From Salisapilia sapeloensis CBS 127946 (lineage: Eukaryota > Protista > Oomycota), in contig JAADVB010000008.1 of the NCBI GenBank assembly GCA_023334545.1, forward strand, positions 96,019 through 160,018: a DNA stretch of 64,000 nt, given 5' to 3'. Under the pieces are notes generated by a model. It had not been told where the DNA came from. It worked only from the letters and a program-made list of their open reading frames with translations, and ran no database searches. A program made the translations under genes and the position numbers. Shown one piece after another: positions 1-64,000 of this stretch (positions are counted from its first letter, which is position 1; each line of letters opens with the position of its first letter).

Positions 1-619
1 AGGAAAGATGAAGAAAATATTTATAACTACCATTTGATTGATAAGATTTGGTGGCACCAATGTGCAGGCTAATGGATACACGCATCCTTTAAGTAGCAAA
101 TGTGGATCGTTACATGGGATGAAACTGATTGAATCGTTGCACCGCCGGTCCGACCGGTAGGAGCGTGACGTTTTGTTGAAGTGACAATCGAAAGAAGAGT
201 GCACTAAGTCGCTTTGCGCAAAGTCAGACGGTGTGAAACGAGGTCTTACAACGCCAAGGAGGGAGCGGTCGATTGAGAGACATTTTGTTGGTCGAATATA
301 GCGTGCACCTGACATCGAGGTAGTTCAGTCTTCCTGCAAGATAAGAAACGACGTTACGATAGATCATTGCCCAAGTCTTCCCGCCATTTATAGAAACATG
401 AAATAAATCAAGTAGGCATGCATCAAACGAGACAGCGCTAATCTTGATAGTGCCAATCGACAAGGGAAAATGAAGAGCTTCGGATGAATGGAAACTTGAA
501 CCAACTGGAGATGATGCATGTAGCCACTCGGCGAGTGTACTATCCGTCTCTAATCGCGAATAAAAAGCGCAACGGTGTACTCGTGTCAACTCTACTGGAG
601 GCTGCTGTGTCGATTCCAT
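1..619 (-). CDS. Possible 5' part of a spliced gene running off the left edge; product unknown
   Basis: 131-aa ORF at 224-619, plus a second stop-free frame from ~324 to the window edge (…RPRFTPSDFAQSDLVHSSF…IPCNDPHLLLKGCVYPLACTLVPPNLINQM). No family motif recognised. Confidence 0.25.
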
Positions 620-863
620 TCCATTCGATCCAGTTCGTATAGGCGACGGTCATAACCTAGCGCTACAACGTCGCAAGGCAGTCCAGAATGCATGCCAACG
701 ACTTTCGTTAAAGACCTTCGACGTATCGTCAGATCCATTACGATACTTGGCGCTAATGAAAAGCTCTATGCTACTATAAAAATTTCTTGTCAAGTGACGC
801 TTTTGTTTTATTTTCTCATTCGTGATGCGCTCTACCTTCTAGCAAAGTTATATCGCACAACAT

Positions 864-2438
864 CTACCATCCAGCGCCGTCAATTTGCTTCAAAAGACTC
901 TGCATAAACGCCACACCAAATCCAGTCGAACGCTCATCGTCGCTCGTGAACGACGGGAAGGCCATGTCAACGTGGATCCACTTGCCGTTCTGCTCGAACT
1001 CGTCACCCAAGTGGTTCGCAATGAACTGTCCAGCGCACGAGACTTGGCCGTTCAGACGGTCCTTGACCGAGTTCTTCATGTCAGCCACCGTGCTCTTGAA
1101 CTCCTTGCGGAAGAACTCGGGTACGTACGGCATCGGGTGCACCAAGTCACCGCTGTCCTTGCCAGCCTTGACGGCAAAGCCTTCCAACTCCTCGTTGTTC
1201 GTGTACACGGCGCCAATCTCCTTACCCGTGGCAATACCCTGCGCACCCGTAAGCGTCGCCATGTCGACGATGACCTCAGGGCTCAAGTGCTTCACGGCAT
1301 AAGCGACACCGTCTGCGAGCACAAGTCTGCCTTCCGCATCCGTGTTGTTGATTTCAACCGTCTTGCCAGAGTACATGACGTGGATGTCGTCCGGACGAGT
1401 CGAGAGGGCATCAACCGAGTTCTCCGCCATACAGAGCACAGCGTGCAACGGACGCTTGTCCGTCGAATTCTTCGACTGGACAGCAGCTTCGAAGGCGCCG
1501 AGGAGACCGGCAGCGCCACCCATGTCGCGCTTCATGCCGACCATGAAGCCTCCAGTCTTGATGCTGAGTCCTCCCGTGTCGTAGATGATGCCCTTGCCGA
1601 CCATGGCAACACCGCCGTTGGAAGCATTCTGAGGAACGTGGCTGAGGACGATGAGTGCCGGAGGGTGGACTGCAGCCTTGCCGACACCGTAGATGCCACC
1701 AAAGCCTTGCTCACGCAGCTCCTCGCCACGGATAACCGTGATCTTGGCACCAGTACGTTTGGCAACACGTTGGGCTTCCGCGACAAATGCGTCCGAGTGC
1801 ATTTCGTTCGGAGGCGCATCAACTAGTCGAGCAGCGAGTTGGATGCCACGCGCCGTGTGGTGAAGCAAGTTCTTCTCAGCCTCCTGGAGCTGCTCCTCGT
1901 ACACGACGTCTAGCTTATCGTCCTTTTCTTCCACCTCTTGCTCACTCGACTCCGTCGGTAGGCCACTGGACAACTTCTGCTTGTGGTCGTAGAGGAAAGA
2001 GGCCTTGGCGACGGCGCATCCGGCCGCAAACCAAGTGGTCGTGTGCTGCGGCAACGAGAGCACGACGAGCACCTTTTCATCGTCCGAAGCATCACCGGCA
2101 GCGTTCTTGGCCAATGCCTTGTTGTTCTTGACAAAGCTCGCGATGGCGTGCGGACGCGCAGAAGAGTTGCCACGCGACACTTGCGTCGGGAGAGCATGCA
2201 AGCTCACGTGGAGAGGCGTTTCCTGGTCGCGAGGAAGGAGCAGACTGGCCGAAGCACCGCTGTCCGTGCCCGGCGTGAGCGATCCAACGGCGTGTTGCAG
2301 CAAAGATTGCGCGACGTCCGAGGCCTTGAGCGTTTCAAAGAGGAACTTGGACGTAGACGTCTGTTCCTGGAGCTTTTCCAAGGTACCGACGACTAGCACC
2401 TTGTTGATCTTGGAAGTAGCGCTGGCGTAGTTGACCAT
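864..2438 (-). CDS. M17 leucyl aminopeptidase (NPEPL1-like), 524 aa
   Basis: Intact M17 metal-binding and catalytic motifs GKGIIYDTGG, MKRDMGGAA, NTDAEGRL, DMATLTGA. Confidence 0.95.
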   Translation of the reverse strand: MVNYASATSKINKVLVVGTLEKLQEQTSTSKFLFETLKASDVAQSLLQHAVGSLTPGTDSGASASLLLPRDQETPLHVSLHALPTQVSRGNSSARPHAIASFVKNNKALAKNAAGDASDDEKVLVVLSLPQHTTTWFAAGCAVAKASFLYDHKQKLSSGLPTESSEQEVEEKDDKLDVVYEEQLQEAEKNLLHHTARGIQLAARLVDAPPNEMHSDAFVAEAQRVAKRTGAKITVIRGEELREQGFGGIYGVGKAAVHPPALIVLSHVPQNASNGGVAMVGKGIIYDTGGLSIKTGGFMVGMKRDMGGAAGLLGAFEAAVQSKNSTDKRPLHAVLCMAENSVDALSTRPDDIHVMYSGKTVEINNTDAEGRLVLADGVAYAVKHLSPEVIVDMATLTGAQGIATGKEIGAVYTNNEELEGFAVKAGKDSGDLVHPMPYVPEFFRKEFKSTVADMKNSVKDRLNGQVSCAGQFIANHLGDEFEQNGKWIHVDMAFPSFTSDDERSTGFGVAFMQSLLKQIDGAGW

Positions 2439-2696
2439 GATGTTGACACTTGGCAGAAGATCTGTAAATGAGGTTCAAGAATACTTGTCAGACGTGTACC
2501 TCGATACTTGTATAATTGTTCTCATAGTGAAATCTAGATGAATGGAATGTTGTTGATATCATATATACAAGTTGAAGAGATTGTCTTCTAATCAAGGGAT
2601 CTGTAAAGCCACTATTTTGTCCTATATTATAGGTGGATTATACTGTTTTTAGAGAGACGAGCGAGTAAATCGGAATTACGGGTGAGAAGCGTTGGC

Positions 2697-3437
2697 ATGA
2701 GCTCGTCTTCGGCTATCTCGAAGCTGTATCCGTCTGCGACGGAGCCTCAGTCATTGCTACAGAATGCAGCTTCGACACCGAAGAATAAGGTTGGACGGAA
2801 GAATGGGAAGAAGAAAGTGAAGAAGAGTAGTAAGAAAGCTACGACCAAGTCGAATGCTAAGCAAAAGAAGAATGGCATGCCATCCAAAGATACGATGCCA
2901 AAGGTCATTGCGAATCTGCTGGATGAACCCAAGGTAGGATTGATGAAGCGTGTGGTGCAGCAGATTGGCCAGAACGTTGCGTGGGATCTTCTCAAGCGTA
3001 CGCTTCAGATCGAACGGGAAGGTGGGATGTCGAAAACCGACGCTGTGACGGATGGAGAGATTCCGATGGAGGATCGAAGGTCTCCTGGTGGTGTCTATCT
3101 CTATCTACTCAAGCAAGACGTCTCTCCTCTCGTCTATAAAGAGATTTATCGTATTGAAGCAGAGAAGAAGAAGCATGCCAAAGTCCGATCGAGACGTCGG
3201 CGGCGGCAGAAAGAGGACAATGAGATCGTGGATGCAATCGGATTGAATAAGCTGGATATTAGTCAGGAAGAAAAGGACAGACAGCAGAAGACGGAAGAGG
3301 ATTGGAGTGCTCTCTCGCAATTGTATTTAAGTAGGACGTCCGAGAATCGAGATGAGGCCCAAGTGCAGGCTGGCGTTGGGCTACTTGCTTTGCATGGAGA
3401 AGTCGGAGAAGTCGACGAGGAAATGGCAGAATTGTAG
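2697..3437 (+). CDS. PHAX: PHAX RNA-binding-domain protein (snRNA export adaptor-like)
   Basis: ATG at 2697. Segment IANLLDEPKVGLMKRVVQQIG…LQIEREGGM…RRSPGGVYLYLLKQ matches the PHAX RNA-binding domain; Lys-rich N-terminus. Confidence 0.75.
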   Translation: MSSSSAISKLYPSATEPQSLLQNAASTPKNKVGRKNGKKKVKKSSKKATTKSNAKQKKNGMPSKDTMPKVIANLLDEPKVGLMKRVVQQIGQNVAWDLLKRTLQIEREGGMSKTDAVTDGEIPMEDRRSPGGVYLYLLKQDVSPLVYKEIYRIEAEKKKHAKVRSRRRRRQKEDNEIVDAIGLNKLDISQEEKDRQQKTEEDWSALSQLYLSRTSENRDEAQVQAGVGLLALHGEVGEVDEEMAEL

Positions 3438-3731
3438 TGAGTAGAATCAAGCAGCAAATGGATCTTGATCTTTGTTATGAATGGAATACTTAATCATCTT
3501 GCTCGAGTAACGTGAATATAAGTTTCCTAGCGACGCGCTTATCTACCAATGCCGACTCACTTTGTAGGAGTGCTAGTCGAATCTAAGCAGCATAGATGAA
3601 CACTTACAGCACGATACTAATTAAGTAAGGTCGTACCAAGACTGGCAGAAGGATTGACAGTGCATAAGTGTGTAAGAGTCGAAAGAGAAATGCTTTGGAG
3701 CTATAGAAGGGATCAATAGATACGTTAGCAC

Positions 3732-4843
3732 TTAAACTGGATCATGGGAAGCTAGTGATCTACCAATTGCTAGCCAAGTGTCCGCATGATTCACTGCTTG
3801 GAGCGAAGTTGACGGTTTCTGGCGCAAGACTATCGCATAAAAACTATAATGACATTCTAAAGCTAGTGAAAATAGAAGTCGAGTACCACACGGTAGGAGC
3901 ACAGCAGCAGAGACTGGTGCCGCATTGCAATAGCGCAATAAGGAAGCTGTAGAGGATGCCAGTGATTGTAATGACAAGTACAACAAACTTGAGTAAAACC
4001 AGTTTGTGCCCTGATAAAGGAATTGCTGGGCCTCTTTTACGCAGCAAGAGGTACTTCTGCAGTGATGATATGTATATCAACATCGTTATAAGTGCAGGGA
4101 AGACAGCGATTGCTTCATTGAAGAATTTGTCTCCAGCTGAGCCATAATAAGTTGCCACTGGGATCACGCCACATACAACCTAACTGAAAGCGTTAGTGGA
4201 TATATTTGCAGTCCTGAAACTATCGATTGTACCAGGATTGGCTGCCAAAGTGGAAGTAACAGCTCCTGTGCGATAATAGAGCGCGAGTCAATGGCGGGTT
4301 TCTTGTTCGACTCCTTGATAGCACTGAGCAACGAAAACATGATCGCCTTGTCTGAAGAAGTAGATGCTTTGTGGAACTTGGATGACTTGGAAAGGGCTGA
4401 ATACAACAAGTACGACTCGCCTTTCTCATGCGTTAAAGCACTAGCTCTTGAATTTTCCTTGTTTCTGAAGTATTTCCTCTTATGTTCGAAGTTACCATTA
4501 TGGATTCTTCTCATAACTTCATGACGCATACAATATATTACTGACAATGCTTCAGCTGTGGTTGGAGCCTAAGTCGTGCTAGCTACTTCTTTGTTAGCTT
4601 TCATTCTATCAATTACAATCGTAGATATATATGCATTGGTACTATGTTCCATCTTTCCACCGTACACGAAGATGGGAATAGAAAGTTAGGTAGAAGCGGT
4701 CTTCCACGAGGGTAATGACTTGAGTACTGGGCAAACATTGATAATGAGTTATAACGCTTGTAGCGCACACTAAGATCAAATTTCGCGGGAAGCACTTCAA
4801 TTTCAACATGAAAAACAATCGAAATGTTAGCAAAGCTTATCAA
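3732..4843 (-). CDS. Putative multi-exon membrane protein, possibly OSTalpha/TMEM184-like (gene or decayed gene)
   Basis: Overlapping hydrophobic minus-strand ORFs. A phase-0 53-nt intron 4232-4180 (GTACAA…CTAAC…TTAG) joins LLPLWQPIL to VVCGVIPVATYYG. Segments EALSVIYCM and HKLVLLKFVVLVITITGILYSFL weakly resemble the OSTalpha family. The full model is unresolved. Confidence 0.3.
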
Positions 4844-4935
4844 AGCAGATAGAAGATAAATAATTCATGTCTTCGCAAGTAAAAGTAACTCCAACCCACG
4901 CTTGAAACAAAAATAAAAGTGCGCTGTGACCTTTA

Positions 4936-6954
4936 TTAGTCGATACTTTCCAAATCTTCTCCACTGCTACTCCCACTAATATCCTCCGCATGATAGCTAT
5001 CTCCAGTCATCTGCAGCTCTTCCATCAAATCTTCTTCATTTCTGTCCGTACGTTCCTGATCATCTGCTCCAAAACCTAGGGACCGCATACTTCCACTCAA
5101 CGTCCGTCGCATGACTTCCAAAAACGTTGGATTTCGACGTTCTTCACTCGGAGCTCGCGTTCGCATGGTGTCCAGCTCTGGAAATGTACTAAACGACTGG
5201 TCCGACACGACCGTCGTCTCCTGCTCTGCCGGCCTGTCACTCTCATTCGACTGGTCCAACGCACCAAGCACCGAACGCATAAACCTCGACCTGTCCGACG
5301 CTTCCGATTCCGAGTCCGATCTCTCCCGTGGTGTCCGTGGCGAGTCCAAAGGCGCACTTGCCTCATTCTGGAACGTAAACGGCTCATACCTGCCATTAGG
5401 GTGTGGAGAAGCTGGTCGGGGTCGAAGCAACGGTGTTCGGCTCGTCGCTTCCTCTCGTCCAGCTCTCAGAGAAGAATCACGCAGACCGGTCCGAGAATAA
5501 CGATCTTCCCGACTGCGAGCAGCTACGCTCGTGCCTTCGTCACTTGTACTGGATCGTCCGTCTCGGAAGCGAGAAGCAAAATTGGACAAGGAGCTGGGTG
5601 CGACGATGGCATGGATATGTACGTCGATACTCCGATGGTTCCCATTATCATTGTTGTTGCGAGAGAAACTGGACATGTCTAATAGAGATCGGAATCCAGC
5701 CGACCTGTCACTCGTATCCTCTTCGTCGTGGTCGTATACAGTACTGGAGGACGACCGACGTGGACGCACGCCATTCGTTTCACGATCGAGGCCGTGAGCA
5801 CTGTCAATCAACGCTCTACCTAATCGATCTAGTAAAGGAGCAAGGAGAGATGTATCAGTCGTGTTGGACTGCGTGATACTGGTGGTTGACATGGTTAGAT
5901 CTTCGTCCTCGACTTCGGGAGTGTCGACGGAAGAGTCTCGATCCACCACTTCATTCAGACGTGGGAGAATTTCCTGAATAGCGTCTCGAACATCCCTTAA
6001 TGTGTTTTGGAAGGAAGGAGTTGTACCGTCCGTAGCGTTTCGAACGGTATTATCGATGGAAGCATATGGACTGGACGCTTGGATCGCTGCAGGATGGTGG
6101 ACCGTCGTCGCGACGCGTGGATTGTGGCTACGAGTGTGCGTCCGGAAGGCAGCAATACGATCCGAGTTACGATGAATCCATTCATCCCATCTCGTGGGCC
6201 AGTGGTGGTAATGGATGAAGATTTGCGTGCGAGATACTTGCATAACCGTTGCTTCTAGCCACTGATCGACTGTGTCGAGAGCATCTACCCATTGACCGAC
6301 GTGAAAATCACGATACGAGGCATTGTCTTCCGATGAAGTCGACGTGGATAGCATAGTCTGTAGCGTCAGTAGACCTTGTTGGATCGCTTCTAACTGCTGT
6401 GCACTTTGATCTGTCGATTCTTCCGTCTCTGTTGCCTGTGCAGGTTCTTGCAAGGACGAAAAGTTGAAAGGAGAATCATCGGATTCGGCACTTGGATTCG
6501 CTGTGCCTGGGATATGCGTGAACATGGGCCGATCGCTAGTCGAGTCATTCGATTGAGTTGGCGTAGATGAGCCTGGAGGTGGGGGAGGTCGAGACACGAG
6601 GTGGATGGTATGCTCATTCTGGACAGAGTACGAAGAAAGAAGCGTTCCATCTTTCATCAATTTTCCTATAACACGTACAAGTATGAACAAAGGAACGATG
6701 AGATTGGAAAGAGGGGAGGATGTACCTCGGTAGATGAGTCGCTGGCTTTCGGTCGGAATACGAGTAAGCTCTGCCACGCGCTCGCGAAAGTCGGTGACGG
6801 GCATCGATGTCGTGGCATCTACATGGAAGACGCGTTCATCCAAAAGCTTGACTTTTAGCATAATCGGTTCATCATCGGCAATCGAGATGTCCGAAGCATC
6901 GTCACTCTCCACAACATTTGCTGTCGCCATGGTAGTCCGGTTCTTCCAGTACAA
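4936..6954 (-). CDS. Ubiquitin-like domain + chromo-barrel/Tudor-like domain protein, BAG6-like
   Basis: N-terminal Ubl (IMLKVKLLDERVF…QRLIYRGKLMKDG…IHLVSR) after removing an in-frame 60-nt intron 6725-6666 (GTACA…TATAG). Central VGQWVDALD…FIHYHHWPTRWDEWI. BAG6-like LAPLLDRLGRAL and SIDVHIHA segments; Ser/Arg-rich tail. Confidence 0.7.
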   Translation of the reverse strand: MYWKNRTTMATANVVESDDASDISIADDEPIMLKVKLLDERVFHVDATTSMPVTDFRERVAELTRIPTESQRLIYRGTSSPLSNLIVPLFILVRVIGKLMKDGTLLSSYSVQNEHTIHLVSRPPPPPGSSTPTQSNDSTSDRPMFTHIPGTANPSAESDDSPFNFSSLQEPAQATETEESTDQSAQQLEAIQQGLLTLQTMLSTSTSSEDNASYRDFHVGQWVDALDTVDQWLEATVMQVSRTQIFIHYHHWPTRWDEWIHRNSDRIAAFRTHTRSHNPRVATTVHHPAAIQASSPYASIDNTVRNATDGTTPSFQNTLRDVRDAIQEILPRLNEVVDRDSSVDTPEVEDEDLTMSTTSITQSNTTDTSLLAPLLDRLGRALIDSAHGLDRETNGVRPRRSSSSTVYDHDEEDTSDRSAGFRSLLDMSSFSRNNNDNGNHRSIDVHIHAIVAPSSLSNFASRFRDGRSSTSDEGTSVAARSREDRYSRTGLRDSSLRAGREEATSRTPLLRPRPASPHPNGRYEPFTFQNEASAPLDSPRTPRERSDSESEASDRSRFMRSVLGALDQSNESDRPAEQETTVVSDQSFSTFPELDTMRTRAPSEERRNPTFLEVMRRTLSGSMRSLGFGADDQERTDRNEEDLMEELQMTGDSYHAEDISGSSSGEDLESID

Positions 6955-7105
6955 AGGCCAAAATGGGAAGTTTTCGACTTCTTTCGAGTATATTTCGCGA
7001 TTACGGAATCACCTAGTGCTCCCATCTGGGTAGAATTATCCGGGCGTTTTCTCTTGGTGACAGACAGGATGGAACATCTGCAATCGGTGGCGTTATTTTT
7101 TACAA

Positions 7106-7111
7106 CCAATC
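7106..7111 (+). promoter_or_regulatory. CCAAT box in the divergent promoter between the Ubl gene and ProRS
   Basis: ACAACCAATCACG lies in the ~240-nt gap between divergent start codons (6954 on -, 7196 on +). Confidence 0.4.
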
Positions 7112-7195
7112 ACGAAGGATCATTTCCCACCACATACGCACCAAATCGTGACAACATCACATCCGAGTAGCTTGGACGATCGCGTCTGCACTACC

Positions 7196-8992
7196 ATGCA
7201 TCGCTGGCATCATATCCAGCAGCGTGCATTGCCAAGCATCCGCACGAGACATGCTTCTATGCAATCTAGTTCAAAAAAGCGTGTCACGTTGCGATCCAAG
7301 CTATGGATGCCTACTTTAAAGAAAGCTCCGAATGCAGAGGCATCGATTGCAAGCCATCAATTGCTACTTCGAGGAGGTTTTATTCGAAAAAATAACTCTC
7401 CTGGGCTCTTTTCTTTCCTGCCCATGGGTACAAGAGTGCTGAATAAGTTACAAGCCATCATTGAAGACGAAATGGATGCTGTTGATGGGCAAAAGCTCGA
7501 CTTGCCACTCTTAATACCGAAAGAGTTATGGGAAGTCAGTGGTCGATGGGATTCCAAGACAAGTGAACTTATGCGAATGAAAGACCGCCATGAGAGTGAA
7601 TTTACACTAGCTCCGACGCATGAGGAGAGCATTACAGACCTCGTGGCGAATAACTACACGCTCTCCACTTCATCCATAGACCGTGCCAATCCACCATCTC
7701 TTCGTCTTTATCAGATCGGTCGCAAGTTTCGAGACGAAATTCGTCCAAGATTTGGTCTCTTACGAGCGAGAGAATTTATTATGAAAGACATGTACGCATT
7801 CGACGTGTCCTCTGAAGCAGCCTTGACTACGTACCATGATGTAGCAGCAGCCTATCACCGTATTCTGGAAGACAGGCTACAACTAGATGGACATATCGCC
7901 AAGGTAGATGCTGATTCGGGAGAAATTGGTGGCAACTTGTCACAGGAATTCCACGTACTGAGCGACGTTGGGGAGGACGCTTTGTTGCTTTGTGATAACA
8001 ACGACTGCAAGTATGCTGCGAATGTGGAGAAAGCTATCAGCTGTTCTGACACCTCTTTCGTATCGAAAGACGAGGCATCTTTGCTTGCTGACCTGATGGA
8101 AGGTAGATCTACTGCCGATACCATCGTATCGGAGATCATTCGCAACCATCACAAGGTCAAAGCACATGTTGTGCACGTTTCGGATTCAAAGAGCGATAGC
8201 GCGTACTCTATCATCGTCTTGACGGCTCCAGATATGGATCTGAATCCGATTTTCATGACATCCTTTTGCTCGGACGAGCTCCAACTAGCTGATGCTTCCA
8301 TTCGATCTATCAAGTCTCTGTCCCCAGACAATTCTGCTCCATCGGGCTGGAAAGCTGTATGCATCGACACGTCCCTCATCAGCCCAGACACGGACAGTAG
8401 CAGAGCCAAGGACAATCATGTCCATATCGGAACGTTCCGTAGCGCGCAGGAAGGCGATACATGTGCACATTGTAACGAAGGTAAACTGCATGCCAAGCGA
8501 GGTATTGAAGTCGGTCATGTCTTTTACCTTGGGACCAAGTACTCGACCCCATTCCAAGCATCCTTTGATGAGAACATTCCTTTCGAAATGGGATGCTATG
8601 GCATGGGTTTGACCCGCCTCTTGGCTGGTATCGTGGAGGCGAGTCATGACAAGTTTGGCGTCGTTTGGCCCATGGCCATTGCTCCTTTCCATGTCTGTGT
8701 CTTGTCTACGAACGCCGCCTTCGCAGATGACACGATGCAGTTGAGTGAAGAGCTGCGATCGCAGTTAAACGCTGATGTTCTGCTGGATGACCGGTGGCAG
8801 GAGAGAGCAGGTGTGAAGCTTGCTGATAGTGAGCTTAGTGGTGTTCCTTTCCGTGTGGTGGTGGGGAAAAAGTTTGGAGAAGATAGACAGGTGGAAGTGT
8901 TGCGTCGAAGGGATATGACGAAATCGTTTGTCAAAGTGGAAGAAGTGTGCGACCACCTTGCGATGTGGATCAAAGAAGAGAGCAATAGATAG
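7196..8992 (+). CDS. PARS2: Prolyl-tRNA synthetase, bacterial/mitochondrial type
   Basis: LLLRGGFIR, TLAPTHEE, YQIGRKFRDEIRPRFGLLRAREFIMKDMYAF, RGIEVGHVFYLGTKYS, MGCYGMGLTRL and a C-terminal anticodon-binding domain. Basic/Ser N-terminus consistent with a targeting peptide. First ATG at 7196. Confidence 0.93.
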   Translation: MHRWHHIQQRALPSIRTRHASMQSSSKKRVTLRSKLWMPTLKKAPNAEASIASHQLLLRGGFIRKNNSPGLFSFLPMGTRVLNKLQAIIEDEMDAVDGQKLDLPLLIPKELWEVSGRWDSKTSELMRMKDRHESEFTLAPTHEESITDLVANNYTLSTSSIDRANPPSLRLYQIGRKFRDEIRPRFGLLRAREFIMKDMYAFDVSSEAALTTYHDVAAAYHRILEDRLQLDGHIAKVDADSGEIGGNLSQEFHVLSDVGEDALLLCDNNDCKYAANVEKAISCSDTSFVSKDEASLLADLMEGRSTADTIVSEIIRNHHKVKAHVVHVSDSKSDSAYSIIVLTAPDMDLNPIFMTSFCSDELQLADASIRSIKSLSPDNSAPSGWKAVCIDTSLISPDTDSSRAKDNHVHIGTFRSAQEGDTCAHCNEGKLHAKRGIEVGHVFYLGTKYSTPFQASFDENIPFEMGCYGMGLTRLLAGIVEASHDKFGVVWPMAIAPFHVCVLSTNAAFADDTMQLSEELRSQLNADVLLDDRWQERAGVKLADSELSGVPFRVVVGKKFGEDRQVEVLRRRDMTKSFVKVEEVCDHLAMWIKEESNR

Positions 8993-10824
8993 AGCGTTTT
9001 GAATGCACATGAAATGCGTTTATGTTGTTTCATTGATGATCGTGATGGGTAAAGAAGAGAGAGTCGATTGCTGGAAACAGGATGAAATTTAAAGCTTTAC
9101 TATTCGCATGCAATTATTAGGCACATCTTGTCGCTGTAGATGAATTTATGACCATGCAATATGTTGTAAGCACATTTGTGGTGAAATGCGCGATGATATG
9201 ATCGGCTCTTGAATAGTTGTTGCTGAAGGAAATGCCCCTAGCATCCATTCTTCAATGGAACGACACATCTTTAGCATTGGTTCATTGGTTTCTACTCAAG
9301 CGAGTAGAACATTCATTAACGATCTTGCAAAGTAAACCGTTCATTCTGTCGATGGGAGAAATAATAGCCTTTAAGTTGTGATGTGTTTGACCTCATCGTT
9401 AAGTATTTTTTTAAACCTCGGTCTATTATATTACATCACCGTAAAATACTTCTCTTCTTTCTCGTGTGTCTGCAAATCTGCCGCTGCTGGTCAAGACGCG
9501 CACCCGAAAAGTTCACCATAGTCTAACAGTTTTAACAGGCAAACTACTTGACTGCGTTTAGAAGCTATTCACGCTACTATGTGAGAGAGGAACCGAGGCA
9601 ACGGCTAAATTACCATATACATGAGATATCAGCGTTTCTTTGCAGCTTTTAATGCAAATTGCTAGCATACTTTTAGACAAGGCTTGCACGATGAATTTGC
9701 ATCACTTCGATAAGGATGAGCAAGAATACTCACGAGAACTTGTAGCGAATACTGCCTTATCAATTTCACCTCCAATCGACTTCATTCGCATCGTTCTGCA
9801 TTTAAGTCATGCATAACTTCATAAGCAGCGTCCTGCAGCTACTTTAAATATGTGTCATTTACAACTTTGATGTCATTGCATCATGCAAGAATGCTTCCCA
9901 CAAATATAAGTGTTGCCGCCAATACATGAGTAGCTAGAGAAACTTTGTCAGCGAGCGGAAATGTCACTTTGATGGGACGACACGCCTAATATCAATAATT
10001 CTGAGCTCATCAAGTAAGCCAATGGATCGTGCATGTAGTAAGTTTATGGCAAAGCAAGACCCAAGACCAAACTGTCATACAATTGCGATGTCGGGCGTAT
10101 CAATATGTATCCATGCCAGGTTACCGGTAATGCAACCCTTTCGCATACACCGCAAAACAGCTCCAACCTTAGTATTTGGTCGAACGACTACATAGTGCCC
10201 TTTATCGCAAGATAGTTCATTGTCATATGACCGCTTAAACGAGAATTTATTCTCTCCGGCCAGCGCACATAACCTTTCAAGGATACTACTACGTAGCCCA
10301 ACTTTACAATTTCCCAGTGTGACTGATGATCGGGTTGTACTAAAGACAGGAAACTGAGATGGAGAAGAGACCTGAAGCAGTCTGTAAGCATTGCAAGTTA
10401 CGTTATCAGGAATTCGACGAGAGTGGAACTTGATCTTATTCCCTCGGAAGTTTCAAAGACGCTGACAATTGAAGTACTGGAGGACATGAAGTGGACAGAT
10501 GAGACTACTTCGTTTGCTTATCATCCGAGCTCCAAATCTTCAGCAATTTGTACTTCGATCTCTTTGTATTTAAACGACGTCTTGTGCTCAGCTCTTGCCA
10601 GAGCATATATGAACGGAGGATGTGATAGAGCCGTCAAAGTCTTTCGAGTGTTCAACGGCATCGCTCATTTTTCTGATTGAGATATGTTACCGTACCAAGC
10701 ACAAGACATTGCAAATCCACTATTGGATGATGTATTAAGCACGTGAGCAATTCCCGCCGTATCGTCTGCATCTAAAGGATTGGCATTGCGACTTTATATC
10801 ATTTGTAGATTAGCACACTGACAC

Positions 10825-12290
10825 TTGCATCGAATCCATGACGACACAGTGAAAGCAGACGAGTATAAAGTCTTTCACCTCTCGGATGAAAAGAAGGCTG
10901 ACTGTAAGCGCATTGCGATGATACTCGTACACGAAGCGCCCAGACATTATCAAAAGTTTGACCAGTCTGCGCCTTGGAAAATGGACAGCAAATGCTGGAA
11001 GCCGGTCAAGACATCCAACAATGTGACCGTGTATCGTGAGCGGAATCCACCTCGTCGTGTGATGAAAGACACGTATAGTGATAGTGCTGGCTGGCAAATG
11101 CCTCGTGTAGTCGTCGGAAACGGAACGATCTCAGGCAATATCGATGAGCTCCTATTTGGTCTCGTGAACGGCGACGAGGCAGCAATTTTGCAAGGTATAA
11201 ACTACTCGGGATCACTGGCAACAAATTTTCAAATCCTTTCGACGATTGAAAAGCCAACTCTGGAGCACCCGTACCGTTGTACTGTTCTCTAATGGCATGC
11301 TGCAAGTCCAAGTCCAGCACTTCAAGGCGTTGTCAAAGATCGAGATGTTGTCTACATTCGAGCGACTGGAATTCCCCAAGTCAATAGGGACGAACGTGTT
11401 AGGTATAATCTGATGCATTCAGTCGACTTGCCTTCTACACCGCTTGAACGACAAGGAATCATATGATCCCGCCTCTCATCTTGTGTTCTCTTGAAGCCTG
11501 TTACCGAACAATCGGTTGAAGTGTTTGTCAAGGCATACCATGAAGTATTTGGGATCAACGTTTTCGACTCCATTGGTGTTGTCACGTTGGCAAGTGCACT
11601 TATGGACAACTGGACATCGACCCGATGTGCAAAACGAAAGAAACTTTCGTGGCTCCTTTAAAGGAAAAATGCGAACAAGGGCAAGGTAATGAGCTTGATT
11701 GGCAGCAGTGAAGTTGACAGCAAGTCCGAATGCCGATCCTGCAAAAAGTAGTTTGGTCCTTTGCGCAAAGCTTATGCCTGTACTTGTGCGATTCGTCAGT
11801 CCGTCGCAAATGCCTTTTTCCCATCGAGCTATTCGACGTCGTTCCCAAGCTAAAGCTGATGGCTGAAAAGGTTCATCTTTGTCTCACTTGTGACCAATTC
11901 ACCGACCAAGTCAGCTCATATAAAGTAGCTCGACAAAATATTAAAGCTGGAAGGTATGAACAAGATCGCAGTAGATCCACCGTCGTCGAGGCGTCTAAGA
12001 TCTCTCAGCTGGAAGACAGGCTTAATGAATTGACAGGCAAAGAATCCTGCGCTGGCGAAGTCTACGAGTTTGATTCGGACCAGCTTAGTCCTTTGACTGA
12101 AGGCTTTTTGCACTCCTTTGCCCACTTTATATCGTCTACTGATAACGCTGAAGTTGTCGAGTCGAAGCGAAGACTCAGTGATGAAGGCTCTGCGGAAACA
12201 GACACTGGAAACGATGAAGATGAATTGGAAGTTCTAAATGAAAATGTATGGAGAGGTAGCATTTCGAAGCTAGATCTGAAAGATGAATAA
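10825..12290 (+). pseudogene. Disrupted START-like + FYVE-type zinc-finger gene (oomycete expanded family)
   Basis: One frame reads WKPVKTSNNVTVYRER…KPTLEHPY…VVKDRDVVYIRATG…KKLSWLL…CRSCKK. It is broken by stops at 11290 (TAA), 11464 (TGA), 11659 (TAA) and 11749 (TAG), and by a frameshift near 11780 into LCDSSVRRKC…CLTC. Confidence 0.8.
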
Positions 12291-12891
12291 CGAGGTCGAT
12301 AATTGGCTCAGCTGAAGATGACTGAGCAGCGACTTTGACAGGACAATAGAAGTGCTGTGGAATGAGAGCGAGTGGAGGAGCATGGTGTTTAACTTGTAGA
12401 GAAGTTGGGCTTAATCGGAATTCGTGTTCTTCGGCTCTGGGCTACCCCACCATATAGTTTCTACCACAATACTCGGTTTAGGGGATTTCCTAGATATGCT
12501 CGCTCTCAGCTGACTGAGCCACATCTACCTCTTCTTTATTGTCACTACCGTCTATAGCTTGTGTCGTCAAGAAATCGATAGTTTAACAACTGCGTCTCAA
12601 CACCTTGGTTTCCAGCACAAGCATCAGGGTCTCTTTTGCCTCTATTTTGGGAAAGAGTCGAATCATTCTAATGAAAGTAGCTGCCTAAACGGCGGGTTTC
12701 TTGCTCAGGCATTAATGAATTTGTAGCCGATGTGAATGGCATATGCATGTCGTACTACGACGTGGAAGCCTCAACAACATAAACAATAAGGAATACATGC
12801 TACTTGAAACTAAATCCATAAAATCCTTCGGGAACGATGGCCAATCGGGTTGGTTGTGTTGACAGAAAATTATAGATTGAGCGTGTTTGCC

Positions 12892-13548
12892 TTAATGCTT
12901 CTGCAAGTCTGCCATACTCCAGACTGTAACGCCAGCCTCGCTTTGCTTCTCATAGTCTGCAACCATGGCTTTTGCAACAGAGCGAACGGAGACGGACGGC
13001 AAAATGTATTGACCAATCTTTTCCACCGTCCGAACCTTTTCACCTCGTTGCAACAGTCCAGGTTGGAAGATACTTGTACGTGCAAAGCCCAAGTCTTTTA
13101 CCTTGTCTTCCAGCTCACCCTTACATTGCGGGTACAGGAACCAACTGGACGACTTTGCACCAGTAGAGGACAAGAGTCCAAAGTAAGGAATTTGATAGGT
13201 CTTGACCAATTCAGCAAAGCGAATGTTGTAGCCAAAGTCGATCTTCCGGAAGTTTTCAGCGCCACCGGCATCGGCACGAGTGGTACCAAAGCAGCTAAAG
13301 GCAGCATCAAACTTGTCCGATACGATAGACGCATCCATCTCTTCGAAGTCTATCGGACGAATTTCGAGCTTGGAGGATGCAGCGGAGACGTCCATGGAGG
13401 GGAATGCTTTCCCCCATTGGTCTTGCGGCACTTGACGGCGCGTGACAGCGACAACTCTGTTACAGTTTGAAGATGACACGAGCTCAGCAACGAGTTCACG
13501 GCCGACGGCACCAGTGGAGCCAAGGACGATTGCCGAGTAAGGAGACAT
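12892..13548 (-). CDS. NAD(P)-binding oxidoreductase, HTATIP2/TIP30-like (atypical SDR), 218 aa
   Basis: Rossmann AIVLGSTGAVG; AFSCFGTTRADAGGAENFRKIDFGY; LLSSTGA…FLYPQCKGELE; SIFQPGLL. Confidence 0.9.
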   Translation of the reverse strand: MSPYSAIVLGSTGAVGRELVAELVSSSNCNRVVAVTRRQVPQDQWGKAFPSMDVSAASSKLEIRPIDFEEMDASIVSDKFDAAFSCFGTTRADAGGAENFRKIDFGYNIRFAELVKTYQIPYFGLLSSTGAKSSSWFLYPQCKGELEDKVKDLGFARTSIFQPGLLQRGEKVRTVEKIGQYILPSVSVRSVAKAMVADYEKQSEAGVTVWSMADLQKH

Positions 13549-16500
13549 GCTTGTTCTCAGGAGGGGTGATTGACGAGGTGATGCCGTGCGAGATGTAAAG
13601 TGGACTTGGAAGTGACGAGTTGGCTCTATTTAGGGAAGCATATAAATTTCAAGTGTAAAATAAAGTTTCAAATAAATGTCTAATGGATCTTTAGGGGGCG
13701 CGGAGTAGGGGCGATGGGAACTTCAGGAGAGCTACGTTAAGGCAGTCTTTTGTGGATACAAGTCGCAGATAGACATTTTCCGGGAGCATGTCTCCAAGAA
13801 GTTAGCTGGTAGTCGTGAATACTGGATTTATATTAATAATAATGACAGTGAGATTATTGTAAGTAGGCTTGGCGAAGGTGAAGGCAAGTTTGGGAAGGGG
13901 TTTACGATCTATTAGATAGCACGCAGAGAAGGCAGCTATCCTCGTTTATACTTTATACATTGAGATAAACACTGTGTAAAATATACTTCGCACAGCCGAT
14001 GCCTTCTTGACGAACGAATGCGTTATTCGCAGTTGCAAACAACCCAGGTTCCGTTTCTGTTCATCGCTAAATAAGTTGCTATCAGACAAGTTCGATCTGC
14101 ACAAAACAACTCTCTTTGAATGTTTAGCTTGCATTGATGTGCAAATTGGGCATCGTTGATAAGTAATCGTCAAATCTTTTGGATCTAAGCGTGCTCTAAC
14201 GGAGAAGCAAAATTTTCCTCTGTGCTACGCACATTAAAATGATCTATCAGCACACACAATGGGTTTGAAAGCCGTCGTGACACTCTAGATCTAACTCCTT
14301 TCAATGCATCGATAGTTGCTTCCATTTCAACTTCGCGTTCAACCAGACTAGCAGCGTTCCCTCTACATCTGCAACATGCCTATATTCCTTTCGTATCTGT
14401 TTTCCTATAAGCTGTCCTTTAATAAAGAGGTGTGTCGGAGATTTTCAACATTTCTGCACTCTCTAAAACATTTAACAAGGAATTACTGATAAACATATAC
14501 GATCTCTTACTACTGTGTATTGCTTGTGTATCATCTAGTGGTTACACATGGAATACACGTCACGTGCTGTCAGGCCACAACAGGTCTTCGTGCAGTGTGA
14601 TTCGCTAAGGGAACCAAACTATCGTGTGCTGCCTGCTGTGGTGGCCAATCGAATAGCTGCCAAGTCAATCGTAACTTTATTGAACTATCAGCGTTCAATT
14701 AAGAACAGAGCGCAAGGCATTCATTGTTAGATTTCCTTCGAATATACACAGAAGCAGCTCCCACAGAACCCAGAGTGAGTGCAATTTTAGCCCACGGAAA
14801 CTTGTCAGCTCGAAGCTTGCCATGGGTTTGACTCGGACCAAGTGTCATTAACCCGTATCAATGCATCTTTCGTGAATACATTCTATCTAGATTCGGTCGG
14901 AGCGATAGAAGAGCATTTAAATCTACCTATACGATATGTTGCTGCATTCGATGCAAGTATCGCTTGACCTTGTCTGAATCATGACATTTTGACAGACCGT
15001 ATGCATATTCATCAATGCAACAACCTTATCTTTTATCTTCTCACCGAAACGACTAGCAGCACAGCAGCAACAGGTACTACCTCTAACTATGCTGAGTCGC
15101 TTTTAGTAGGCTTGCTTGCGCGCTACTGCATGCGGTGGTCTTTTAGCAATCTACTATGGTAACCTTGGATCGTTTGTTACGTGTTCGAACTGTTCCAGTG
15201 GATCGTGATACGACTTATGGATGAAAGGGATGAGCGTAGAGATAGATCGATTAAACCTCCATTTACGGAGCTACAGCCAAAGCTATGGTTTCATAGCTTT
15301 TACAAACTTGCAGGCATGACCAAGTTTCCATATTCGGCATTGAAGGGACATGACAAAAGCATTCATCGACTACGATCAACGAGTAGGATGATGAATTCGG
15401 ACGTTTTGCAACATCACTGGATGCGGACCAGGCTCGAGTATCAACCTCATTTTAATTGCATTTAAACAACAGCTGACTAGGTATGAGATATAAAAGTCGA
15501 TGTGCTCCGATTCAGCTTGTACAAACTGCTAGGTTCTTTTTGTTGAAGATAGCTGAAATGCTCGAGTAATGCATTTTGGTAGCTTTCGAAGCTTCCATTA
15601 AAACCGTTACTTGTCGTAGCAAGTCGGTTAGAAGCCAGTGGGTGTCGAATGTTGCTTCGGCTTATTCGCATCGATCCAATGATAGCGACACGAGCAGTCA
15701 TTGACGAATAATCTGAACATTAGGGGCGATCGGCACGCACTGTGCCAGATGGAGACTTTAGACAGGACTATATCGCAAGTACCATCACGTTTGTGAGGTG
15801 GGCAGGAGATAGACGTCGACGCTAAAATTACCAGTCTAGATAAACGTGGCTTTAATCGGTCACAAAGCAAAATTTTGATGTTCAACCAGGTACTTCCTCA
15901 ACGATTTGGTCTATCTTTTCATCGTGGTGGTGTTTGAGTGGACTCTTGCATTCAAAATCGATGCAGGGATATCTAATTGGAGCCGGTACACATGATGGAA
16001 TCGATGCCAAAGCAAAGTAATACGCGTAGAAATGCTGGAAACGGATGCTGTAATGTCAAAGGGTAGTAAAGAGAAATACTTATCGGTCGAAGCCATGTTT
16101 AAGCACCAAGTGTCACATTTCATGTTCATACATATATCGCTTTAAAATGACGGGTTCTTCCGGCACAAACAAAACAAAAAATGGCGACCCATTCGCTCCA
16201 GATGTCGTCGATCTCGATGATGTCAACAAGGATGATTCCTGATATAATACTTCTTGTCGATCCTAAGTCCATGCGCCTTATCAAGTTCCGTCCTTGCGTT
16301 TTCTCTAGTCTTCCCATTGGGTTCCGAATCATGTGCTCAATCCTACGGTACCGCTGACAGCACCGGAATACATAGCTTCAGCGCATCCCCCTTCCTTTGC
16401 GTTTCGCTGATGACTGTATCCTGTGGTAGAAGCGAAACGCGCCAAATGAAAAAACTCTTCCGATGCTCAAGAGCGAAATGTCCATGTGCGACATCGACAT

Positions 16501-16756
16501 GCATATTCGTGTTAAAATAGATCAGATACACACCGTGTGCTTATACCTACACTTGCTCCGGCATGCTCGTCAAGCCAGCTAGAGCGCATAGAGCGACTCT
16601 AAATCTACGCCTAATCTGATCAAAACCCCTACTCCGACATTATCTGGAGGCAAGTTCAAGGTGTAAAATTATCCGTTCCCGCCTGGCTTCTTCATTCTCT
16701 TATTAGCCATATCGAGGGGAAGCGAATTGTGTTTTTCCGACGGTATAGCGCCACTA

Positions 16757-18073
16757 ATGACCAATCTCGAGGCCCCGCTCGTGCTCACGCCGTCCTCGTC
16801 GCTCGTGGACCTCGCAGCGGCATTGAAGAATAATGACGTCGACACCGATCTCCTGTCGGACTTGGAGGCAGCGACCACCAGCAGTATTACGTACCCAACT
16901 TCCCAAAGTGAACTCTGGAGCATGTCTTTCCAAAACTCACCCGTTGATGCGTTCGACCCTTTTCTAACGGATGAAGCGTCTGGATATGCAATGGAACCGG
17001 TGAAATCCGAGACGCGTGTATCACAGGATAATCCGAAGAAGAAACGAGGTCGAAAGCCAAGTGGCAAGGCGAAGGAGTCGACAAAGAAAAAGAGACCGCC
17101 TCCTACGCCACATAAAGCCAAACTACGTACGTACGAACGTCGGAGTCGACATAAGCGACAGTGTACAATGCAGCAGATGAAGGAAGAAGTAAAGGAGCTG
17201 GAGAGACGGGTGGCCATGTTGTGTTCGGCAGACGACTCGAACGAGCATCGACAGTTGACGAAAGAGATTGTCGAGCTACAGGAGAACAACTTTCACTTGC
17301 GACAGACGATTGATGAGCACAAATTCTTTCAGTCGATGGTCCATCTAGAATTCGAGCATCGTGAGTCTGCTCCGGAAGAAGAGATCGAAGCGACGTTGAC
17401 GACGCCCTTTGTCTGGCATCCCATGTCCGATGACGCGTGCTACGATACGATGCGCAAGTCCTTGGGTGAAATCGAGAGCTTTAGTAACGACCCAGACTTT
17501 ACGTCGAGTGGTCTCCAGGTCTTTGGCTGGAGTGAAAAGCGACTCTTGCGTGGTCATGACGTTCGCTTTTTATTCCACAAGCAGTTCCACCGGTACTCGT
17601 ATGAAGATCTCGCGCACAAGTCATTTGAAATGAGAGCCGTACAGGACCAGTGCTCTCGCTACCTCGGTCCGTTCTTGCGTGTGCAAGTGGAAATCATCCA
17701 GCGACTGAGCGACGACGTTGTCGTCGTCCGTCGTCGTATCCGGCATGAGCAAGATGGGTGGGTCCACCATACCATCTACCTCCTGTTCCGTATGGAAACG
17801 GAGGATGGACACGTCGTCTGCATACGAGACTTGAACCCGAGGAGCGCTGAGCAATTCAATGTCGTCCAGGACAGCACCAAATGCGTGATCTGGGCGCATT
17901 GCTTCATCTGGTGGAGGTTTAAGAAGATGGAGGAAGGTGGCTTCCAAGTTGAATATGGAGGCAGTCTCGGCTCTGCGACCAAGGCGGATGCTGCGTTTTG
18001 GATGAAAGAAGTTCTCTTGTGTGCTTTGCGATGGGAAAGTCTGACGATCGGACCTTTGCTCAAGGTCAGTTGA
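16757..18073 (+). CDS. Oomycete-type bZIP-like transcription factor with C-terminal START-like domain
   Basis: ATG at 16757. KKKRGRKP AT-hook-like motif; basic region KLRTYERRSRHKRQ followed by heptads (MKEEVKELERRV…LTKEIVELQENNFHL). C-terminal VFGWSEKR…IIQRLSDDVVVV domain typical of this family. Confidence 0.65.
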   Translation: MTNLEAPLVLTPSSSLVDLAAALKNNDVDTDLLSDLEAATTSSITYPTSQSELWSMSFQNSPVDAFDPFLTDEASGYAMEPVKSETRVSQDNPKKKRGRKPSGKAKESTKKKRPPPTPHKAKLRTYERRSRHKRQCTMQQMKEEVKELERRVAMLCSADDSNEHRQLTKEIVELQENNFHLRQTIDEHKFFQSMVHLEFEHRESAPEEEIEATLTTPFVWHPMSDDACYDTMRKSLGEIESFSNDPDFTSSGLQVFGWSEKRLLRGHDVRFLFHKQFHRYSYEDLAHKSFEMRAVQDQCSRYLGPFLRVQVEIIQRLSDDVVVVRRRIRHEQDGWVHHTIYLLFRMETEDGHVVCIRDLNPRSAEQFNVVQDSTKCVIWAHCFIWWRFKKMEEGGFQVEYGGSLGSATKADAAFWMKEVLLCALRWESLTIGPLLKVS

Positions 18074-18141
18074 GGATGGAGATTTGTTTTGCATGTTGTA
18101 GCGTTTATCTATCGAAATGAAAAAAAACTTGAAACGAATGT

Positions 18142-19962
18142 ATGTTATGGATGAATTTGGAATCGTCTGTACGTTTCAACGAGACTGCTGTTGCTGCTGC
18201 AAGGGGCTCAAGGATTCGTATGGCAGAAGTAGGATGTATCGAAGGGTATTTGATGCTCTTGTGTGATACGACGGACGGACAGGAACTAGTGTCGACATTC
18301 ACGATGCTCAATGGGACCAAGCTACGGTGCTTTTATATGGGTGATGGACAGACTGGGAATGTACCAATGGAGGAGATTATGAGTATGGAAGTCGAAGGTG
18401 TCGGAGAGTGGGATCCATCGACAGAGTTACCATTCGATCGAGATCAGGCAAAGATTAGCTATTGTGTTGTCGGACATGGCGAAAGTAAGAAGGAACAGAT
18501 CGAGTTATGTTTCATGGCAACCTCAGTCGAGGAAAAGCAGCTTTGGGTGGATGCGATTCATAAAGCGTTATCAAGTCGTACAAGCTGCAGTGACAACCAT
18601 AGTGCTTTTACAATGGATGAACACCGACCATTGAGATCGTCTTCGTCGACATATTCTGCAGGAATTACTAGCTGTGTCATGCTTGAGCAAAGTGCATCCA
18701 AGACAGAAATCAATTGTCGACTGGATGCAAGAGCTTATGCGCGCAATCAGTCCATCGGCTCGAAATGGAGAGAGTGTCTTGTAGTATGGGAGCCGCCGAC
18801 GGTTAGTCTCTACGATACGTTTACGAGATCTTCTATCAACGGCACAAATAGTGCTCAGCCGATAGAAAGCCATGTCGTTGTGCGAGTGGCGCGATTTCGC
18901 TCACTCTTCGCGTACAGTCCATCCAAGCATCGATGTAAGTATGGATTACGATTTCAAGACGCAAAGGGAGAGTATATAGAGCTCTCTTTGTCCGAGAACG
19001 AACAAAAGCACTGGTATACGGTCGTTTCTGAGTGTCTTGCCAGCAGAAGCAGCTCTGCCAGCACCAACTCAATGCAAAGACCGACGAATGGAATAAGCGA
19101 AAGCTCTGAGAACTCTGAGGTATCTCGAGACCAGGCGATACCACCGATCGCTAGAGCAGCCATGGAAGGCTATGTCGATGTCCGAAGCAAGAAACGTTTA
19201 AGTGTACATTGGAGTCGGCAGTACGCTGTTCTCATCGGGACGCAGTGGCTGTTGTACAAAGACCAAATACAGGCAAGTAAGCTTAATTGGAAATCATCCG
19301 TCGAAAATGTGATACGTGGTTCAGAAGCGATACTTGCAACTGACATTGTGAAAGCGGAAGTATGGAATAAAACTAACAGCTCACCAATACGGCACAAAAA
19401 ACGTAGCAAGAAAGAGAAAGAGAAAGACTATTTTGTAGTGACGCTCAGCACAGGTAGTACAATGGTTTGTCGAGTTTCTACATCGACAGAGCGAGAGCAA
19501 TGGCTGGAGGCTATTGAAAATGAAATCAACCTTTCGTCCCAGACAGAGCGACAGGTAGCTCAAGCGATCGAAGATTCACGTGCTAAAGCAAAGGAAAGAG
19601 ATCGTGTACGATCCAAATTTACAAAACTACAATCGGAAGCCAAACGCCGGTCTATGCTGCTAAGAGAAATCTTGGAGGAAAACACAGAAGCAATGGACGA
19701 CCCCGAAGAGACAAACGAAGGGTTCCTCGCAAGAAGAGCATCGCGAAGACGGCGATCTTCGATATTGACTACTCCATCACCTGTTCAGAGCAGTAGCGCA
19801 GTGAAGCCTCAAGTAGGACTTTGGGATTGGATATGGACTGACTGGTTATTCCGCTGTTGTTGGCAAGAGCAGCATCACTGTCAACCAGCACCAGATTGGC
19901 TCGTACAGTCTGGTACTAGACAAAAACCTTTGTATATTTGTGAATATTATAGCGACGCATAG
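18142..19962 (+). CDS. Protein with three PH-like domains and a C-terminal coiled coil
   Basis: Three repeats each end in the PH C-terminal Trp helix (EEKQLWVDAIHKAL, EQKHWYTVVSECL, EREQWLEAIENEI); two begin with the EGYL/EGYV strand. Confidence 0.75.
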   Translation: MLWMNLESSVRFNETAVAAARGSRIRMAEVGCIEGYLMLLCDTTDGQELVSTFTMLNGTKLRCFYMGDGQTGNVPMEEIMSMEVEGVGEWDPSTELPFDRDQAKISYCVVGHGESKKEQIELCFMATSVEEKQLWVDAIHKALSSRTSCSDNHSAFTMDEHRPLRSSSSTYSAGITSCVMLEQSASKTEINCRLDARAYARNQSIGSKWRECLVVWEPPTVSLYDTFTRSSINGTNSAQPIESHVVVRVARFRSLFAYSPSKHRCKYGLRFQDAKGEYIELSLSENEQKHWYTVVSECLASRSSSASTNSMQRPTNGISESSENSEVSRDQAIPPIARAAMEGYVDVRSKKRLSVHWSRQYAVLIGTQWLLYKDQIQASKLNWKSSVENVIRGSEAILATDIVKAEVWNKTNSSPIRHKKRSKKEKEKDYFVVTLSTGSTMVCRVSTSTEREQWLEAIENEINLSSQTERQVAQAIEDSRAKAKERDRVRSKFTKLQSEAKRRSMLLREILEENTEAMDDPEETNEGFLARRASRRRRSSILTTPSPVQSSSAVKPQVGLWDWIWTDWLFRCCWQEQHHCQPAPDWLVQSGTRQKPLYICEYYSDA

Positions 19963-20412
19963 GCTATAGATTAATTCCAAGTAGTTGATCTACCTCTCAT
20001 TCACTCTTTAATACAAGAAAATTGTAGAGTTGAGGAAGCATCACGCTACGGAGATCATAAAACAAGTAGCATAGGATAAAATGAAATGGTTTTAACGTTG
20101 TTTAATCGAAACAAAAGGTGGTTTCCGTAGCGTGGTTAATCTTATAAAAATCTCAGTAAGATTAGTATCAAAAGTATATTACAAAAAATAATGTAGAATA
20201 AATCAAACAAACCATCTTTACTTCATGGAATCACTGGGTATCCATTCTGTGCCACCGCATACATTTAGCTAGGACCTGCCTGACACTAGGGTTCTCGATC
20301 TATGTATGAAATGACCCGCGTGGCGGCGATGACCGTAGTTGTTGGTACGATTATGGTACAAAGTACCGCTTGCGACCACATATTCGACACAAAACTTTAC
20401 GAACACGAAGCG

Positions 20413-21525
20413 ATGAGGAGCGTAAGCGTCCTCTTCCTGCTCTTTGCACTTATCATTGCAGCCGTTGTTGCCGACCCACGTGAAGTGGAGAATGAAGCGT
20501 ATGTTTTGAGTTCATTCACATCCTTTAATGCTTTATAAACAACATCCATAACCTAGCATTTGATTGCCAATAGATACATGGACTTGGACGAAGCGTCTGT
20601 CCCTGATGTAGCAATCGAGAAGCGTGTATCCATTGCACTCGAGCATAACATCGGTCCAGAAGCCTCTAGCGTGTTTTCTCCTCGAGGCTCGGTCGAAGTC
20701 CTCTTCGGATCGTCCTTGGTGAAACCCCAAGCTACTTTCAAAGACACTCCTTCCTTGTCTGAAGTTGAGCTCCAGGAATTTCAGGTATGCATGCATGATG
20801 TAACAATGGACTATGATATGCTCACGACTTTATAGTCTCTCTTGGCGAATAATGGCTATTACATGGTTCGAGCTCGTTCAGATCCGGAGGATGCCAGCTC
20901 TCATTACGTCGCTGCTTCCATCCCCATCGTATTAGCTCTTTTATGGCAGCATCTGTAGTCATCTAAATGTAGCTGTGTGTAGTGCATGCTAGCGGCCGTG
21001 AAGATGCATGAAGACTTGGCTTTCCACATGTCAGATGACGGTCAGCTCATCGGCATCGAGTTCCTCACGCCTTACATTTCTCCATCTACCTGCTCTCAAG
21101 TCCAGAAGGTATGCAAGTCACGACTTGATGTGTATCCCCTCTTAGCATTTGAGTATAGAAGGGACTGTCTACGGCGCAATTGACACCCCACGCGACCGTC
21201 TTCTTGGCTCAACCTGGAGCGAGGTAATGCTCCAAACAACATGTACTAGTATCGAGTCTAATAAGAGTATCTAGTCCTCCCAAGAATGTTGGTGCTCGAA
21301 AGGATAGCATTCCGAAAGGAGTGAAACCAGCGAAAGCGGATGGCGAGGAAGAAGCTGTGGAAGAGAACCCGTCCTTCTTCCGAAAATATGTACGTTCCTC
21401 TTGGAGTTTGTTTAGATCGAGTACTCATGTCATTATAGTGGTACATCATCCTACCAATCGTCATCTTCAGCCTCGTGGGTGGACAGGAACCACAAGCGGC
21501 TGGAGCACCAGCGGGACGACGTTAG
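20413..21525 (+). CDS. EMC10: ER membrane protein complex subunit 10 (7 exons, 260 aa)
   Basis: Exons 20413-20498, 20574-20784, 20836-20928, 20983-21108, 21159-21223, 21275-21389, 21439-21525; all introns GT-AG and the model closes in frame. Signal peptide, LEH…FSPRGSV, ASIPICML and the C-terminal SFFRKYWYIILPIVIF hallmark. Confidence 0.85.
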
Positions 21526-22129
21526 AATGGTCGTATCGAAACTTGGGTTGGAATAAAGCTACCTGCCTTTAAAGACTGAAGCTATGCTCAATCTCGAGAT
21601 TTCTATACGTAATAGTTGTATCGTTCTTTCGAAGGGTCCAGAGATCTGTCTTATATAATCTTTGCTTTTAATGTTGTGGATACTTGATACTGAATCATGA
21701 ACACTCTAGTTCCTCTCCTAGACATATAGATACAAGGTGAACTCAGAGATGGTACTAACCAGGAGCAATCATCACGCGACTACCTCGACATTCTTTTTTA
21801 TAAAAGGACTCGTTTACCCAACAGATTCTGCTTTTAGACGCTCGGAAAAGGATACTAGATGGAAGCATGAGCTAATCATCGACCTCATCGCCTTTTATGG
21901 ATGGCAGCAAAGCAAATCTTACTTTAGGATCCCTCGGATGTGTCATAGCTGAGTATGACGACATCGTGCGAGATCCAGACTGTAGCTGAAATCAAGTGAT
22001 AGCCAGATTAGCAGCACATTTCTCTTCCAGCCTTTAGTAATTTTCATCAAATGTGTATCTGCTATCAAGTGTAGATACCTCCAAAAATTGAAACGAACAC
22101 TACAAGCAAGTGACAGGAGAAATCAATTT

Positions 22130-22903
22130 TTAAATCTTTCGAGGCTGATGGTCCATTAATGACTGCGACTCTGTTTCTGGAGATAGTTCAGTTGGTGATA
22201 CGTCGCTAGTAGGATTCGACGCTTGTTGGATAGCAGATGCGCCAGTCCATTGCTGAGATAAGAGAAGCTGACCCCACACGGTGTTGTCTCCAGTGGCGAC
22301 TACAACCGCAACGAGCGATCCTTCCACTACTTTTGTCGTCATATAGATTAGGTGCGGCAGACAAAGAGCTTTGTCGGGATAATTTCCACTCGGACGACTG
22401 GACGGTGGCTCCGTCGATACTTTTTTACGCCACATATTCGAACCTCGGACACTACCTGACTCTAGCGTCAAGTCATCTCCTTCATCCGAAGTCTCCGAGG
22501 CCTCCAGTAGTTTAGACTGATCCACTATGCAGTCGTTGGATGCCTCAATGATACGCATATCAGCAGCGATAATGTCACCAGCATGCACTTCAACGACGTC
22601 GCCTACAACCAAGCTCGTGGCATCCATCCGCAATGTGCGTGTAGTCGCGTTGGATAGTCGTCGTCTTACTCTGGCTTCCCGAGGAAGAGCTTCGTTATAG
22701 TTCTGCATGGCAGGGGTCTGTGCGAGGCAGGGCAGTAGGCAGCAGAGCCAAGATGGGCACTGGAGAGGCGGAGACACGCGGTTCGCGCCATGCAGTTGCC
22801 TTCGCGCTTGGGCTTCATCACGCGTGAGTCCGCGAGCTGCGTCTACGCCAAAGCGCTGGATGAAGTTGGATAATGCCTCCTCCTCGACTTTGGTATCCAT
22901 CAT
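22130..22903 (-). CDS. Stand-alone P-type ATPase N-terminal/actuator-domain protein, 257 aa (no P, N or TM domains)
   Basis: GLTRDEAQARRQLHGANRVSPP (cation ATPase N-terminus); LVVGDVVEVHAGDIIAADMRII and IYMTTKVVEGSLVAVVVATGDNTVWGQL (A-domain). No DKTGT motif and no TM helix; the ORF ends in a polar tail and a stop. Confidence 0.75.
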   Translation of the reverse strand: MMDTKVEEEALSNFIQRFGVDAARGLTRDEAQARRQLHGANRVSPPLQCPSWLCCLLPCLAQTPAMQNYNEALPREARVRRRLSNATTRTLRMDATSLVVGDVVEVHAGDIIAADMRIIEASNDCIVDQSKLLEASETSDEGDDLTLESGSVRGSNMWRKKVSTEPPSSRPSGNYPDKALCLPHLIYMTTKVVEGSLVAVVVATGDNTVWGQLLLSQQWTGASAIQQASNPTSDVSPTELSPETESQSLMDHQPRKI

Positions 22904-24709
22904 CGCTCTTTAAGAACGGTTTCCTATGCCACTCCTGGTGGTACAGTGGCTGTTTTCAGATTTTAAATAATACAATTGTTTACTTTTGGTATAAAGCAAA
23001 AGTGTTGCTTGCCGTTGTGATGAATTTCCAGAGTGCAGTACTGACTTTAATCGATGTTTTTGGACGTTGGTGCTTCTCGTATGCACATAGCCAATAGTGT
23101 AGATATATTCACTCTTATCTGTCCTTTTGATCGCTTTTTGGTCAATGCTAGCCGCTTAGATTATCGATTGACGTCTCTGTTTCGTGAGAAATGCCGTCCA
23201 TGCATGACATATCTAGCGTAAATGTGAAACGAAATGAACGTTCGAGAGGCACAAAATTGATGGGATTTATAGGCTACTTTAATAGCGTCTAAAGTGTGGA
23301 TATTTGTTTTATCAATCTACTTTGATATTCATAGGTTCAAAAATATGCACAGTTCGATTGTCATGAATGACATACTGAGTTATAACGTTGTAATCAAGAT
23401 AGCCTATAGTAAAGATCCAAATTCATCAAACTGTTATAAAATTTTGAACTAGCATTGATGCGCTCTAAGTGGCCATGCATAGTACAATTGAACTGAAAGC
23501 ACATAGCTAGACACTGGAACAACAGTTTCATCTTACTGATTCTACGTGAGTCATATTCTAACACAATACTCGTGTAGTATCTCTGGTCTACTATTCTTTT
23601 TAATTATATTGCCTCGAGGCTTTATAAACCAGCTTTGAATGCAAGTACTTCATATTTCTTTCGCGTAGACTGTATCCACTCGTCGTTATCAGGACTTCAA
23701 CGTTTATCAGATCTGATTTCCGGAACGGATTGTCGAATCTTTCCCGTCTAATGGCTGCTGGGAAACTTTACAAGTACTAGAGTGGATAGAGTACTTATCT
23801 CTGAAATATGATCCGTCCTGTGAAGTCTAAGCAGACACTTGGCCCGTGTGTTTGCCTCCATTGCGGTCATTCATCAGAAAACCGAAGTGACCAGTCTGTT
23901 GGGCTTGTAGAAGCAGCGTGAGGTACTTTAAGCAAAGCATCGCCAATACGATCGTTTATAGCTAAATCGAAAGCAGCTTTCATGACAGGACTGCTTTTAT
24001 AGGTTAGGATAATAAAATTTTGCTGATACATTCCCGTCGCAACATAACAGATAAGCGTGTGCAGTGAATTTATATGCGAACGCACTCAAGCCATGCCGAC
24101 GAAAGCTTTTACACAGAGTAATCGCACTCGGGTGACAACGTTCAAACTAGTCTATTCGAGTACTTGGTGTGTGATCAAAGATACGATTCCTTTTTAAGCA
24201 TATTCTGGACGGAGGTTTTTTGCAAGAGCCTGAAAGCTTTCGATGTTTTTATATCCTTGTACAAAGCACGAGTTAAAGCTCTGACACCCAGCTGCATAGA
24301 TCTTGTTTACCATTTCGATATTTCTTATCTCACAACGCATTACTGGTATGTCGTAGGTAGAGAAGGATGTATGTTACTATACTGGTGAACTACGGGAATG
24401 GAAACTAGAAGACTGTCGATATGTGGCTTGAAAAGGGCTACATCGGCTGAATGACCATCCGAGGTCATTGTGACCAACAATTTGATTTATTGCATTCTAA
24501 CACTATTGTAACCTTCTGTCACGAACTCAAGCCGTCACTACATGGAACCTCACCAACGAACCAGTCTACCCGAAGATGACTCCGATAGAAAAAATTGCGT
24601 ACTATGCTGACCATTCGTGGATTTGATTGATTTGTATTTTCATCCGCACTTCATATCATTCATACTTGGATCTGCTTCATCAAACACAAGATCCTTCCAC
24701 GTTGAGCAC

Positions 24710-26413
24710 ATGAAGTCGAAAGTGAGCAAGAAGCGCACACCTGGAGTGTCGTCTACTACTCATAGTACAGAAATGTACGACTTCATGCGATCCACTACTA
24801 GTACGAACTTTAGCATCCAGTCTCCGGTCACGAATGGTAACGCAAATTCTTCCAACGTGATTATGTACGGGTCCCGTGAGAGTGCTCTTGTATCTCCTCA
24901 AACGATCACGACGAACTTCGTGCAGTCCACATCAGCCATGAAAACCCTTCGTCAGACATTTATAGATGGAAAGACACTACCATTGGAGCACAGGAAGAAA
25001 CTCCTTCGCAACCTTCAGATCATGGTCACGGAAGGACAGCGACAGCTCACAGATGCTATATGGCTCGATTTAAAACGCCATCCTGCAGAAACCTATAGCT
25101 TGGAACTTTCGGCTGTACATGCTGAGATCCAGCTTCACCTTGATCATTTGAACGAATGGGTCAAGCCGAAAGTGATTACGAACTATAACTTTACGACATG
25201 GCCGTCCCAGTCGTATATCGTCACTCAGCCGAGAGGTGTGATCTGTATCCTCGGTGCTTGGCACTTGCCGATCCGTATGATGCTACTGCCACTCATCGCT
25301 GCCTTGAGTGCTGGGAACTGTGCTCTACTCATCTTTTCCGGCGGAGATACTACTAAAAACACGAACGAGGCTCTTGCTTCTCTTCTAGAGCGCTACGTTG
25401 ACCAGCGCTACGTGCGACTTGTTGGAGGCGGTCGAGAGATGGCAACTCATGTGCTATTGCATGAACAGTTCGACCTTGTCTTTGCCTCTGGCGGGCCATT
25501 GATGGGTCGTGTAGTTGCAAGAGCTGCGTCCGAGTCATTGACACCAACGATCTTAGAACTTGGAGGGAAGAACCCAGCAATTGTGACGCATACTTGCAAT
25601 GTCCAAATGGCAGCAAAGAAGATTGCATGGGCATCTTTCTTAAATGCTGGCCAGACGAGTATGCGACCAGACTATGTGCTTGTCGATGCTCTAGTTGGTG
25701 ATAAGTTCACAAAGGCAGTGGAGTCCTGGGTCATGCATTTCTATGGTAGCGATCCGAAGTCGAGCGAAAGCTTTGGTCGACTCGTGAACAAGCGAGCATT
25801 CGACCGGATCGATTCCATCCTGAAGAGCGATCGGCGATGGATTACTTTCGGTGGATACAAGGACGCTCGAGACAAATTCATTTCGCCCACGTTACTACAC
25901 TTTGGTAAGAACCTTCCTGCGTTCGGTACGAGTTCCGCCATGGTTGACGAGATCTTTGGACCGATACTACCCATCGTCTACTACAATCAAGGACACATTG
26001 ACAGTGCCTTGATGTTCGTCTTGCAAAGAACTCGACCTTTAGCTCTATATCTCTTTACACAAGATGAATACGTTCGTCATCGAGTTGAGCAGCGGATGCA
26101 CTCTGGAAGCTTTGTGGTGAACGACTGCATGGCACATACCTTTCATCCGACGCTACCTGTTGGTGGCATTGGTGGCTCGGGTATGGGCAAGTATCAAGGC
26201 AAAGCTGGCTTTGACGCTTTCTCTCACCAGAAGAGTACGTTACGAAAGTCTGAATGGAATGATTTGGAGGCAAAGTATCCTCCGTACACAGACGCAAGTG
26301 AAAGCAAGTTGAAGAGAGCGATGCAACCGTCAAAGCGAACGCATCGAACGGTGGCTGTACTTGGCCTCGTTCTCTTTATCATCATTTTCTTGTTGATCTT
26401 ATCGACCATTTGA
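24710..26413 (+). CDS. ALDH3/fatty-aldehyde dehydrogenase-like protein with C-terminal membrane anchor; catalytic residues substituted
   Basis: ATG at 24710. PRGVICILGAW, LTPTILELGGKNP, DEIFGPILPI, PLALYLF, LPVGGIGGSGMGKYQG and a C-terminal TM (VAVLGLVLFIIIFLLILSTI). The catalytic motif reads NAGQTSMRPDY. Confidence 0.9.
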   Translation: MKSKVSKKRTPGVSSTTHSTEMYDFMRSTTSTNFSIQSPVTNGNANSSNVIMYGSRESALVSPQTITTNFVQSTSAMKTLRQTFIDGKTLPLEHRKKLLRNLQIMVTEGQRQLTDAIWLDLKRHPAETYSLELSAVHAEIQLHLDHLNEWVKPKVITNYNFTTWPSQSYIVTQPRGVICILGAWHLPIRMMLLPLIAALSAGNCALLIFSGGDTTKNTNEALASLLERYVDQRYVRLVGGGREMATHVLLHEQFDLVFASGGPLMGRVVARAASESLTPTILELGGKNPAIVTHTCNVQMAAKKIAWASFLNAGQTSMRPDYVLVDALVGDKFTKAVESWVMHFYGSDPKSSESFGRLVNKRAFDRIDSILKSDRRWITFGGYKDARDKFISPTLLHFGKNLPAFGTSSAMVDEIFGPILPIVYYNQGHIDSALMFVLQRTRPLALYLFTQDEYVRHRVEQRMHSGSFVVNDCMAHTFHPTLPVGGIGGSGMGKYQGKAGFDAFSHQKSTLRKSEWNDLEAKYPPYTDASESKLKRAMQPSKRTHRTVAVLGLVLFIIIFLLILSTI

Positions 26414-26461
26414 TTTGGTGTTACAAGTAGTTTCGATTAATCACATGAGATCCTACTTGTC

Positions 26462-27946
26462 TTAGTCTCGTAGCTGTCCGATCGGTTTTCCAAGCATTAA
26501 CTGTCATTCACATACCATTAGCTTTTCAATTAGCTTGCTAGTGTTTGTTAAAGTACCTTTTCTCCTGGTTGTGTCGTGAATTGGAAGTTTTTAGGTGCTT
26601 CGAAGACGAGGACGACGGTTGATCCGAGTCGGAACTGTGCCACTTCATCTCCTTTCCCTGTGTCCATCCCACTTCCGTACTCTTTAATGAAACACTTTTT
26701 GTCTTCCGCAGCTTGATCCTGCTCCTTGACATTCGTCAAAAAGTCTGGCTCAGCGGACAAGGTGATGGACCCGACGTTCGTGGCACCGACTGCAGACATA
26801 CTGAACATCCCGTGCTGCCACTTTCCCATCAACACCACTCGTTCGTTTTCGACGAATAAGCTCGGAATGAGCTTGGCTGCTCGAGAGTTGACTGGGAAGA
26901 GGTTACCAGGAAAATGGCGTCGTTCCATCACCTTCCAGTCGATCGGTGAGTGGATACGATGGTAGTCGCCAGGGGCCAAGTAGATGACACACTGGTACAA
27001 AACCTTGTTCGGGTCTTTCGACCGCCATGAAGGAAAGTCTCCAATAAAGTCATCCAGACGATAGCGAGCTCCTTTGATCTGCTCTAGAGTTGCAGTAGGT
27101 GTAGTTTCATCCACGATACCAAAGGATGTGATCACGCCGTCCACAGGAGACGTGAGGACGCGTGGGTTCATCTCGATTGGACGCACGTCGTCCTTTAGTG
27201 GACGAGAGAAGAACTCGGCTAGATTGCGGTACGATTCCAGCGGGTATCTACGCACTTGCGAGTTAAAAGGATAGACACAATGCCAATTAATAGGACGTAC
27301 TTTGCTTCATCGAGGTTACAGTCGTAGACGTAGGTCCAAGCCTTGTACACTGGAGCTCGAAGGAACGTCGGTCTACAAGTTACATATTAATTATTAGATC
27401 TATAGATGGATTGAAACATCTTACAGTTCCTTGTCGTGGACTTTGCCCCAGAGGCGAGAGATGGCTCGATAGGGAAGCAGTTTAATCGATTCCAGCTACC
27501 GCATGTGAGACATTGTGCTCTATGATAAATATGTGGAGAAAGGAGTACTTGTCTTTGGGTTGCCATGCCACTCTCGAATTCAGTTGGCGGTGTAGGAAGC
27601 CTCGTCACTGCCAGTGATGGACCTTCGCGACGGTCATCAGCGGCAATGCTTAGATGATACCATTGCAACGCTGCAATCAGTGCAAATCCACCTGCTGCCG
27701 GCACTTTCCAGCCCATTGGGTTACCCCACCCAGGCGGAACGTCATCCTTTGGGGCTTCATGTTTGGTCTTTTGCTTGCTAGAAAATGAGCGGACTCTGTA
27801 CGACGATCACATCGTGTAGGCGATTAGTTTAAAGATTTAATGTGTTGGAATGATAGATTGCGAATCGAGCATGTAGCATACCTTGATGAACGCGCTGAAA
27901 GTCTGAAAGCGAATCGTGGCGAGGCTCTCGAGGGTGCTGCCAACAT
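26462..27946 (-). CDS. PSD1: Phosphatidylserine decarboxylase, mitochondrial type (6 exons, 394 aa)
   Basis: Exons 27946-27882, 27795-27549, 27495-27425, 27372-27301, 27247-26557, 26500-26462, closing in frame. Arg/Ser-rich presequence; LPYRAISRLWG, SPVDG, YLAPGDYHRIHSP, NERVVL, VGATNVGSI and the self-cleavage motif FRLGSTVVLVF. Confidence 0.92.
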
Positions 27947-28235
27947 GGTTGCTACTCCACAGCGTAAGTGAACAATAACGATTTAACAAGCACATAAAGT
28001 ATTATTTTGATAAATACATACAAAATTATAGTGTATTATAGGCTTTCAGTTTCACTAGATGTATAATTTAATCTTAACAAGGCTGTATTACGAATAAAGT
28101 GAAAGGTTTTGGGCATAATGGCTACGAATTAGACTAGCCAAGCTCGACGCCATCCGACGAAATTCTTAAGCGAATCGAAAGGTTTTCATCCCTTGTGTAA
28201 TCTCTGCACTCCTTTTATAGACCTAGAACTGAATT

Positions 28236-29011
28236 ATGGACTCGTGGGGTATGTACACATATGCATAATGTTATTGTACGAGGAATCTTAAATTAAAATT
28301 GGTCTAGACGATGATGAATTTGAGGTGCCAACCATTAATGCGAACAACGCCACCAAGCTGAACTGGGACGATGAAGAAGAAGAGGAGGAAGCACCTGCCC
28401 CTGTCCAGGAGCCCACGCCGAGTGCACCCAAGGGTCCGCTCAAGCCCAAGCAGCTCAAGAAGCTAAAAATGAAGGAGCTCGAGGAAAAACGCGAGTTGGA
28501 AGTCAAGCTCGCCAAGGCTCGCTTGGAAGACCAGGCGAATGAGACGGAGGACCAGCGTAAAGCCCGTGAGAAGGCTGCGATGGAAGAGGCGGACTTTGAA
28601 GCTGCTGTCGATGCGTTTGCCAGTGTCCCTCTCAAATCGGCCAAGGCCAGTGGCGATGACAGCGTCGAGGGCAGTATCGAGAGCATGCGTCTCATGTCGC
28701 TAGCTGACCACGAGAAGCTCGGTGAAGCCGTCTCGAAGCGTCTAGCTGACTCGAACGCCAAGTACGCTTTGGAGTGCATTAAGGTCTTGTTGACGAAAGG
28801 CACACAGAGTCTCAGTGCCGACGACATGAAGGAGCTGACGACGATTTTGAACGTCGTGAAGAACGATAAAATCCAACGTGCTAAGCCCAAGACCAAGAAG
28901 AAGAAGCAGTCGGGTCGTCAAGGCTATGCGAATGTCGAACGCAGTGCTCCGACTCGAGGCGTCGGCGCGATGGACTATGACGAGTACGATGACTTTGATG
29001 ATTTCATGTAA
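28236..29011 (+). CDS. EIF3J: Translation initiation factor 3 subunit J (2 exons, 238 aa)
   Basis: 13-nt exon 28236-28248 plus 59-nt intron 28249-28307 gives MDSWDDDEFEVP. NWDDEEEEE, EEADFEAAVDAF and C-terminal YDEYDDFDDFM are eIF3j/Hcr1 hallmarks. Confidence 0.9.
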
Positions 29012-29053
29012 GCAGCTAGAAGGAAATACAAGACGCTTGCGAAAAACCTTGCT

Positions 29054-32000
29054 TTAGTAGTAATTATTTCGAATGAACTGGTCTGACGTCCGACGCTTTC
29101 GACTCACTTCATTCGCCACTTGGTGCGTCGCATACAGCGTCTGCAGAGCTTTCATGCGTTGGGCACTCAGGAAGAGCGGTCGACCTCGTCGAAGGTTAAT
29201 GTCCTCTTCTCCAAACTTATCAAGGTAAGGAGATCCAAAGTAAGAGCTGCGAGGACCGTAGACGAGTAGCACCGAGCTCACGCGCATGAGGAAGAACATG
29301 CCGACACCTGCGCCACATGTCAGCGCGTGGTAAGTGCATGCGCCCATACCATTCTGTCGTCGACAGCAGTCGCTGCCAGCGCACAGGACCTGTCCGCAGA
29401 CGAGGCAGATGGCTGGGTTCTCGACAATGTTCCACGTCTGTCGACACTTGCTCTTGCCTAAGATATCCGAATGCAAGTCCGTGTACAGACTAGCCAGCGA
29501 GACCAGCCGGACGCTAGTGAAAGCGTAGCGGAGGGTAGGATCGTCACTGTCGTTCGTCATGCTGTCGCCTCGCATACGACGTAGAGGTAGAGGCGGCATC
29601 ACTTTCCAGTTACATTCTAGCACCTCATTGTCTACAGTCGTCGTCTTCGCCATGGCCGTGAGCAACGCCTCAGCATCGCCCTTCTCTTCATACGACACTC
29701 TCGCCTGATCCTCCACGGCTGCTAGACGGTGTGTCCGTAGCTGAGACGCAGCCATCAAGAGGTAGTTTAGCATATCGGCGTTGGACAAGACTTGCTCCAC
29801 GGACGGCACACCTAGCTGCTCGGCCATGTCGTCGTACTTTGTCGTGAGTCTCAAGGACTGGACAAAGTTGGCACTCCACGATGCGTCAGGGTCCTGCTCT
29901 GCTCGGAAGCAGGCGCGACAGAGCAGCGTCATTTCCCGCATGAAGGCCAGACAGCTCGATTCGAACATGCACCGAAGCTGCTTTCCTCTCGGTGGCGTCC
30001 AGTCCTCTAGCTGTGTGCTGCCAACGAGCTTACGCATGAGTTCAAAGAGCGCCGAGTCGTCTTCTTCCTCTCCTTCCTCTTCCTCTGGTGGCGTCCGAGC
30101 GACCTGAAGTAGCGTCTGAGCCATGTGAAGCACACATAAAGAACGTAACGTCTGGAGCATATCTGCTTTCGCCGTGAGGACGGTACCGCAAAGGAGGACA
30201 GCAAGGTAGGTCAAGTCCATGCTGAGGAGAGGTGCGCTGACAGCCAGCGGTGCGCCTCTCTTAAGACTGTCTGCAAACGTCTTTTCATCCGACTGTAGTT
30301 GCAATGCGGAGACAAGAGGCGAGGCGACAGCTTCTTGGAACCCTTCCGAGTCGGAGAAGAGAAGAGGGAGCTGTCGTAACGCACGCAAGACGCAGCTGAG
30401 CTTTGCATCGTCTTTAGCAGACCCACCGTCCATCTGACTTTCCAACGCTTCTGGCAACTCGACGCCCAGTCGATTCTCCAAAGGAGGTGTGAGGGGGTTC
30501 AAGAGAGCAGAGATGTGGAGAGATGACATAGAAGTAGCTTTGTTTTCACTCAGAGCGCCCTCGAGAGATAGAAGAGCAGAGGAGATGCCGGCTAACTGTG
30601 TCGACTTGACTGTTTCGCTCACACAGTTCCAGACGACGTGCATGAGCTGCGCTTCCGACCCTCGGAAACTTTCATGCATCCTTCGGACGGCGTGTCTCGC
30701 TGCCGTCGGAGTCATGAGGTTTGGTCGGAAGCGAATGTAAGCGTCCAATACAGAAGTCGCAAACTGTACGACCGGTTTCTTCTCTCCATTCACATTCAGA
30801 TTGCTCATCTTTTGTGGTAGTTCGTCTTGTAACCACGACAATATCCTCGTCGCATCCTGTTTCGTAGCAAAGACATCTTCCAATGCACTTCGATTCGCAT
30901 TCCGTTCGTCGTATGTTAGTGCTGAGCTCGTCGGGACGTGCGGCACGAGGACAGAGCTTAGTGCTTGACACAAAGGACACAAAAACTCTTCAAAGTGTGC
31001 GTCAAAAGCGACGTTCAGCTGCGCCTGTTCCATCTGCGCTCGAGGTTGCGACCGGACGGACGCAAAGTATGTCTTCCAGCAGGACAAGTGGACGGCATGG
31101 CCACACATGGACAAGACGGTGGGTGGAGGGAATGGAATGTCAGACGGTTCTTCCACCACTTTTTGGAAGACGTGTGTGCGCGTGAGAGACTGCTGCGCAT
31201 GACCTATGTACATGACGGCTTCATCGCGTTTCTTCTGAGCGCAGATGATGCAGTCCGGTGGTGGAGGAGGTCGGTAGACGACACCATCAGCGTCTTCTTC
31301 CATGTCCTCCTCCTCTTCCTCCATGTCCTCGAACGACGTGGCCATGGAAAACGCTTGCTGGCGCATCGACATGGCTTTCAACGCTCGTTCCTGCGCTTTC
31401 TTCCGACGTTCATCCTTGCTCTCGACCGTCGACTCTTGTGTATTGGACGCATTCAAATGCGTGTGAAGATAGGAAGCAACGGACGGATGTTCATTAAGCG
31501 ACTGGAGAAGCCAGTAGATGGCTGCAACAGTGCTCTTCGATGCCTCGAACTCCTCTTCTAACTGCTTGACGTATTGTACGAGCAAACCGATGATGGACTG
31601 ATCTGCAACATGGAGCTCATGACCTTCAGAAGGAGCACTTGTCTTGGCTCTTTTAGCACAACGACTCTCATCTGGTTCTTCAAACGCCTCCTTTCCTGAT
31701 GCCATGTACTCGATCACGTGAGACACAGAAGAGCTCAAGACCGTCACGTGGAGCAAGTGGACGACGGCGTTGGCGACACCTGCACTATTGTCCATGGCTC
31801 TTTCTAGCACGAGACGGAGGACACCGATTAATCCTTTATCACTTGCCAAGTCTCGGACGGACGTAAAGGCAGGATGGACAGGAGGGAGTGTCGAAATAGA
31901 TGGCACAGGTGCATGGCCGACGCGCCAATTCTTCAGCAAAGCTTCCTGTCGATTCGTCTGTGCTTTCTCATGCTCCGATCGACTGAGATGGAAGTAGTTC

Positions 32001-34708
32001 GGATCATACTCTGTATACCTGTCACCACGTAGGACGTATTTCGTCGGTTCCGAGCTTTCGTCCGTACTGTGTGGACTCTTGGCGTCTGCAACGTCTTGTA
32101 GTATCGATTCTAAACGTTCTAAATGCTTCGTATCACTTGTGCGACTACCGGATGCACCAAACGCTTTGGACGTGATGAAGGTCGTTTGATCAAGTAGTTT
32201 CGAAATACGTTGTGGACGATGCGATAGACGATGCACGACTTCTCGACGCAAGACACAGTCCTCGTTCTGGACGTTCGTGAGAGGGGGCGGGAGGTCGGTG
32301 AGGATCCAGCAGAGTGTTGTCAAGGCATGCTCTAACGTCGCACTCATCTTCTCGTCCGTACGTGCTGGGCGTGATGGAGAGAGGTAGTCAGACAGTCCGA
32401 AACGATCAAAGAACGTCGAAAGGAAGGTACAAGGACGAAGGATAGAAGCGACGACTTGCGTGATGAACAGATCCAAGTCTCTCAAATCAGCGCACCATGG
32501 AGGAGTGACATAGTTCATCGTCTGTCGAGCTAGCGTCTGTCCGTTGCGTATCCACAATCCGCTCTGGACATGGACACTGAGAGCAAGGGAACGGAGGGGG
32601 AACTCTAGTAAACCTAGGATCAGCAATCTCTTTCGCGAATCGTCCATGATCTCTCGTCGACGGAAGGACGTGACACCACTCGCTCCTTTTCCTACTTGAC
32701 CCATGGACGTTAAGAACGTCTCTTTCCAATTGATAATCGGATCGTCCTGGATGTCGTACATGGCCTCCATCAAGTAGGATGCTAGTTGAGTGTGCATTGG
32801 ATAGTGGTACGAGACAGGTTGGGATAAGACGTCGTACTTGACGATGAACAAGTCACGCTGCGAGTGCGACAGGAGACTGATGGGCGGAGCCTGCATCTGC
32901 ATTGCGCCATCAGCCACACCAGACAGTTCCAACTGGTCCCAAAAGCATAGCAAAACGTTCATCACCATTTCCATCCGTTCCTCGTCGCTAGGAAGAGAAT
33001 GTCGTAGAGACCTCGACACGATCGACAGGAGACGACTGACGCAACCATGGAAAGTAAATGCTGTCACCCACTGCCGAGACTCGTACGTCACGTGTGCTCG
33101 GCCTTCCTGCACACGTGTTTGAGGATCCATGCCCTGCATAAATCTCAACGCTTTCATCCACTTGGACAAAAGTTTGGTGTCTAGTAAGAGCTTTCGCGCC
33201 ATTTCTGGAACGTTTAGGACGTAGCCCAAGTTATCAGTTAAAAAGGAATATCGATGGAACTTTAAGAGCATGCGAGAACAGTCTAACATGACTTCTGGAG
33301 TCCATGAATGAGGAGATGCGACGCTGTTGGGTGCCAACGTACGTCCGGTGATCGGACATGCGCTCGTGGGAGACTGGGCGAGGTCGATGGCTGTGTGGAA
33401 GGTATCGAGGAGCGTGTCCAAGAGTCCGAGTGTCGACAGGTGCTGGACAATGGAAGGCGTTGTGAAGATCTGGACGCCGTATTGGAAGAGACTTTCGTCC
33501 ATGGTCCCAACGCCGCAAAAGTATTTGCTCATGAGACGATCGTAGACGTCGTAGAAGGCAATAGAGAATTGGAGCTTGGGTTCCTTTTCAGCCTGCAGCT
33601 TTAAGTAGAGTTGATACAGCTCTTGTACGAGAGGTTTAATGAGGAACGCGTCGGCTAGGAACATGACTTGCAGCGGTTCTTTCGGGCGAGAAGCGGCGTT
33701 CGAAGCGTCGAAGAGTTTAGCACAAAAGCGATGCAAGAGCTCTGAAGATAGACTACATACACGTCGCGTCCATTGAACGGCGCTTAGTGCGACTTGTTCT
33801 TTCCACAAATGATTATCGTCCACGACACAAATGAGCCACTCTTCCTCCTTTAGCTCTTTCATAAACGTCAGAGCCGATCGGAGTGACATGTTCCGAGCAA
33901 CAAGGTCACTTCCGTTCGCGTCGATACTACGCACAAGCTCTTTCGCTGATCCGACGCCTCGTTGGGTTAGCGAAAGGATCAGATCTTCGTCCGAATGCAC
34001 GTCATCGTTGCAGATACGAATGTGATAGCCGCTATTCAACAAAGTTCCGTTTCCTTCTCGATGTGCTCTCGACTGTGCTTTCGTCGCAACTTCCTCCGGA
34101 TCGAATATGGCCGTGGAGCTCTTGGCCATTTCGACCAACCACTTGACAATTTGTTCAAAGATCGTATCTGCTGCAAGTGCAAACTCTCGCGGAAGTGTCT
34201 CTGCTGTCGTATCTACATCTTCTACAGGTAATTCGCCATGGTCTTTACAAAATCCACTCGGGGCCCACGCTTCACTATCGCCACAGTCACAGACGCCACC
34301 AGGCATCGTCCGGTGAAAAAAGATCTCATGGCCTTCATGATTCCCATTCTGATAGCACTTGATACACAACACACACGTTTCATCTACTTGGCACGTCTTG
34401 CAATTGAATGCAATGTCGTTGCGTTGGAACATGTAGCCACAGAGCGGCTTGCGAGTGGACGATGCACTCGTCTGGCGTTCCAAGTACGCCTCGACACTTT
34501 CATCTCTATTATTCGATGCGTGGGCTAGCAAGGCAGTGTCCAATACGTCTCGGATCGTGGTTTCTTTATCCTCGGAAGGTAGCAACCTCGACGCATTCTG
34601 TAGCTCGTGAAAGAGTTTCGGGATTCCCGTCGAGACACACGAGTCGAATGACGTAGATAGCAAGTAGTTTCGTACGGCGTCCACTGACGTCAATCGCGGA
34701 CGGTCCAT
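29054..34708 (-). CDS. UBR1: UBR1/PRT6-type N-recognin E3 ubiquitin ligase (~1880 aa, intronless)
   Basis: UBR box (CGYMF…CKTCQVDETCVLCIKC…HEGH…CDCGDSEAW), ClpS-like NDDVHSDE, RING-H2 (CIIC…CGHAVHLSC…CPLC) and C-terminal CLVCG…HALTCGAGVG…SPYLDKFGEED. Likely ATG at 34708. Confidence 0.95.
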   Translation of the reverse strand: MDRPRLTSVDAVRNYLLSTSFDSCVSTGIPKLFHELQNASRLLPSEDKETTIRDVLDTALLAHASNNRDESVEAYLERQTSASSTRKPLCGYMFQRNDIAFNCKTCQVDETCVLCIKCYQNGNHEGHEIFFHRTMPGGVCDCGDSEAWAPSGFCKDHGELPVEDVDTTAETLPREFALAADTIFEQIVKWLVEMAKSSTAIFDPEEVATKAQSRAHREGNGTLLNSGYHIRICNDDVHSDEDLILSLTQRGVGSAKELVRSIDANGSDLVARNMSLRSALTFMKELKEEEWLICVVDDNHLWKEQVALSAVQWTRRVCSLSSELLHRFCAKLFDASNAASRPKEPLQVMFLADAFLIKPLVQELYQLYLKLQAEKEPKLQFSIAFYDVYDRLMSKYFCGVGTMDESLFQYGVQIFTTPSIVQHLSTLGLLDTLLDTFHTAIDLAQSPTSACPITGRTLAPNSVASPHSWTPEVMLDCSRMLLKFHRYSFLTDNLGYVLNVPEMARKLLLDTKLLSKWMKALRFMQGMDPQTRVQEGRAHVTYESRQWVTAFTFHGCVSRLLSIVSRSLRHSLPSDEERMEMVMNVLLCFWDQLELSGVADGAMQMQAPPISLLSHSQRDLFIVKYDVLSQPVSYHYPMHTQLASYLMEAMYDIQDDPIINWKETFLTSMGQVGKGASGVTSFRRREIMDDSRKRLLILGLLEFPLRSLALSVHVQSGLWIRNGQTLARQTMNYVTPPWCADLRDLDLFITQVVASILRPCTFLSTFFDRFGLSDYLSPSRPARTDEKMSATLEHALTTLCWILTDLPPPLTNVQNEDCVLRREVVHRLSHRPQRISKLLDQTTFITSKAFGASGSRTSDTKHLERLESILQDVADAKSPHSTDESSEPTKYVLRGDRYTEYDPNYFHLSRSEHEKAQTNRQEALLKNWRVGHAPVPSISTLPPVHPAFTSVRDLASDKGLIGVLRLVLERAMDNSAGVANAVVHLLHVTVLSSSVSHVIEYMASGKEAFEEPDESRCAKRAKTSAPSEGHELHVADQSIIGLLVQYVKQLEEEFEASKSTVAAIYWLLQSLNEHPSVASYLHTHLNASNTQESTVESKDERRKKAQERALKAMSMRQQAFSMATSFEDMEEEEEDMEEDADGVVYRPPPPPDCIICAQKKRDEAVMYIGHAQQSLTRTHVFQKVVEEPSDIPFPPPTVLSMCGHAVHLSCWKTYFASVRSQPRAQMEQAQLNVAFDAHFEEFLCPLCQALSSVLVPHVPTSSALTYDERNANRSALEDVFATKQDATRILSWLQDELPQKMSNLNVNGEKKPVVQFATSVLDAYIRFRPNLMTPTAARHAVRRMHESFRGSEAQLMHVVWNCVSETVKSTQLAGISSALLSLEGALSENKATSMSSLHISALLNPLTPPLENRLGVELPEALESQMDGGSAKDDAKLSCVLRALRQLPLLFSDSEGFQEAVASPLVSALQLQSDEKTFADSLKRGAPLAVSAPLLSMDLTYLAVLLCGTVLTAKADMLQTLRSLCVLHMAQTLLQVARTPPEEEEGEEEDDSALFELMRKLVGSTQLEDWTPPRGKQLRCMFESSCLAFMREMTLLCRACFRAEQDPDASWSANFVQSLRLTTKYDDMAEQLGVPSVEQVLSNADMLNYLLMAASQLRTHRLAAVEDQARVSYEEKGDAEALLTAMAKTTTVDNEVLECNWKVMPPLPLRRMRGDSMTNDSDDPTLRYAFTSVRLVSLASLYTDLHSDILGKSKCRQTWNIVENPAICLVCGQVLCAGSDCCRRQNGMGACTYHALTCGAGVGMFFLMRVSSVLLVYGPRSSYFGSPYLDKFGEEDINLRRGRPLFLSAQRMKALQTLYATHQVANEVSRKRRTSDQFIRNNYY

Positions 34709-35071
34709 GGAGAAGATGGCAAGTCGACGCTCCGTTTCTTTGCCCACTTGGCGTGAAATGATAGTGTCTGGGACGTTGTATATTATTTTTCTCAACTTGC
34801 ACTTCTCGTGGCAGCATACTTTCTTCCAGTCAAACGGATGTCAAGGCAAGGATAAATTGCTGGTCTCGGTCGAAAAATACGAAAATATCAGGATCCGCTT
34901 GACTAGCTTTTGTATGTTTACCATGAAGGTCGTAACATTCCCATTCTTCTCTATGCATCTGGAAGTGAAGATATACCTCTATACACTGCTTCGACGTGCT
35001 CTTGATCGTAATGTATCGAGCATCCTGATCAATGGTCTCAACTGTGATTAGCTGAAATGCTGCATTAACGA

Positions 35072-35082
35072 CCAATCGCAGC
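35072..35082 (+). promoter_or_regulatory. CCAAT-containing element in the UBR1/TAF2 divergent promoter
   Basis: CCAATCGCAGC lies 108 nt upstream of the TAF2 ATG. The identical 11-mer occurs at 47395-47405. Confidence 0.4.
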
Positions 35083-35189
35083 ACTCTTCCTACACCTTCC
35101 GTTTTCAGTCCGATTGCTACGGTGCTTTATTCATCCTCGCTACGTCCTATCTCTAGCCTCGCCATTGTATATTCACTACACTTGTCAAG

Positions 35190-38100
35190 ATGAAGAACTT
35201 TGAGTACCTACAAGAACGTGTGTGGCTTGACATCGACGTCATGAAGAAGCATGTGGATGGCAGAGCAGAAGTCTTTTTAGCTCCGCAAGACCTCGATGCT
35301 CTCCCGGATAGCCTTCGTCTGCACGCTCGGCAGTTAAAAGTCAAGTCCGTAAGTGTGAACGGGGTCAATGCTACGTTTGAGCAATTAGACTTTTTAGACG
35401 AGATTATAGATGAAGAGTATCGAGATCTCGCTGCCTTTGATCTCTTCTATCGTGGAGCGATCGTTGCTAGTAAGGAGGGCGAGCTCATCATTTACATTCC
35501 TTCTAGTGTACAGCTAGAGAGCAGTGATCAGCAGGATAATCAGGAGGATACCAGGCAGCTAGAAGACCAGGAAATTGTCGAACAGGAGACAGCAGCAACA
35601 GAGTGGGGCTCGGAGAAGGCACCAAAGAGTACAACAGGTTTCAAGCCTCTGCATATTATCATCGAGTACGAAATTCAAGATCCTACGTGTGGTCTACGCT
35701 TCGTATTGCCGGATCCAGACTACACACCAAATCGCCTTCCGCACATGTACACGTACTGGGGTCCCTTTGGTGGTCTCTGCGACGGTGCTCGTACCTGGAT
35801 GCCGTGTCGAGACACGTTGCGTGAATTCTCCAACTTTCGTCTTGAACTCACCGTTCCGTCCTGGTGTGTCGCGGTTGCGAGTGGTGAACTAGTGGATCAA
35901 ATGGTTGACACGGAGACAGAAAAGCGTACTCTTCGTTTCGTTCTTCCTTGTAAAACTAATAGCGCCAACGTCGGATTTGCCGTCGGTCCGTTTGCAAAGC
36001 ATACACCGTCTGATACGCCCCGCATGAGCCACTTTTCGCTTCCGGAGGGCAGTCAGGATTTGGAATTCGCTACTTCCAAGCTCCCGTCGTCTCTCCATTT
36101 CTTTGAAAAGTACCTGCAGTCGACATATCCATATCATGCCTACAGCCAAGTGTTCGTGGAGGATCCTCCGGATGAAATCCAGAGCTTTGCCGGTCTTTCG
36201 ATTCTAGATCAAAACTTACTGCACAGTCCTCGTATCATCGATCGAGAGCTACCGTCGCATCTGGCACAAGCGAAGGCATTTGTCGGGTCCTGGATCTCGG
36301 CAGCTGTCGGTATTCAAACCACGAAAGACGCGTGGGTGCTGCTGGGACTTACGGGACATCTCGTCAATGCGTATGTTAGATCTATGGATGGCGAGGAAGA
36401 GCACGGGTACCGCATCCAACTGGCTCTAGACGCACTCACAACGATGGAGCTGGTTGTGGATGAAAACGCTTCGCCAGCGCTACTTAGTAGCGAAGTAGAT
36501 GTGTATGCCGAGTACGATCCTACGAGCTTAAGCTTCTTAGAGGTAAAAGCGCCGTTGGTGCTGCACATGATCGAGCAACGTGTGGGTGAAAAATATCTTC
36601 GGCTGGCAATCCAACGCGTGGTTGCGGGAGATCAAGGAGATGCAGAGGACAGTGGCAAGTCGGAGACACAAAAGGACGATCGACCGTTGGAGGAGAAGAC
36701 GCTGCAAGAAGAGAAAAAGGACGAGAGTACTGAAAACGATGCGAATGCACAGTCTCGTGCTCAGAAAGTAAAAGCTTCGTGGGTAGCGGAACCTCTCTCT
36801 ACACTAAACTTTTTAAAAACAGTGAAAGCTGTGGCAGGTGCATCTGGCCAGGACCTGACCAAGTCGTTCTTAAGTTCCTGGATTCTAGATGCAGGTATGC
36901 CGTTCTTCACCGTCGGATACTGGTACAATCGAAAGCAGAATCAAGCAGAAGTCGTGATCCAACAAGAGATTCCGCCTGGAGGAAAGTTGTACACTGGTCC
37001 GATCAACCTCACGATCGTCGAAGAGACGAGCGAGTATCCGTATCAGCAACGTATTGAGCATCGACGACACAAGTGGGACTTTCCATGTCATACCAAAGTA
37101 CGGAAGAGTAAGCGACGTCGACAGGATCTAGATGCACCGGACGAGTCGGTGCAAATCAACGGACGTCCTGGTATGGGTTTAAACGACACGCCAGTGTTCT
37201 GGGTCAAGCTTGATCCAGGCGTTGGGTGGCTACGACACGTCGTGCTGCACCAGCCGGACTTTAACTGGATCGAGCAGCTGCTGTCAGATAAGCAAGTGGG
37301 CTCAAGAGTGCATGCCGCAAGAGCCCTTGCGCTCTTCCATCGTCCGCATGAAAAGCCGAATGTCGTGAGCTGTCGCGTGCTAACTGAGTGTATGAGTGGC
37401 TTGACGACCCACTCTCGTCGTCTACGTGCCGAAGCGACCATGGCACTGGGTGTTTGGCAGAGCATCCACGCTCCATTGACGAATGCTAATACGAGTCTCC
37501 CGATCTGGAAAGCTTTACATAATCTCTTCCGGATCTTCAAAGAGCATTTCTTTGATACAAATACGGACATGCCGCTGCCGAACTACTTTGTCCCGTCCGG
37601 TGGTAAGGTTGTGCTAGAGAGCTTAGGTGCACAACAAGCGTCGATTAGTAGTAAGCAGATCCAAGTGCAGGACTATGCTGCTGGTGAGTATGAGATAAAG
37701 AAAGCTGTGCCACGGGCGTTGGCACTTATTCGAGCGCAGAATGGACAGACGCCAGGAGAAGTAGAGCCGTTCTTGCTTCAATTGCTGCGCGAGAATGATA
37801 ACTCGAAGAATTATGTCGAGATGGATGATCAGTCGCAAGTAGCGGATGATTGTTATTACATTGGTACGATTGTCATTGCGATATCGACTTTAAAGCTTGA
37901 TCGATCGTCGCTTGTGGCAGAAGACAGTGACGTTGTCGATGAGATGCTCAGGTACTTGCATTACGACCAGGTGAAGCCGAGTTTCCGACAGACCACGAGT
38001 GTCTGTTGTCTCGAAGCGCTGTGTAACCTCATGATCGAAGGTCGGTGCAGCCTTGATGTCGTCGACTTTTTCGAGTACGCTCGTCCGAATCACCTGAGCA

Positions 38101-38864
38101 TCGTACGGAAGGTTGCGATCGAAAGCATCATTCGCTTGTTCTTTGCGGAAGACCCGAAGACTGGTGCTGAGCAAGACTCGAGTCAAGTGTATGGACCTGC
38201 AGCAGGTCTCATGTGGGCCATCGACCTCATTCGAACGGAGAACTCACCAGGTATCCGTCTCTTTACCGTCCAGTGCTGTCTCAACTGCATACGTGGCTTT
38301 CCCCCGAGCGTTGCGACGCAAGTGCTGGCGACATGGGAACATAGTTACACTTTATTACTACGCACGGAGATCCAACGCAAGGAGCCGACAACCTTCTTGT
38401 TGAACAGTCCAGATGCGTCGAAAGTTCGAGATATGTTCCACGCACCAGACCTGTCGGTACTGCGTGAAGACACGAGAGCTGCGAGACATTTGGTGGAGAA
38501 GATGTGGAAGCTGTTAAATAGGCAGACAGCGACGGACCAACGCCTTCGAGTCGCCTTGGTCGTCTTGTATCGAAAGGTGTGGGGAGATGAAACACCGCTG
38601 GCGGTCGGACATACCGTTGCAGAGAAGAGTGGGAATTGGGCGGGCGGATATGAGAACCTGCGTATCATGATGGAAGAGAACAAAGCGAGATCGAAATCTG
38701 GTGTCACCTATGGACGAAAGAGGGCAGCATCTCCTTCACCTACGAGATCTCCGACAGGGTCTCCTAGAGAAGCAAACACAGATGCAGCGTTGGAGCAGTT
38801 CCGAGGCAAGAAGTTTAAGATCAAGATGGGCGAGACACTCTTCCGGTCGTATCAGATGCAGTAG
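35190..38864 (+). CDS. TAF2: TFIID subunit 2 (M1 aminopeptidase-like fold), 1224 aa
   Basis: LRLHARQLKVKSVSVNG, GARTWMPCRD, VAVASGEL, FAVGPF, YLEVKAPLVLHMIEQRVG-like motif (FLEVKAPLVLHMIEQRVG), FWVKLDP…QPDFNWIEQL. No HEXXH, as expected for TAF2. Confidence 0.92.
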   Translation: MKNFEYLQERVWLDIDVMKKHVDGRAEVFLAPQDLDALPDSLRLHARQLKVKSVSVNGVNATFEQLDFLDEIIDEEYRDLAAFDLFYRGAIVASKEGELIIYIPSSVQLESSDQQDNQEDTRQLEDQEIVEQETAATEWGSEKAPKSTTGFKPLHIIIEYEIQDPTCGLRFVLPDPDYTPNRLPHMYTYWGPFGGLCDGARTWMPCRDTLREFSNFRLELTVPSWCVAVASGELVDQMVDTETEKRTLRFVLPCKTNSANVGFAVGPFAKHTPSDTPRMSHFSLPEGSQDLEFATSKLPSSLHFFEKYLQSTYPYHAYSQVFVEDPPDEIQSFAGLSILDQNLLHSPRIIDRELPSHLAQAKAFVGSWISAAVGIQTTKDAWVLLGLTGHLVNAYVRSMDGEEEHGYRIQLALDALTTMELVVDENASPALLSSEVDVYAEYDPTSLSFLEVKAPLVLHMIEQRVGEKYLRLAIQRVVAGDQGDAEDSGKSETQKDDRPLEEKTLQEEKKDESTENDANAQSRAQKVKASWVAEPLSTLNFLKTVKAVAGASGQDLTKSFLSSWILDAGMPFFTVGYWYNRKQNQAEVVIQQEIPPGGKLYTGPINLTIVEETSEYPYQQRIEHRRHKWDFPCHTKVRKSKRRRQDLDAPDESVQINGRPGMGLNDTPVFWVKLDPGVGWLRHVVLHQPDFNWIEQLLSDKQVGSRVHAARALALFHRPHEKPNVVSCRVLTECMSGLTTHSRRLRAEATMALGVWQSIHAPLTNANTSLPIWKALHNLFRIFKEHFFDTNTDMPLPNYFVPSGGKVVLESLGAQQASISSKQIQVQDYAAGEYEIKKAVPRALALIRAQNGQTPGEVEPFLLQLLRENDNSKNYVEMDDQSQVADDCYYIGTIVIAISTLKLDRSSLVAEDSDVVDEMLRYLHYDQVKPSFRQTTSVCCLEALCNLMIEGRCSLDVVDFFEYARPNHLSIVRKVAIESIIRLFFAEDPKTGAEQDSSQVYGPAAGLMWAIDLIRTENSPGIRLFTVQCCLNCIRGFPPSVATQVLATWEHSYTLLLRTEIQRKEPTTFLLNSPDASKVRDMFHAPDLSVLREDTRAARHLVEKMWKLLNRQTATDQRLRVALVVLYRKVWGDETPLAVGHTVAEKSGNWAGGYENLRIMMEENKARSKSGVTYGRKRAASPSPTRSPTGSPREANTDAALEQFRGKKFKIKMGETLFRSYQMQ

Positions 38865-39433
38865 TGTAGCAATGGACAAAGTGAGCTTGTCTGCCGTGTA
38901 GGGTGATGCTATCTATAGTCTAGACCGAATACAAGTTTGTGCTTGTAGCAATGACTCTCTCTTTCCGTCCATTCCATAATTCACTTGACAACTGTTATAT
39001 TACTGAGTGACGGCTAGTAGCTACGTCTCGATGGTCCCTACTGCCCAGACAAAGCGTTGACACAATTACCGCCAAATGTCCATAAGACAAGCAAATTCAT
39101 GTAAATAACATTATCGTAGAATACTCGAAGGGGCGTGGACAAGATAGAAACCGAAGCAATCCGGGGCTATTCATAGGCTTTGACTAGCTATCCCTTTCTC
39201 TCCTAGTGTCCTTTGGTAATAGTAGGCTGTTGGTGTTGAAGATAGACGATCGACTTGGGTTGGTGGGTGTCCGTTACAATTCGATCCTGACACAGAGATA
39301 AAACTATTCGCTTTGTTATGAAGGATATGACGGAGATCCCTATTTAAAGGCAGATCTGAGCTGTTCTATATCCATCCGGCAGTAGGGGACACTTTAGGAA
39401 TTGACCTCCATTTCCGAATTTACTTCTTGCGTC

Positions 39434-40360
39434 ATGAGTAAGCTCCAACCATTCTCGACACTCCCATCCAATATTTTGGGCAGACTTCCCTCCTGTCTGC
39501 GAGGCAATGAGATCCTGAATTTGTCTCAAACACACCGCCATGCCATGACGCTTTTCTTTGAAAAGCGTTACTGGATGCATACTCTGCGAGATGCTGAGCT
39601 TGCAGGTCATGATTCTCCTCAAGTAGCATATGCAAAGCGACGATCATTTTATCTTGATGGCGATAGTGGTGATCACGGAAGCGCAATTGAAGTAACCTCA
39701 TTTGATGATCAAGCTGTGCTTCTCGACAAAGACAGTGGTTTTTCATTTGACCTGTGGTTTCGCTTACCCAAAGTATCTCCAGGAGCCGACGCTGTACTTC
39801 TTGGCGCACAATCACACCCGTTCACTAACGTTTCTTGGCCTTCGCTGCGACAACCGTTTGCTCGCATCGACAAGAACAACTTCTTGTATTGTGGTGTATT
39901 AGATCCAGGTCTCGGTCCCTTGAACATCATTTCTCGTCTGCAGCCTGATAAGTGGTATCACTTGGCTTTAACTTATGAAAGCCACCAACAAAATGTCTAC
40001 CTCAATGGAATTCATCTTGGTCACAGTGCTGGTCCACTCCGGAACGAATGGGGCGAACAGAACCACATCCAACTGGGCAATGGCTGCTTTCAACGCAATG
40101 CTCCGATGTGCAACATCTTTGGTACCGGGCCGCCAGTGAAAAGACTTAACGATTGGCATGGCTTTACAGGATACATCGATGATTTTCGCATTTGGGATCA
40201 AGCACTAACTAAACACCAAGTGGATGCATTGTGGAGAGGTCGAGATGACATTGCTGGGTTGACTCCGCAATACCATCTACTGCAGCAGCAGGGTAAGGCA
40301 AATATGCACCAAGTGTCTAAAGTCAAATGCGTTCGTCCACTAGATGATGCACTCTACTGA
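39434..40360 (+). CDS. F-box-like N-terminus + concanavalin A/laminin-G-like domain protein
   Basis: ATG at 39434. FSTLPSNILGRLPSCL resembles an F-box start. GFSFDLWF, WYHLALTY…QNVYLNG, IQLGNG and FTGYIDDFRIWDQALT are LamG/ConA motifs. Confidence 0.7.
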   Translation: MSKLQPFSTLPSNILGRLPSCLRGNEILNLSQTHRHAMTLFFEKRYWMHTLRDAELAGHDSPQVAYAKRRSFYLDGDSGDHGSAIEVTSFDDQAVLLDKDSGFSFDLWFRLPKVSPGADAVLLGAQSHPFTNVSWPSLRQPFARIDKNNFLYCGVLDPGLGPLNIISRLQPDKWYHLALTYESHQQNVYLNGIHLGHSAGPLRNEWGEQNHIQLGNGCFQRNAPMCNIFGTGPPVKRLNDWHGFTGYIDDFRIWDQALTKHQVDALWRGRDDIAGLTPQYHLLQQQGKANMHQVSKVKCVRPLDDALY

Positions 40361-42109
40361 CATCATTTGCCGCCCAAGCTCTATATGAATATATCGATTT
40401 ATTGCAATAAGATCATGGTGCTCAAGGCAATCCTTTATAAGTCGGCTGCATATAGATGTATTTTGTTCAATAAGCTAACGGTAACTTGGATCTACCTAGG
40501 TTATGATGAATTGCTATCAACTACGTTCTGCAATAAATTAGCTCGTTGGTTAACTTTTTGGCGTATATTCTTTCTAGACTTTTGCCACATTTGACGGCTC
40601 AGCTTCTCAAGCCCTCGCGATGAAAGGTTGTAGACCTCCCCTTCATAGCAGCCAGTAGGGCTTGCTTGACAGAAATATTTGATATCTATCTTTATAATCC
40701 GTCATGTCATCGGACCCTTGATGCTGAGCTGTAGGTACACTTTTATCATCATCAGCGTATAAATGACATGAAGCACGATCACTCTCATCGATAACGGGTT
40801 TTCGATGCATCTTGTTAGCCTTTTCATGTCAGTCTAGAATTTCATGTGAAGCTTCCTAGAAACAAGCTACCAATTTCGGCGCTACAGTGCTGTTTAGTTT
40901 ATAATCAGACATGCCAAACAGTTTATCAAGATCCTGTCAGTGGTCTTTCGCACGAACTGGTGAGTCAGTGTTCCTTCAGCAACTCAAGCTGCACCCATTT
41001 GTAGATCGTAGCTAGGAATCACGACCTACATTTCGTTTTTGTATAGCACTCACGACTACATCTTTTTCGTCGAAGCTACTTGACTTTCCCCTGGTATCTA
41101 ATGCGTGCAATGCAGTTTGTCATGCAATTTATCTCTGACGGCATCGATGTTGGTAGCTGCAGGGTAGGTAGATCAAATCAAATGGAATGCAAGAATTTCA
41201 TCAAAACTAATACCTCTACGGCTATAACTAGTCCGTGGGAGAAAGTTAAGGCGTTCATATCTTTGCTGCCATCATGAATGGCCGGAAGATTCACGAGTTA
41301 GCGATTTCTATGGTTATTACGGTGCTGATAATCATCGGAAATGAAATCGTCAAATGATGATGATTCGGTAGCCCTCTAGCTCGACATGACGATATGTAGG
41401 AGCTAGGGATCAGGTAGGTGGATTTCGTTACTATCTCATTTCAGTAGTCCTAAAACGCCCAAGCGAGTTCTCCGCTAAAAGCCGAGGTTGGTTGTATCAT
41501 GAATGGAGAAGTGCATTAGTATGTTTCCCTCGATCAAGTTCCCTCGGCTTACGCAAACTGTTTCGTTGCTTTATGTATGTGTGTCACCTCGAAATGAAAA
41601 GAAAAGATAAATGATCGCCTAAAGCTTCAAAAGCATGTGCCTCGTACGTACATCGCTCGTCCTTGACGATCGAAACGACGTTTTCATTAGTTTCGACTTT
41701 GTCAGCCAGTATCGCCCTTTGCAGGAGGACTAGCATGCACTTGAAACGATGTAGTTTGCAGTTCGTCTTTCCCGGGAGCACGTATGGTGTAAAACAATAG
41801 ACCTACTTCTGTCATCCCCATGAGTATCTTTTTCCTTCCTGTAGTGGCGTGGGATCCAAATCAACACGCAAGCGAGCTGGTGGAATCAGACGGCTTTTAC
41901 GGGAAAAATATAGATACTTCTCATACATTTTCGCATCACACGCATGGGACCATTTGCCGTACGAAACCGTATAGGACAGTCGATACTGATCGTGCCGACT
42001 CGACTTACAGCAACCGACGCACTAATTCCTACGATCATCTGTTTGCCGCATCTCCCTAGTCAACGGTGACATTTGTGTCGAGGAAAGACGTGCCTCGCCA
42101 TTACCAAAA

Positions 42110-44370
42110 ATGGCACGTTCGACGTCCGGCGGGCGCTCGACGCACGCACGGTCGACCAAGCACGCGTTCCGCACGTCGAGCACCGGGTACACGCCGACCG
42201 GTAGCATAAGCGACCCCTATGGCGACCACCCTCACCGGAGTCGCGACCCTCTCGACAGCGACGACATGGACTCGTATGAACAGCTCGGTAATAATTTAAT
42301 TCTGCCCTCCGTCCGGTCAAACAAGCCTCCCTCGCCGGAGGATGTAATCCTAAGGCAAGGCTCATTCCATCGCAACTCCTCCTCTAGCCAACGCGGCGGA
42401 TTTTACGATGCCCATGCACACTACCATCGATCGGAAGACGCGCCTCGGCATGTCCGCTTCACGGACCGCCATCTCTTTGAAATGGCTGCGGAAGCCTCGA
42501 CAAATGTTTCGGTACGCCAGTTCTATACCTTGTATACATCCAATTTATTTATGTGCATGCAATCTAGTGGGATGCTGTACTTCGCGACGTTGTTGGATGG
42601 AGGAAGCAGGCTTCAGAAGAGCACGTCGGAGGCGCAGTCACGTATACGAAACGTATGGGCAAAGCGTATTATATCAAGACCGTACAGCGCGTGGCAGCGA
42701 GCCCGACAGAAGTCCGACACCTCTTGCGGCCGTCCTCGACAGAAGAGTACGCCACGTGCATGCGAGAGCTCTTCGGCTCGAACTTTATCTTTGGCGCCGT
42801 TGCACACCGTGCAAAGAGTAAATCGAATCAAAGCGTGTCGACGGCAAGTGTGTCGACACAGCGTCGTCGTCGCGCTCGCCTCGCGCCGACTCCACAGATC
42901 CAAGACGTCATGGTCAAGACCGCGTCATTCGTCAAGACGAGTGTCTTTAGCCGGAATGAGCAAGCCTGTCTCCTCGACTCGCTAGAGCAACATGAGGATG
43001 GGAACGGCTTTACCATTATCCAAAGTTCCATGCATCCAGATGATATTTATGTAGGCAAAGCGAATGCCCATGTATGTGAACTACAAGATCTTCTATTAGC
43101 CACGGTCGTCGAGCGAGACCGACGTCGGAGAGGCTTTATCCGAGTCACGTTCTTCGGCCAAGCTTCTCTTCAACGATCTAGCACGTCCTCCGCCGCACCT
43201 ATAAAGCACATTGCATCGAAACGCACGATCCAGCATCGATTGCAAAATTTCGCCGCTTGCTCCCTTCGTCTTTCTATGATCGTGCGTCGCCATCGACTCT
43301 CTGATCAGGTGCTCTTGGCGCACCCAGCGACGTTCGATCCGAGCAACCAGCGCTGTATCTGTTGCACGCGAAGTCTGAACATCTTTTGTAATAAACGTCG
43401 GTGCTACCTCTGTCGATATTTCGTCTGTGAAGGCTGTAGCATCCGACAGCAAGTGGAGAATCCAACCCAACCGGATCGACCGAAGCGGGCTCGCTTGTGT
43501 GAGCATTGCGTCCAACGTGTCGATGGGCTGCCGACGATGCCACCGCCATCGGACGATGCAGCTAGCGTTAAGTACACGACCGCTTCTCAGCCGGAAAAAC
43601 GCAGTTCTAAACCACCAGCAGCACGTCGAGCTTCTCTGGCCGACATGCTGGAAAGCAAGATCGAGCACCAGGAAGACGAGTCGAAGCAGACTGCCGCAAA
43701 AAAAGTCATGGAAGACCTAGCAATCTTGGGCGATAACTTGCTCGACACTCGAGGAAGAGCGCAGTCGACTGCTGTGGCGGATCTGTCTCAGCCACGTCCT
43801 CCGGTCGAGACACGCCAGAGAGCTCGGACGAGAGCTGGGAAGGTCCGACCGACACGAATCAATGCTGATGTTTCTAGCAATAGAGAGTCGAAGGAGAGGC
43901 AGCAGACTATGGAGAGAAGCAGATTGGACAAGATCCAGGCCATGCCAGAGCTCGATATCATATGTGCGATTGCAGCGTTGGAGGTACAATGTGCGCTCTG
44001 TGTCGTTACGGTCGTGCAAGGAAACACGTTGCGTGCGATTGCGTCGAATGATACAAAGTACCTGCCCATCACATTACCTCGAAAACTGCCGTTCTTGAGT
44101 CCACGCAATGGCGAGAAGAGGTCGAGTCAGATGGATGTCCCGTTGGAGGGTACTGACCTGACGTTCCACTCTGGGTTTCCATTGCGCTCGAAAGATGGCA
44201 AGTTCATTGGTGCAGTCTGCTGCGCGGATACACAAGCGAGAAATCTTCCGGAGGTAGAAGGCTCGACGATGCAAAAGCTCGTGGCAACTGCAAGTCGATT
44301 TTTACAGATGGCACTCAAGTCGAGTGATGGACGTACGACCCCAGTGATCCATGTCGAGACGTCCGAGTAG
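42110..44370 (+). CDS. START-like + FYVE-type Zn finger + GAF domain protein (2 exons, ~734 aa)
   Basis: A 56-nt phase-0 intron 42512-42567 (GTACGC…TCTAG) joins the 42110 and 42655 ORFs. CICC…CYLCRYFVCEGC…CEHC finger; C-terminal PELDIICAIAA…FHSGFPLRSKDGKFIGAVCCADTQAR GAF. Confidence 0.82.
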
Positions 44371-44500
44371 TAGCTGAGATGATTGTGTCTGATCTGATAG
44401 CGTAATCCGAAGTTTCGATATGATTGCGATTTATTCTCTGTTGTCTAAGCTTGTACTTTGCACCTTTTCAACTCTTCTCATTATAATACTTACTACGACC

Positions 44501-45549
44501 ATGCCAAGTTACAAGAAATTACAAGTCCATTCGCTCTCGAAAGACTTTCGACAATCGACCGAAGTCGTGGATGTCCCGAATGTTCCGACGGCCAACGAAA
44601 ATGAGCTCGTTATCCGAAACCACTATGCTGGAGTAAACGCCACGGACATTAACGTCACGAACGGAATGTACGGAGTGGATCAACCACCGTTCGGATGTGG
44701 TCTCGAAGCAGGTACGCAATCTGTAGTCTACTGCATTAGGTTGCCAATACTGACATGAAAGTAGTTGGTATCGTTGAGGAAGTGGGACCTAACGTATCCG
44801 GCTTCAAGAACGGAGATGCTGTCGTGTACCAAGCTCTTGGTGCCTTTGCGCAATACAACGTTGTTGCGGCCGATGTGGTACACAAAGTACCTGAATGCTC
44901 GCCCAAGTTGCTGCCGATTATGATCAGTGGCATTTCGGCGTCCATTTCGCTCGAGGTCAAGGGACAAATGAAGTCGAATGAAACCGTTCTGGTAACGGCG
45001 GCAGCTGGCTGCACAGGTCAATTTGCTGTTCAGCTTGCCAAAAAAGCTGGCAACCACGTCATTGGTACCTGCAGCTCGAAGGAGAAAGCTGATTTACTCA
45101 AGTCTCTCGGATGTGACCGTGTCATCAACTACACTGAAGAAGATGTCGGCCAAGTGCTACAGAAGGAGTACCCGGATGGTATCGATTTGATCTTTGAGAC
45201 GGTCGGAGGCAAATTGTTTAAGGATGTGGTTTCCAACATTGCCGTCAATGGACGCGTCCTGGCGATCGGAATGATCTCTTCGTACTTGAAGCAAGACCCG
45301 GATGCCCTGCCGACTCCGGACTTGATTTGGATGCTCCTACCGAAGAATGCTTCCCTTCATACCTTTAACATCTTTGGTCACCCCGACCTCATTCCTACTC
45401 ACGTCAGAAAGTTGATCGACATGATCGATGCTGGCGAAATTGAGTCTGGTCTCGACCCGACTACATTCCAAGGAGTTGAAAGCATCCCGAGTGCTGTCGA
45501 CCACATGTACGCTAAGAAGAACTTGGGCAAAATCGTCATCAAGCTTTAA
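44501..45549 (+). CDS. Zn-independent NADP-dependent alkenal/prostaglandin reductase (PTGR3/ZADH2-like; 2 exons, 331 aa)
   Basis: 53-nt intron 44712-44764. NHYAGVNATDIN, PFGCGLEAVG, TVLVTAAAGCTGQFAVQLAK, GIDLIFETVGG, GKIVIKL. Confidence 0.9.
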
Positions 45550-46083
45550 CTAATAACATGATAAACAATCGCCATGCCATTTTAAACACGGACTCTAAAA
45601 ACTACGATTGTATCGAATAAAGAGTAGATTGGTGCAATATTCTTGGTGCAGTCAATAGATGTTAAGCGTTTGTTCAGGCACCTTCCTGCAAGTGACCACG
45701 GACTGTGCATAAAAGAAGAATCAGCTAGCAGGACTAAATTGTATCGAACCGCAGCGTTGTTTTCACATCGACATGTGGAACTATCAGCACTTATTTCTCG
45801 GAGATAACATAAAGACATTTAGGCCCTACTTCTTGTACGTTGTTGTTTAATATCATCAAACTCACGATCAAGTAACCTTCACCGTCGTGTTTTTCGACAA
45901 ACATTGACATTGCAAAACATGGCAGTATCAATTTCTAATATAAATGGTGTGCTATGGTGAGTGTAGAGATTTTACCAGGTAGAAGCTTATACTGAATGAC
46001 TTCATTATAGTGCCTGTAGTCTTGGAATCACAGCTTATTGAAAACAGAGCGAACAGAAGTATTGGCAGTCTCTCATTTCCATT

Positions 46084-46458
46084 CTAGCTGAATAGCAGAT
46101 GTAGTTCGTTGAAAGAATGTCTTGTGCTTTCTAGAGCGAACTTGAAATCACAACACGCTACATCAAATTTGTGAAGGAATCTAAATGTGAAAACGGCAGG
46201 TAAAGGCGTCGGGGAATACTTGATAGTCCTAATTACATGCCACGAGTATTTCTCTGAGTTGTCAATTTTGCAAAGTTTCCAATGACTATTCCCTGCTTCA
46301 AAATGCTTCAGTAACATCCAGAAACATGCTTGGTTCTCGGCGATGGCATAAATGTTTAATGCTCGAGCCGTTTGAGCTTCAAGTGTCCAAACTGTACAGA
46401 CTTTAAAGCTATCTGCCACTTTTACTGTTTTCAATATTCCTTGAAGCCGTATTGACAC
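46084..46458 (-). mobile_element. Possible decayed MULE-type transposase fragment
   Basis: FKVCTVWTLEA…IYAIAENQACFWMLLKHFEAGNSHW loosely resembles the MULE RNase-H-like core. No start, termini or catalytic triad recognised. Confidence 0.25.
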
Positions 46459-47406
46459 TAATACGAGTCCAATCTACTTTATTTCTTGGGAATCTGGACC
46501 AAACTCATTGGTCACCAACGGTAGTTTTGGGTGTAGAATCTTCGTATTAATCGCCAAAAGTTAATGACAGCAATCTTCAGAATGTACTTTTGCACATGAG
46601 CTGTTTATCAAACCAACAAGCGTTCATCTTCCGTCGCTTGTACGTTCTTCCTCAAGTTTAATCAGCGACCGATTACTAGATTTCCTCTCTACACTACCAT
46701 ATAAGATACTCAAACGTCACACCGAAGATCTTTGTCGACACGCTTACAAGTGAGATTAAAAACCGAGTACTGAAAGGATGCATTGAGTGCGAATTGTAGT
46801 TATAACTTATATATTCTTGCCTGTGAAAGCTTAATAGTTCATGCACCAACAGAAGTAGCTTGGTAAGTTCGACACCAACACTACGATTATTGTCGTGACA
46901 TGGACGAAGATCTAGTTACTCATGAGCAGTAGATCCAAGCAAGGAGACGCTTTAGCGAGGATACCATAATCCAGCAAGCTGAAGCCAAACAGCTATCAAA
47001 GATACATCTCACCACTCATTCCATTTCAATTGCCTCCTATTTATATCGTACCCGTCTTATGTGCACAATCATAATCGTGGTTGAAGCACGGAAACACTTC
47101 TTTGAAAGACGTGCTTGCATCAAAGGCTTCAAAGTCGAAATTTGACAAGAAATGATGGGGATTCATGCATACATATTTCTATCACGAAGACTTTATGAAT
47201 ACCATCTCATCCTGAGTTTCCTCCTGCCTGATCACAAAACAAAAGTAAGCCGATCCGTCCACTTATATAACTGTTCAAGATCATCTTGTAGTTGAATAGT
47301 GGGTGCAACTATTAGCATTTCACCAAGCATACAAAAGGCAAGATGAGGGGCTGCTAATCGACCAGCGCAAGACGACAAAATTAGATCCTCGAGTCCAATC
47401 GCAGCG

Positions 47407-47420
47407 TTTGATTGGCTAGA
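47407..47420 (-). promoter_or_regulatory. Oomycete-type CCAAT box upstream of the importin-alpha-like gene
   Basis: TTTGATTGGCTAGA lies ~155 nt upstream of ATG 47574, next to an oppositely oriented CCAATC at 47395. Confidence 0.55.
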
Positions 47421-47573
47421 ATCTACTAAAAGACCGTTAAATCCGTTAGAATGTCTAATTCCGCGCTTTTACGCGTCTAACCCCTCCAGCACAAGAGCCT
47501 CAGTCCAGCTAGTGTTCCCGATCTGCCATCGCTCGACGCATCACGTCCCCTCTATCTTTATTCCCACGGAGCA

Positions 47574-49747
47574 ATGTCATCGGACCATAGCTCTACCCGC
47601 AAGTCCATTAAGGAACGCAGCAAGCTCACGGGCAGGCGCAACCGGCAGGAGACGATGCTGTCCATTCGCAAAGCCAAGAAAGAGGATGCGTATGCCACTC
47701 GCCGGAATCTTCAGGCAAACCGCATCCCGTTCACGAGTGAAGACGGTGCACAGCATGCCCGAGACGTCGCGTCTCGCAAAGATCTATTTGAAAACCTCGC
47801 TGCGAGATCGCAATCGCTTCTTCAAGGTACATTTATCCTATTTCCTACTCGTCTACCTATGGACATTGGAAGGCACGAGCATCGGATCATGTCGACTTTG
47901 CTTCTATGAATCGTGTCGTGTATTCGATGTATATGCATAATGCATGGGTAGTGGTGGGACTAGAGTACTACCATGTCCTTTCTAGACTACCTGGAGCATG
48001 TAGATGATAAACTCCAGCTTACCAGTCCTGCATGCAACGTATATCAAGACTCCAACTAATTTGTAGCAATTGTGTAGGTATCCAGCATAAGGACATGATG
48101 ACGAGGCAGAAAGCCATGCGTGCCTTCGTCTACCTCTTGTCCAGCGGCGTTCCTCCTCTCTTTGACGAGTCAGATTCCCAGCACGTCGGTTTGTGGTCCA
48201 CCATCCTCTCTGCCCTCCCTCACTTTATTGCTATCCTGCAAGAGCCTGTCCAAGATGATAGTGCTATCCACCTGCATTCCGACGCTGCGTTTGCCCTTCG
48301 CTTCATCTCGTCCATGGACAAAGCTGCAGCCGTCATCCAAACAGGCGCCATCCCTCTCCTCGTGTCTCTCTTTCAAAGCGGCATTTCAGAACTGCAAGTC
48401 CAAGCAGCATGGGCGCTCGGAAACATCGCGTCCGAGTCCCCATCCAGCTGCGAAGCTGTGATCCAAGCCTGTCCGCCCCGCCATGTCCTTCCACACGTTC
48501 GTATGGCGACACCAGCCTTGCGTCGAGCTTCTGTCTGGCTACTCCGGAGTCTCGTGGACTCTCCGGAAGCAGTACAGTCGACACAGTCATTGGATTCGAG
48601 TACGCAAGAGGAGATTTTGGACGTTTTGTCGAGTATTTTAACCCAATTGACGAAAGAAAAAGTCTCTGCATTCTTACAAGCACGAGGCGAATCGTCTTTG
48701 ACGTTTCAAGTGCAGCAAGGGATGGCCAAGTGGCGTATATTTGAACTAAAAACAGGAAAACCTGCTCCGAACGATGTTGCTGTCGTTCGATTCGTACGAC
48801 AGGTGGATGCAGAGCAAGTGGAGGTAATGGATGTCGACGTGAACTTTGAAACAGGCGAAAATTCTGTCTTTACCGTCCGGAAACAAGACTTGCGACCCAT
48901 GACCGTCATGGACGATGGCATTGAAGATGAAGACGAAGAAGATGTGTCAGCGAATGAACAGTTGGATGAGCAGATGCTCACGTTATGCGATGGGTGCTGG
49001 GCGCTCGTGGAGCTATCTTTACAGAAAAATGACGTCATTCCAAAGCTCGTGGCGCATGGCGTGCCACCGAGGCTGGTGGAACTGCTCTACATCTCCCAGA
49101 GCTCGGTGGTTCTCTCCCCCGTACTGCGTCTCTTAGGCAACATCGTCTCTGCAGACGTCCAGTACGCCCAGAACGTACTGGAAGCGCACGTCCTCTCGGT
49201 CTTTCCCCACGTCTTGACGAATACCAGTCGAGCTGTGCGTGAAGAAGCGTGTTGGATGCTGTCGAATATCGCAGGCGGACAGGTGGATCAAGCGCAGGCA
49301 GTGCTGAACGCTCCGGACGTGCTGTCTGCTCTGATGGAGCAACTGTCGTGGGCCGAGTATAATGTCAAGCGAGAAGCGACGTGGGCTGTTTGTAATTTGA
49401 TGGTGAAATCGAGCGGACAGGAGCTGGAGCAGATCGTGTCGATGGGTGTGCTGGAGGCCTTTGTTCCGTTGCTGGACGAGTGGGAAGATCCGAGTGTTGA
49501 GATTGTGATTTTGGAAGCTTTGGAGAACTTTGTGCGGACAGGTGGACAGGATGCCAAGGTCAAGGTGGAGGAGGATGGGTGTTTGGAAAAGTTGGAAGAG
49601 TTGTGTTACGATGAGAATGAGCGCGTGAGTGAATTGGCGGTGCAATTGCTGGAAACGTACTTTGACGGACAGACGAAGGAGTCAATGGATCAAAACATGG
49701 ATTTCAAGCCTGTCGAAGGAGACGTCCAGTTTGACTTTACGCAGTAA
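47574..49747 (+). CDS. Divergent importin-alpha-like protein (IBB + ARM repeats; 2 exons, ~640 aa)
   Basis: IBB-like RNRQETMLSIRKAKKEDAYATRRN. A phase-1 intron 47827-48077 gives SLLQG|IQHKD. ARM motifs AAWALGNIA, ACWMLSNIAGG, KREATWAVCN and the C-terminal LEKLEELCYDENERVSELAVQLLETYF. Confidence 0.85.
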
Positions 49748-52239
49748 AAACAATACATACACTTTGCATTTAGTACTCTGTCTAGGACTTGCCTTGGTGA
49801 ATGATCTGTCGAGGTTTCAGCTCTTCTGAAGGTTTGGGATATCACAATGAGCTTTGGATTTATGTTTAAGATTGAAAGGTAGAGGTATTGGAGGACAGAG
49901 TATGGTCTGAGTGTATCTTGTTAGCGTCTTGAGAAAGTGGATGGCCAGCCGTGCGAGTCGCACGTACTTGGTCGTAGCTATAAAGATATATCACATGGTA
50001 AACACCATGACCGAGTCGTGCAGCTATTTTGAAGATCGGAATAGTTGATGTCTCATGTCTTGTAGCGTACGAGATTTCCATCAGATGCCAACACCGTATC
50101 TGGTTTCTTATCCTTCAGTGCACACGATCTAATTTAGATCTACTCTCTGTGTCATGGTTTGTAGAGGACTATGATAAAAGAGCAAGATAGATCCTACACA
50201 AGTAAATCCGCTTGCGATAGCTCACTAAAGTCTATACATACATTGAGGTAAAAGCGGCTGCCAGTTTTAGGCTAGCTTGACACTGCAGGATGGCCAAGTC
50301 ATCATAGCAACCACGACTCTATGAAGAAGCTCGGTCTGCAGTGCCGTCATTGAATTCCTAGCACTGCTTGCAATGCTCATCTGCTTCGACTCATGGGTCT
50401 TAAAAGCCAGTCGTATCAGCATGACTGATACGTTCGGAAGGACATTAACGAACGTGATCGTCCTAAATGAACTACCATAGTGGTGACTAGAGTATCACTT
50501 GTGGTAAGTAGGCACCATCCTTCTGTTTAATGCGGACTGCGAGGACCCTGAGTACAAAATACATTGACAAATCCGAGGATGTAATGTACGTAGCTCATAC
50601 TATCTAGGCATGGCGTCATCGAGGTTAATCAAGATTTTCCTACGGATAGCATCCATGCGCTTTACTCGCTTACAACCTATGCAAGTTGCAGTTACGTACA
50701 TGAAGTCATCTATGGCGTACCCGAAGATGGAGATGAGCAGGATCGTACCTCGAGGCTTGCGAGTCTTGTAGATATTGGAGCAAGGCTGGTGGAAATAATT
50801 GGTTTGAATGGCGTAATTGAGTTGATCTCATATATATCGGTGACACGCTTGGTGCGGCCGAATAGAATGCAATGCTTTTCTTTCTTGTGCGTGGAAACAT
50901 CTACGAGAACTCAGACTCGTCTTCGTTGACATTTTTCGAATGGCGTGACCGGTATCTGAGAATACGACAAGCGATAGTTCAATGTCCGATCGGTCTTAAC
51001 CAGACATCGTAGGGAAGTCGCTTCAAGTTGGAAAGATGACCATGAGGATTCTGACGATTGTACACGCCTAGAGGATCCAAGTTCTTTTTGATGATCAGCT
51101 ACGACACGTTTGTGCTCATTGTGTCAAAAGATAGCAAATCTGCATCAACGAACTTAGTAAACGTGCTCTTTATCGCGACTATAGACTTGTTTCTTCTGAC
51201 GGCAGAGTTGCAGTAGCAGCGATCTGTATGAGCTTTATTTGCTGATTACCGGAGAAGTAAACACTCGGAATTGAATGATAGTAGCTCTCGTCAGAGACCA
51301 CAGACATGTGTAAACTGAATACGAAGAAGACGAGGATAGAAGCCACATTGACCAGGAAAGAAAAGTCAACACGAAATCCGAGTGCAGGCTACATTAGCTT
51401 ATGTCTTTACGATCGACTGTCGCATGTTGCTATGAAGAGAAACTTTTCCAGCAGTACGCACCTCCTACATGCACTGCCAAGGAACTTTAATGCTATACAA
51501 GTGCAATAGTGCCCACGACTTGACCCATCTTACCCCTTTTATTAAACTGAAGAGCAGTGTACCCAGCTTTAATCACGAAGCCACTCTATCGGACAACTTT
51601 TTCAGTCGTGCCAACTTTGTTGGTCAAGTATCAGATGTCGGTCATTTGTAAACATTGCGATATGTGTACGAACGTATCGTCCTTTACTATCCGGAAAACA
51701 GGATAAGGATAAGATAACTCGAGGAGCTTTGGTCAGAGGTACAAGTACCCTTGGATGTTTTGTCTCCGATCTAGTTCATCAGAAAAAGTGAATCTTGTCT
51801 TTTCTATTGTACGATAAAATCCACAAGAGGCGGACATTTGTAATGATGGTGTGGGATTCCATCACATACACTGTATGGGTATAGAAGTGCGCAAAGGTCT
51901 CGTTTTGGCGAAGTTGAAGTCTCGTCGACCGAATGGAGCCGTCTCGCCTGAAAATTTGGTCATTTACCACGATGATATTTGTGGTAGATAATTTTGTCAA
52001 GAGATGATTTATACGTCATATCACCAGGTGAGACCGATGGCAGTGGTACTTGGATCGAAGTGCAAGTCACGTGATGGCAAGCAACGCACATCCCTGATTA
52101 AATCTTGTGCATGATGTGTGGGCTATCAACAACTGCACAATCTCATTCTAGTGGACATATTTATTCTTTATATTATTATATATGTCCCAGGACTTGTGAT
52201 CGACCGAAACCTCCTCGGGTCAGAACCCCAGCAGCATCC

Positions 52240-52256
52240 TTCATTTCGGAATTTTC
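52240..52256 (+). promoter_or_regulatory. INR+FPR-like core promoter (probable TSS of the P-type ATPase)
   Basis: TTCATTTCGGAATTTTC matches the oomycete TCATTYY-n-AWTTTY core promoter pattern, ~135 nt upstream of ATG 52378. Confidence 0.55.
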
Positions 52257-52377
52257 CCTCGAGGACGCAAGGCGCGCTTTCATCGCTCCATACTTTTCGG
52301 TTTCGGCTCGTTGCCTCTCTTAAATCGATCGCCAGCAAGCGCCCTCTTCATCGACCACACGTAACTGCCGTCCTTGG

Positions 52378-55300
52378 ATGTCCGACCGCACGCCAGCTTC
52401 ATCAGCCGCGTCGGGTGCAAGATCACAATGGGCGAGCGAGAACAGATTGACGAGCACCGACGTGCACACGCCGAGGACGCAGTCCCAGCGCGACCTGGAT
52501 GCGCCGTCAAACTCCGATTTTTCTTACCAGAGAGCGCATACTCCTAAAGCAGACACTCCTGGTGGAATCCATTCCCCGCGCAAATCTAACTCCTCACTAC
52601 GACGCTTCTTCCCGAGCACACCTGGGAACGAAAAGCGCCATGAAGACAACCTGGGTATGTCTTACCGCCATTCGGAAGGAAACCCCAACTACGCTCTCAG
52701 CACGGAAGAAGACCGTGCTTCCCACCGAGACCGGTTTATGAGTGATGCCGAACGTACGTTGGCACGTGATCCGAGCCAAACGCGTGACTCGTTCCGTATC
52801 CTCGACGCTGATCAAGCCGAGTGGCATGACCAACCAGCTGACACGATCCTCGACTTGCTCAGCTCCGACATCAACTATGGTCTGTCTTCGGATGAAGCCT
52901 CTAAGAGACTCACCGAAAACGGCCCGAACTCTCTAGAAGCGGAGAAGAAGACTCCAACGGCTATCATTTTCCTATTACAGTTCACCAACTTGATTATTGG
53001 TCTCTTACTTGTCGCTGCCCTTGCCGCCGTGGCGCTGAAAGAGTTCGTGGAAGGTATTGCTATCATCGCGGTCGTGCTGTTGAACGCTGTCATTGCGACA
53101 GTGCAGGAGCGTAATGCGACGAACGCGCTGGAAGCGCTTCAGAAAATGTCATCGCCACAGTGTACAGTTCTGCGCGATGGTCGTCAACAGAGCATAGCGA
53201 GTGAACACCTCGTGGCCGGCGACATTGTCAATCTCACCACGGGTGACATTGTTCCGGCTGATATCCGTCTTCTTGCCAGTTCTGACTTGAAAGTAAATGA
53301 GATGATTCTTACTGGTGAGTCTGAAGACGTAATGAAGAAGTTTGATGCCGACATGAGTCATGGCTCTGGCGAAAAGCTTACGGCTCCTAATATGGTCTTC
53401 TCGTCGACGTCTGTTGCCACCGGTAACGCGACTGGTGTTGTCGTCGAAACGGGCATGTCCACCCGCGTCGGCTCCATCGCAGCGTTGCTGCGTGGCAAGT
53501 CGGCTGACGGCACGAAACAGAACCCGATCAAGCGCTTCTTTGATAAGTACCAGCCGAAGATGACTCCTCTCCAGCACACACTGCACAAATTGGGTGTTTT
53601 CATGGGTGGCGTCGTGATTGTTGTGTGCATCGTTGTGTTCGTTGTTGGTATGGTGCGTGACATTCCGGATCCCAAGAACCCTACTCGCCCTGTTTGGCTT
53701 CACATGATCATGATTTCCGTCTCGCTCGCCGTCAGTGCCGTGCCAGAAGGTCTTCCCATGGTTGTTACAATCTGCCTTTCTACCGGCACAGCCGACATGG
53801 TTAAGAAGAACGTTCTCGTGCGCAAGATTGCTGCTGTGGAATCCCTTGGTGCCAGTTCTGTCATTTGTACCGATAAGACGGGGACCTTGACGGAAGGTAA
53901 GATGCGTGCCGTTAAGATGTGGGGTGACGGCGTCGAGTACGAAATCACCGGTCGTGGCTTTGAACCGTACGGTGAAATCCTACACGACGGTGTCGCACAG
54001 GCCAAGTCCAACGCCCAAGTTCGCTCGACGCTTCTTTCCTCTGTCCTGTGCACGAACACCAGTGTGCAACAAGACAAGGATGAGAACGGAGAAACAACGT
54101 GGGTACCCATGGGCAACTCGTCTGAAGCTCCTCTTGTTGTCGCCGCTGCCAAGGCCGGTATCTGGCGCGAGGAAGTTATGGAAGCGTACCCACGTACAGC
54201 TGAAATTCCCTTCTCGTCGTCTCGTAAGATGATGATCACCGTAAACGAGTTACCGAAGGAGTCGTTTGAGCAGATGCCTCTTCCGAAGGACACTAAATAC
54301 GTTGCCAACGTGAAGGGTGCACCCAACTATATCATCAAGAATTGTACGCAGTACCTCCAAAAGGATGGTACAGTTAGCGAGATGCGCCAACGTGATGCGA
54401 ATCATGTCTTGGAAGCAGTTGACGCGCTGTCGTCCCAAGCATTGCGTGTTCTGGCTGTTGCTATGCGCCCAATGCCAAAGCTTCCGTACCCGGACGATGA
54501 AGATGACATTGAGAAGAAGTTTGAAGCGCTCAGTGAGCCGCTCATCTTCCTCGGCCTCGTGGCTTCCATTGATCCACCGCGTGAAGGTGTACGCGATGCG
54601 ATCCAGACGGCATACGACGCTTCGATCCGCACGGTCATGATCACGGGTGACTACTTGAAGACTGCAGTTGCTATCGGCAAGGACATTGGTCTGCTTGCTA
54701 TGGGTACGGATGAAGATTCGTACGCCGTGGACTGCACTGTCCTACGTCCTAATGGCGACTACATCGAAGACAGCCAGTTGGACGAGATCACTAGTCGCTG
54801 CGTCGTCTTCGCGCGTGCGAAACCGGAGGACAAGATTGAGATTGTCAAGAGTCTGCAGCGTCAAGGCATGGTTGCCGCCATGACCGGCGACGGTGTGAAC
54901 GACGCGCCTGCTTTGAAGGAGAGTGATATTGGTGTTGCCATGGGTCTTGCCGGTACTGCCGTCGCCAAGGGTGCGTCTGACATGTTGCTGACGGATGACA
55001 ACTTTTGCAGCATCGTGGCTGCTGTCGAGAAGGGTCGCGAGACGTATGAGAATATCCAGCGCTTTGTGTGCTTTTTGTTGTCGACGAACTTTGGCGAGAT
55101 CACAACGATCTTTGTCGCGATAGTCATCGGCATGGACCTGCCACTCGAGCCGCTTCAGATTCTGATCTTGAACATCTTTGCGGACGGTATGGCTGCCGTG
55201 GCGCTCAGCCTAGAAAAGGGCGACGGAACGGTCATGTCGGAGAAACCACGACCGCCGCAGCAACAAATTATCCACGGCCGACTGTGGGTCATTGTCCTCG

Positions 55301-56109
55301 TCAACGGAATGTTGATCGCGACCGGCGCCCTCACGGTCTTCATCGTCGGCATCTACTGGAACTTTGGCATGATCCTGCAGGAAGATTATATGGAGGGCAT
55401 TGACGTGGAAAGCGGAAAAAAATCCTATAGACACGCTGTGTGCCAACGGTGGTTGGGTATCAACACTGGATGGAAGGATGTGAGCAACTGCATGGCCGAG
55501 TTACCGGACGAAAACTTCCGATATAATGAAACCATTCGCGGCGAGTCGGACTTTATCGGCGAAGACTTTGAGTGCCATGGCGGAGACTACAGCTGCATCA
55601 ACGAAGGTGTGTCCCGAGCACAGACGATGACATTTATCTACATTACGATGATGGAAATGTTCCGAGCGTACACGGCGCGTAGCTTCACCAACTCGGTCTT
55701 CTACCGCATGTTCTCGAACAAGTGGATGCAGTGGGCGGCCGTCGGGTCGGTGACGCTGACACTGAGCGTGACGAACATCCCGGTGATCATGGACGACCTC
55801 TTTGGCTTTGCCTACATTGAGTGGTTCCAGTGGCTCTTTGCCATCGCCTTCTCGGTGCTCATGGTCATTGGTGGCGAGATCATGAAGGCTTGCTACCGTA
55901 TGAGTGACAAGAAGAAGTTTGTTAAACGGGAGCAGGAGCAGCACTATAACGATATGATGCTCGAGATCCGCACGCTGCGGGAGCAAGTGCAGCGCGTGGA
56001 GACGCGTCTCCAAGACGATATGACCGAGATCCGTCGCAACCACCGTCGTCAGCACTCGAACTCGACGCTGTCGAGCTCCAGCTCGGACGCAGATCACCAT
56101 CGCACCTAG
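52378..56109 (+). CDS. Type II cation-transporting P-type ATPase (SERCA/IIA-like), 1243 aa
   Basis: LTGESE, AVPEGLP, ICTDKTGTLT, KGAP, DPPR, MITGD, AMTGDGVNDAPALK. About 10 TM segments; TM5 STNFGEI and TM6 LNIFADG. Confidence 0.95.
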   Translation: MSDRTPASSAASGARSQWASENRLTSTDVHTPRTQSQRDLDAPSNSDFSYQRAHTPKADTPGGIHSPRKSNSSLRRFFPSTPGNEKRHEDNLGMSYRHSEGNPNYALSTEEDRASHRDRFMSDAERTLARDPSQTRDSFRILDADQAEWHDQPADTILDLLSSDINYGLSSDEASKRLTENGPNSLEAEKKTPTAIIFLLQFTNLIIGLLLVAALAAVALKEFVEGIAIIAVVLLNAVIATVQERNATNALEALQKMSSPQCTVLRDGRQQSIASEHLVAGDIVNLTTGDIVPADIRLLASSDLKVNEMILTGESEDVMKKFDADMSHGSGEKLTAPNMVFSSTSVATGNATGVVVETGMSTRVGSIAALLRGKSADGTKQNPIKRFFDKYQPKMTPLQHTLHKLGVFMGGVVIVVCIVVFVVGMVRDIPDPKNPTRPVWLHMIMISVSLAVSAVPEGLPMVVTICLSTGTADMVKKNVLVRKIAAVESLGASSVICTDKTGTLTEGKMRAVKMWGDGVEYEITGRGFEPYGEILHDGVAQAKSNAQVRSTLLSSVLCTNTSVQQDKDENGETTWVPMGNSSEAPLVVAAAKAGIWREEVMEAYPRTAEIPFSSSRKMMITVNELPKESFEQMPLPKDTKYVANVKGAPNYIIKNCTQYLQKDGTVSEMRQRDANHVLEAVDALSSQALRVLAVAMRPMPKLPYPDDEDDIEKKFEALSEPLIFLGLVASIDPPREGVRDAIQTAYDASIRTVMITGDYLKTAVAIGKDIGLLAMGTDEDSYAVDCTVLRPNGDYIEDSQLDEITSRCVVFARAKPEDKIEIVKSLQRQGMVAAMTGDGVNDAPALKESDIGVAMGLAGTAVAKGASDMLLTDDNFCSIVAAVEKGRETYENIQRFVCFLLSTNFGEITTIFVAIVIGMDLPLEPLQILILNIFADGMAAVALSLEKGDGTVMSEKPRPPQQQIIHGRLWVIVLVNGMLIATGALTVFIVGIYWNFGMILQEDYMEGIDVESGKKSYRHAVCQRWLGINTGWKDVSNCMAELPDENFRYNETIRGESDFIGEDFECHGGDYSCINEGVSRAQTMTFIYITMMEMFRAYTARSFTNSVFYRMFSNKWMQWAAVGSVTLTLSVTNIPVIMDDLFGFAYIEWFQWLFAIAFSVLMVIGGEIMKACYRMSDKKKFVKREQEQHYNDMMLEIRTLREQVQRVETRLQDDMTEIRRNHRRQHSNSTLSSSSSDADHHRT

Positions 56110-56617
56110 ACTTGATAGAGAATGTCTAGGCGTTTTCATTTACATCAACTCGGCGTGAGGTCTTGATATAGTAACAACGAGTGGCATTTTGAAAGTGATT
56201 CCGTCTTCATTTGTGTCTTATAGCTTTTGTATAGTACGATCGGATAGTAGACATTGGACGAGTACTACCCTCTCAGATAAAGTATTCTTCATGCAGTCAC
56301 TCTTTTACAGTAGATAGATTGGTCGATTCATAGGTCCAGGAAGAGGAGTATGACAGGACGATGCTGATGTGAAGAATGAGAGTGCTGTCGGAAGAGATGG
56401 AGATGTATACGAGTACTTTGTCAATGACCTCTGGATCGACTAGAAGAGCTATGAACGAAAAGCACAAGAATGTTTGATTCCAAAGAAGCCACGTTCACTT
56501 TATAACGATCGTCTAGCCGGTACGAACCTACACGTTCCGTCCCCGACGCATGTATCGTGGACAGGATGACCAAAACACAATGTCTTGCAAAGATGTTCAT
56601 CGGACGATCGAGGCAGT

Positions 56618-57920
56618 CTACATGACGATAGTACCCGTTTCTGGCAAGTCGGTCGAAATGGACTTGTGCGGAAGGACGAGCGCTCCGTTGATGAACTTTT
56701 CGTCCTTCACTTGCACGTCTTCCCCGACGACCGTGACGCCTTCGATGCGGCACCAGCGACCGATGGTGGATCCCCAGCCGATGACACTGGAGTGGATCCA
56801 GGAATTCGCTCGGACAGTCACGCCTTTTAGCAACGTTGTTCGACTCAGGCGCACACCTACGACATAAGAGTAGGTATAAGACTGGGAGAGAAGGAGATAG
56901 TAAGCGTACCATCTTCAATGACACATCCAGGTCCGATGACGACGTTCGGACCGATGAGACAGCCTTCGCCAATAACAGCAGTCGGATCCACCATGACATT
57001 CCCGATGAACTTGCCCCCGTGAGTCAGCTGATCATCATCGGATCGAGCGAGGTAGTCCAAGTGGAGGCACATGCCGGTGAGAAAGTCTTTTGGCTGTCCG
57101 ATGTCCATCCAGTAGCCAGGCAAGACCATCGAGTATAAATTTCCTTCCGCTGCGATTTGAGGGAAGATCTCCTTTTCAATCGATGTCGGTCTCAACTAGT
57201 TAAAGACGGGGTAAGAGGAAGGATACGATGCAGTTTATATGTAAATGTACTTCGATGCGGTCGAGAATGTCGCGATTGAAAATGTAGATACCAGCGTTGA
57301 TCTTGTTGCCAACATACTCTGGTGGCTTTTCGACAAACCGTTGGATCTGACCCTCGTCGTCGGATAAAACGACACCGTATTTGCTCGGCTCGTCCACGCG
57401 AGTGACCTGCACGACGTGGAATTAGTAGACGACTCGAGAGGATAGAGATAAGAGATGCAACCATAATGGTGCCTTCTCCACCGTGGTTACGATGAAAGGC
57501 TAAGAAGTCATCTAGGCGGTATTCACAAATGACGTCCGAGTTGAAGACAAAGAACGGGTCGTCGTCGTCGAGGAGGTCCTTGGCCAAGGCAAGCGGACCG
57601 GCCGTGCCCAGCGGCTCGGTCTCATGCGAACATGTAATTTTGATGTTATACTGCTTCTCCATGCTCTCCAAAGCCTGGAGCATGACCTGTGGCTGGTAAT
57701 TGACGGCGAGCACGACTTCCGTGACGCCAACCTAGTGTGCGCCTCGTGAGCATCAAAGATCTTTACAATGGGGATGAGGAAGGGTGTGTACATTCACGAG
57801 AGCTTCGATCTGATGGACGACGATGGATTTGTTACAGAACTCCACGAGGGGCTTTGGACATGACAAGGTCAGTGGCCGCAGCCGCGTGCCAAAGCCTCCG
57901 ACTAGAATCAACGCCTTCAT
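56618..57920 (-). CDS. GMPPB: Mannose-1-phosphate guanylyltransferase / GDP-mannose pyrophosphorylase (5 exons, 359 aa)
   Basis: Exons 57920-57792, 57731-57462, 57406-57251, 57195-56910, 56856-56618; introns 60, 55, 55 and 53 nt. [49 protein letters not shown] and hexapeptide repeats. Confidence 0.96.
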
Positions 57921-60157
57921 GCTTTTCTGGATGGCACTTTCATGTGGGTACCTGTGTACCGGAATATAGCGTATAGTTTATTGCATTTTCTGTATGGAGG
58001 ATGTTAATATAGAATTTCGCCTATTAGAATTGGTTGAAAGTAAAGTGGATTCCAGGACTACGTCAGCACATTGAAGGCACCTTCAAGTTGCAACGAATAG
58101 ACGAAGGAATCTCCATTTGCTGCCTCGCCTACTGTGTTGTGAATGCAATTGTGTGCTTTCCCTTTCAAAGATTGCAGTACTGGGATCCATGCATTAAAAA
58201 GTAGGAAAGTCAATTTATAAAAGCCGAGTTAGGGTATGATTCTAGTCACTGAATTCGATATGGGATCACTTACCACAGCACCTTCGTGAGCCTCGCAAAC
58301 TTCATCCTTTGCTAGAAAGTATAATAAGTAGTGATCGTGAGTCTGCATTGTGAGATCTCACAAGTATTCTGCAGAATGGGTACACACAAGAATGATGCCT
58401 CCAGCTATCGTAGTTATTAATATGGATGTGCACACAGTTTAATGGCAAGTAGATGGGGCGCCCTTGCAGCTAATAACGGCTAATGGAAGCATGTACAGGG
58501 AATGACTTTAAAATAGTGAATAAGTGAGCAAGCGAAACACCATAAGAACAAGCGAGTGGAAGGTATATGACAACAGCTACCCATAATCTTGTTTTGCTCG
58601 TGAGTTTTACACGGCTCTACTTAACTTTTTAATGTCCTTCCCATATCTGATTCGCTTAGACATTCAGCTTTAGTGATCTTTAGTGCTATTGTCGTGTTCA
58701 CTTTATAGGGCACTTCGATTAGCTTGCAGTGAATTCTACTTCTGCGCTGTAAACTTCTACGTCGCTCTTTCGTCACTTATGTACATATTCCTACCATGCC
58801 GGAAGCTTGAGAGCAATTAAAGCAATGTGTCCACTGGTTTTAAACAGTGTATCCGACAAAAGCGCTTTCCCAAACTTCCGGATTGCTCTTCTCCGCTATC
58901 GGTCAAGATACCGCTTCATTTAAACGTATACAGTAACTTACCAACTTCCAAATTCAATCTGTAGGTAGCTTATAAAACACGCGCGAATTAAACTGCTCTT
59001 TGCAGTGGATGCCCGCCAACCGCCAGTGTGATAAAGCGACTTGCTAAGTACCATACTTTTGTATGCGTTTGGATATGTTTTTTTTTAAGCCCATCTTTTC
59101 TTGTCGTTAGAGAATACATTCGGAGTCAAAGATACAAAAATGATTTGATTGTGCTTAATAGGTATTCAAGCCACCACCACCCCCATAATTCGTCAATAGG
59201 ACTTTGCGTGGGAAGCAAAGACTTAATATACAACATCCTGGTTAGTGCAAAACAAAAGACAAAAGCGAGCATATGAGTCTGCGCATTGAGTTTTCTAGAC
59301 CGAATTAACGATCAACGAAAGGCTGAATTCTCTTCGAAAGTGTTCCCCGATTTACAACCAAATGCTGTTTTCCAACTCTCAGTCCCTATCGTATATCAAT
59401 TGGTACCAGTACGGAGACAAACTGTACCTTGCGCCATGGGTACTCAACCGAGATCTTGTCGTAGTAATGGACAAATATCTTTGAAGCACGTGCTTCTAAG
59501 CTAGCAGGTACGCAGAAGAAGAGCATGGGCCAAGTAAATTCTTCTTGAAGATCGCCCTAGCAGATACTTGGCCCATTTATTACAACCATCCAAGATACTA
59601 TCGAATACTGATGATGAACCTTTCCCGCACGACAACAGTATGAGCTTTTTGTATGTTATTCTATCGCGCTGTATAAAGCAGCACTTTCATCCCTATTAGA
59701 CAGTTGCCATATTGCTTCACCTGGTCTCCTCTTGGTCATAGGACAACGAAGTGGCTACCGTCCGAATACTTACGTAGCCAAACTTCTTACTAATGTACCA
59801 CTGTTTAAAGATAGACCTACCCATCGTAAACGACAATCACTCTGCTGTCTAAATATCTATGGCGGGGCACTGGTGCCTCCACGCTTCTTTCCGTAGGGTT
59901 TGCGAGACGGTATGTGACTCCATTAGGAAGCAGCTACAAGCACACAAGAGCTTGTTATCTATTCGGCAACGAGCGGAATTATGGCTGATATGAAAAGGTC
60001 TGCCGTAAGCATCACCACCACTCATGGGTTCATGCCCATGCTATGTAATTGCGTGACCTGCTATCAATTGACGCCTGAGCAGAGCGTATTGTCAGGCACA
60101 GACAGCAAGACTGACTTTCCTTTCGGACTAACTGGCGGTAGCCCCCGCGCTATAACG

Positions 60158-62437
60158 ATGCTCGCCTTGGTCCTTTTCTTGGTCCCACTTGTCGCAGCAG
60201 ACTGCCCCTCCGTTCTAAATACGCTCACATCCGACTGCAGGGGGGAGTGCTCCACATGCGTCGTGTATCAAGCGCACGCCGACGATAATCCTTGCAACAG
60301 CGCTGCTGTAAATGGTACCGTTGTGGGCGAGTGCCTTGACGCAGACGACGATGGCTGTCAAGTCCAGTGCTTTGGAAATCCTAGCGAAGACGGAGACCCA
60401 TATCGTATTCATATTTCGAATAACAGAGATGAAATGCCGACGAATGGTGACATGCAAAACGCCCCATATCTCAGCGCGGGGGTTGTTCACACGATCGGTC
60501 CGCTGTCCATTCCAAGCGACTACACCACATTGTAACCTGATTGCCTCTTCGTTTATATAAACCAGAGTCTTACAATTGCACTTAGATCAATCCAAGGCGG
60601 CAATACAGTTGATTCCGTCGGCGGTGACGCAGTCTTCATCTCTGTTGACGATGACTTGCTGAAAAGCTCTCCATCGATCCAGGTTTTGGAATTAGTCAAC
60701 ATCGACATGTCGAACAGCTTCCTGAATCTGCCAGCCATCGCTTCCCAAGATAAAGCCTTGGTCGACTTTCACTGTAGCAACTGTGAATTAACTGAAATGC
60801 CTACCTCTCTTACGGATGTCAAGAACCTCATTACGCTCAGGCTCCGACAGAACAAACTTACGTCTGTGCCTAGTGGTTTTAGTCACATGAATACTCTTAC
60901 TACGCTCGACCTAGCAAGCAACAATATCACCTCCTTCCATGCCGCATCATCGAGCTTGCAGGTGTTAAAGTTGACGAATAACAGCATGACTACCTTGCCG
61001 CAAGTCCTCGAAAACATGACTTCACTAATATACTTGGACGTGTCTGGCAATCCTTTTGAAGACATCATTGTCAGCAACAAAGTGTACGACGTCTTGAAAG
61101 GCCTCACGTACTTTACTTCGGAAACTGTAGAGTACAATGGGGATTGCGATGATAAGCGGACAGTCGGGACGATGCAGGTATGCATAGGCGACATGATTGA
61201 AGGTGTTGCTGGTAGTCAAGATCAAAGCCATAGTATATCAGTAGGCAACATCTTAATCGACGCAGTGGAGGCTTCTTCCGATAGTTCCACTGCCGATTCA
61301 AGTGGCATATCACCTACCACACTCGTCGTGGTGATTGTTATTGCCGGCATCATTGTCCTCTTATTGTGTGGCATCATCTGGTACTTTTACCGACGCAACA
61401 AGAAGCAACAGAAACTCTTGGAGGCTCACAACTTGACAACGCACAGCGTCGATCCGTCCTCCGTTTACTGGAGTAACGACACTTCCAAGGCAGCAACCAG
61501 TGATCCTCTATGGACGGCAGAAGAGAGAGTCAAGCTCCAGCTTCGCTACGAAGATGTGAAAGACATACGACGCCTTGGATCCGGCGGGTACGCTGATGTC
61601 TGGCTTGTGCAGTATTGTGGGAAGGACTTTTACGCGTCCAAGAGATTGCTTCCAGGTGAAGCGACAGTCGATAGAGTCTACTCTTTCGTTGAAGAGGTCA
61701 AGCTGTCTGCGTCTCTCCAGCATCCAAAAATCGTCCAGCTCTTTGGTGCGGCGTGGACAGTTGAAGCGAACGTCCAGGCGCTATACGAGTACATGCCCAA
61801 AGGCAATGTACGGACGTACCTCCAACATGCGAGGAAACGCAAATGGCGGCGGGAGAAGTTGCAGATTGCCATCGACGTCAGCGTCGCGCTTACCTACATC
61901 CATTCGTTCGATCCGCCACTGCTACATCGAGATCTAAAATCCACCAACGTCCTCTTGTCTGAAACGATGGAGGCGAAGCTTGGCGACTTTGGCACCGCTC
62001 GTTTCATGGCAGACGACTCGGAGAGCATGACTGTCGGAGCTGGGACAGGAAGGTGGATCGCCCCAGAAGTTTTGAGTCAGCGATATTACTGTGAGAAGAG
62101 TGACATCTACAGCTTTGGGGTCTTACTCTCTGAGATGGACACGCATGAACTCCCTTTCGACAGTAGAAGTAGTGACGATGGGAATGAACTGTCGGAACTA
62201 TCGATCCTCCACCAAGTCATGTCTGGGCAGCTAAAGCCGACTTTCCTGGATGCTTGTCCTCCAAAGCTTAAGCAACTGGCACAGAAATGCCTATCGTACA
62301 ATCCAAACGAGAGACCAGCTAGCTACCAGGTGCGTTATGAGCTCCATGAGATGTTGAAAGAAGCAGACGCTCGATCGGAGCGACGCAAGTCGGAACGATT
62401 GGCAAAAACAGTGCAGTACACGAAGCGTAGAAAGTAG
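60158..62437 (+). CDS. LRR receptor-like kinase (TKL family; 2 exons, ~741 aa)
   Basis: Signal peptide MLALVLFLVPLVAA, Cys-rich N-terminus, 54-nt intron 60532-60585, LRRs (LITLRLRQNKL, LTTLDLASNNI, LQVLKLTNNSM, LIYLDVSGNPF) and a TM helix. Kinase motifs GSGGYADV, ASK, HRDLKSTN, DFG, APE. Confidence 0.92.
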
Positions 62438-62474
62438 ATGGTAATGAAAAGCAATTTTGGTCTGTTAACATGGC

Positions 62475-63765
62475 TTAATTGTTACTTTTAAACTCTCGGA
62501 AGGCATCCAGGTACTTCATGGAAGCCTCATTGACCCACGACTTGAGGAAGAAGTGGCCTTGGTAGAAGGCACAGTGGCTCCCTTCCGACGTTAGAATGAG
62601 CATGTTGGACGGGTGTCCTTCAAAAGCTTCCATCGGAATGGTTTCCGAGGTGCAGACTGGATCGTCCGCTGCGTTGATACATAAGATTGGCACACCTACG
62701 TTCTTCCAGTCGCGCATGGGGTTGTTATCTTTCCAGTACGCTTCCAAATCGTCGTATCCATGCATACCCATGTAGACGTGCTCATCAAATTCACGAATGC
62801 TCTTGGCTGCCATCGCTTTATCATAGTCGACGATCCCATCCAACTGCGTTCGGTGTCTTCTCAAGAACGACTTGAGACTGAATGTCATCAGGTAGTCGTA
62901 GATCGGATTGATCTTGTGGTTGCAAAAAAGTTCGAAGGCGTTGTAGCCTGGAGATACCATCACCCCGGCTTGTATCTTCGACTCTGCACCTGTCTCTCCC
63001 AAGTAGGAGCACAAGAGGCCAGATCCGGCAGAGTACCCGATGCAGTACAACGGTGCGTTTGGATATCGACCAAGTATCACGTCAATCGCTTCGCTCATGT
63101 CCTTTACGCAACCGAATGCCTGTAGCTTTGGCGTCGCGAGTGGGACACCTCCGTGACCGCGCTTGTTGAAAGCGACTGGACGATAGCCATGGACGCGGGC
63201 TTCGAGACAGGTAGTGGTCATACTGGCACTGCATCCAGTCAAGCCGTGCAGTACGAGGACGATGGGCGAATCGTCTGACAATGGAGGAAACTTGTCGGAA
63301 GAGGGGATGGTCCAGTCCAATGTGATGTGACCGCCATCGCTCATGGTTAAAAGTTCCCTCTCGTACGTGATCCCTCCGGCGGATGGAATAAGGAATGTTA
63401 GAGCTATCTGCAAGTGCGTATTCGTCCACCATGTCGGTGTAAATCGATCGACCACCGGTCTAAGTCTCTATAAAAAGAAAACAATTTGGAATTAATGCTC
63501 GTCCACAATACCAGATATTAAATCTGTATACACTCGAGATGAATCGATTAAGTGGGGAATTTCCAGCTAGAATGCGATGCTGATTAGATGCTCGACTGGT
63601 AGCATGCATGCGGTAAGACATGACAGCGAGGCATGCCGAAACCGCGACGACGGACGCAGTCGTCGCAGCATTCCATCTACAGTGTTACACAGCATGAGAA
63701 CGACCAACAACACTGGCGTTCATTGTCCGTATGCGATATTAGTACGTGTCGATCGAGGAGTGCAT
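62475..63765 (-). CDS. Alpha/beta hydrolase, ABHD1/2/3 (YheT-like) lipase/esterase (~385 aa)
   Basis: Main exon 63467-62475 has LHGLTG, nucleophile GYSAG, NAADDP and GSHCAF. The upstream exons 63765-63746 and 63676-63532 (69- and 64-nt introns) are tentative; they add a hydrophobic anchor (ASVVAVSACLAVMSY). Confidence 0.88.
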
Positions 63766-64000
63766 CGGAATATCGTGCCGACGAGTCAAACCGTTGCTGA
63801 TATCTTCAAATTCTGAAGATCTCAGGCAAAAATATTTTGTTTGGAAATATTACGTCATCAATGTGCAATCACGGTCTATGTCCGACGTGGAGAAGCACTA
63901 TCCGAGACTCAAATCGGTTGACCTGCTACCAAGCCCCAAAGGTCCCGTCGAAAGGAAAACTAAGCTGCCACCTCTATCTTGTACGACAATCATAAGTAAA

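What the first reader, a model, noticed from the sequence alone, without database searches (positions are those of the whole stretch)
22130..22903. Mini-gene encoding only a P-type ATPase actuator unit, with a Cys-rich motif replacing TM1-2
Seen: the N-terminal ATPase helix (GLTRDEA…HGANRVSPP) joins the A-domain directly through CPSWLCCLLPCL (~22724-22760), where TM1-TM2 normally sit. The TGES dephosphorylation loop is eroded to KLLEASE. There is no DKTGT, and the ORF ends cleanly with no continuation visible downstream. Inference: the precise loss of the TM hairpin, replaced by a palmitoylation-like Cys cluster, looks selected rather than random decay. It could be a lipid-anchored trans-acting regulator or decoy of P-type pumps; a full type II pump lies 30 kb away.
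Basis: partly seen in the sequence, partly recalled or inferred. Interest (0 to 1): 0.7.

Follow-up and report, generated by a model that had tools for sequence, protein, structure and literature searches.

The report
Stand-alone pump actuator domain, Cys-rich anchor
This oomycete gene encodes only the "actuator" domain of an ion pump, with a short cysteine-rich greasy helix where the first two membrane helices should be; it belongs to a family kept under purifying selection in named genomes from oomycetes, diatoms, a parmalean alga and the gut protist Blastocystis, and I found no paper describing it.

Summary
ORF 22130-22903(-) encodes 257 aa, made of the P-type ATPase N-terminal segment plus a complete A-domain fold. 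TM1-TM2 is replaced by CPSWLCCLLPCL. There is no DKTG, P domain, N domain or other TM helix.

It is neither a decaying fragment nor a 5' exon.
- A convergent ECM10-like gene (Pfam PF21203) ends 557 nt downstream. The same neighbour lies next to the orthologue in six other oomycete genomes.
- Same-length homologues occur across oomycetes, diatoms, Tetraparma and Blastocystis. Many more come from unnamed metagenome contigs and marine transcriptomes, including transcripts flagged as complete ORFs.
- PxWxCCLLPC is nearly invariant in 151 family members I selected for carrying a loose form of that motif.
- The mini-proteins form one clade, apart from full-length pumps.
- dN/dS among five Phytophthora species is 0.07-0.11.

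Best reading: an ancient offshoot of a Na,K-ATPase-like pump, reduced to a free actuator domain. It is probably tethered to the cytosolic face of a membrane by the hydrophobic Cys helix. S-acylation is inferred, not tested. The catalytic Glu of TGES is not conserved, so it is not a trans-dephosphorylating enzyme. Its partner and function are unknown.

The tool that finds sequencing runs was closed, so expression at this locus is untested. An overlapping window of this scan noted the same stretch (s1-282445); it was not noted on other DNA.

The parts
22130..22903 (-). Complete CDS of the mini-protein (257 aa; stop codon at 22130-22132)
   Evidence: ORF list and sequence. Pfam PF00690 and PF00122. 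AF2 model with pLDDT 79.9 and pTM 0.76.
22739..22873 (-). N-terminal segment of the A domain (Cation_ATPase_N, residues 11-55)
   Evidence: Pfam hit, 27.1 bits. Aligns to Na,K-ATPase alpha residues 10-52. The model has helices at 11-18 and 28-38.
22724..22759 (-). Cys-rich hydrophobic helix CPSWLCCLLPCL (residues 49-60). It is homologous to the start of TM1 and replaces the TM1-TM2 hairpin.
   Evidence: Conservation among 151 motif-selected family members: P50 and W52 151/151, C54 150/151, L57 149/151, P58 149/151, C59 145/151, C49 137/151, C55 135/151. All four Cys are present in 115/151, and every substitution is hydrophobic. Predicted helix at residues 51-61.
22259..22684 (-). A-domain beta core (residues 74-215), equivalent to the TM2-TM3 cytoplasmic loop of pumps
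   Evidence: PF00122 hit. VIA-align Z 23.4, rmsd 2.0 A over 167 residues to H,K- and Na,K-ATPase; model 3-218 matches SERCA2b 1-240. Foldseek E 1e-13.
22493..22513 (-). Degenerate TGES-loop position (KLLEASE, residues 131-137)
   Evidence: Aligned to SLTGESE of Na,K-ATPase. The family columns have T 90, G 126 and E 56 or D 29 of 147; the window has L-E-A.
22427..22489 (-). Acidic, disordered insertion after the TGES-loop position (residues 139-159), found in only about 30 of the 151 aligned sequences, oomycete members among them
   Evidence: pLDDT is below 50 for residues 142-154. These columns are filled in only about 30 of 151 sequences. The insertion is visible in alignment A1.
22154..22177 (-). 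C-terminal acidic + SL[M/I] motif (ETESQSLM, residues 243-250)
   Evidence: Conserved columns: D/E at 243-245 and L249 in 103/114. Motifs such as EEQTSLIV and DEEGISLM end most oomycete and diatom members.
20416..21572 (+). Context: convergent multi-exon ECM10-like gene (Pfam PF21203) that bounds the mini-gene on its 3' side
   Evidence: tblastx with the Aphanomyces and P. ramorum neighbour genes. The same convergent neighbour follows the orthologue in six other oomycete genomes.

Best explanation
This is a real, intact gene of an ancient family. All named members come from stramenopiles. The family descends from a type II (Na,K-ATPase-like, IIC-type) P-type pump and has been reduced to a free-standing actuator (A) domain.

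Shown:
- The protein keeps both halves of the A domain: the N-terminal helices and the TM2-TM3 loop beta core.
- It lacks TM1-TM2, TM3-10, and the P and N domains, so it cannot pump or be phosphorylated.
- The family is vertically inherited and under strong purifying selection.

Inferred:
- The two halves are joined by a short helical hairpin. Its first helix, PxWxCCLLPC(L/I) followed by basic residues, derives from the membrane-surface start of TM1.
- That helix is uniformly hydrophobic. It most likely dips into the cytosolic leaflet, and its cysteines are S-acylated, which would give a monotopic anchor holding the A domain at the membrane surface.
- The catalytic Glu of TGES is not conserved in the family and is absent here. 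The protein is therefore a non-catalytic binding or regulatory module, not a trans-acting dephosphorylation factor.
- The conserved acidic + (S/A)L(I/L/M) C-terminal motif may be a sorting or docking signal.
- The partner is unknown. It could be the cytoplasmic headpiece of full-length pumps or something unrelated.
For: Domain content and fold:
- Pfam and PDB sequence matches.
- AF2 model with pLDDT 79.9.
- Foldseek E 1e-13.
- VIA-align Z 23.4, rmsd 2.0 A over 167 aa; model 3-218 matches SERCA 1-240.
- Atlas TM 0.64-0.68.

No TM helix and no DKTG.

The gene is complete:
- A convergent ECM10-like gene follows in the window and in Aphanomyces and five Phytophthora species.
- In Blastocystis a convergent EF-1alpha gene starts 77 nt downstream.
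- Fistulifera has a single-exon ORF.
- MMETSP transcripts are flagged 'type:complete'.

Family breadth:
- 26 same-length oomycete and other hits.
- 72 representatives of 50%-identity clusters score below 1e-30, nearly all 120-330 aa in a single matched stretch. Full-length pumps appear only near 1e-24 and in two stretches.
- Diatoms and Tetraparma; Blastocystis.

Single origin and vertical descent: the mini-proteins form a clade with SH-aLRT 99, and the oomycetes a clade with 98, with Aphanomyces basal.

Selection:
- dN/dS 0.065-0.11 among five Phytophthora species.
- The window copy is about as diverged as its neighbour genes: 50% identity against 49-55%.

Anchor inference:
- The motif is nearly invariant.
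- Cys substitutions are only I, V, A, L, F or W.
- 127/151 members have a basic residue at positions 61-63.
- There is no N-terminal targeting extension.
Against: - No direct evidence for S-acylation or membrane association. The 89-99% conservation of each of the four Cys is higher than is typical for redundant palmitoylation sites, and could instead reflect a metal site or a packed interface.
- No evidence at all for an interaction with pumps.
- The window protein departs from the family at two well-conserved positions: the TG-loop Gly is Glu, and P220 of the W-P motif is Thr. It also has the longest branch in the oomycete clade (0.68). Some relaxation in this lineage is not excluded.
Confidence: 0.6

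Rival explanations
1. Same conserved stand-alone A-domain protein, but the Cys cluster is a metal (Zn or Fe-S) or disulfide/oligomerisation site. The protein would then be soluble, with a role unrelated to membrane tethering.
For: Four Cys in C-x4-CC-x3-C are each 89-99% conserved, and all four are present in 115/151 members. AF2 places the segment in a reasonably confident helix-turn-helix (block pLDDT 80-85), not a disordered tail.
Against: When a Cys is replaced, the replacement is always hydrophobic (I, V, A, L, F, W) and never His, Asp or Ser. Which Cys is missing varies between clades. The whole 10-residue stretch is hydrophobic, is followed by basic residues, and is homologous to the membrane-surface start of TM1. 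No CxxC knuckle is present.
Confidence: 0.17
2. The family is functional elsewhere, but the copy in this genome is drifting towards loss of function (relaxed selection), as suggested by its eroded TG loop and lost W-P motif.
For: The window has L-E-A where the family has T/V-G-E/D, and T where 137/144 members have P220. It has the longest terminal branch among oomycete members (0.68 against 0.12-0.36).
Against: The 257-codon ORF is intact. By my hand count from the table, all positions conserved in at least 90% of members are retained except P220; G134 (126/147, about 86%) is also lost. Divergence from Phytophthora and Pythium (50%) matches that of the neighbouring ECM10-like (49%) and PSD (55%) genes, so the long branch looks genome-wide. 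The fold is predicted confidently.
Confidence: 0.1
3. The ORF is only the 5' part of a longer pump gene, or an assembly or annotation artefact.
For: Annotation pipelines label some homologues as 'magnesium-transporting ATPase' or 'Na/K-ATPase alpha'.
Against: A convergent conserved gene lies 77-170 nt downstream in seven other genomes and 557 nt downstream here. Transcriptome ORFs end with stops at the same place. A conserved C-terminal motif precedes the stop. A pump without TM1-TM2 could not function. There is no P/N-domain similarity nearby.
Confidence: 0.02

Closest known systems
A (actuator) domain of type IIC P-type ATPases (Na,K-ATPase and H,K-ATPase alpha subunits)
   Same: - It is the best sequence match (E 3e-13) and the best structural match (Z 23.4, rmsd 2.0 A).
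- The N-terminal segment, the GD-x-VPAD-x-R strands and the G-x-T-x-x-G motif are kept.
- The PP-x-x-x-P-x-W start of TM1 is recognisable (compare TPEW in the pumps).
- The closest full-length proteins are labelled Na/K-ATPase alpha by their sources.
   Different: - It is free-standing: no TM1-TM2, no TM3-10 and no P or N domains.
- The TGES Glu is not conserved.
- It has a Cys-rich hydrophobic helix and a C-terminal acidic-SL(I/M) tail that pumps lack.
- The mini-proteins form a clade separate from the pumps (SH-aLRT 99).
Small membrane regulators of P-type pumps (phospholamban, sarcolipin, FXYD proteins); comparison from general knowledge
   Same: Small, membrane-associated, non-catalytic proteins that could modulate pumps. 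This is the working analogy for the trans-regulator hypothesis.
   Different: Those are single-TM peptides unrelated in sequence to pumps, and they bind the TM domain. This protein is a pump-derived cytoplasmic domain without a TM helix. No interaction has been shown.
Soluble P-type ATPase-like proteins consisting only of P and N domains (for example archaeal MJ0968); from memory, not tested here
   Same: Also a stand-alone piece of the P-type ATPase headpiece kept as a separate gene.
   Different: It is the complementary piece (HAD-like P/N domains with the phosphorylated Asp). It is prokaryotic and has no Cys-rich anchor.
S-acylated proteins with Cys clusters beside a hydrophobic or amphipathic helix (for example IFITM3, phospholipid scramblase CCCPCC, SNAP-25); from memory
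   Same: A cluster of Cys within or next to a short hydrophobic segment, followed by basic residues, on a cytosolic protein lacking a TM span.
   Different: There is no sequence homology. Acylation of this family is untested, and its Cys positions are more strictly conserved than in typical acylation clusters.

Membership tests
Functional P-type ATPase (TC 3.A.3) | DKTGT phosphorylation motif in a P domain | tested here: not met
   No DKTG in the ORF or in any of 151 family members. No Hydrolase or Cation_ATPase Pfam hit. No P/N similarity nearby.
Functional P-type ATPase (TC 3.A.3) | Membrane domain of at least 6 TM helices, including TM1-TM2 | tested here: not met
   The PDB alignment skips chain residues 53-118. 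The Kyte-Doolittle 19-residue maximum is 1.66 against 3.13 in a real pump. The protein ends before TM3.
Functional P-type ATPase (TC 3.A.3) | A domain with a TGES dephosphorylation loop | tested here: not met
   The A-domain fold is present, but the loop reads L-L-E-A-S here. Across the family T-G is common while the Glu is variable.
Pfam E1-E2_ATPase (PF00122) + Cation_ATPase_N (PF00690) domain families | Score above Pfam gathering thresholds | tested here: met
   48.2 bits against 28.1, and 27.1 bits against 20.4.
Stand-alone A-domain family known so far only from stramenopiles (unnamed; UniProt auto-label 'P-type ATPase A domain-containing protein') | Length of about 170-330 aa with one continuous match from the N-terminal segment through the A domain, without a TM1-TM2 insert | tested here: met
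   257 aa. Aligns end to end with 26 and then 151 members. Falls inside the oomycete sub-clade (SH-aLRT 98).
Stand-alone A-domain family known so far only from stramenopiles (unnamed; UniProt auto-label 'P-type ATPase A domain-containing protein') | Junction motif P-x-W-x-C-C-L-L-P-C | tested here: met
   CPSWLCCLLPCL at residues 49-60, with all four Cys present.
Stand-alone A-domain family known so far only from stramenopiles (unnamed; UniProt auto-label 'P-type ATPase A domain-containing protein') | W/F-P motif closing the A domain, and a T/V-G loop at the TGES position | tested here: not met
   The window has W219-T220 (P in 137/144 members) and E134 (G in 126/147). These are lineage-specific departures and do not affect membership by homology.
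Stand-alone A-domain family known so far only from stramenopiles (unnamed; UniProt auto-label 'P-type ATPase A domain-containing protein') | Conserved microsynteny in oomycetes (convergent ECM10-like gene downstream) | tested here: met
   In Pythium oligandrum the PSD, eIF3j and PH-domain genes lie on the same sides of the gene as in the window.
S-acylated (palmitoylated) peripheral membrane proteins | Thioester-linked fatty acid on the Cys cluster, and membrane association | not testable with these tools
   Only indirect support: a hydrophobic Cys-rich helix, hydrophobic substitutions and flanking basic residues.

The most novel reading that the evidence does not exclude
The family could be a lipid-anchored actuator domain that works in trans. 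Held at the membrane surface by its acylated, TM1-derived helix, it would dock onto the P/N headpiece of full-length type II pumps (or another aspartyl-phosphate protein) and compete with or substitute for the resident A domain, gating the E1P/E2P cycle. That would be the first pump regulator derived from a pump domain itself, present in every major stramenopile group for which a named genome turned up (oomycete pathogens, diatoms and Blastocystis among them).
Probability: 0.15. Interest if true: 0.85.

Novelty: new variant of a known kind. Interest (0 to 1): 0.62.

Why it matters
P-type ATPases are among the best-studied membrane machines, and the A domain is understood only as an integral, tethered part of the pump. 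Here a free A domain has been kept as its own gene across lineages as distant as Blastocystis, oomycetes and diatoms. Its junction motif is nearly invariant and its dN/dS is about 0.1. That implies a function for this fold outside the pump cycle, or a previously unknown layer of pump regulation.

The family is present in major crop and animal pathogens (Phytophthora, Pythium insidiosum, Aphanomyces), in a common human gut protist (Blastocystis) and in ecologically dominant diatoms. No homologue from a named organism outside stramenopiles turned up, so it may also serve as a lineage marker.

It is directly testable with existing genetic systems in Phytophthora and Phaeodactylum-like diatoms.

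Tried and rejected
- Pseudogene or decaying fragment: rejected on conservation, dN/dS and monophyly.
- 5' exon of a larger pump: rejected on the convergent downstream genes and the complete transcripts.
- Derivation from the pump 30 kb away: rejected, since it is only 28% identical over the A domain.
- Trans-acting dephosphorylation enzyme: rejected as a family-wide function, because the TGES Glu is variable.
No RNA reads could be laid on this locus and read laying was not used.
- Literature searches for the motif, for 'P-type ATPase A domain', for truncated, soluble or stand-alone forms, and for three locus tags found nothing relevant.
- The Pythium rows of the dN/dS table are invalid and are not used. 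A stop character in the chosen segment shifted the codon threading.
- tblastx of the Phytophthora ECM10-like gene against the 282-aa gene downstream in Pythium oligandrum gave no hit, so that adjacency is not claimed for Pythium.
- Atlas feature searches gave no taxa beyond oomycetes for the family. They also pointed to 190-240-aa Bacillota clusters that I did not examine.

Full report
**1. Observation.**

The minus-strand ORF 22130-22903 encodes 257 aa.
- Pfam finds Cation_ATPase_N at residues 11-55 and E1-E2_ATPase, both above their gathering cut-offs.
- phmmer against PDB chains puts Na,K-ATPase alpha subunits first (E 3e-13), then H,K-ATPase, MgtA and, far behind, SERCA.
- That alignment comes in three pieces: query 11-53 to chain 10-52, query 65-149 to chain 119-197, and query 184-214 to chain 203-233.
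- About 66 pump residues (TM1-TM2) are therefore replaced by about 12. These include CPSWLCCLLPCL (residues 49-60, coordinates 22724-22759).
- The sequence at the TGES position is KLLEASE.
- There is no DKTG. tblastn finds no further ATPase similarity near the ORF.
- The Kyte-Doolittle 19-residue maximum is 1.66, against 3.13 for the real pump at 52378-56109.
- That pump is a complete type II ATPase, but it is only 28% identical over the A domain.

**2. The gene is complete, not a fragment.**

Downstream of the stop codon, a multi-exon ECM10-like gene (Pfam PF21203) runs convergently at about 20416-21572(+). This leaves 557 nt of intergenic DNA.

The same convergent neighbour follows the orthologue elsewhere:
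- within about 110-170 nt in Aphanomyces astaci, Phytophthora ramorum, P. nicotianae, P. rubi, P. pseudosyringae and P. kernoviae;
- in Pythium oligandrum the gene sits between PSD/eIF3j and a PH-domain gene, as in the window;
- in Blastocystis hominis a convergent EF-1alpha gene starts 77 nt after the mini-gene;
- in the diatom Fistulifera it is a single-exon 208-codon ORF.

Several homologues are MMETSP transcripts flagged as complete ORFs of 199-296 aa.

**3. A large, old family.**

- The word-index search returned 26 same-length proteins (176-267 aa). They come from Pythium, Globisporangium, Phytophthora, Hyaloperonospora, Nothophytophthora and Aphanomyces, plus unnamed sequences.
- A profile search of 1.84 billion representatives found 72 clusters below 1e-30. 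Nearly all are 120-330 aa and match in a single continuous stretch.
- Full-length pumps appear only from about 1e-24, and always in two stretches because TM1-TM2 interrupts the match.
- Further searches named diatoms (Fistulifera, Seminavis, Epithemia, a Bacillariaceae MAG), the parmalean alga Tetraparma and Blastocystis.
- Every named member is a stramenopile. The named groups lie on distant branches of stramenopiles (Blastocystis, oomycetes, diatoms/Parmales), on general knowledge of their taxonomy.

A quick maximum-likelihood tree of 41 mini-proteins and the N-terminal/A regions of nine full-length pumps gave:
- the mini-proteins on one side of a branch (SH-aLRT 99);
- oomycetes as one clade (98), with Aphanomyces basal;
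- Blastocystis near the base.

This fits a single ancient origin and vertical descent. The closest full-length proteins are labelled Na/K-ATPase alpha by their sources. They come from unrelated eukaryotes (Vermistella, Rhodosorus, Spinellus), so no recent parent pump exists.

**4. Selection.**

- Nei-Gojobori dN/dS among five Phytophthora orthologues is 0.065-0.11, with dS 0.6-1.3. The Pythium rows of that table are invalid because of a threading slip and are ignored.
- I aligned 151 mini-proteins, chosen for length 170-340 aa and for carrying a loose form of the junction motif. That choice fixes the P and W and limits the four positions after the W to a few allowed residues, so their near-invariance partly reflects the selection.
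- In that alignment, positions conserved at 90% or more include G25, N41, P46, C49, P50, W52, C54, L56, L57, P58, C59, R81, D94, G101, D102, G109, A114, D115, G195, G205 and P220.
- By my hand count from that table, the window protein keeps all of these except P220, which is Thr here. It also lacks the loop Gly (G134, 126/147).
- Its identity to Phytophthora and Pythium orthologues (50%) is similar to that of its neighbours (ECM10-like 49%, PSD 55%). Its long branch (0.68) therefore looks genome-wide rather than gene-specific.

**5. Structure.**

- AlphaFold2 with the 27-sequence alignment gives pLDDT 79.9 and pTM 0.76.
- Predicted helices are at 11-18, 28-38, 51-61 and 64-72, followed by the beta core.
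- Residues 142-154 and the tail after 222 are disordered.
- Foldseek's top hits are Na,K-, H,K-, Mg- and Ca-ATPases (E 1e-13).
- VIA-align gives Z 23.4 and rmsd 2.0 A over 167 residues. Model residues 3-218 correspond to SERCA2b residues 1-240, which by general knowledge of SERCA is the A domain.
- The Atlas search gives TM 0.64-0.68.

The protein is thus a whole A domain. Its two sequence halves are joined by a two-helix hairpin in place of TM1-TM2.

**6. The junction motif.**

- It aligns with the PP-x-x-TPEW-x-K-F start of TM1 in Na,K-type pumps. On general knowledge of pump structures, that part of TM1 lies at the membrane surface.
- In the mini-proteins it reads P-x-W-x-C-C-L-L-P-C-(L/I), usually followed by K, R or H (127/151 have at least one at positions 61-63), and then by a conserved S-M.
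- All four Cys are present in 115/151 members and three in 35/151.
- Replacements are only I, V, A, L, F or W, and the missing position differs between clades.
- That pattern argues for a lipid-facing or lipid-modified hydrophobic element rather than a metal site. In a metal site, His, Asp or Ser replacements, or strict co-retention of the ligands, would be expected.
- No N-terminal targeting extension is visible, so the protein should be cytosolic.

Hence the inference of a monotopic, probably S-acylated, membrane tether. This step is inferred, not shown.

**7. The TGES loop and the C-terminus.**

- Across the family the loop is T(90)-G(126)-[E56/D29]-x of 147. TGEE and TGED are the commonest tetrapeptides, and the named diatoms read TGEE, TGED and TAEE.
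- Other clades read TG-K/H/Q/R/S.., oomycetes V-G-D/E, Blastocystis an unrelated sequence, and the window L-E-A.
- The catalytic Glu is therefore dispensable for whatever keeps the family under selection. A trans-acting dephosphorylation role cannot be the common function.
- Most oomycete and diatom members end in an acidic run followed by (S/A)-L-(I/L/M/V). The window has ETESQSLM.
- 55/151 members fit [DE]xxx[LM][LIMV] in the last 25 residues. This resembles acidic dileucine sorting signals, a resemblance from memory that was not tested.

**8. Mechanism and rivals.**

- Most likely (0.6): a non-catalytic, membrane-tethered free A domain acting as a binding or regulatory module.
- Rival (0.17): the Cys cluster binds a metal or mediates oligomerisation, and the protein is soluble.
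- Rival (0.1): this lineage's copy is relaxing towards loss of function.
- Rival (0.02): the ORF is a misannotated 5' fragment of a longer gene.

**9. Novelty.**

Databases carry only automatic labels: 'P-type ATPase A domain-containing protein', or mislabels such as 'magnesium-transporting ATPase', 'Carbohydrate-binding protein' and 'Na/K-ATPase alpha'. Four full-text searches found no description of the motif or of a stand-alone A domain. I class it as a new variant of a known kind: a P-type ATPase derivative with a new architecture.

**10. Limits.**

- Most family members come from unnamed metagenome or transcriptome sequences. 'Stramenopile-specific' therefore rests on the named subset.
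- The tree used the quick method.
- The model's coordinates could not be inspected.
- Note s1-282445 is the same stretch read in an overlapping window.

Noticed in passing
window 20416-21572 (+): A multi-exon ECM10-like gene (Pfam PF21203) lies convergent to the mini-gene. This tail-to-tail pairing is conserved from Aphanomyces (Saprolegniales) to Phytophthora and this genome, which is unusually stable microsynteny across very divergent oomycetes.
   Followed up: partly
Atlas clusters; no locus: Several Bacillota clusters of 190-240-aa proteins carry only PF00690 + PF00122 ('P-type ATPase actuator domain-containing'). They could be split or truncated pump genes, or an independent bacterial stand-alone A-domain family. 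I did not check whether they keep TM1-TM2.
   Followed up: no
P0021 (Phytophthora kernoviae, 176 aa) against P0011 (231 aa): One P. kernoviae isolate's protein matches the family up to about residue 150 and then diverges into unrelated sequence. This looks like a frameshift, either real or from assembly or annotation.
   Followed up: no
L002 8853-9539 and L009 1-107: An HMG-box gene lies just upstream of the mini-gene in Aphanomyces astaci and within 6 kb upstream in Blastocystis hominis. This is probably coincidence.
   Followed up: no
window 52378-56109 (+): A complete 1243-aa type II P-type ATPase with all five Pfam domains. It has a long N-terminal extension of about 150 aa before Cation_ATPase_N, and it is not the parent of the mini-gene.
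   Followed up: partly
window 22427-22489 (-), residues 139-159: An acidic, low-confidence insertion directly after the TGES-loop position. It is filled in only about 30 of the 151 aligned mini-proteins, oomycete members among them; the position corresponds to the loop that contacts the P domain in pumps.
   Followed up: partly
P0010, P0027 (Phytophthora palmivora, Globisporangium polare): Family members are annotated 'Carbohydrate-binding protein' in NCBI. This is an evident annotation error that has propagated between records.
   Followed up: no

Follow-up and report, generated by a model that had tools for sequence, protein, structure and literature searches.

Among class-3 aldehyde dehydrogenases (ALDHs), the human FALDH mutants C241S and N112A were each shown to be without any measurable activity, the Asn mutant assayed being Asn to Ala and not Asn to His, and a gatekeeper helix was described for the same enzyme (PMC4109017). 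The oxyanion hole of ALDHs is built from the side chain of the conserved Asn and the backbone amide of the catalytic Cys (PMC12410373), and the same site supports an esterase side activity that is free of cofactor (PMC8160307). A human ALDH pseudoenzyme, ALDH16A1, is also on record and is regarded as having a binding or regulatory role (PMC10650815, PMC8160307). In our literature search, no paper was found on an ALDH pseudoenzyme of any oomycete or on a dead membrane-bound member of the FALDH/ALDH3 type.

The window (the whole stretch of DNA analysed, 64,000 nucleotides) was found to contain an uninterrupted ORF of 567 amino acids plus stop on the + strand, running from the first in-frame ATG at 24710 to the stop codon at 26411-26413. 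The absence of lesions reported for this ORF in the first-pass annotation was thus borne out. Its overall features are as follows.

24710..26413, + strand: complete CDS of a tail-anchored ALDH3-like protein (ORF, Pfam, PDB matches, AF2, Foldseek)
24710..24934, + strand: Ser/Thr-rich N-terminal extension, residues 1-75, predicted to be disordered (composition, AF2, alignment)
26291..26323, + strand: short helix preceding the anchor, residues 528-538 (AF2 secondary structure)
26336..26407, + strand: C-terminal hydrophobic helix, residues 543-566, predicted tail anchor (sequence, AF2 helix)

The translated product matched Pfam PF00171 with an E-value of 8.7e-56 and 189.8 bits (cut-off 23), residues 74-509 being aligned on profile positions 32-460 of 461. 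In the PDB search, ALDH3-class chains were retrieved with E-values of 1e-88 to 5e-94 and other ALDH classes with 1e-29 or weaker, and the structure search by Foldseek ranked the ALDH classes in the same order. The AF2 model of the 567-aa protein (pLDDT 88.3, pTM 0.85) matched at least 500 ALDH chains in the PDB with a best TMt of 0.96; against FALDH (4qgk), the TMt was 0.94-0.96 with an rmsd of 1.7 A and 36% identity. The product of 24710-26413 is a class-3 ALDH, nearest by structure to human FALDH/ALDH3A2. A tblastn of the protein against the 64-kb window revealed no second ALDH3-like copy. Two antisense ORFs (25353-25634 and 26055-26333) were rejected as genes, both being short, located inside the well-supported CDS and without support of their own.

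The N-terminal extension, in which Ser and Thr account for 37% of the residues versus 13% in the remaining protein, showed AF2 pLDDT values below 50 over residues 1-52 and was without counterpart in any relative of the homologue alignment. A contig from run X2 begins at 24803, and the extension is thus at least partly present in assembled contigs. On the C-terminal side, the helix of residues 528-538 appeared in the model to stand where FALDH has its gatekeeper helix. The anchor helix stops one residue short of the stop codon, the protein ending in VAVLGLVLFIIIFLLILSTI; the 20 hydrophobic residues at the extreme C-terminus were predicted, from sequence and AF2, to form a membrane anchor of the ALDH3A2 type, and a similar hydrophobic tail was seen in the aligned homologues P0001-P0008.

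To describe the active site, residues were counted in an alignment with the 120 closest database homologues.

25262..25267, + strand: His185-Leu186 in place of the oxyanion-hole Asn and the pocket Tyr (FALDH N112-Y113), in W-H-L-P (homologue counts)
25331..25333, + strand: Ile208, at the end of a beta-strand (AF2 strand 204-208), at the cofactor-ribose basic position (Lys of KPSE; homologue counts)
25487..25507, + strand: S260-G-G-P-L-M-G266, cofactor-binding GxxxxG loop, both glycines kept, Thr replaced by Ser
25556..25558, + strand: Glu283 of ELGGK (FALDH Glu207), retained (codon GAA; Glu in 120/120)
25658..25660, + strand: Ser317 (AGT) at the catalytic Cys position (FALDH Cys241 / ALDH2 Cys302), in NAGQT-S-MRPDY (HMMER alignment to 4qgk)
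25949..25951, + strand: Glu414 of EIFGP (FALDH Glu331), retained (codon GAG; Glu in 120/120)
26159..26161, + strand: Val484 in L-P-V-G-G, where homologues carry the pocket Phe (119/120); aligns to residue 401 of 10pq_A (ALDH3A1)

Position 317 was occupied by Cys in 119 of the 120 homologues and by Gly in the remaining one, while position 185 (codon CAC, 25262-25264; Asn169 in ALDH2) was Asn and position 186 Tyr in every one of them. These counts indicated that Ser317 and His185 are not ordinary family variation, and the Ser for Cys and W-H-LP replacements proposed in the first-pass annotation were both confirmed at the codon level. The Lys of KPSE is the basic residue that holds the adenosine ribose of the cofactor in ALDHs; the position was Lys in 113 homologues and Arg in seven, the latter being the oomycete relatives. 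Ile208 therein represents a stronger third lesion than the one originally proposed, a cofactor-binding loop reading FASGG, which did not prove convincing: this segment aligns with F-[FY]-T-G-[SNG], both glycines of GxxxxG are kept (G261 in 120/120, G266 in 116/120), Gly stands at position 262 in 26/120, the clade relatives read TGG, and the sole departure from an invariant residue is that of Thr260 (120/120) to Ser. Also missing from the original account were Y186L and F484V, by which two pocket-lining aromatics are replaced by smaller aliphatics; position 484 is Ala in a ~95%-identical relative (V484A, run X3).

The description of ELGGK, EIFGP and the C-terminal anchor as intact was in good agreement with the presence of Glu283, Glu414 and helix 543-566, and Phe416, Tyr495, Asn471 and the nicotinamide-side residues were retained as well. 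In terms of the hallmarks of competence, the Cys, the oxyanion Asn and the ribose Lys/Arg are absent, and the general-base and nicotinamide-side glutamates and the GxxxxG glycines are present; among the 91 most conserved alignment columns, the protein departs at 10. The invariance of Glu283, Glu414, Tyr495, Asn471 and the nicotinamide-side residues would fit persisting chemistry and structural constraint equally well.

Among the thousands of relatives recovered by the database search, in which a closer one would have come first, the nearest was Lagenidium giganteum N0F65_006708 (P0001, 45% identity), and since it keeps Cys and Asn, the loss is lineage-specific. In the tree, the window gene grouped with P0001 and the metagenomic P0002, in both of which Cys, Asn and Arg are present; at 1.12, the terminal branch of the window gene was about twice as long as theirs (0.47 and 0.65). 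The window gene is, on the basis of this tree, an apparent orthologue of P0001; the two loci showed no synteny, as downstream of P0001 lies a MIP/kinesin gene and not PSD. Together with the saprolegnian P0003-P0005, these two relatives form the oomycete tail-anchored ALDH3 clade that includes the window protein (41-45% identity, SH-aLRT 96), and they share with it the C-terminal anchor, the Arg after the catalytic residue (xRPDY) and an 'R-L-P-x-x-D-T' loop that replaces KPSE with a 2-residue insertion. Cys, Asn, Tyr, Arg and Phe are all found in P0001, P0002 and P0003, and all five have been lost from the window protein, which has the longest branch.

The Achlya hypogyna paralogue P0004 (branch 0.86), which belongs to the same clade and has the same tail anchor, lost its catalytic Cys independently; its motif reads NAGQT-G, and the GGC codon was verified in the DNA. 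Non-catalytic use of the ALDH3 scaffold may therefore be recurrent in the oomycete clade. Unlike the window protein, P0004 keeps Asn, Tyr, Arg and Phe and is located directly downstream of a second ALDH3 copy as a tandem pair, no second copy being found in the window. A third degenerate paralogue within the clade is P0005 of Aphanomyces stellatus.

Sequencing runs were then consulted for support of the gene and its unusual codons. Run X1, likely the source run, was identical at a depth of 41.5 with no variant; it is the only run that covers 25658-25660 at 100% identity. Run X2, from an independent study of the same organism, provided a contig without any difference over 25185-25449, a range that includes the codons of His185 and Ile208 and not 25658. 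The ~95%-identical relative (X3) occurs in several runs, one with a spliced neighbour transcript. Its contig 9 (25086-25301) carries eight differences, all listed, with none in the His185 codon, and its contig 10 (25427-25692) spans the Ser317 codon, where no difference is found among the nine listed of 15; the relative thus probably carries Ser at 317 as well. An 88-aa query around Ser317 returned only three candidates and one 55% match, which did not inform residue 317 of the relative.

Among the 34 differences to the X3 relative that were listed (of 55), 28 were synonymous and six non-synonymous, all of the latter conservative. These listed differences gave a dN/dS of ~0.06 (binomial p 5e-13 against neutrality) at a shallow divergence, dS being ~0.13. 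The adjoining PSD gene showed the same pattern, with five of six differences at third positions. The ALDH-like gene is under strong purifying selection. As His185 is common to a relative at dS ~0.13, the loss is older than the split, with constraint continued since. Run X7 held a GT..AG-spliced PSD contig, hence RNA, along with contigs over the ALDH-like ORF and none over the intergenic spacers; these observations indicated that the gene is transcribed, the Logan contigs showing presence only and not expression level or strand.

Homology to an enzyme family with the essential residues replaced was thus found in a gene that is intact, transcribed and constrained. Transcription together with strong purifying selection argues for a functional pseudoenzyme and not a decaying copy, and strong constraint on a protein that has lost its catalytic residues suggests that it probably has a different job. 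Judging from the sequence evidence, we consider it probable that the gene encodes a tail-anchored FALDH-like ALDH3 pseudoenzyme, devoid of NAD(P)+-dependent aldehyde oxidation and retained by purifying selection. The core of the earlier proposal, a dead yet maintained ALDH, was sustained by the inactivity of the FALDH mutants, the intact and transcribed gene and the dN/dS of ~0.06, whereas the FASGG loop was given up as a lesion; aldehyde or lipid binding, sensing and regulation of active ALDH subunits, as proposed there, would be candidate roles. Retention of Cys and Asn in all orthologues, coupled with relaxed selection in this copy, had been named in advance as evidence to the contrary; Lagenidium does keep both residues, but the dN/dS value speaks against relaxation.

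In the mechanism that we propose, replacement of the thiol nucleophile by Ser, of the oxyanion Asn by His and of the cofactor-ribose basic residue by Ile would have led to the loss of aldehyde oxidation, while the fold, the dimer-type architecture, the two catalytic-site glutamates, the Rossmann glycines, the gatekeeper-position helix and the membrane anchor are kept. The two aromatics at the bottom of the substrate funnel have given way to smaller aliphatics. With a FALDH-like topology, the protein would reside on an endomembrane with its funnel toward the bilayer, where a hydrophobic ligand, such as a long-chain aldehyde or another lipid, might be bound without turnover. The resulting role could be that of a binding, sequestering or scaffolding protein, for which the disordered Ser/Thr-rich N-terminal extension may offer a regulatory or interaction handle.

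Several other explanations were weighed against this pseudoenzyme. An unlikely, though chemically coherent, one is a re-tooled enzyme in which Ser317 acts as the nucleophile and the adjacent His185 as the general base, backed by Glu283 or Glu414 in a Ser-His-Glu arrangement, for NAD-independent chemistry on a lipid substrate at the membrane, such as the hydrolysis of an ester or thioester. The Ser317 and His185 changes are complementary, the side chains at these positions adjoin in ALDH active sites, a cofactor-free esterase side activity is already present in ALDHs (PMC8160307), and an enzyme that needs no cofactor could dispense with the ribose-binding basic residue; the two glutamates and the greater part of the remaining active-site residues are invariant despite the long branch, in a gene under strong purifying selection. 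However, the Ser317-His185 geometry is assumed from ALDH positions, no precedent was found in the literature for a Ser-His hydrolase of the ALDH fold, and a hydrolase would itself need the oxyanion hole, of which half is gone with the Asn. In a more specific form, which we regard as doubtful indeed, the protein would be a serine hydrolase or acyl-transfer enzyme, anchored in the membrane and independent of cofactor (Ser317 and His185 with Glu283 or Glu414), whose funnel, widened by Y186L and F484V, would accept a larger lipid, perhaps a sterol or sterol ester. If true, the ALDH fold would have acquired a new catalytic solution, and the complementary Cys to Ser and Asn to His pair makes a change of chemistry open to simple assays.

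It is very unlikely that the protein is still an aldehyde dehydrogenase employing Ser or another residue as nucleophile. All the other hallmark residues are present, and Cys to Ser ALDH3-like genes do occur naturally, if rarely, among bacteria, including a Treponema MAG gene (L005) that is intact in other respects. A search for NAGQT-S(AGY)-xx-PDY as a degenerate DNA pattern had two matches in 185,579 prokaryotic species genomes and none in JGI metagenome contigs, a rough estimate of rarity as only AGY codons were covered. A whole-protein scan of the JGI metagenomes gave 107 pattern matches, of which tblastn confirmed none. Against such activity, C241S or N112A singly inactivates FALDH, and here both sites and the cofactor Lys/Arg are changed.

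A recently inactivated gene, or pseudogene in the making, is highly improbable. The terminal branch twice as long as those of the nearest relatives and the deviation at 10 of 91 most conserved columns would agree with decay, but 1.7 kb without stops or frameshifts, a dN/dS of ~0.06 with conservative replacements throughout, the sharing of His185 with a relative at dS ~0.13 and the occurrence of the gene in RNA-derived contigs all oppose it. An error of sequencing or assembly in the catalytic codons is scarcely credible. Although 25658-25660 is covered at 100% identity by the probable source run alone, that run shows no variant at a depth of 41.5, a second study of the same organism gives the same His185 and Ile208, His185 recurs in the diverged relative, and no single base error could account for the five or more separate non-conservative changes seen where the family is invariant. 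The argument from several active-site changes in the first-pass annotation stands, with FASGG removed from their number.

The pseudoenzyme assignment bears on how such genes are read. Two of the changed positions are indispensable by mutagenesis in FALDH, the closest solved eukaryotic homologue, and the gene is as constrained as its housekeeping neighbour PSD despite those changes. Automatic annotation would read 'aldehyde dehydrogenase', and metabolic reconstructions would then wrongly assign fatty-aldehyde oxidation.

Compared with human FALDH/ALDH3A2 (4QGK), the window protein shares the class-3 fold and the C-terminal TM tail that follows the gatekeeper-position helix, and keeps the equivalents of Glu207, Glu331 and Tyr410. 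It differs in Cys241 to Ser, Asn112 to His, Tyr113 to Leu and an Ile at the KPSE Lys with the 2-residue loop insertion, and has the 75-residue disordered Ser/Thr-rich N-terminus in addition. With ALDH16A1 it has in common an ALDH fold without catalytic residues; that protein, however, is of another ALDH family and architecture, is not tail-anchored in the manner of FALDH and is, by published description, devoid of the entire catalytic triad, whereas both glutamates are kept here with Ser and His in place of Cys and Asn. The pocket changes find a parallel in the steroid aldehyde dehydrogenase Sad (ALDH3, 9NXL), where the residue after the oxyanion Asn is likewise smaller (Tyr to Ala124; Tyr to Leu186 here) and Ala412 probably corresponds, by presumption, to the L-P-F-G-G Phe site (Val484 here, Ala in the relative). 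These reductions in bulk enlarge the cavity of Sad (PMC12410373). In contrast to the window protein, Sad is a soluble enzyme of bacterial origin that is active and has kept Cys252 and Asn123.

Starting at the first in-frame ATG, an open reading frame (24710-26413, + strand) runs without interruption for 567 codons and encodes the window protein, in agreement with the first-pass annotation, which had described the ORF as free of lesions; the predicted start codon lies at 24710, and the first contig begins at 24803. Pfam Aldedh matched the protein (E 8.7e-56) across the entire catalytic core. A sequence search of the PDB returned class-3 aldehyde dehydrogenases (ALDHs), namely S. aureus AldH (6k0z), human FALDH/ALDH3A2 (4qgk), and rat and human ALDH3A1, as the nearest solved structures (E 1e-88 to 5e-94), with non-class-3 ALDH structures matching at 1e-29 or weaker. 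Sequence and fold thus place the protein in the ALDH superfamily and, within it, in class 3. A confident AlphaFold2 model (pLDDT 88.3, pTM 0.85; input of 121 sequences) superimposed on FALDH with a TM score of 0.94-0.96 and an rmsd of 1.7 Å, and displayed disorder at residues 1-52, a short helix at 528-538 and a terminal helix at 543-566. The final 20 residues form a hydrophobic stretch in a tail-anchor layout, and together with the terminal helix they bear out, as a prediction, the C-terminal membrane anchor noted previously.

The active site was compared by HMMER alignment to FALDH and in an alignment of the window protein with its 120 best database homologues.

Features of the ALDH-like gene (window coordinates; counts refer to the 120 homologues)
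24710-24934, + strand: Ser/Thr-rich N-terminal extension of 75 residues, 37% Ser+Thr, predicted disordered
25262-25264, + strand: His185 (CAC), at FALDH Asn112; Asn in 120/120
25265-25267, + strand: Leu186, at FALDH Tyr113; Tyr in 120/120
25331-25333, + strand: Ile208, at the FALDH Lys of KPSE; Lys in 113, Arg in 7
25487-25489, + strand: Ser260, at a FALDH Thr; Thr in 120/120
25658-25660, + strand: Ser317 (AGT), at FALDH Cys241; Cys in 119, Gly in 1
26159-26161, + strand: Val484, at the Phe of LPFGG (ALDH3A1 position 401); Phe in 119/120

The replacements of the catalytic Cys by Ser and of the oxyanion Asn by His, both claimed in the first-pass annotation, were thereby confirmed, as was the integrity of ELGGK (Glu283) and EIFGP (Glu414 and Phe416); Tyr495 and Asn471 were also retained. 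The FASGG loop, which had been counted as a further lesion, proved weak as such: the Thr to Ser change is real, but both glycines of the GxxxxG loop (Gly261 and Gly266) are kept and relatives from the same clade read TGG. Judging from the alignment, the previously overlooked change of Lys/Arg to Ile208 is the stronger cofactor-site lesion. Overall, the protein was off-consensus at 10 of the 91 columns of at least 95% conservation, the joint maximum in the alignment set, and its N-terminal extension had a counterpart in no aligned relative.

Three features that define a catalytically competent ALDH are thus missing from the window protein: the nucleophilic Cys, the Asn that supplies half of the oxyanion hole, and the ribose-binding basic residue. 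In human FALDH, the C241S and N112A mutants each had no measurable activity (PMC4109017); the Cys to Ser change found here is identical to C241S, whereas the Asn112 position holds His rather than Ala. Since this mutagenesis was done on the nearest solved eukaryotic homologue, and the ribose-binding residue is gone in addition, we strongly infer that aldehyde dehydrogenase activity has been lost.

The best public relatives showed only 41-45% identity, these being proteins of Lagenidium giganteum (P0001), a metagenome (P0002), Aphanomyces stellatus (P0003 and P0005) and Achlya hypogyna (P0004), all with a C-terminal hydrophobic tail and a clade-specific R-L-P..D-T loop, bearing a two-residue insertion, at the place of KPSE in other ALDH3s. 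The protein of the convergent phosphatidylserine decarboxylase (PSD) gene shared 62-64% identity with its Globisporangium and Phytophthora counterparts, 56% with that of Albugo and 54-57% with those of Aphanomyces. The organism is accordingly an oomycete for which no closely related species has been annotated, which accounts for the lack of a close orthologue of the window protein in a fragment-based search and a JGI metagenome scan. In the maximum-likelihood tree, the window protein formed a group with P0001 and P0002 (SH-aLRT 87) whose sister group was the saprolegnian proteins, and all six proteins together had support of 96; terminal branches, in substitutions per site, were 1.12 long for the window protein and 0.47 and 0.65 for P0001 and P0002. 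Because this topology mirrors the species relationships, we interpret the window gene as the orthologue of the predicted-active enzyme of Lagenidium rather than as an ancient additional paralogue. An orthologue comparison had been called for previously: Cys, Asn, Tyr, Arg and Phe are all kept in P0001, P0002 and P0003, which makes the losses specific to the window's lineage; the window gene itself is under constraint over the shallow divergence detailed below.

Sequencing runs were compared with the window. X1, the likely source run, was identical over the full stretch. In X2, from the same organism but a separate study, one contig (24803-25020) differed by one letter, and those at 25185-25449, spanning His185 and Ile208, and at 25716-26308 were identical. 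The AGT at 25658 was read identically in X1, but the X2 contigs leave out this position and give no independent confirmation. Runs X3 and X7, from samples labelled as another organism, contain a relative of about 95% identity. X3 contig 9 (25086-25301) had 8 differences, all listed, none in the His codon; on this contig, the His185 substitution is older than the split from that relative. The Ser codon lies within X3 contig 10 (25427-25692), and none of the 9 differences listed for this contig, out of 15, falls there, while one A>T, its position within X3 not given, lies outside the listed differences; Ser317 is accordingly graded as probably present in the relative.

Among the 34 listed differences between X3 and the window ORF, 28 were synonymous and 6 non-synonymous, all conservative (V151I, E252D, G406S, I419L, M435T and V484A). 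At this shallow divergence, the listed differences gave dS of about 0.13, dN of about 0.008 and dN/dS of about 0.06 (Nei-Gojobori site counts), with a binomial p against neutrality of 5e-13. The adjacent PSD gene followed the same pattern (5/6 listed differences at third positions), and an X7 contig there skipped a stretch with GT..AG ends:

26501-26556, - strand: PSD intron of 56 nt, near the PSD 3' end, spliced in X7

X7 therefore holds RNA, and the PSD ORF (26548-27255) extends into a short terminal exon below 26500, whose end lies some 50 nt from the stop of the ALDH-like gene. Contigs of X7 and X3 covered the ALDH-like ORF; the upstream spacer had none among X2, X3 and X7, and downstream only the spliced PSD contig came within about 60 nt of the stop. 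As contigs of an RNA-holding run fall on the ORF, with a synonymous excess, the gene is transcribed, the contigs showing presence rather than expression level, and is under continuing constraint over the shallow divergence of the listed differences.

We propose that the protein would reside on an endomembrane in a FALDH-like placement, where its retained, somewhat widened hydrophobic funnel may bind a lipid-like ligand without oxidation, and that its disordered N-terminus could serve regulation or interaction. Smaller residues line the funnel at Leu186 and Val484. Widening is suggested because changes at like positions, the Tyr to Ala after the oxyanion Asn and Phe400 to Ala412, are among those enlarging the cavity of the ALDH3 steroid aldehyde dehydrogenase Sad (PMC12410373); the former certainly corresponds to Leu186 and the latter probably to Val484. 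The main rival to such binding is a change of chemistry, in which Ser317, adjoining His185 and with two glutamates near, could form a hydrolase-like center; ALDHs already show a cofactor-independent esterase side activity at the same site (PMC8160307).

Other departures from canonical ALDH3 were also observed. In seven of eight tail-anchored relatives (P0001-P0007; window residues 205-215), the near-universal KPSE cofactor motif gives way to R-[LV]-[PA]-x-x-x and the loop is two residues longer, and cofactor handling may therefore differ across the clade, apparently active members included. Achlya P0004 (JNBR01000537.1, gene 914-2556) carries Gly (GGC) for the catalytic Cys (NAGQTG, 1792-1809) and looks like an independent second pseudoenzyme within the clade; directly upstream in tandem lies a second ALDH3 copy (fragment 41-433), the visible C-terminal part of which is canonical. 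P0005, the second Aphanomyces stellatus paralogue, keeps Cys and Asn, reads LPHGNV---GLG for LPFGGVGxSGMG with a three-residue deletion in the GGxGxSG loop (alignment A1, columns ~495-505), and departs from conserved columns 10 times, equal to the window protein. The AGY-Ser version of the motif had two matches across 185,579 species genomes, both natural bacterial NAGQT-S ALDH3-like genes: that of a Treponema sp. MAG (L005, ~1-1400, - strand) has canonical WNYP, ELGGK, EIFGP and PFGG, and that of a Gammaproteobacteria MAG (L004, 4577-6007, - strand) is degenerate (ELGGK to ALDRK, PFGG to TFDH). The deposited chain of the top sequence match, S. aureus AldH (6k0z/6k10), also reads NAGQTS at the catalytic position, possibly as an engineered mutant.

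No paper describing a catalytically dead ALDH3 of the FALDH type, or an ALDH pseudoenzyme in oomycetes, turned up in our literature search. ALDH pseudoenzymes in general are an established idea: ALDH16A1 is missing its catalytic residues and is thought to work by binding (PMC10650815, PMC8160307).
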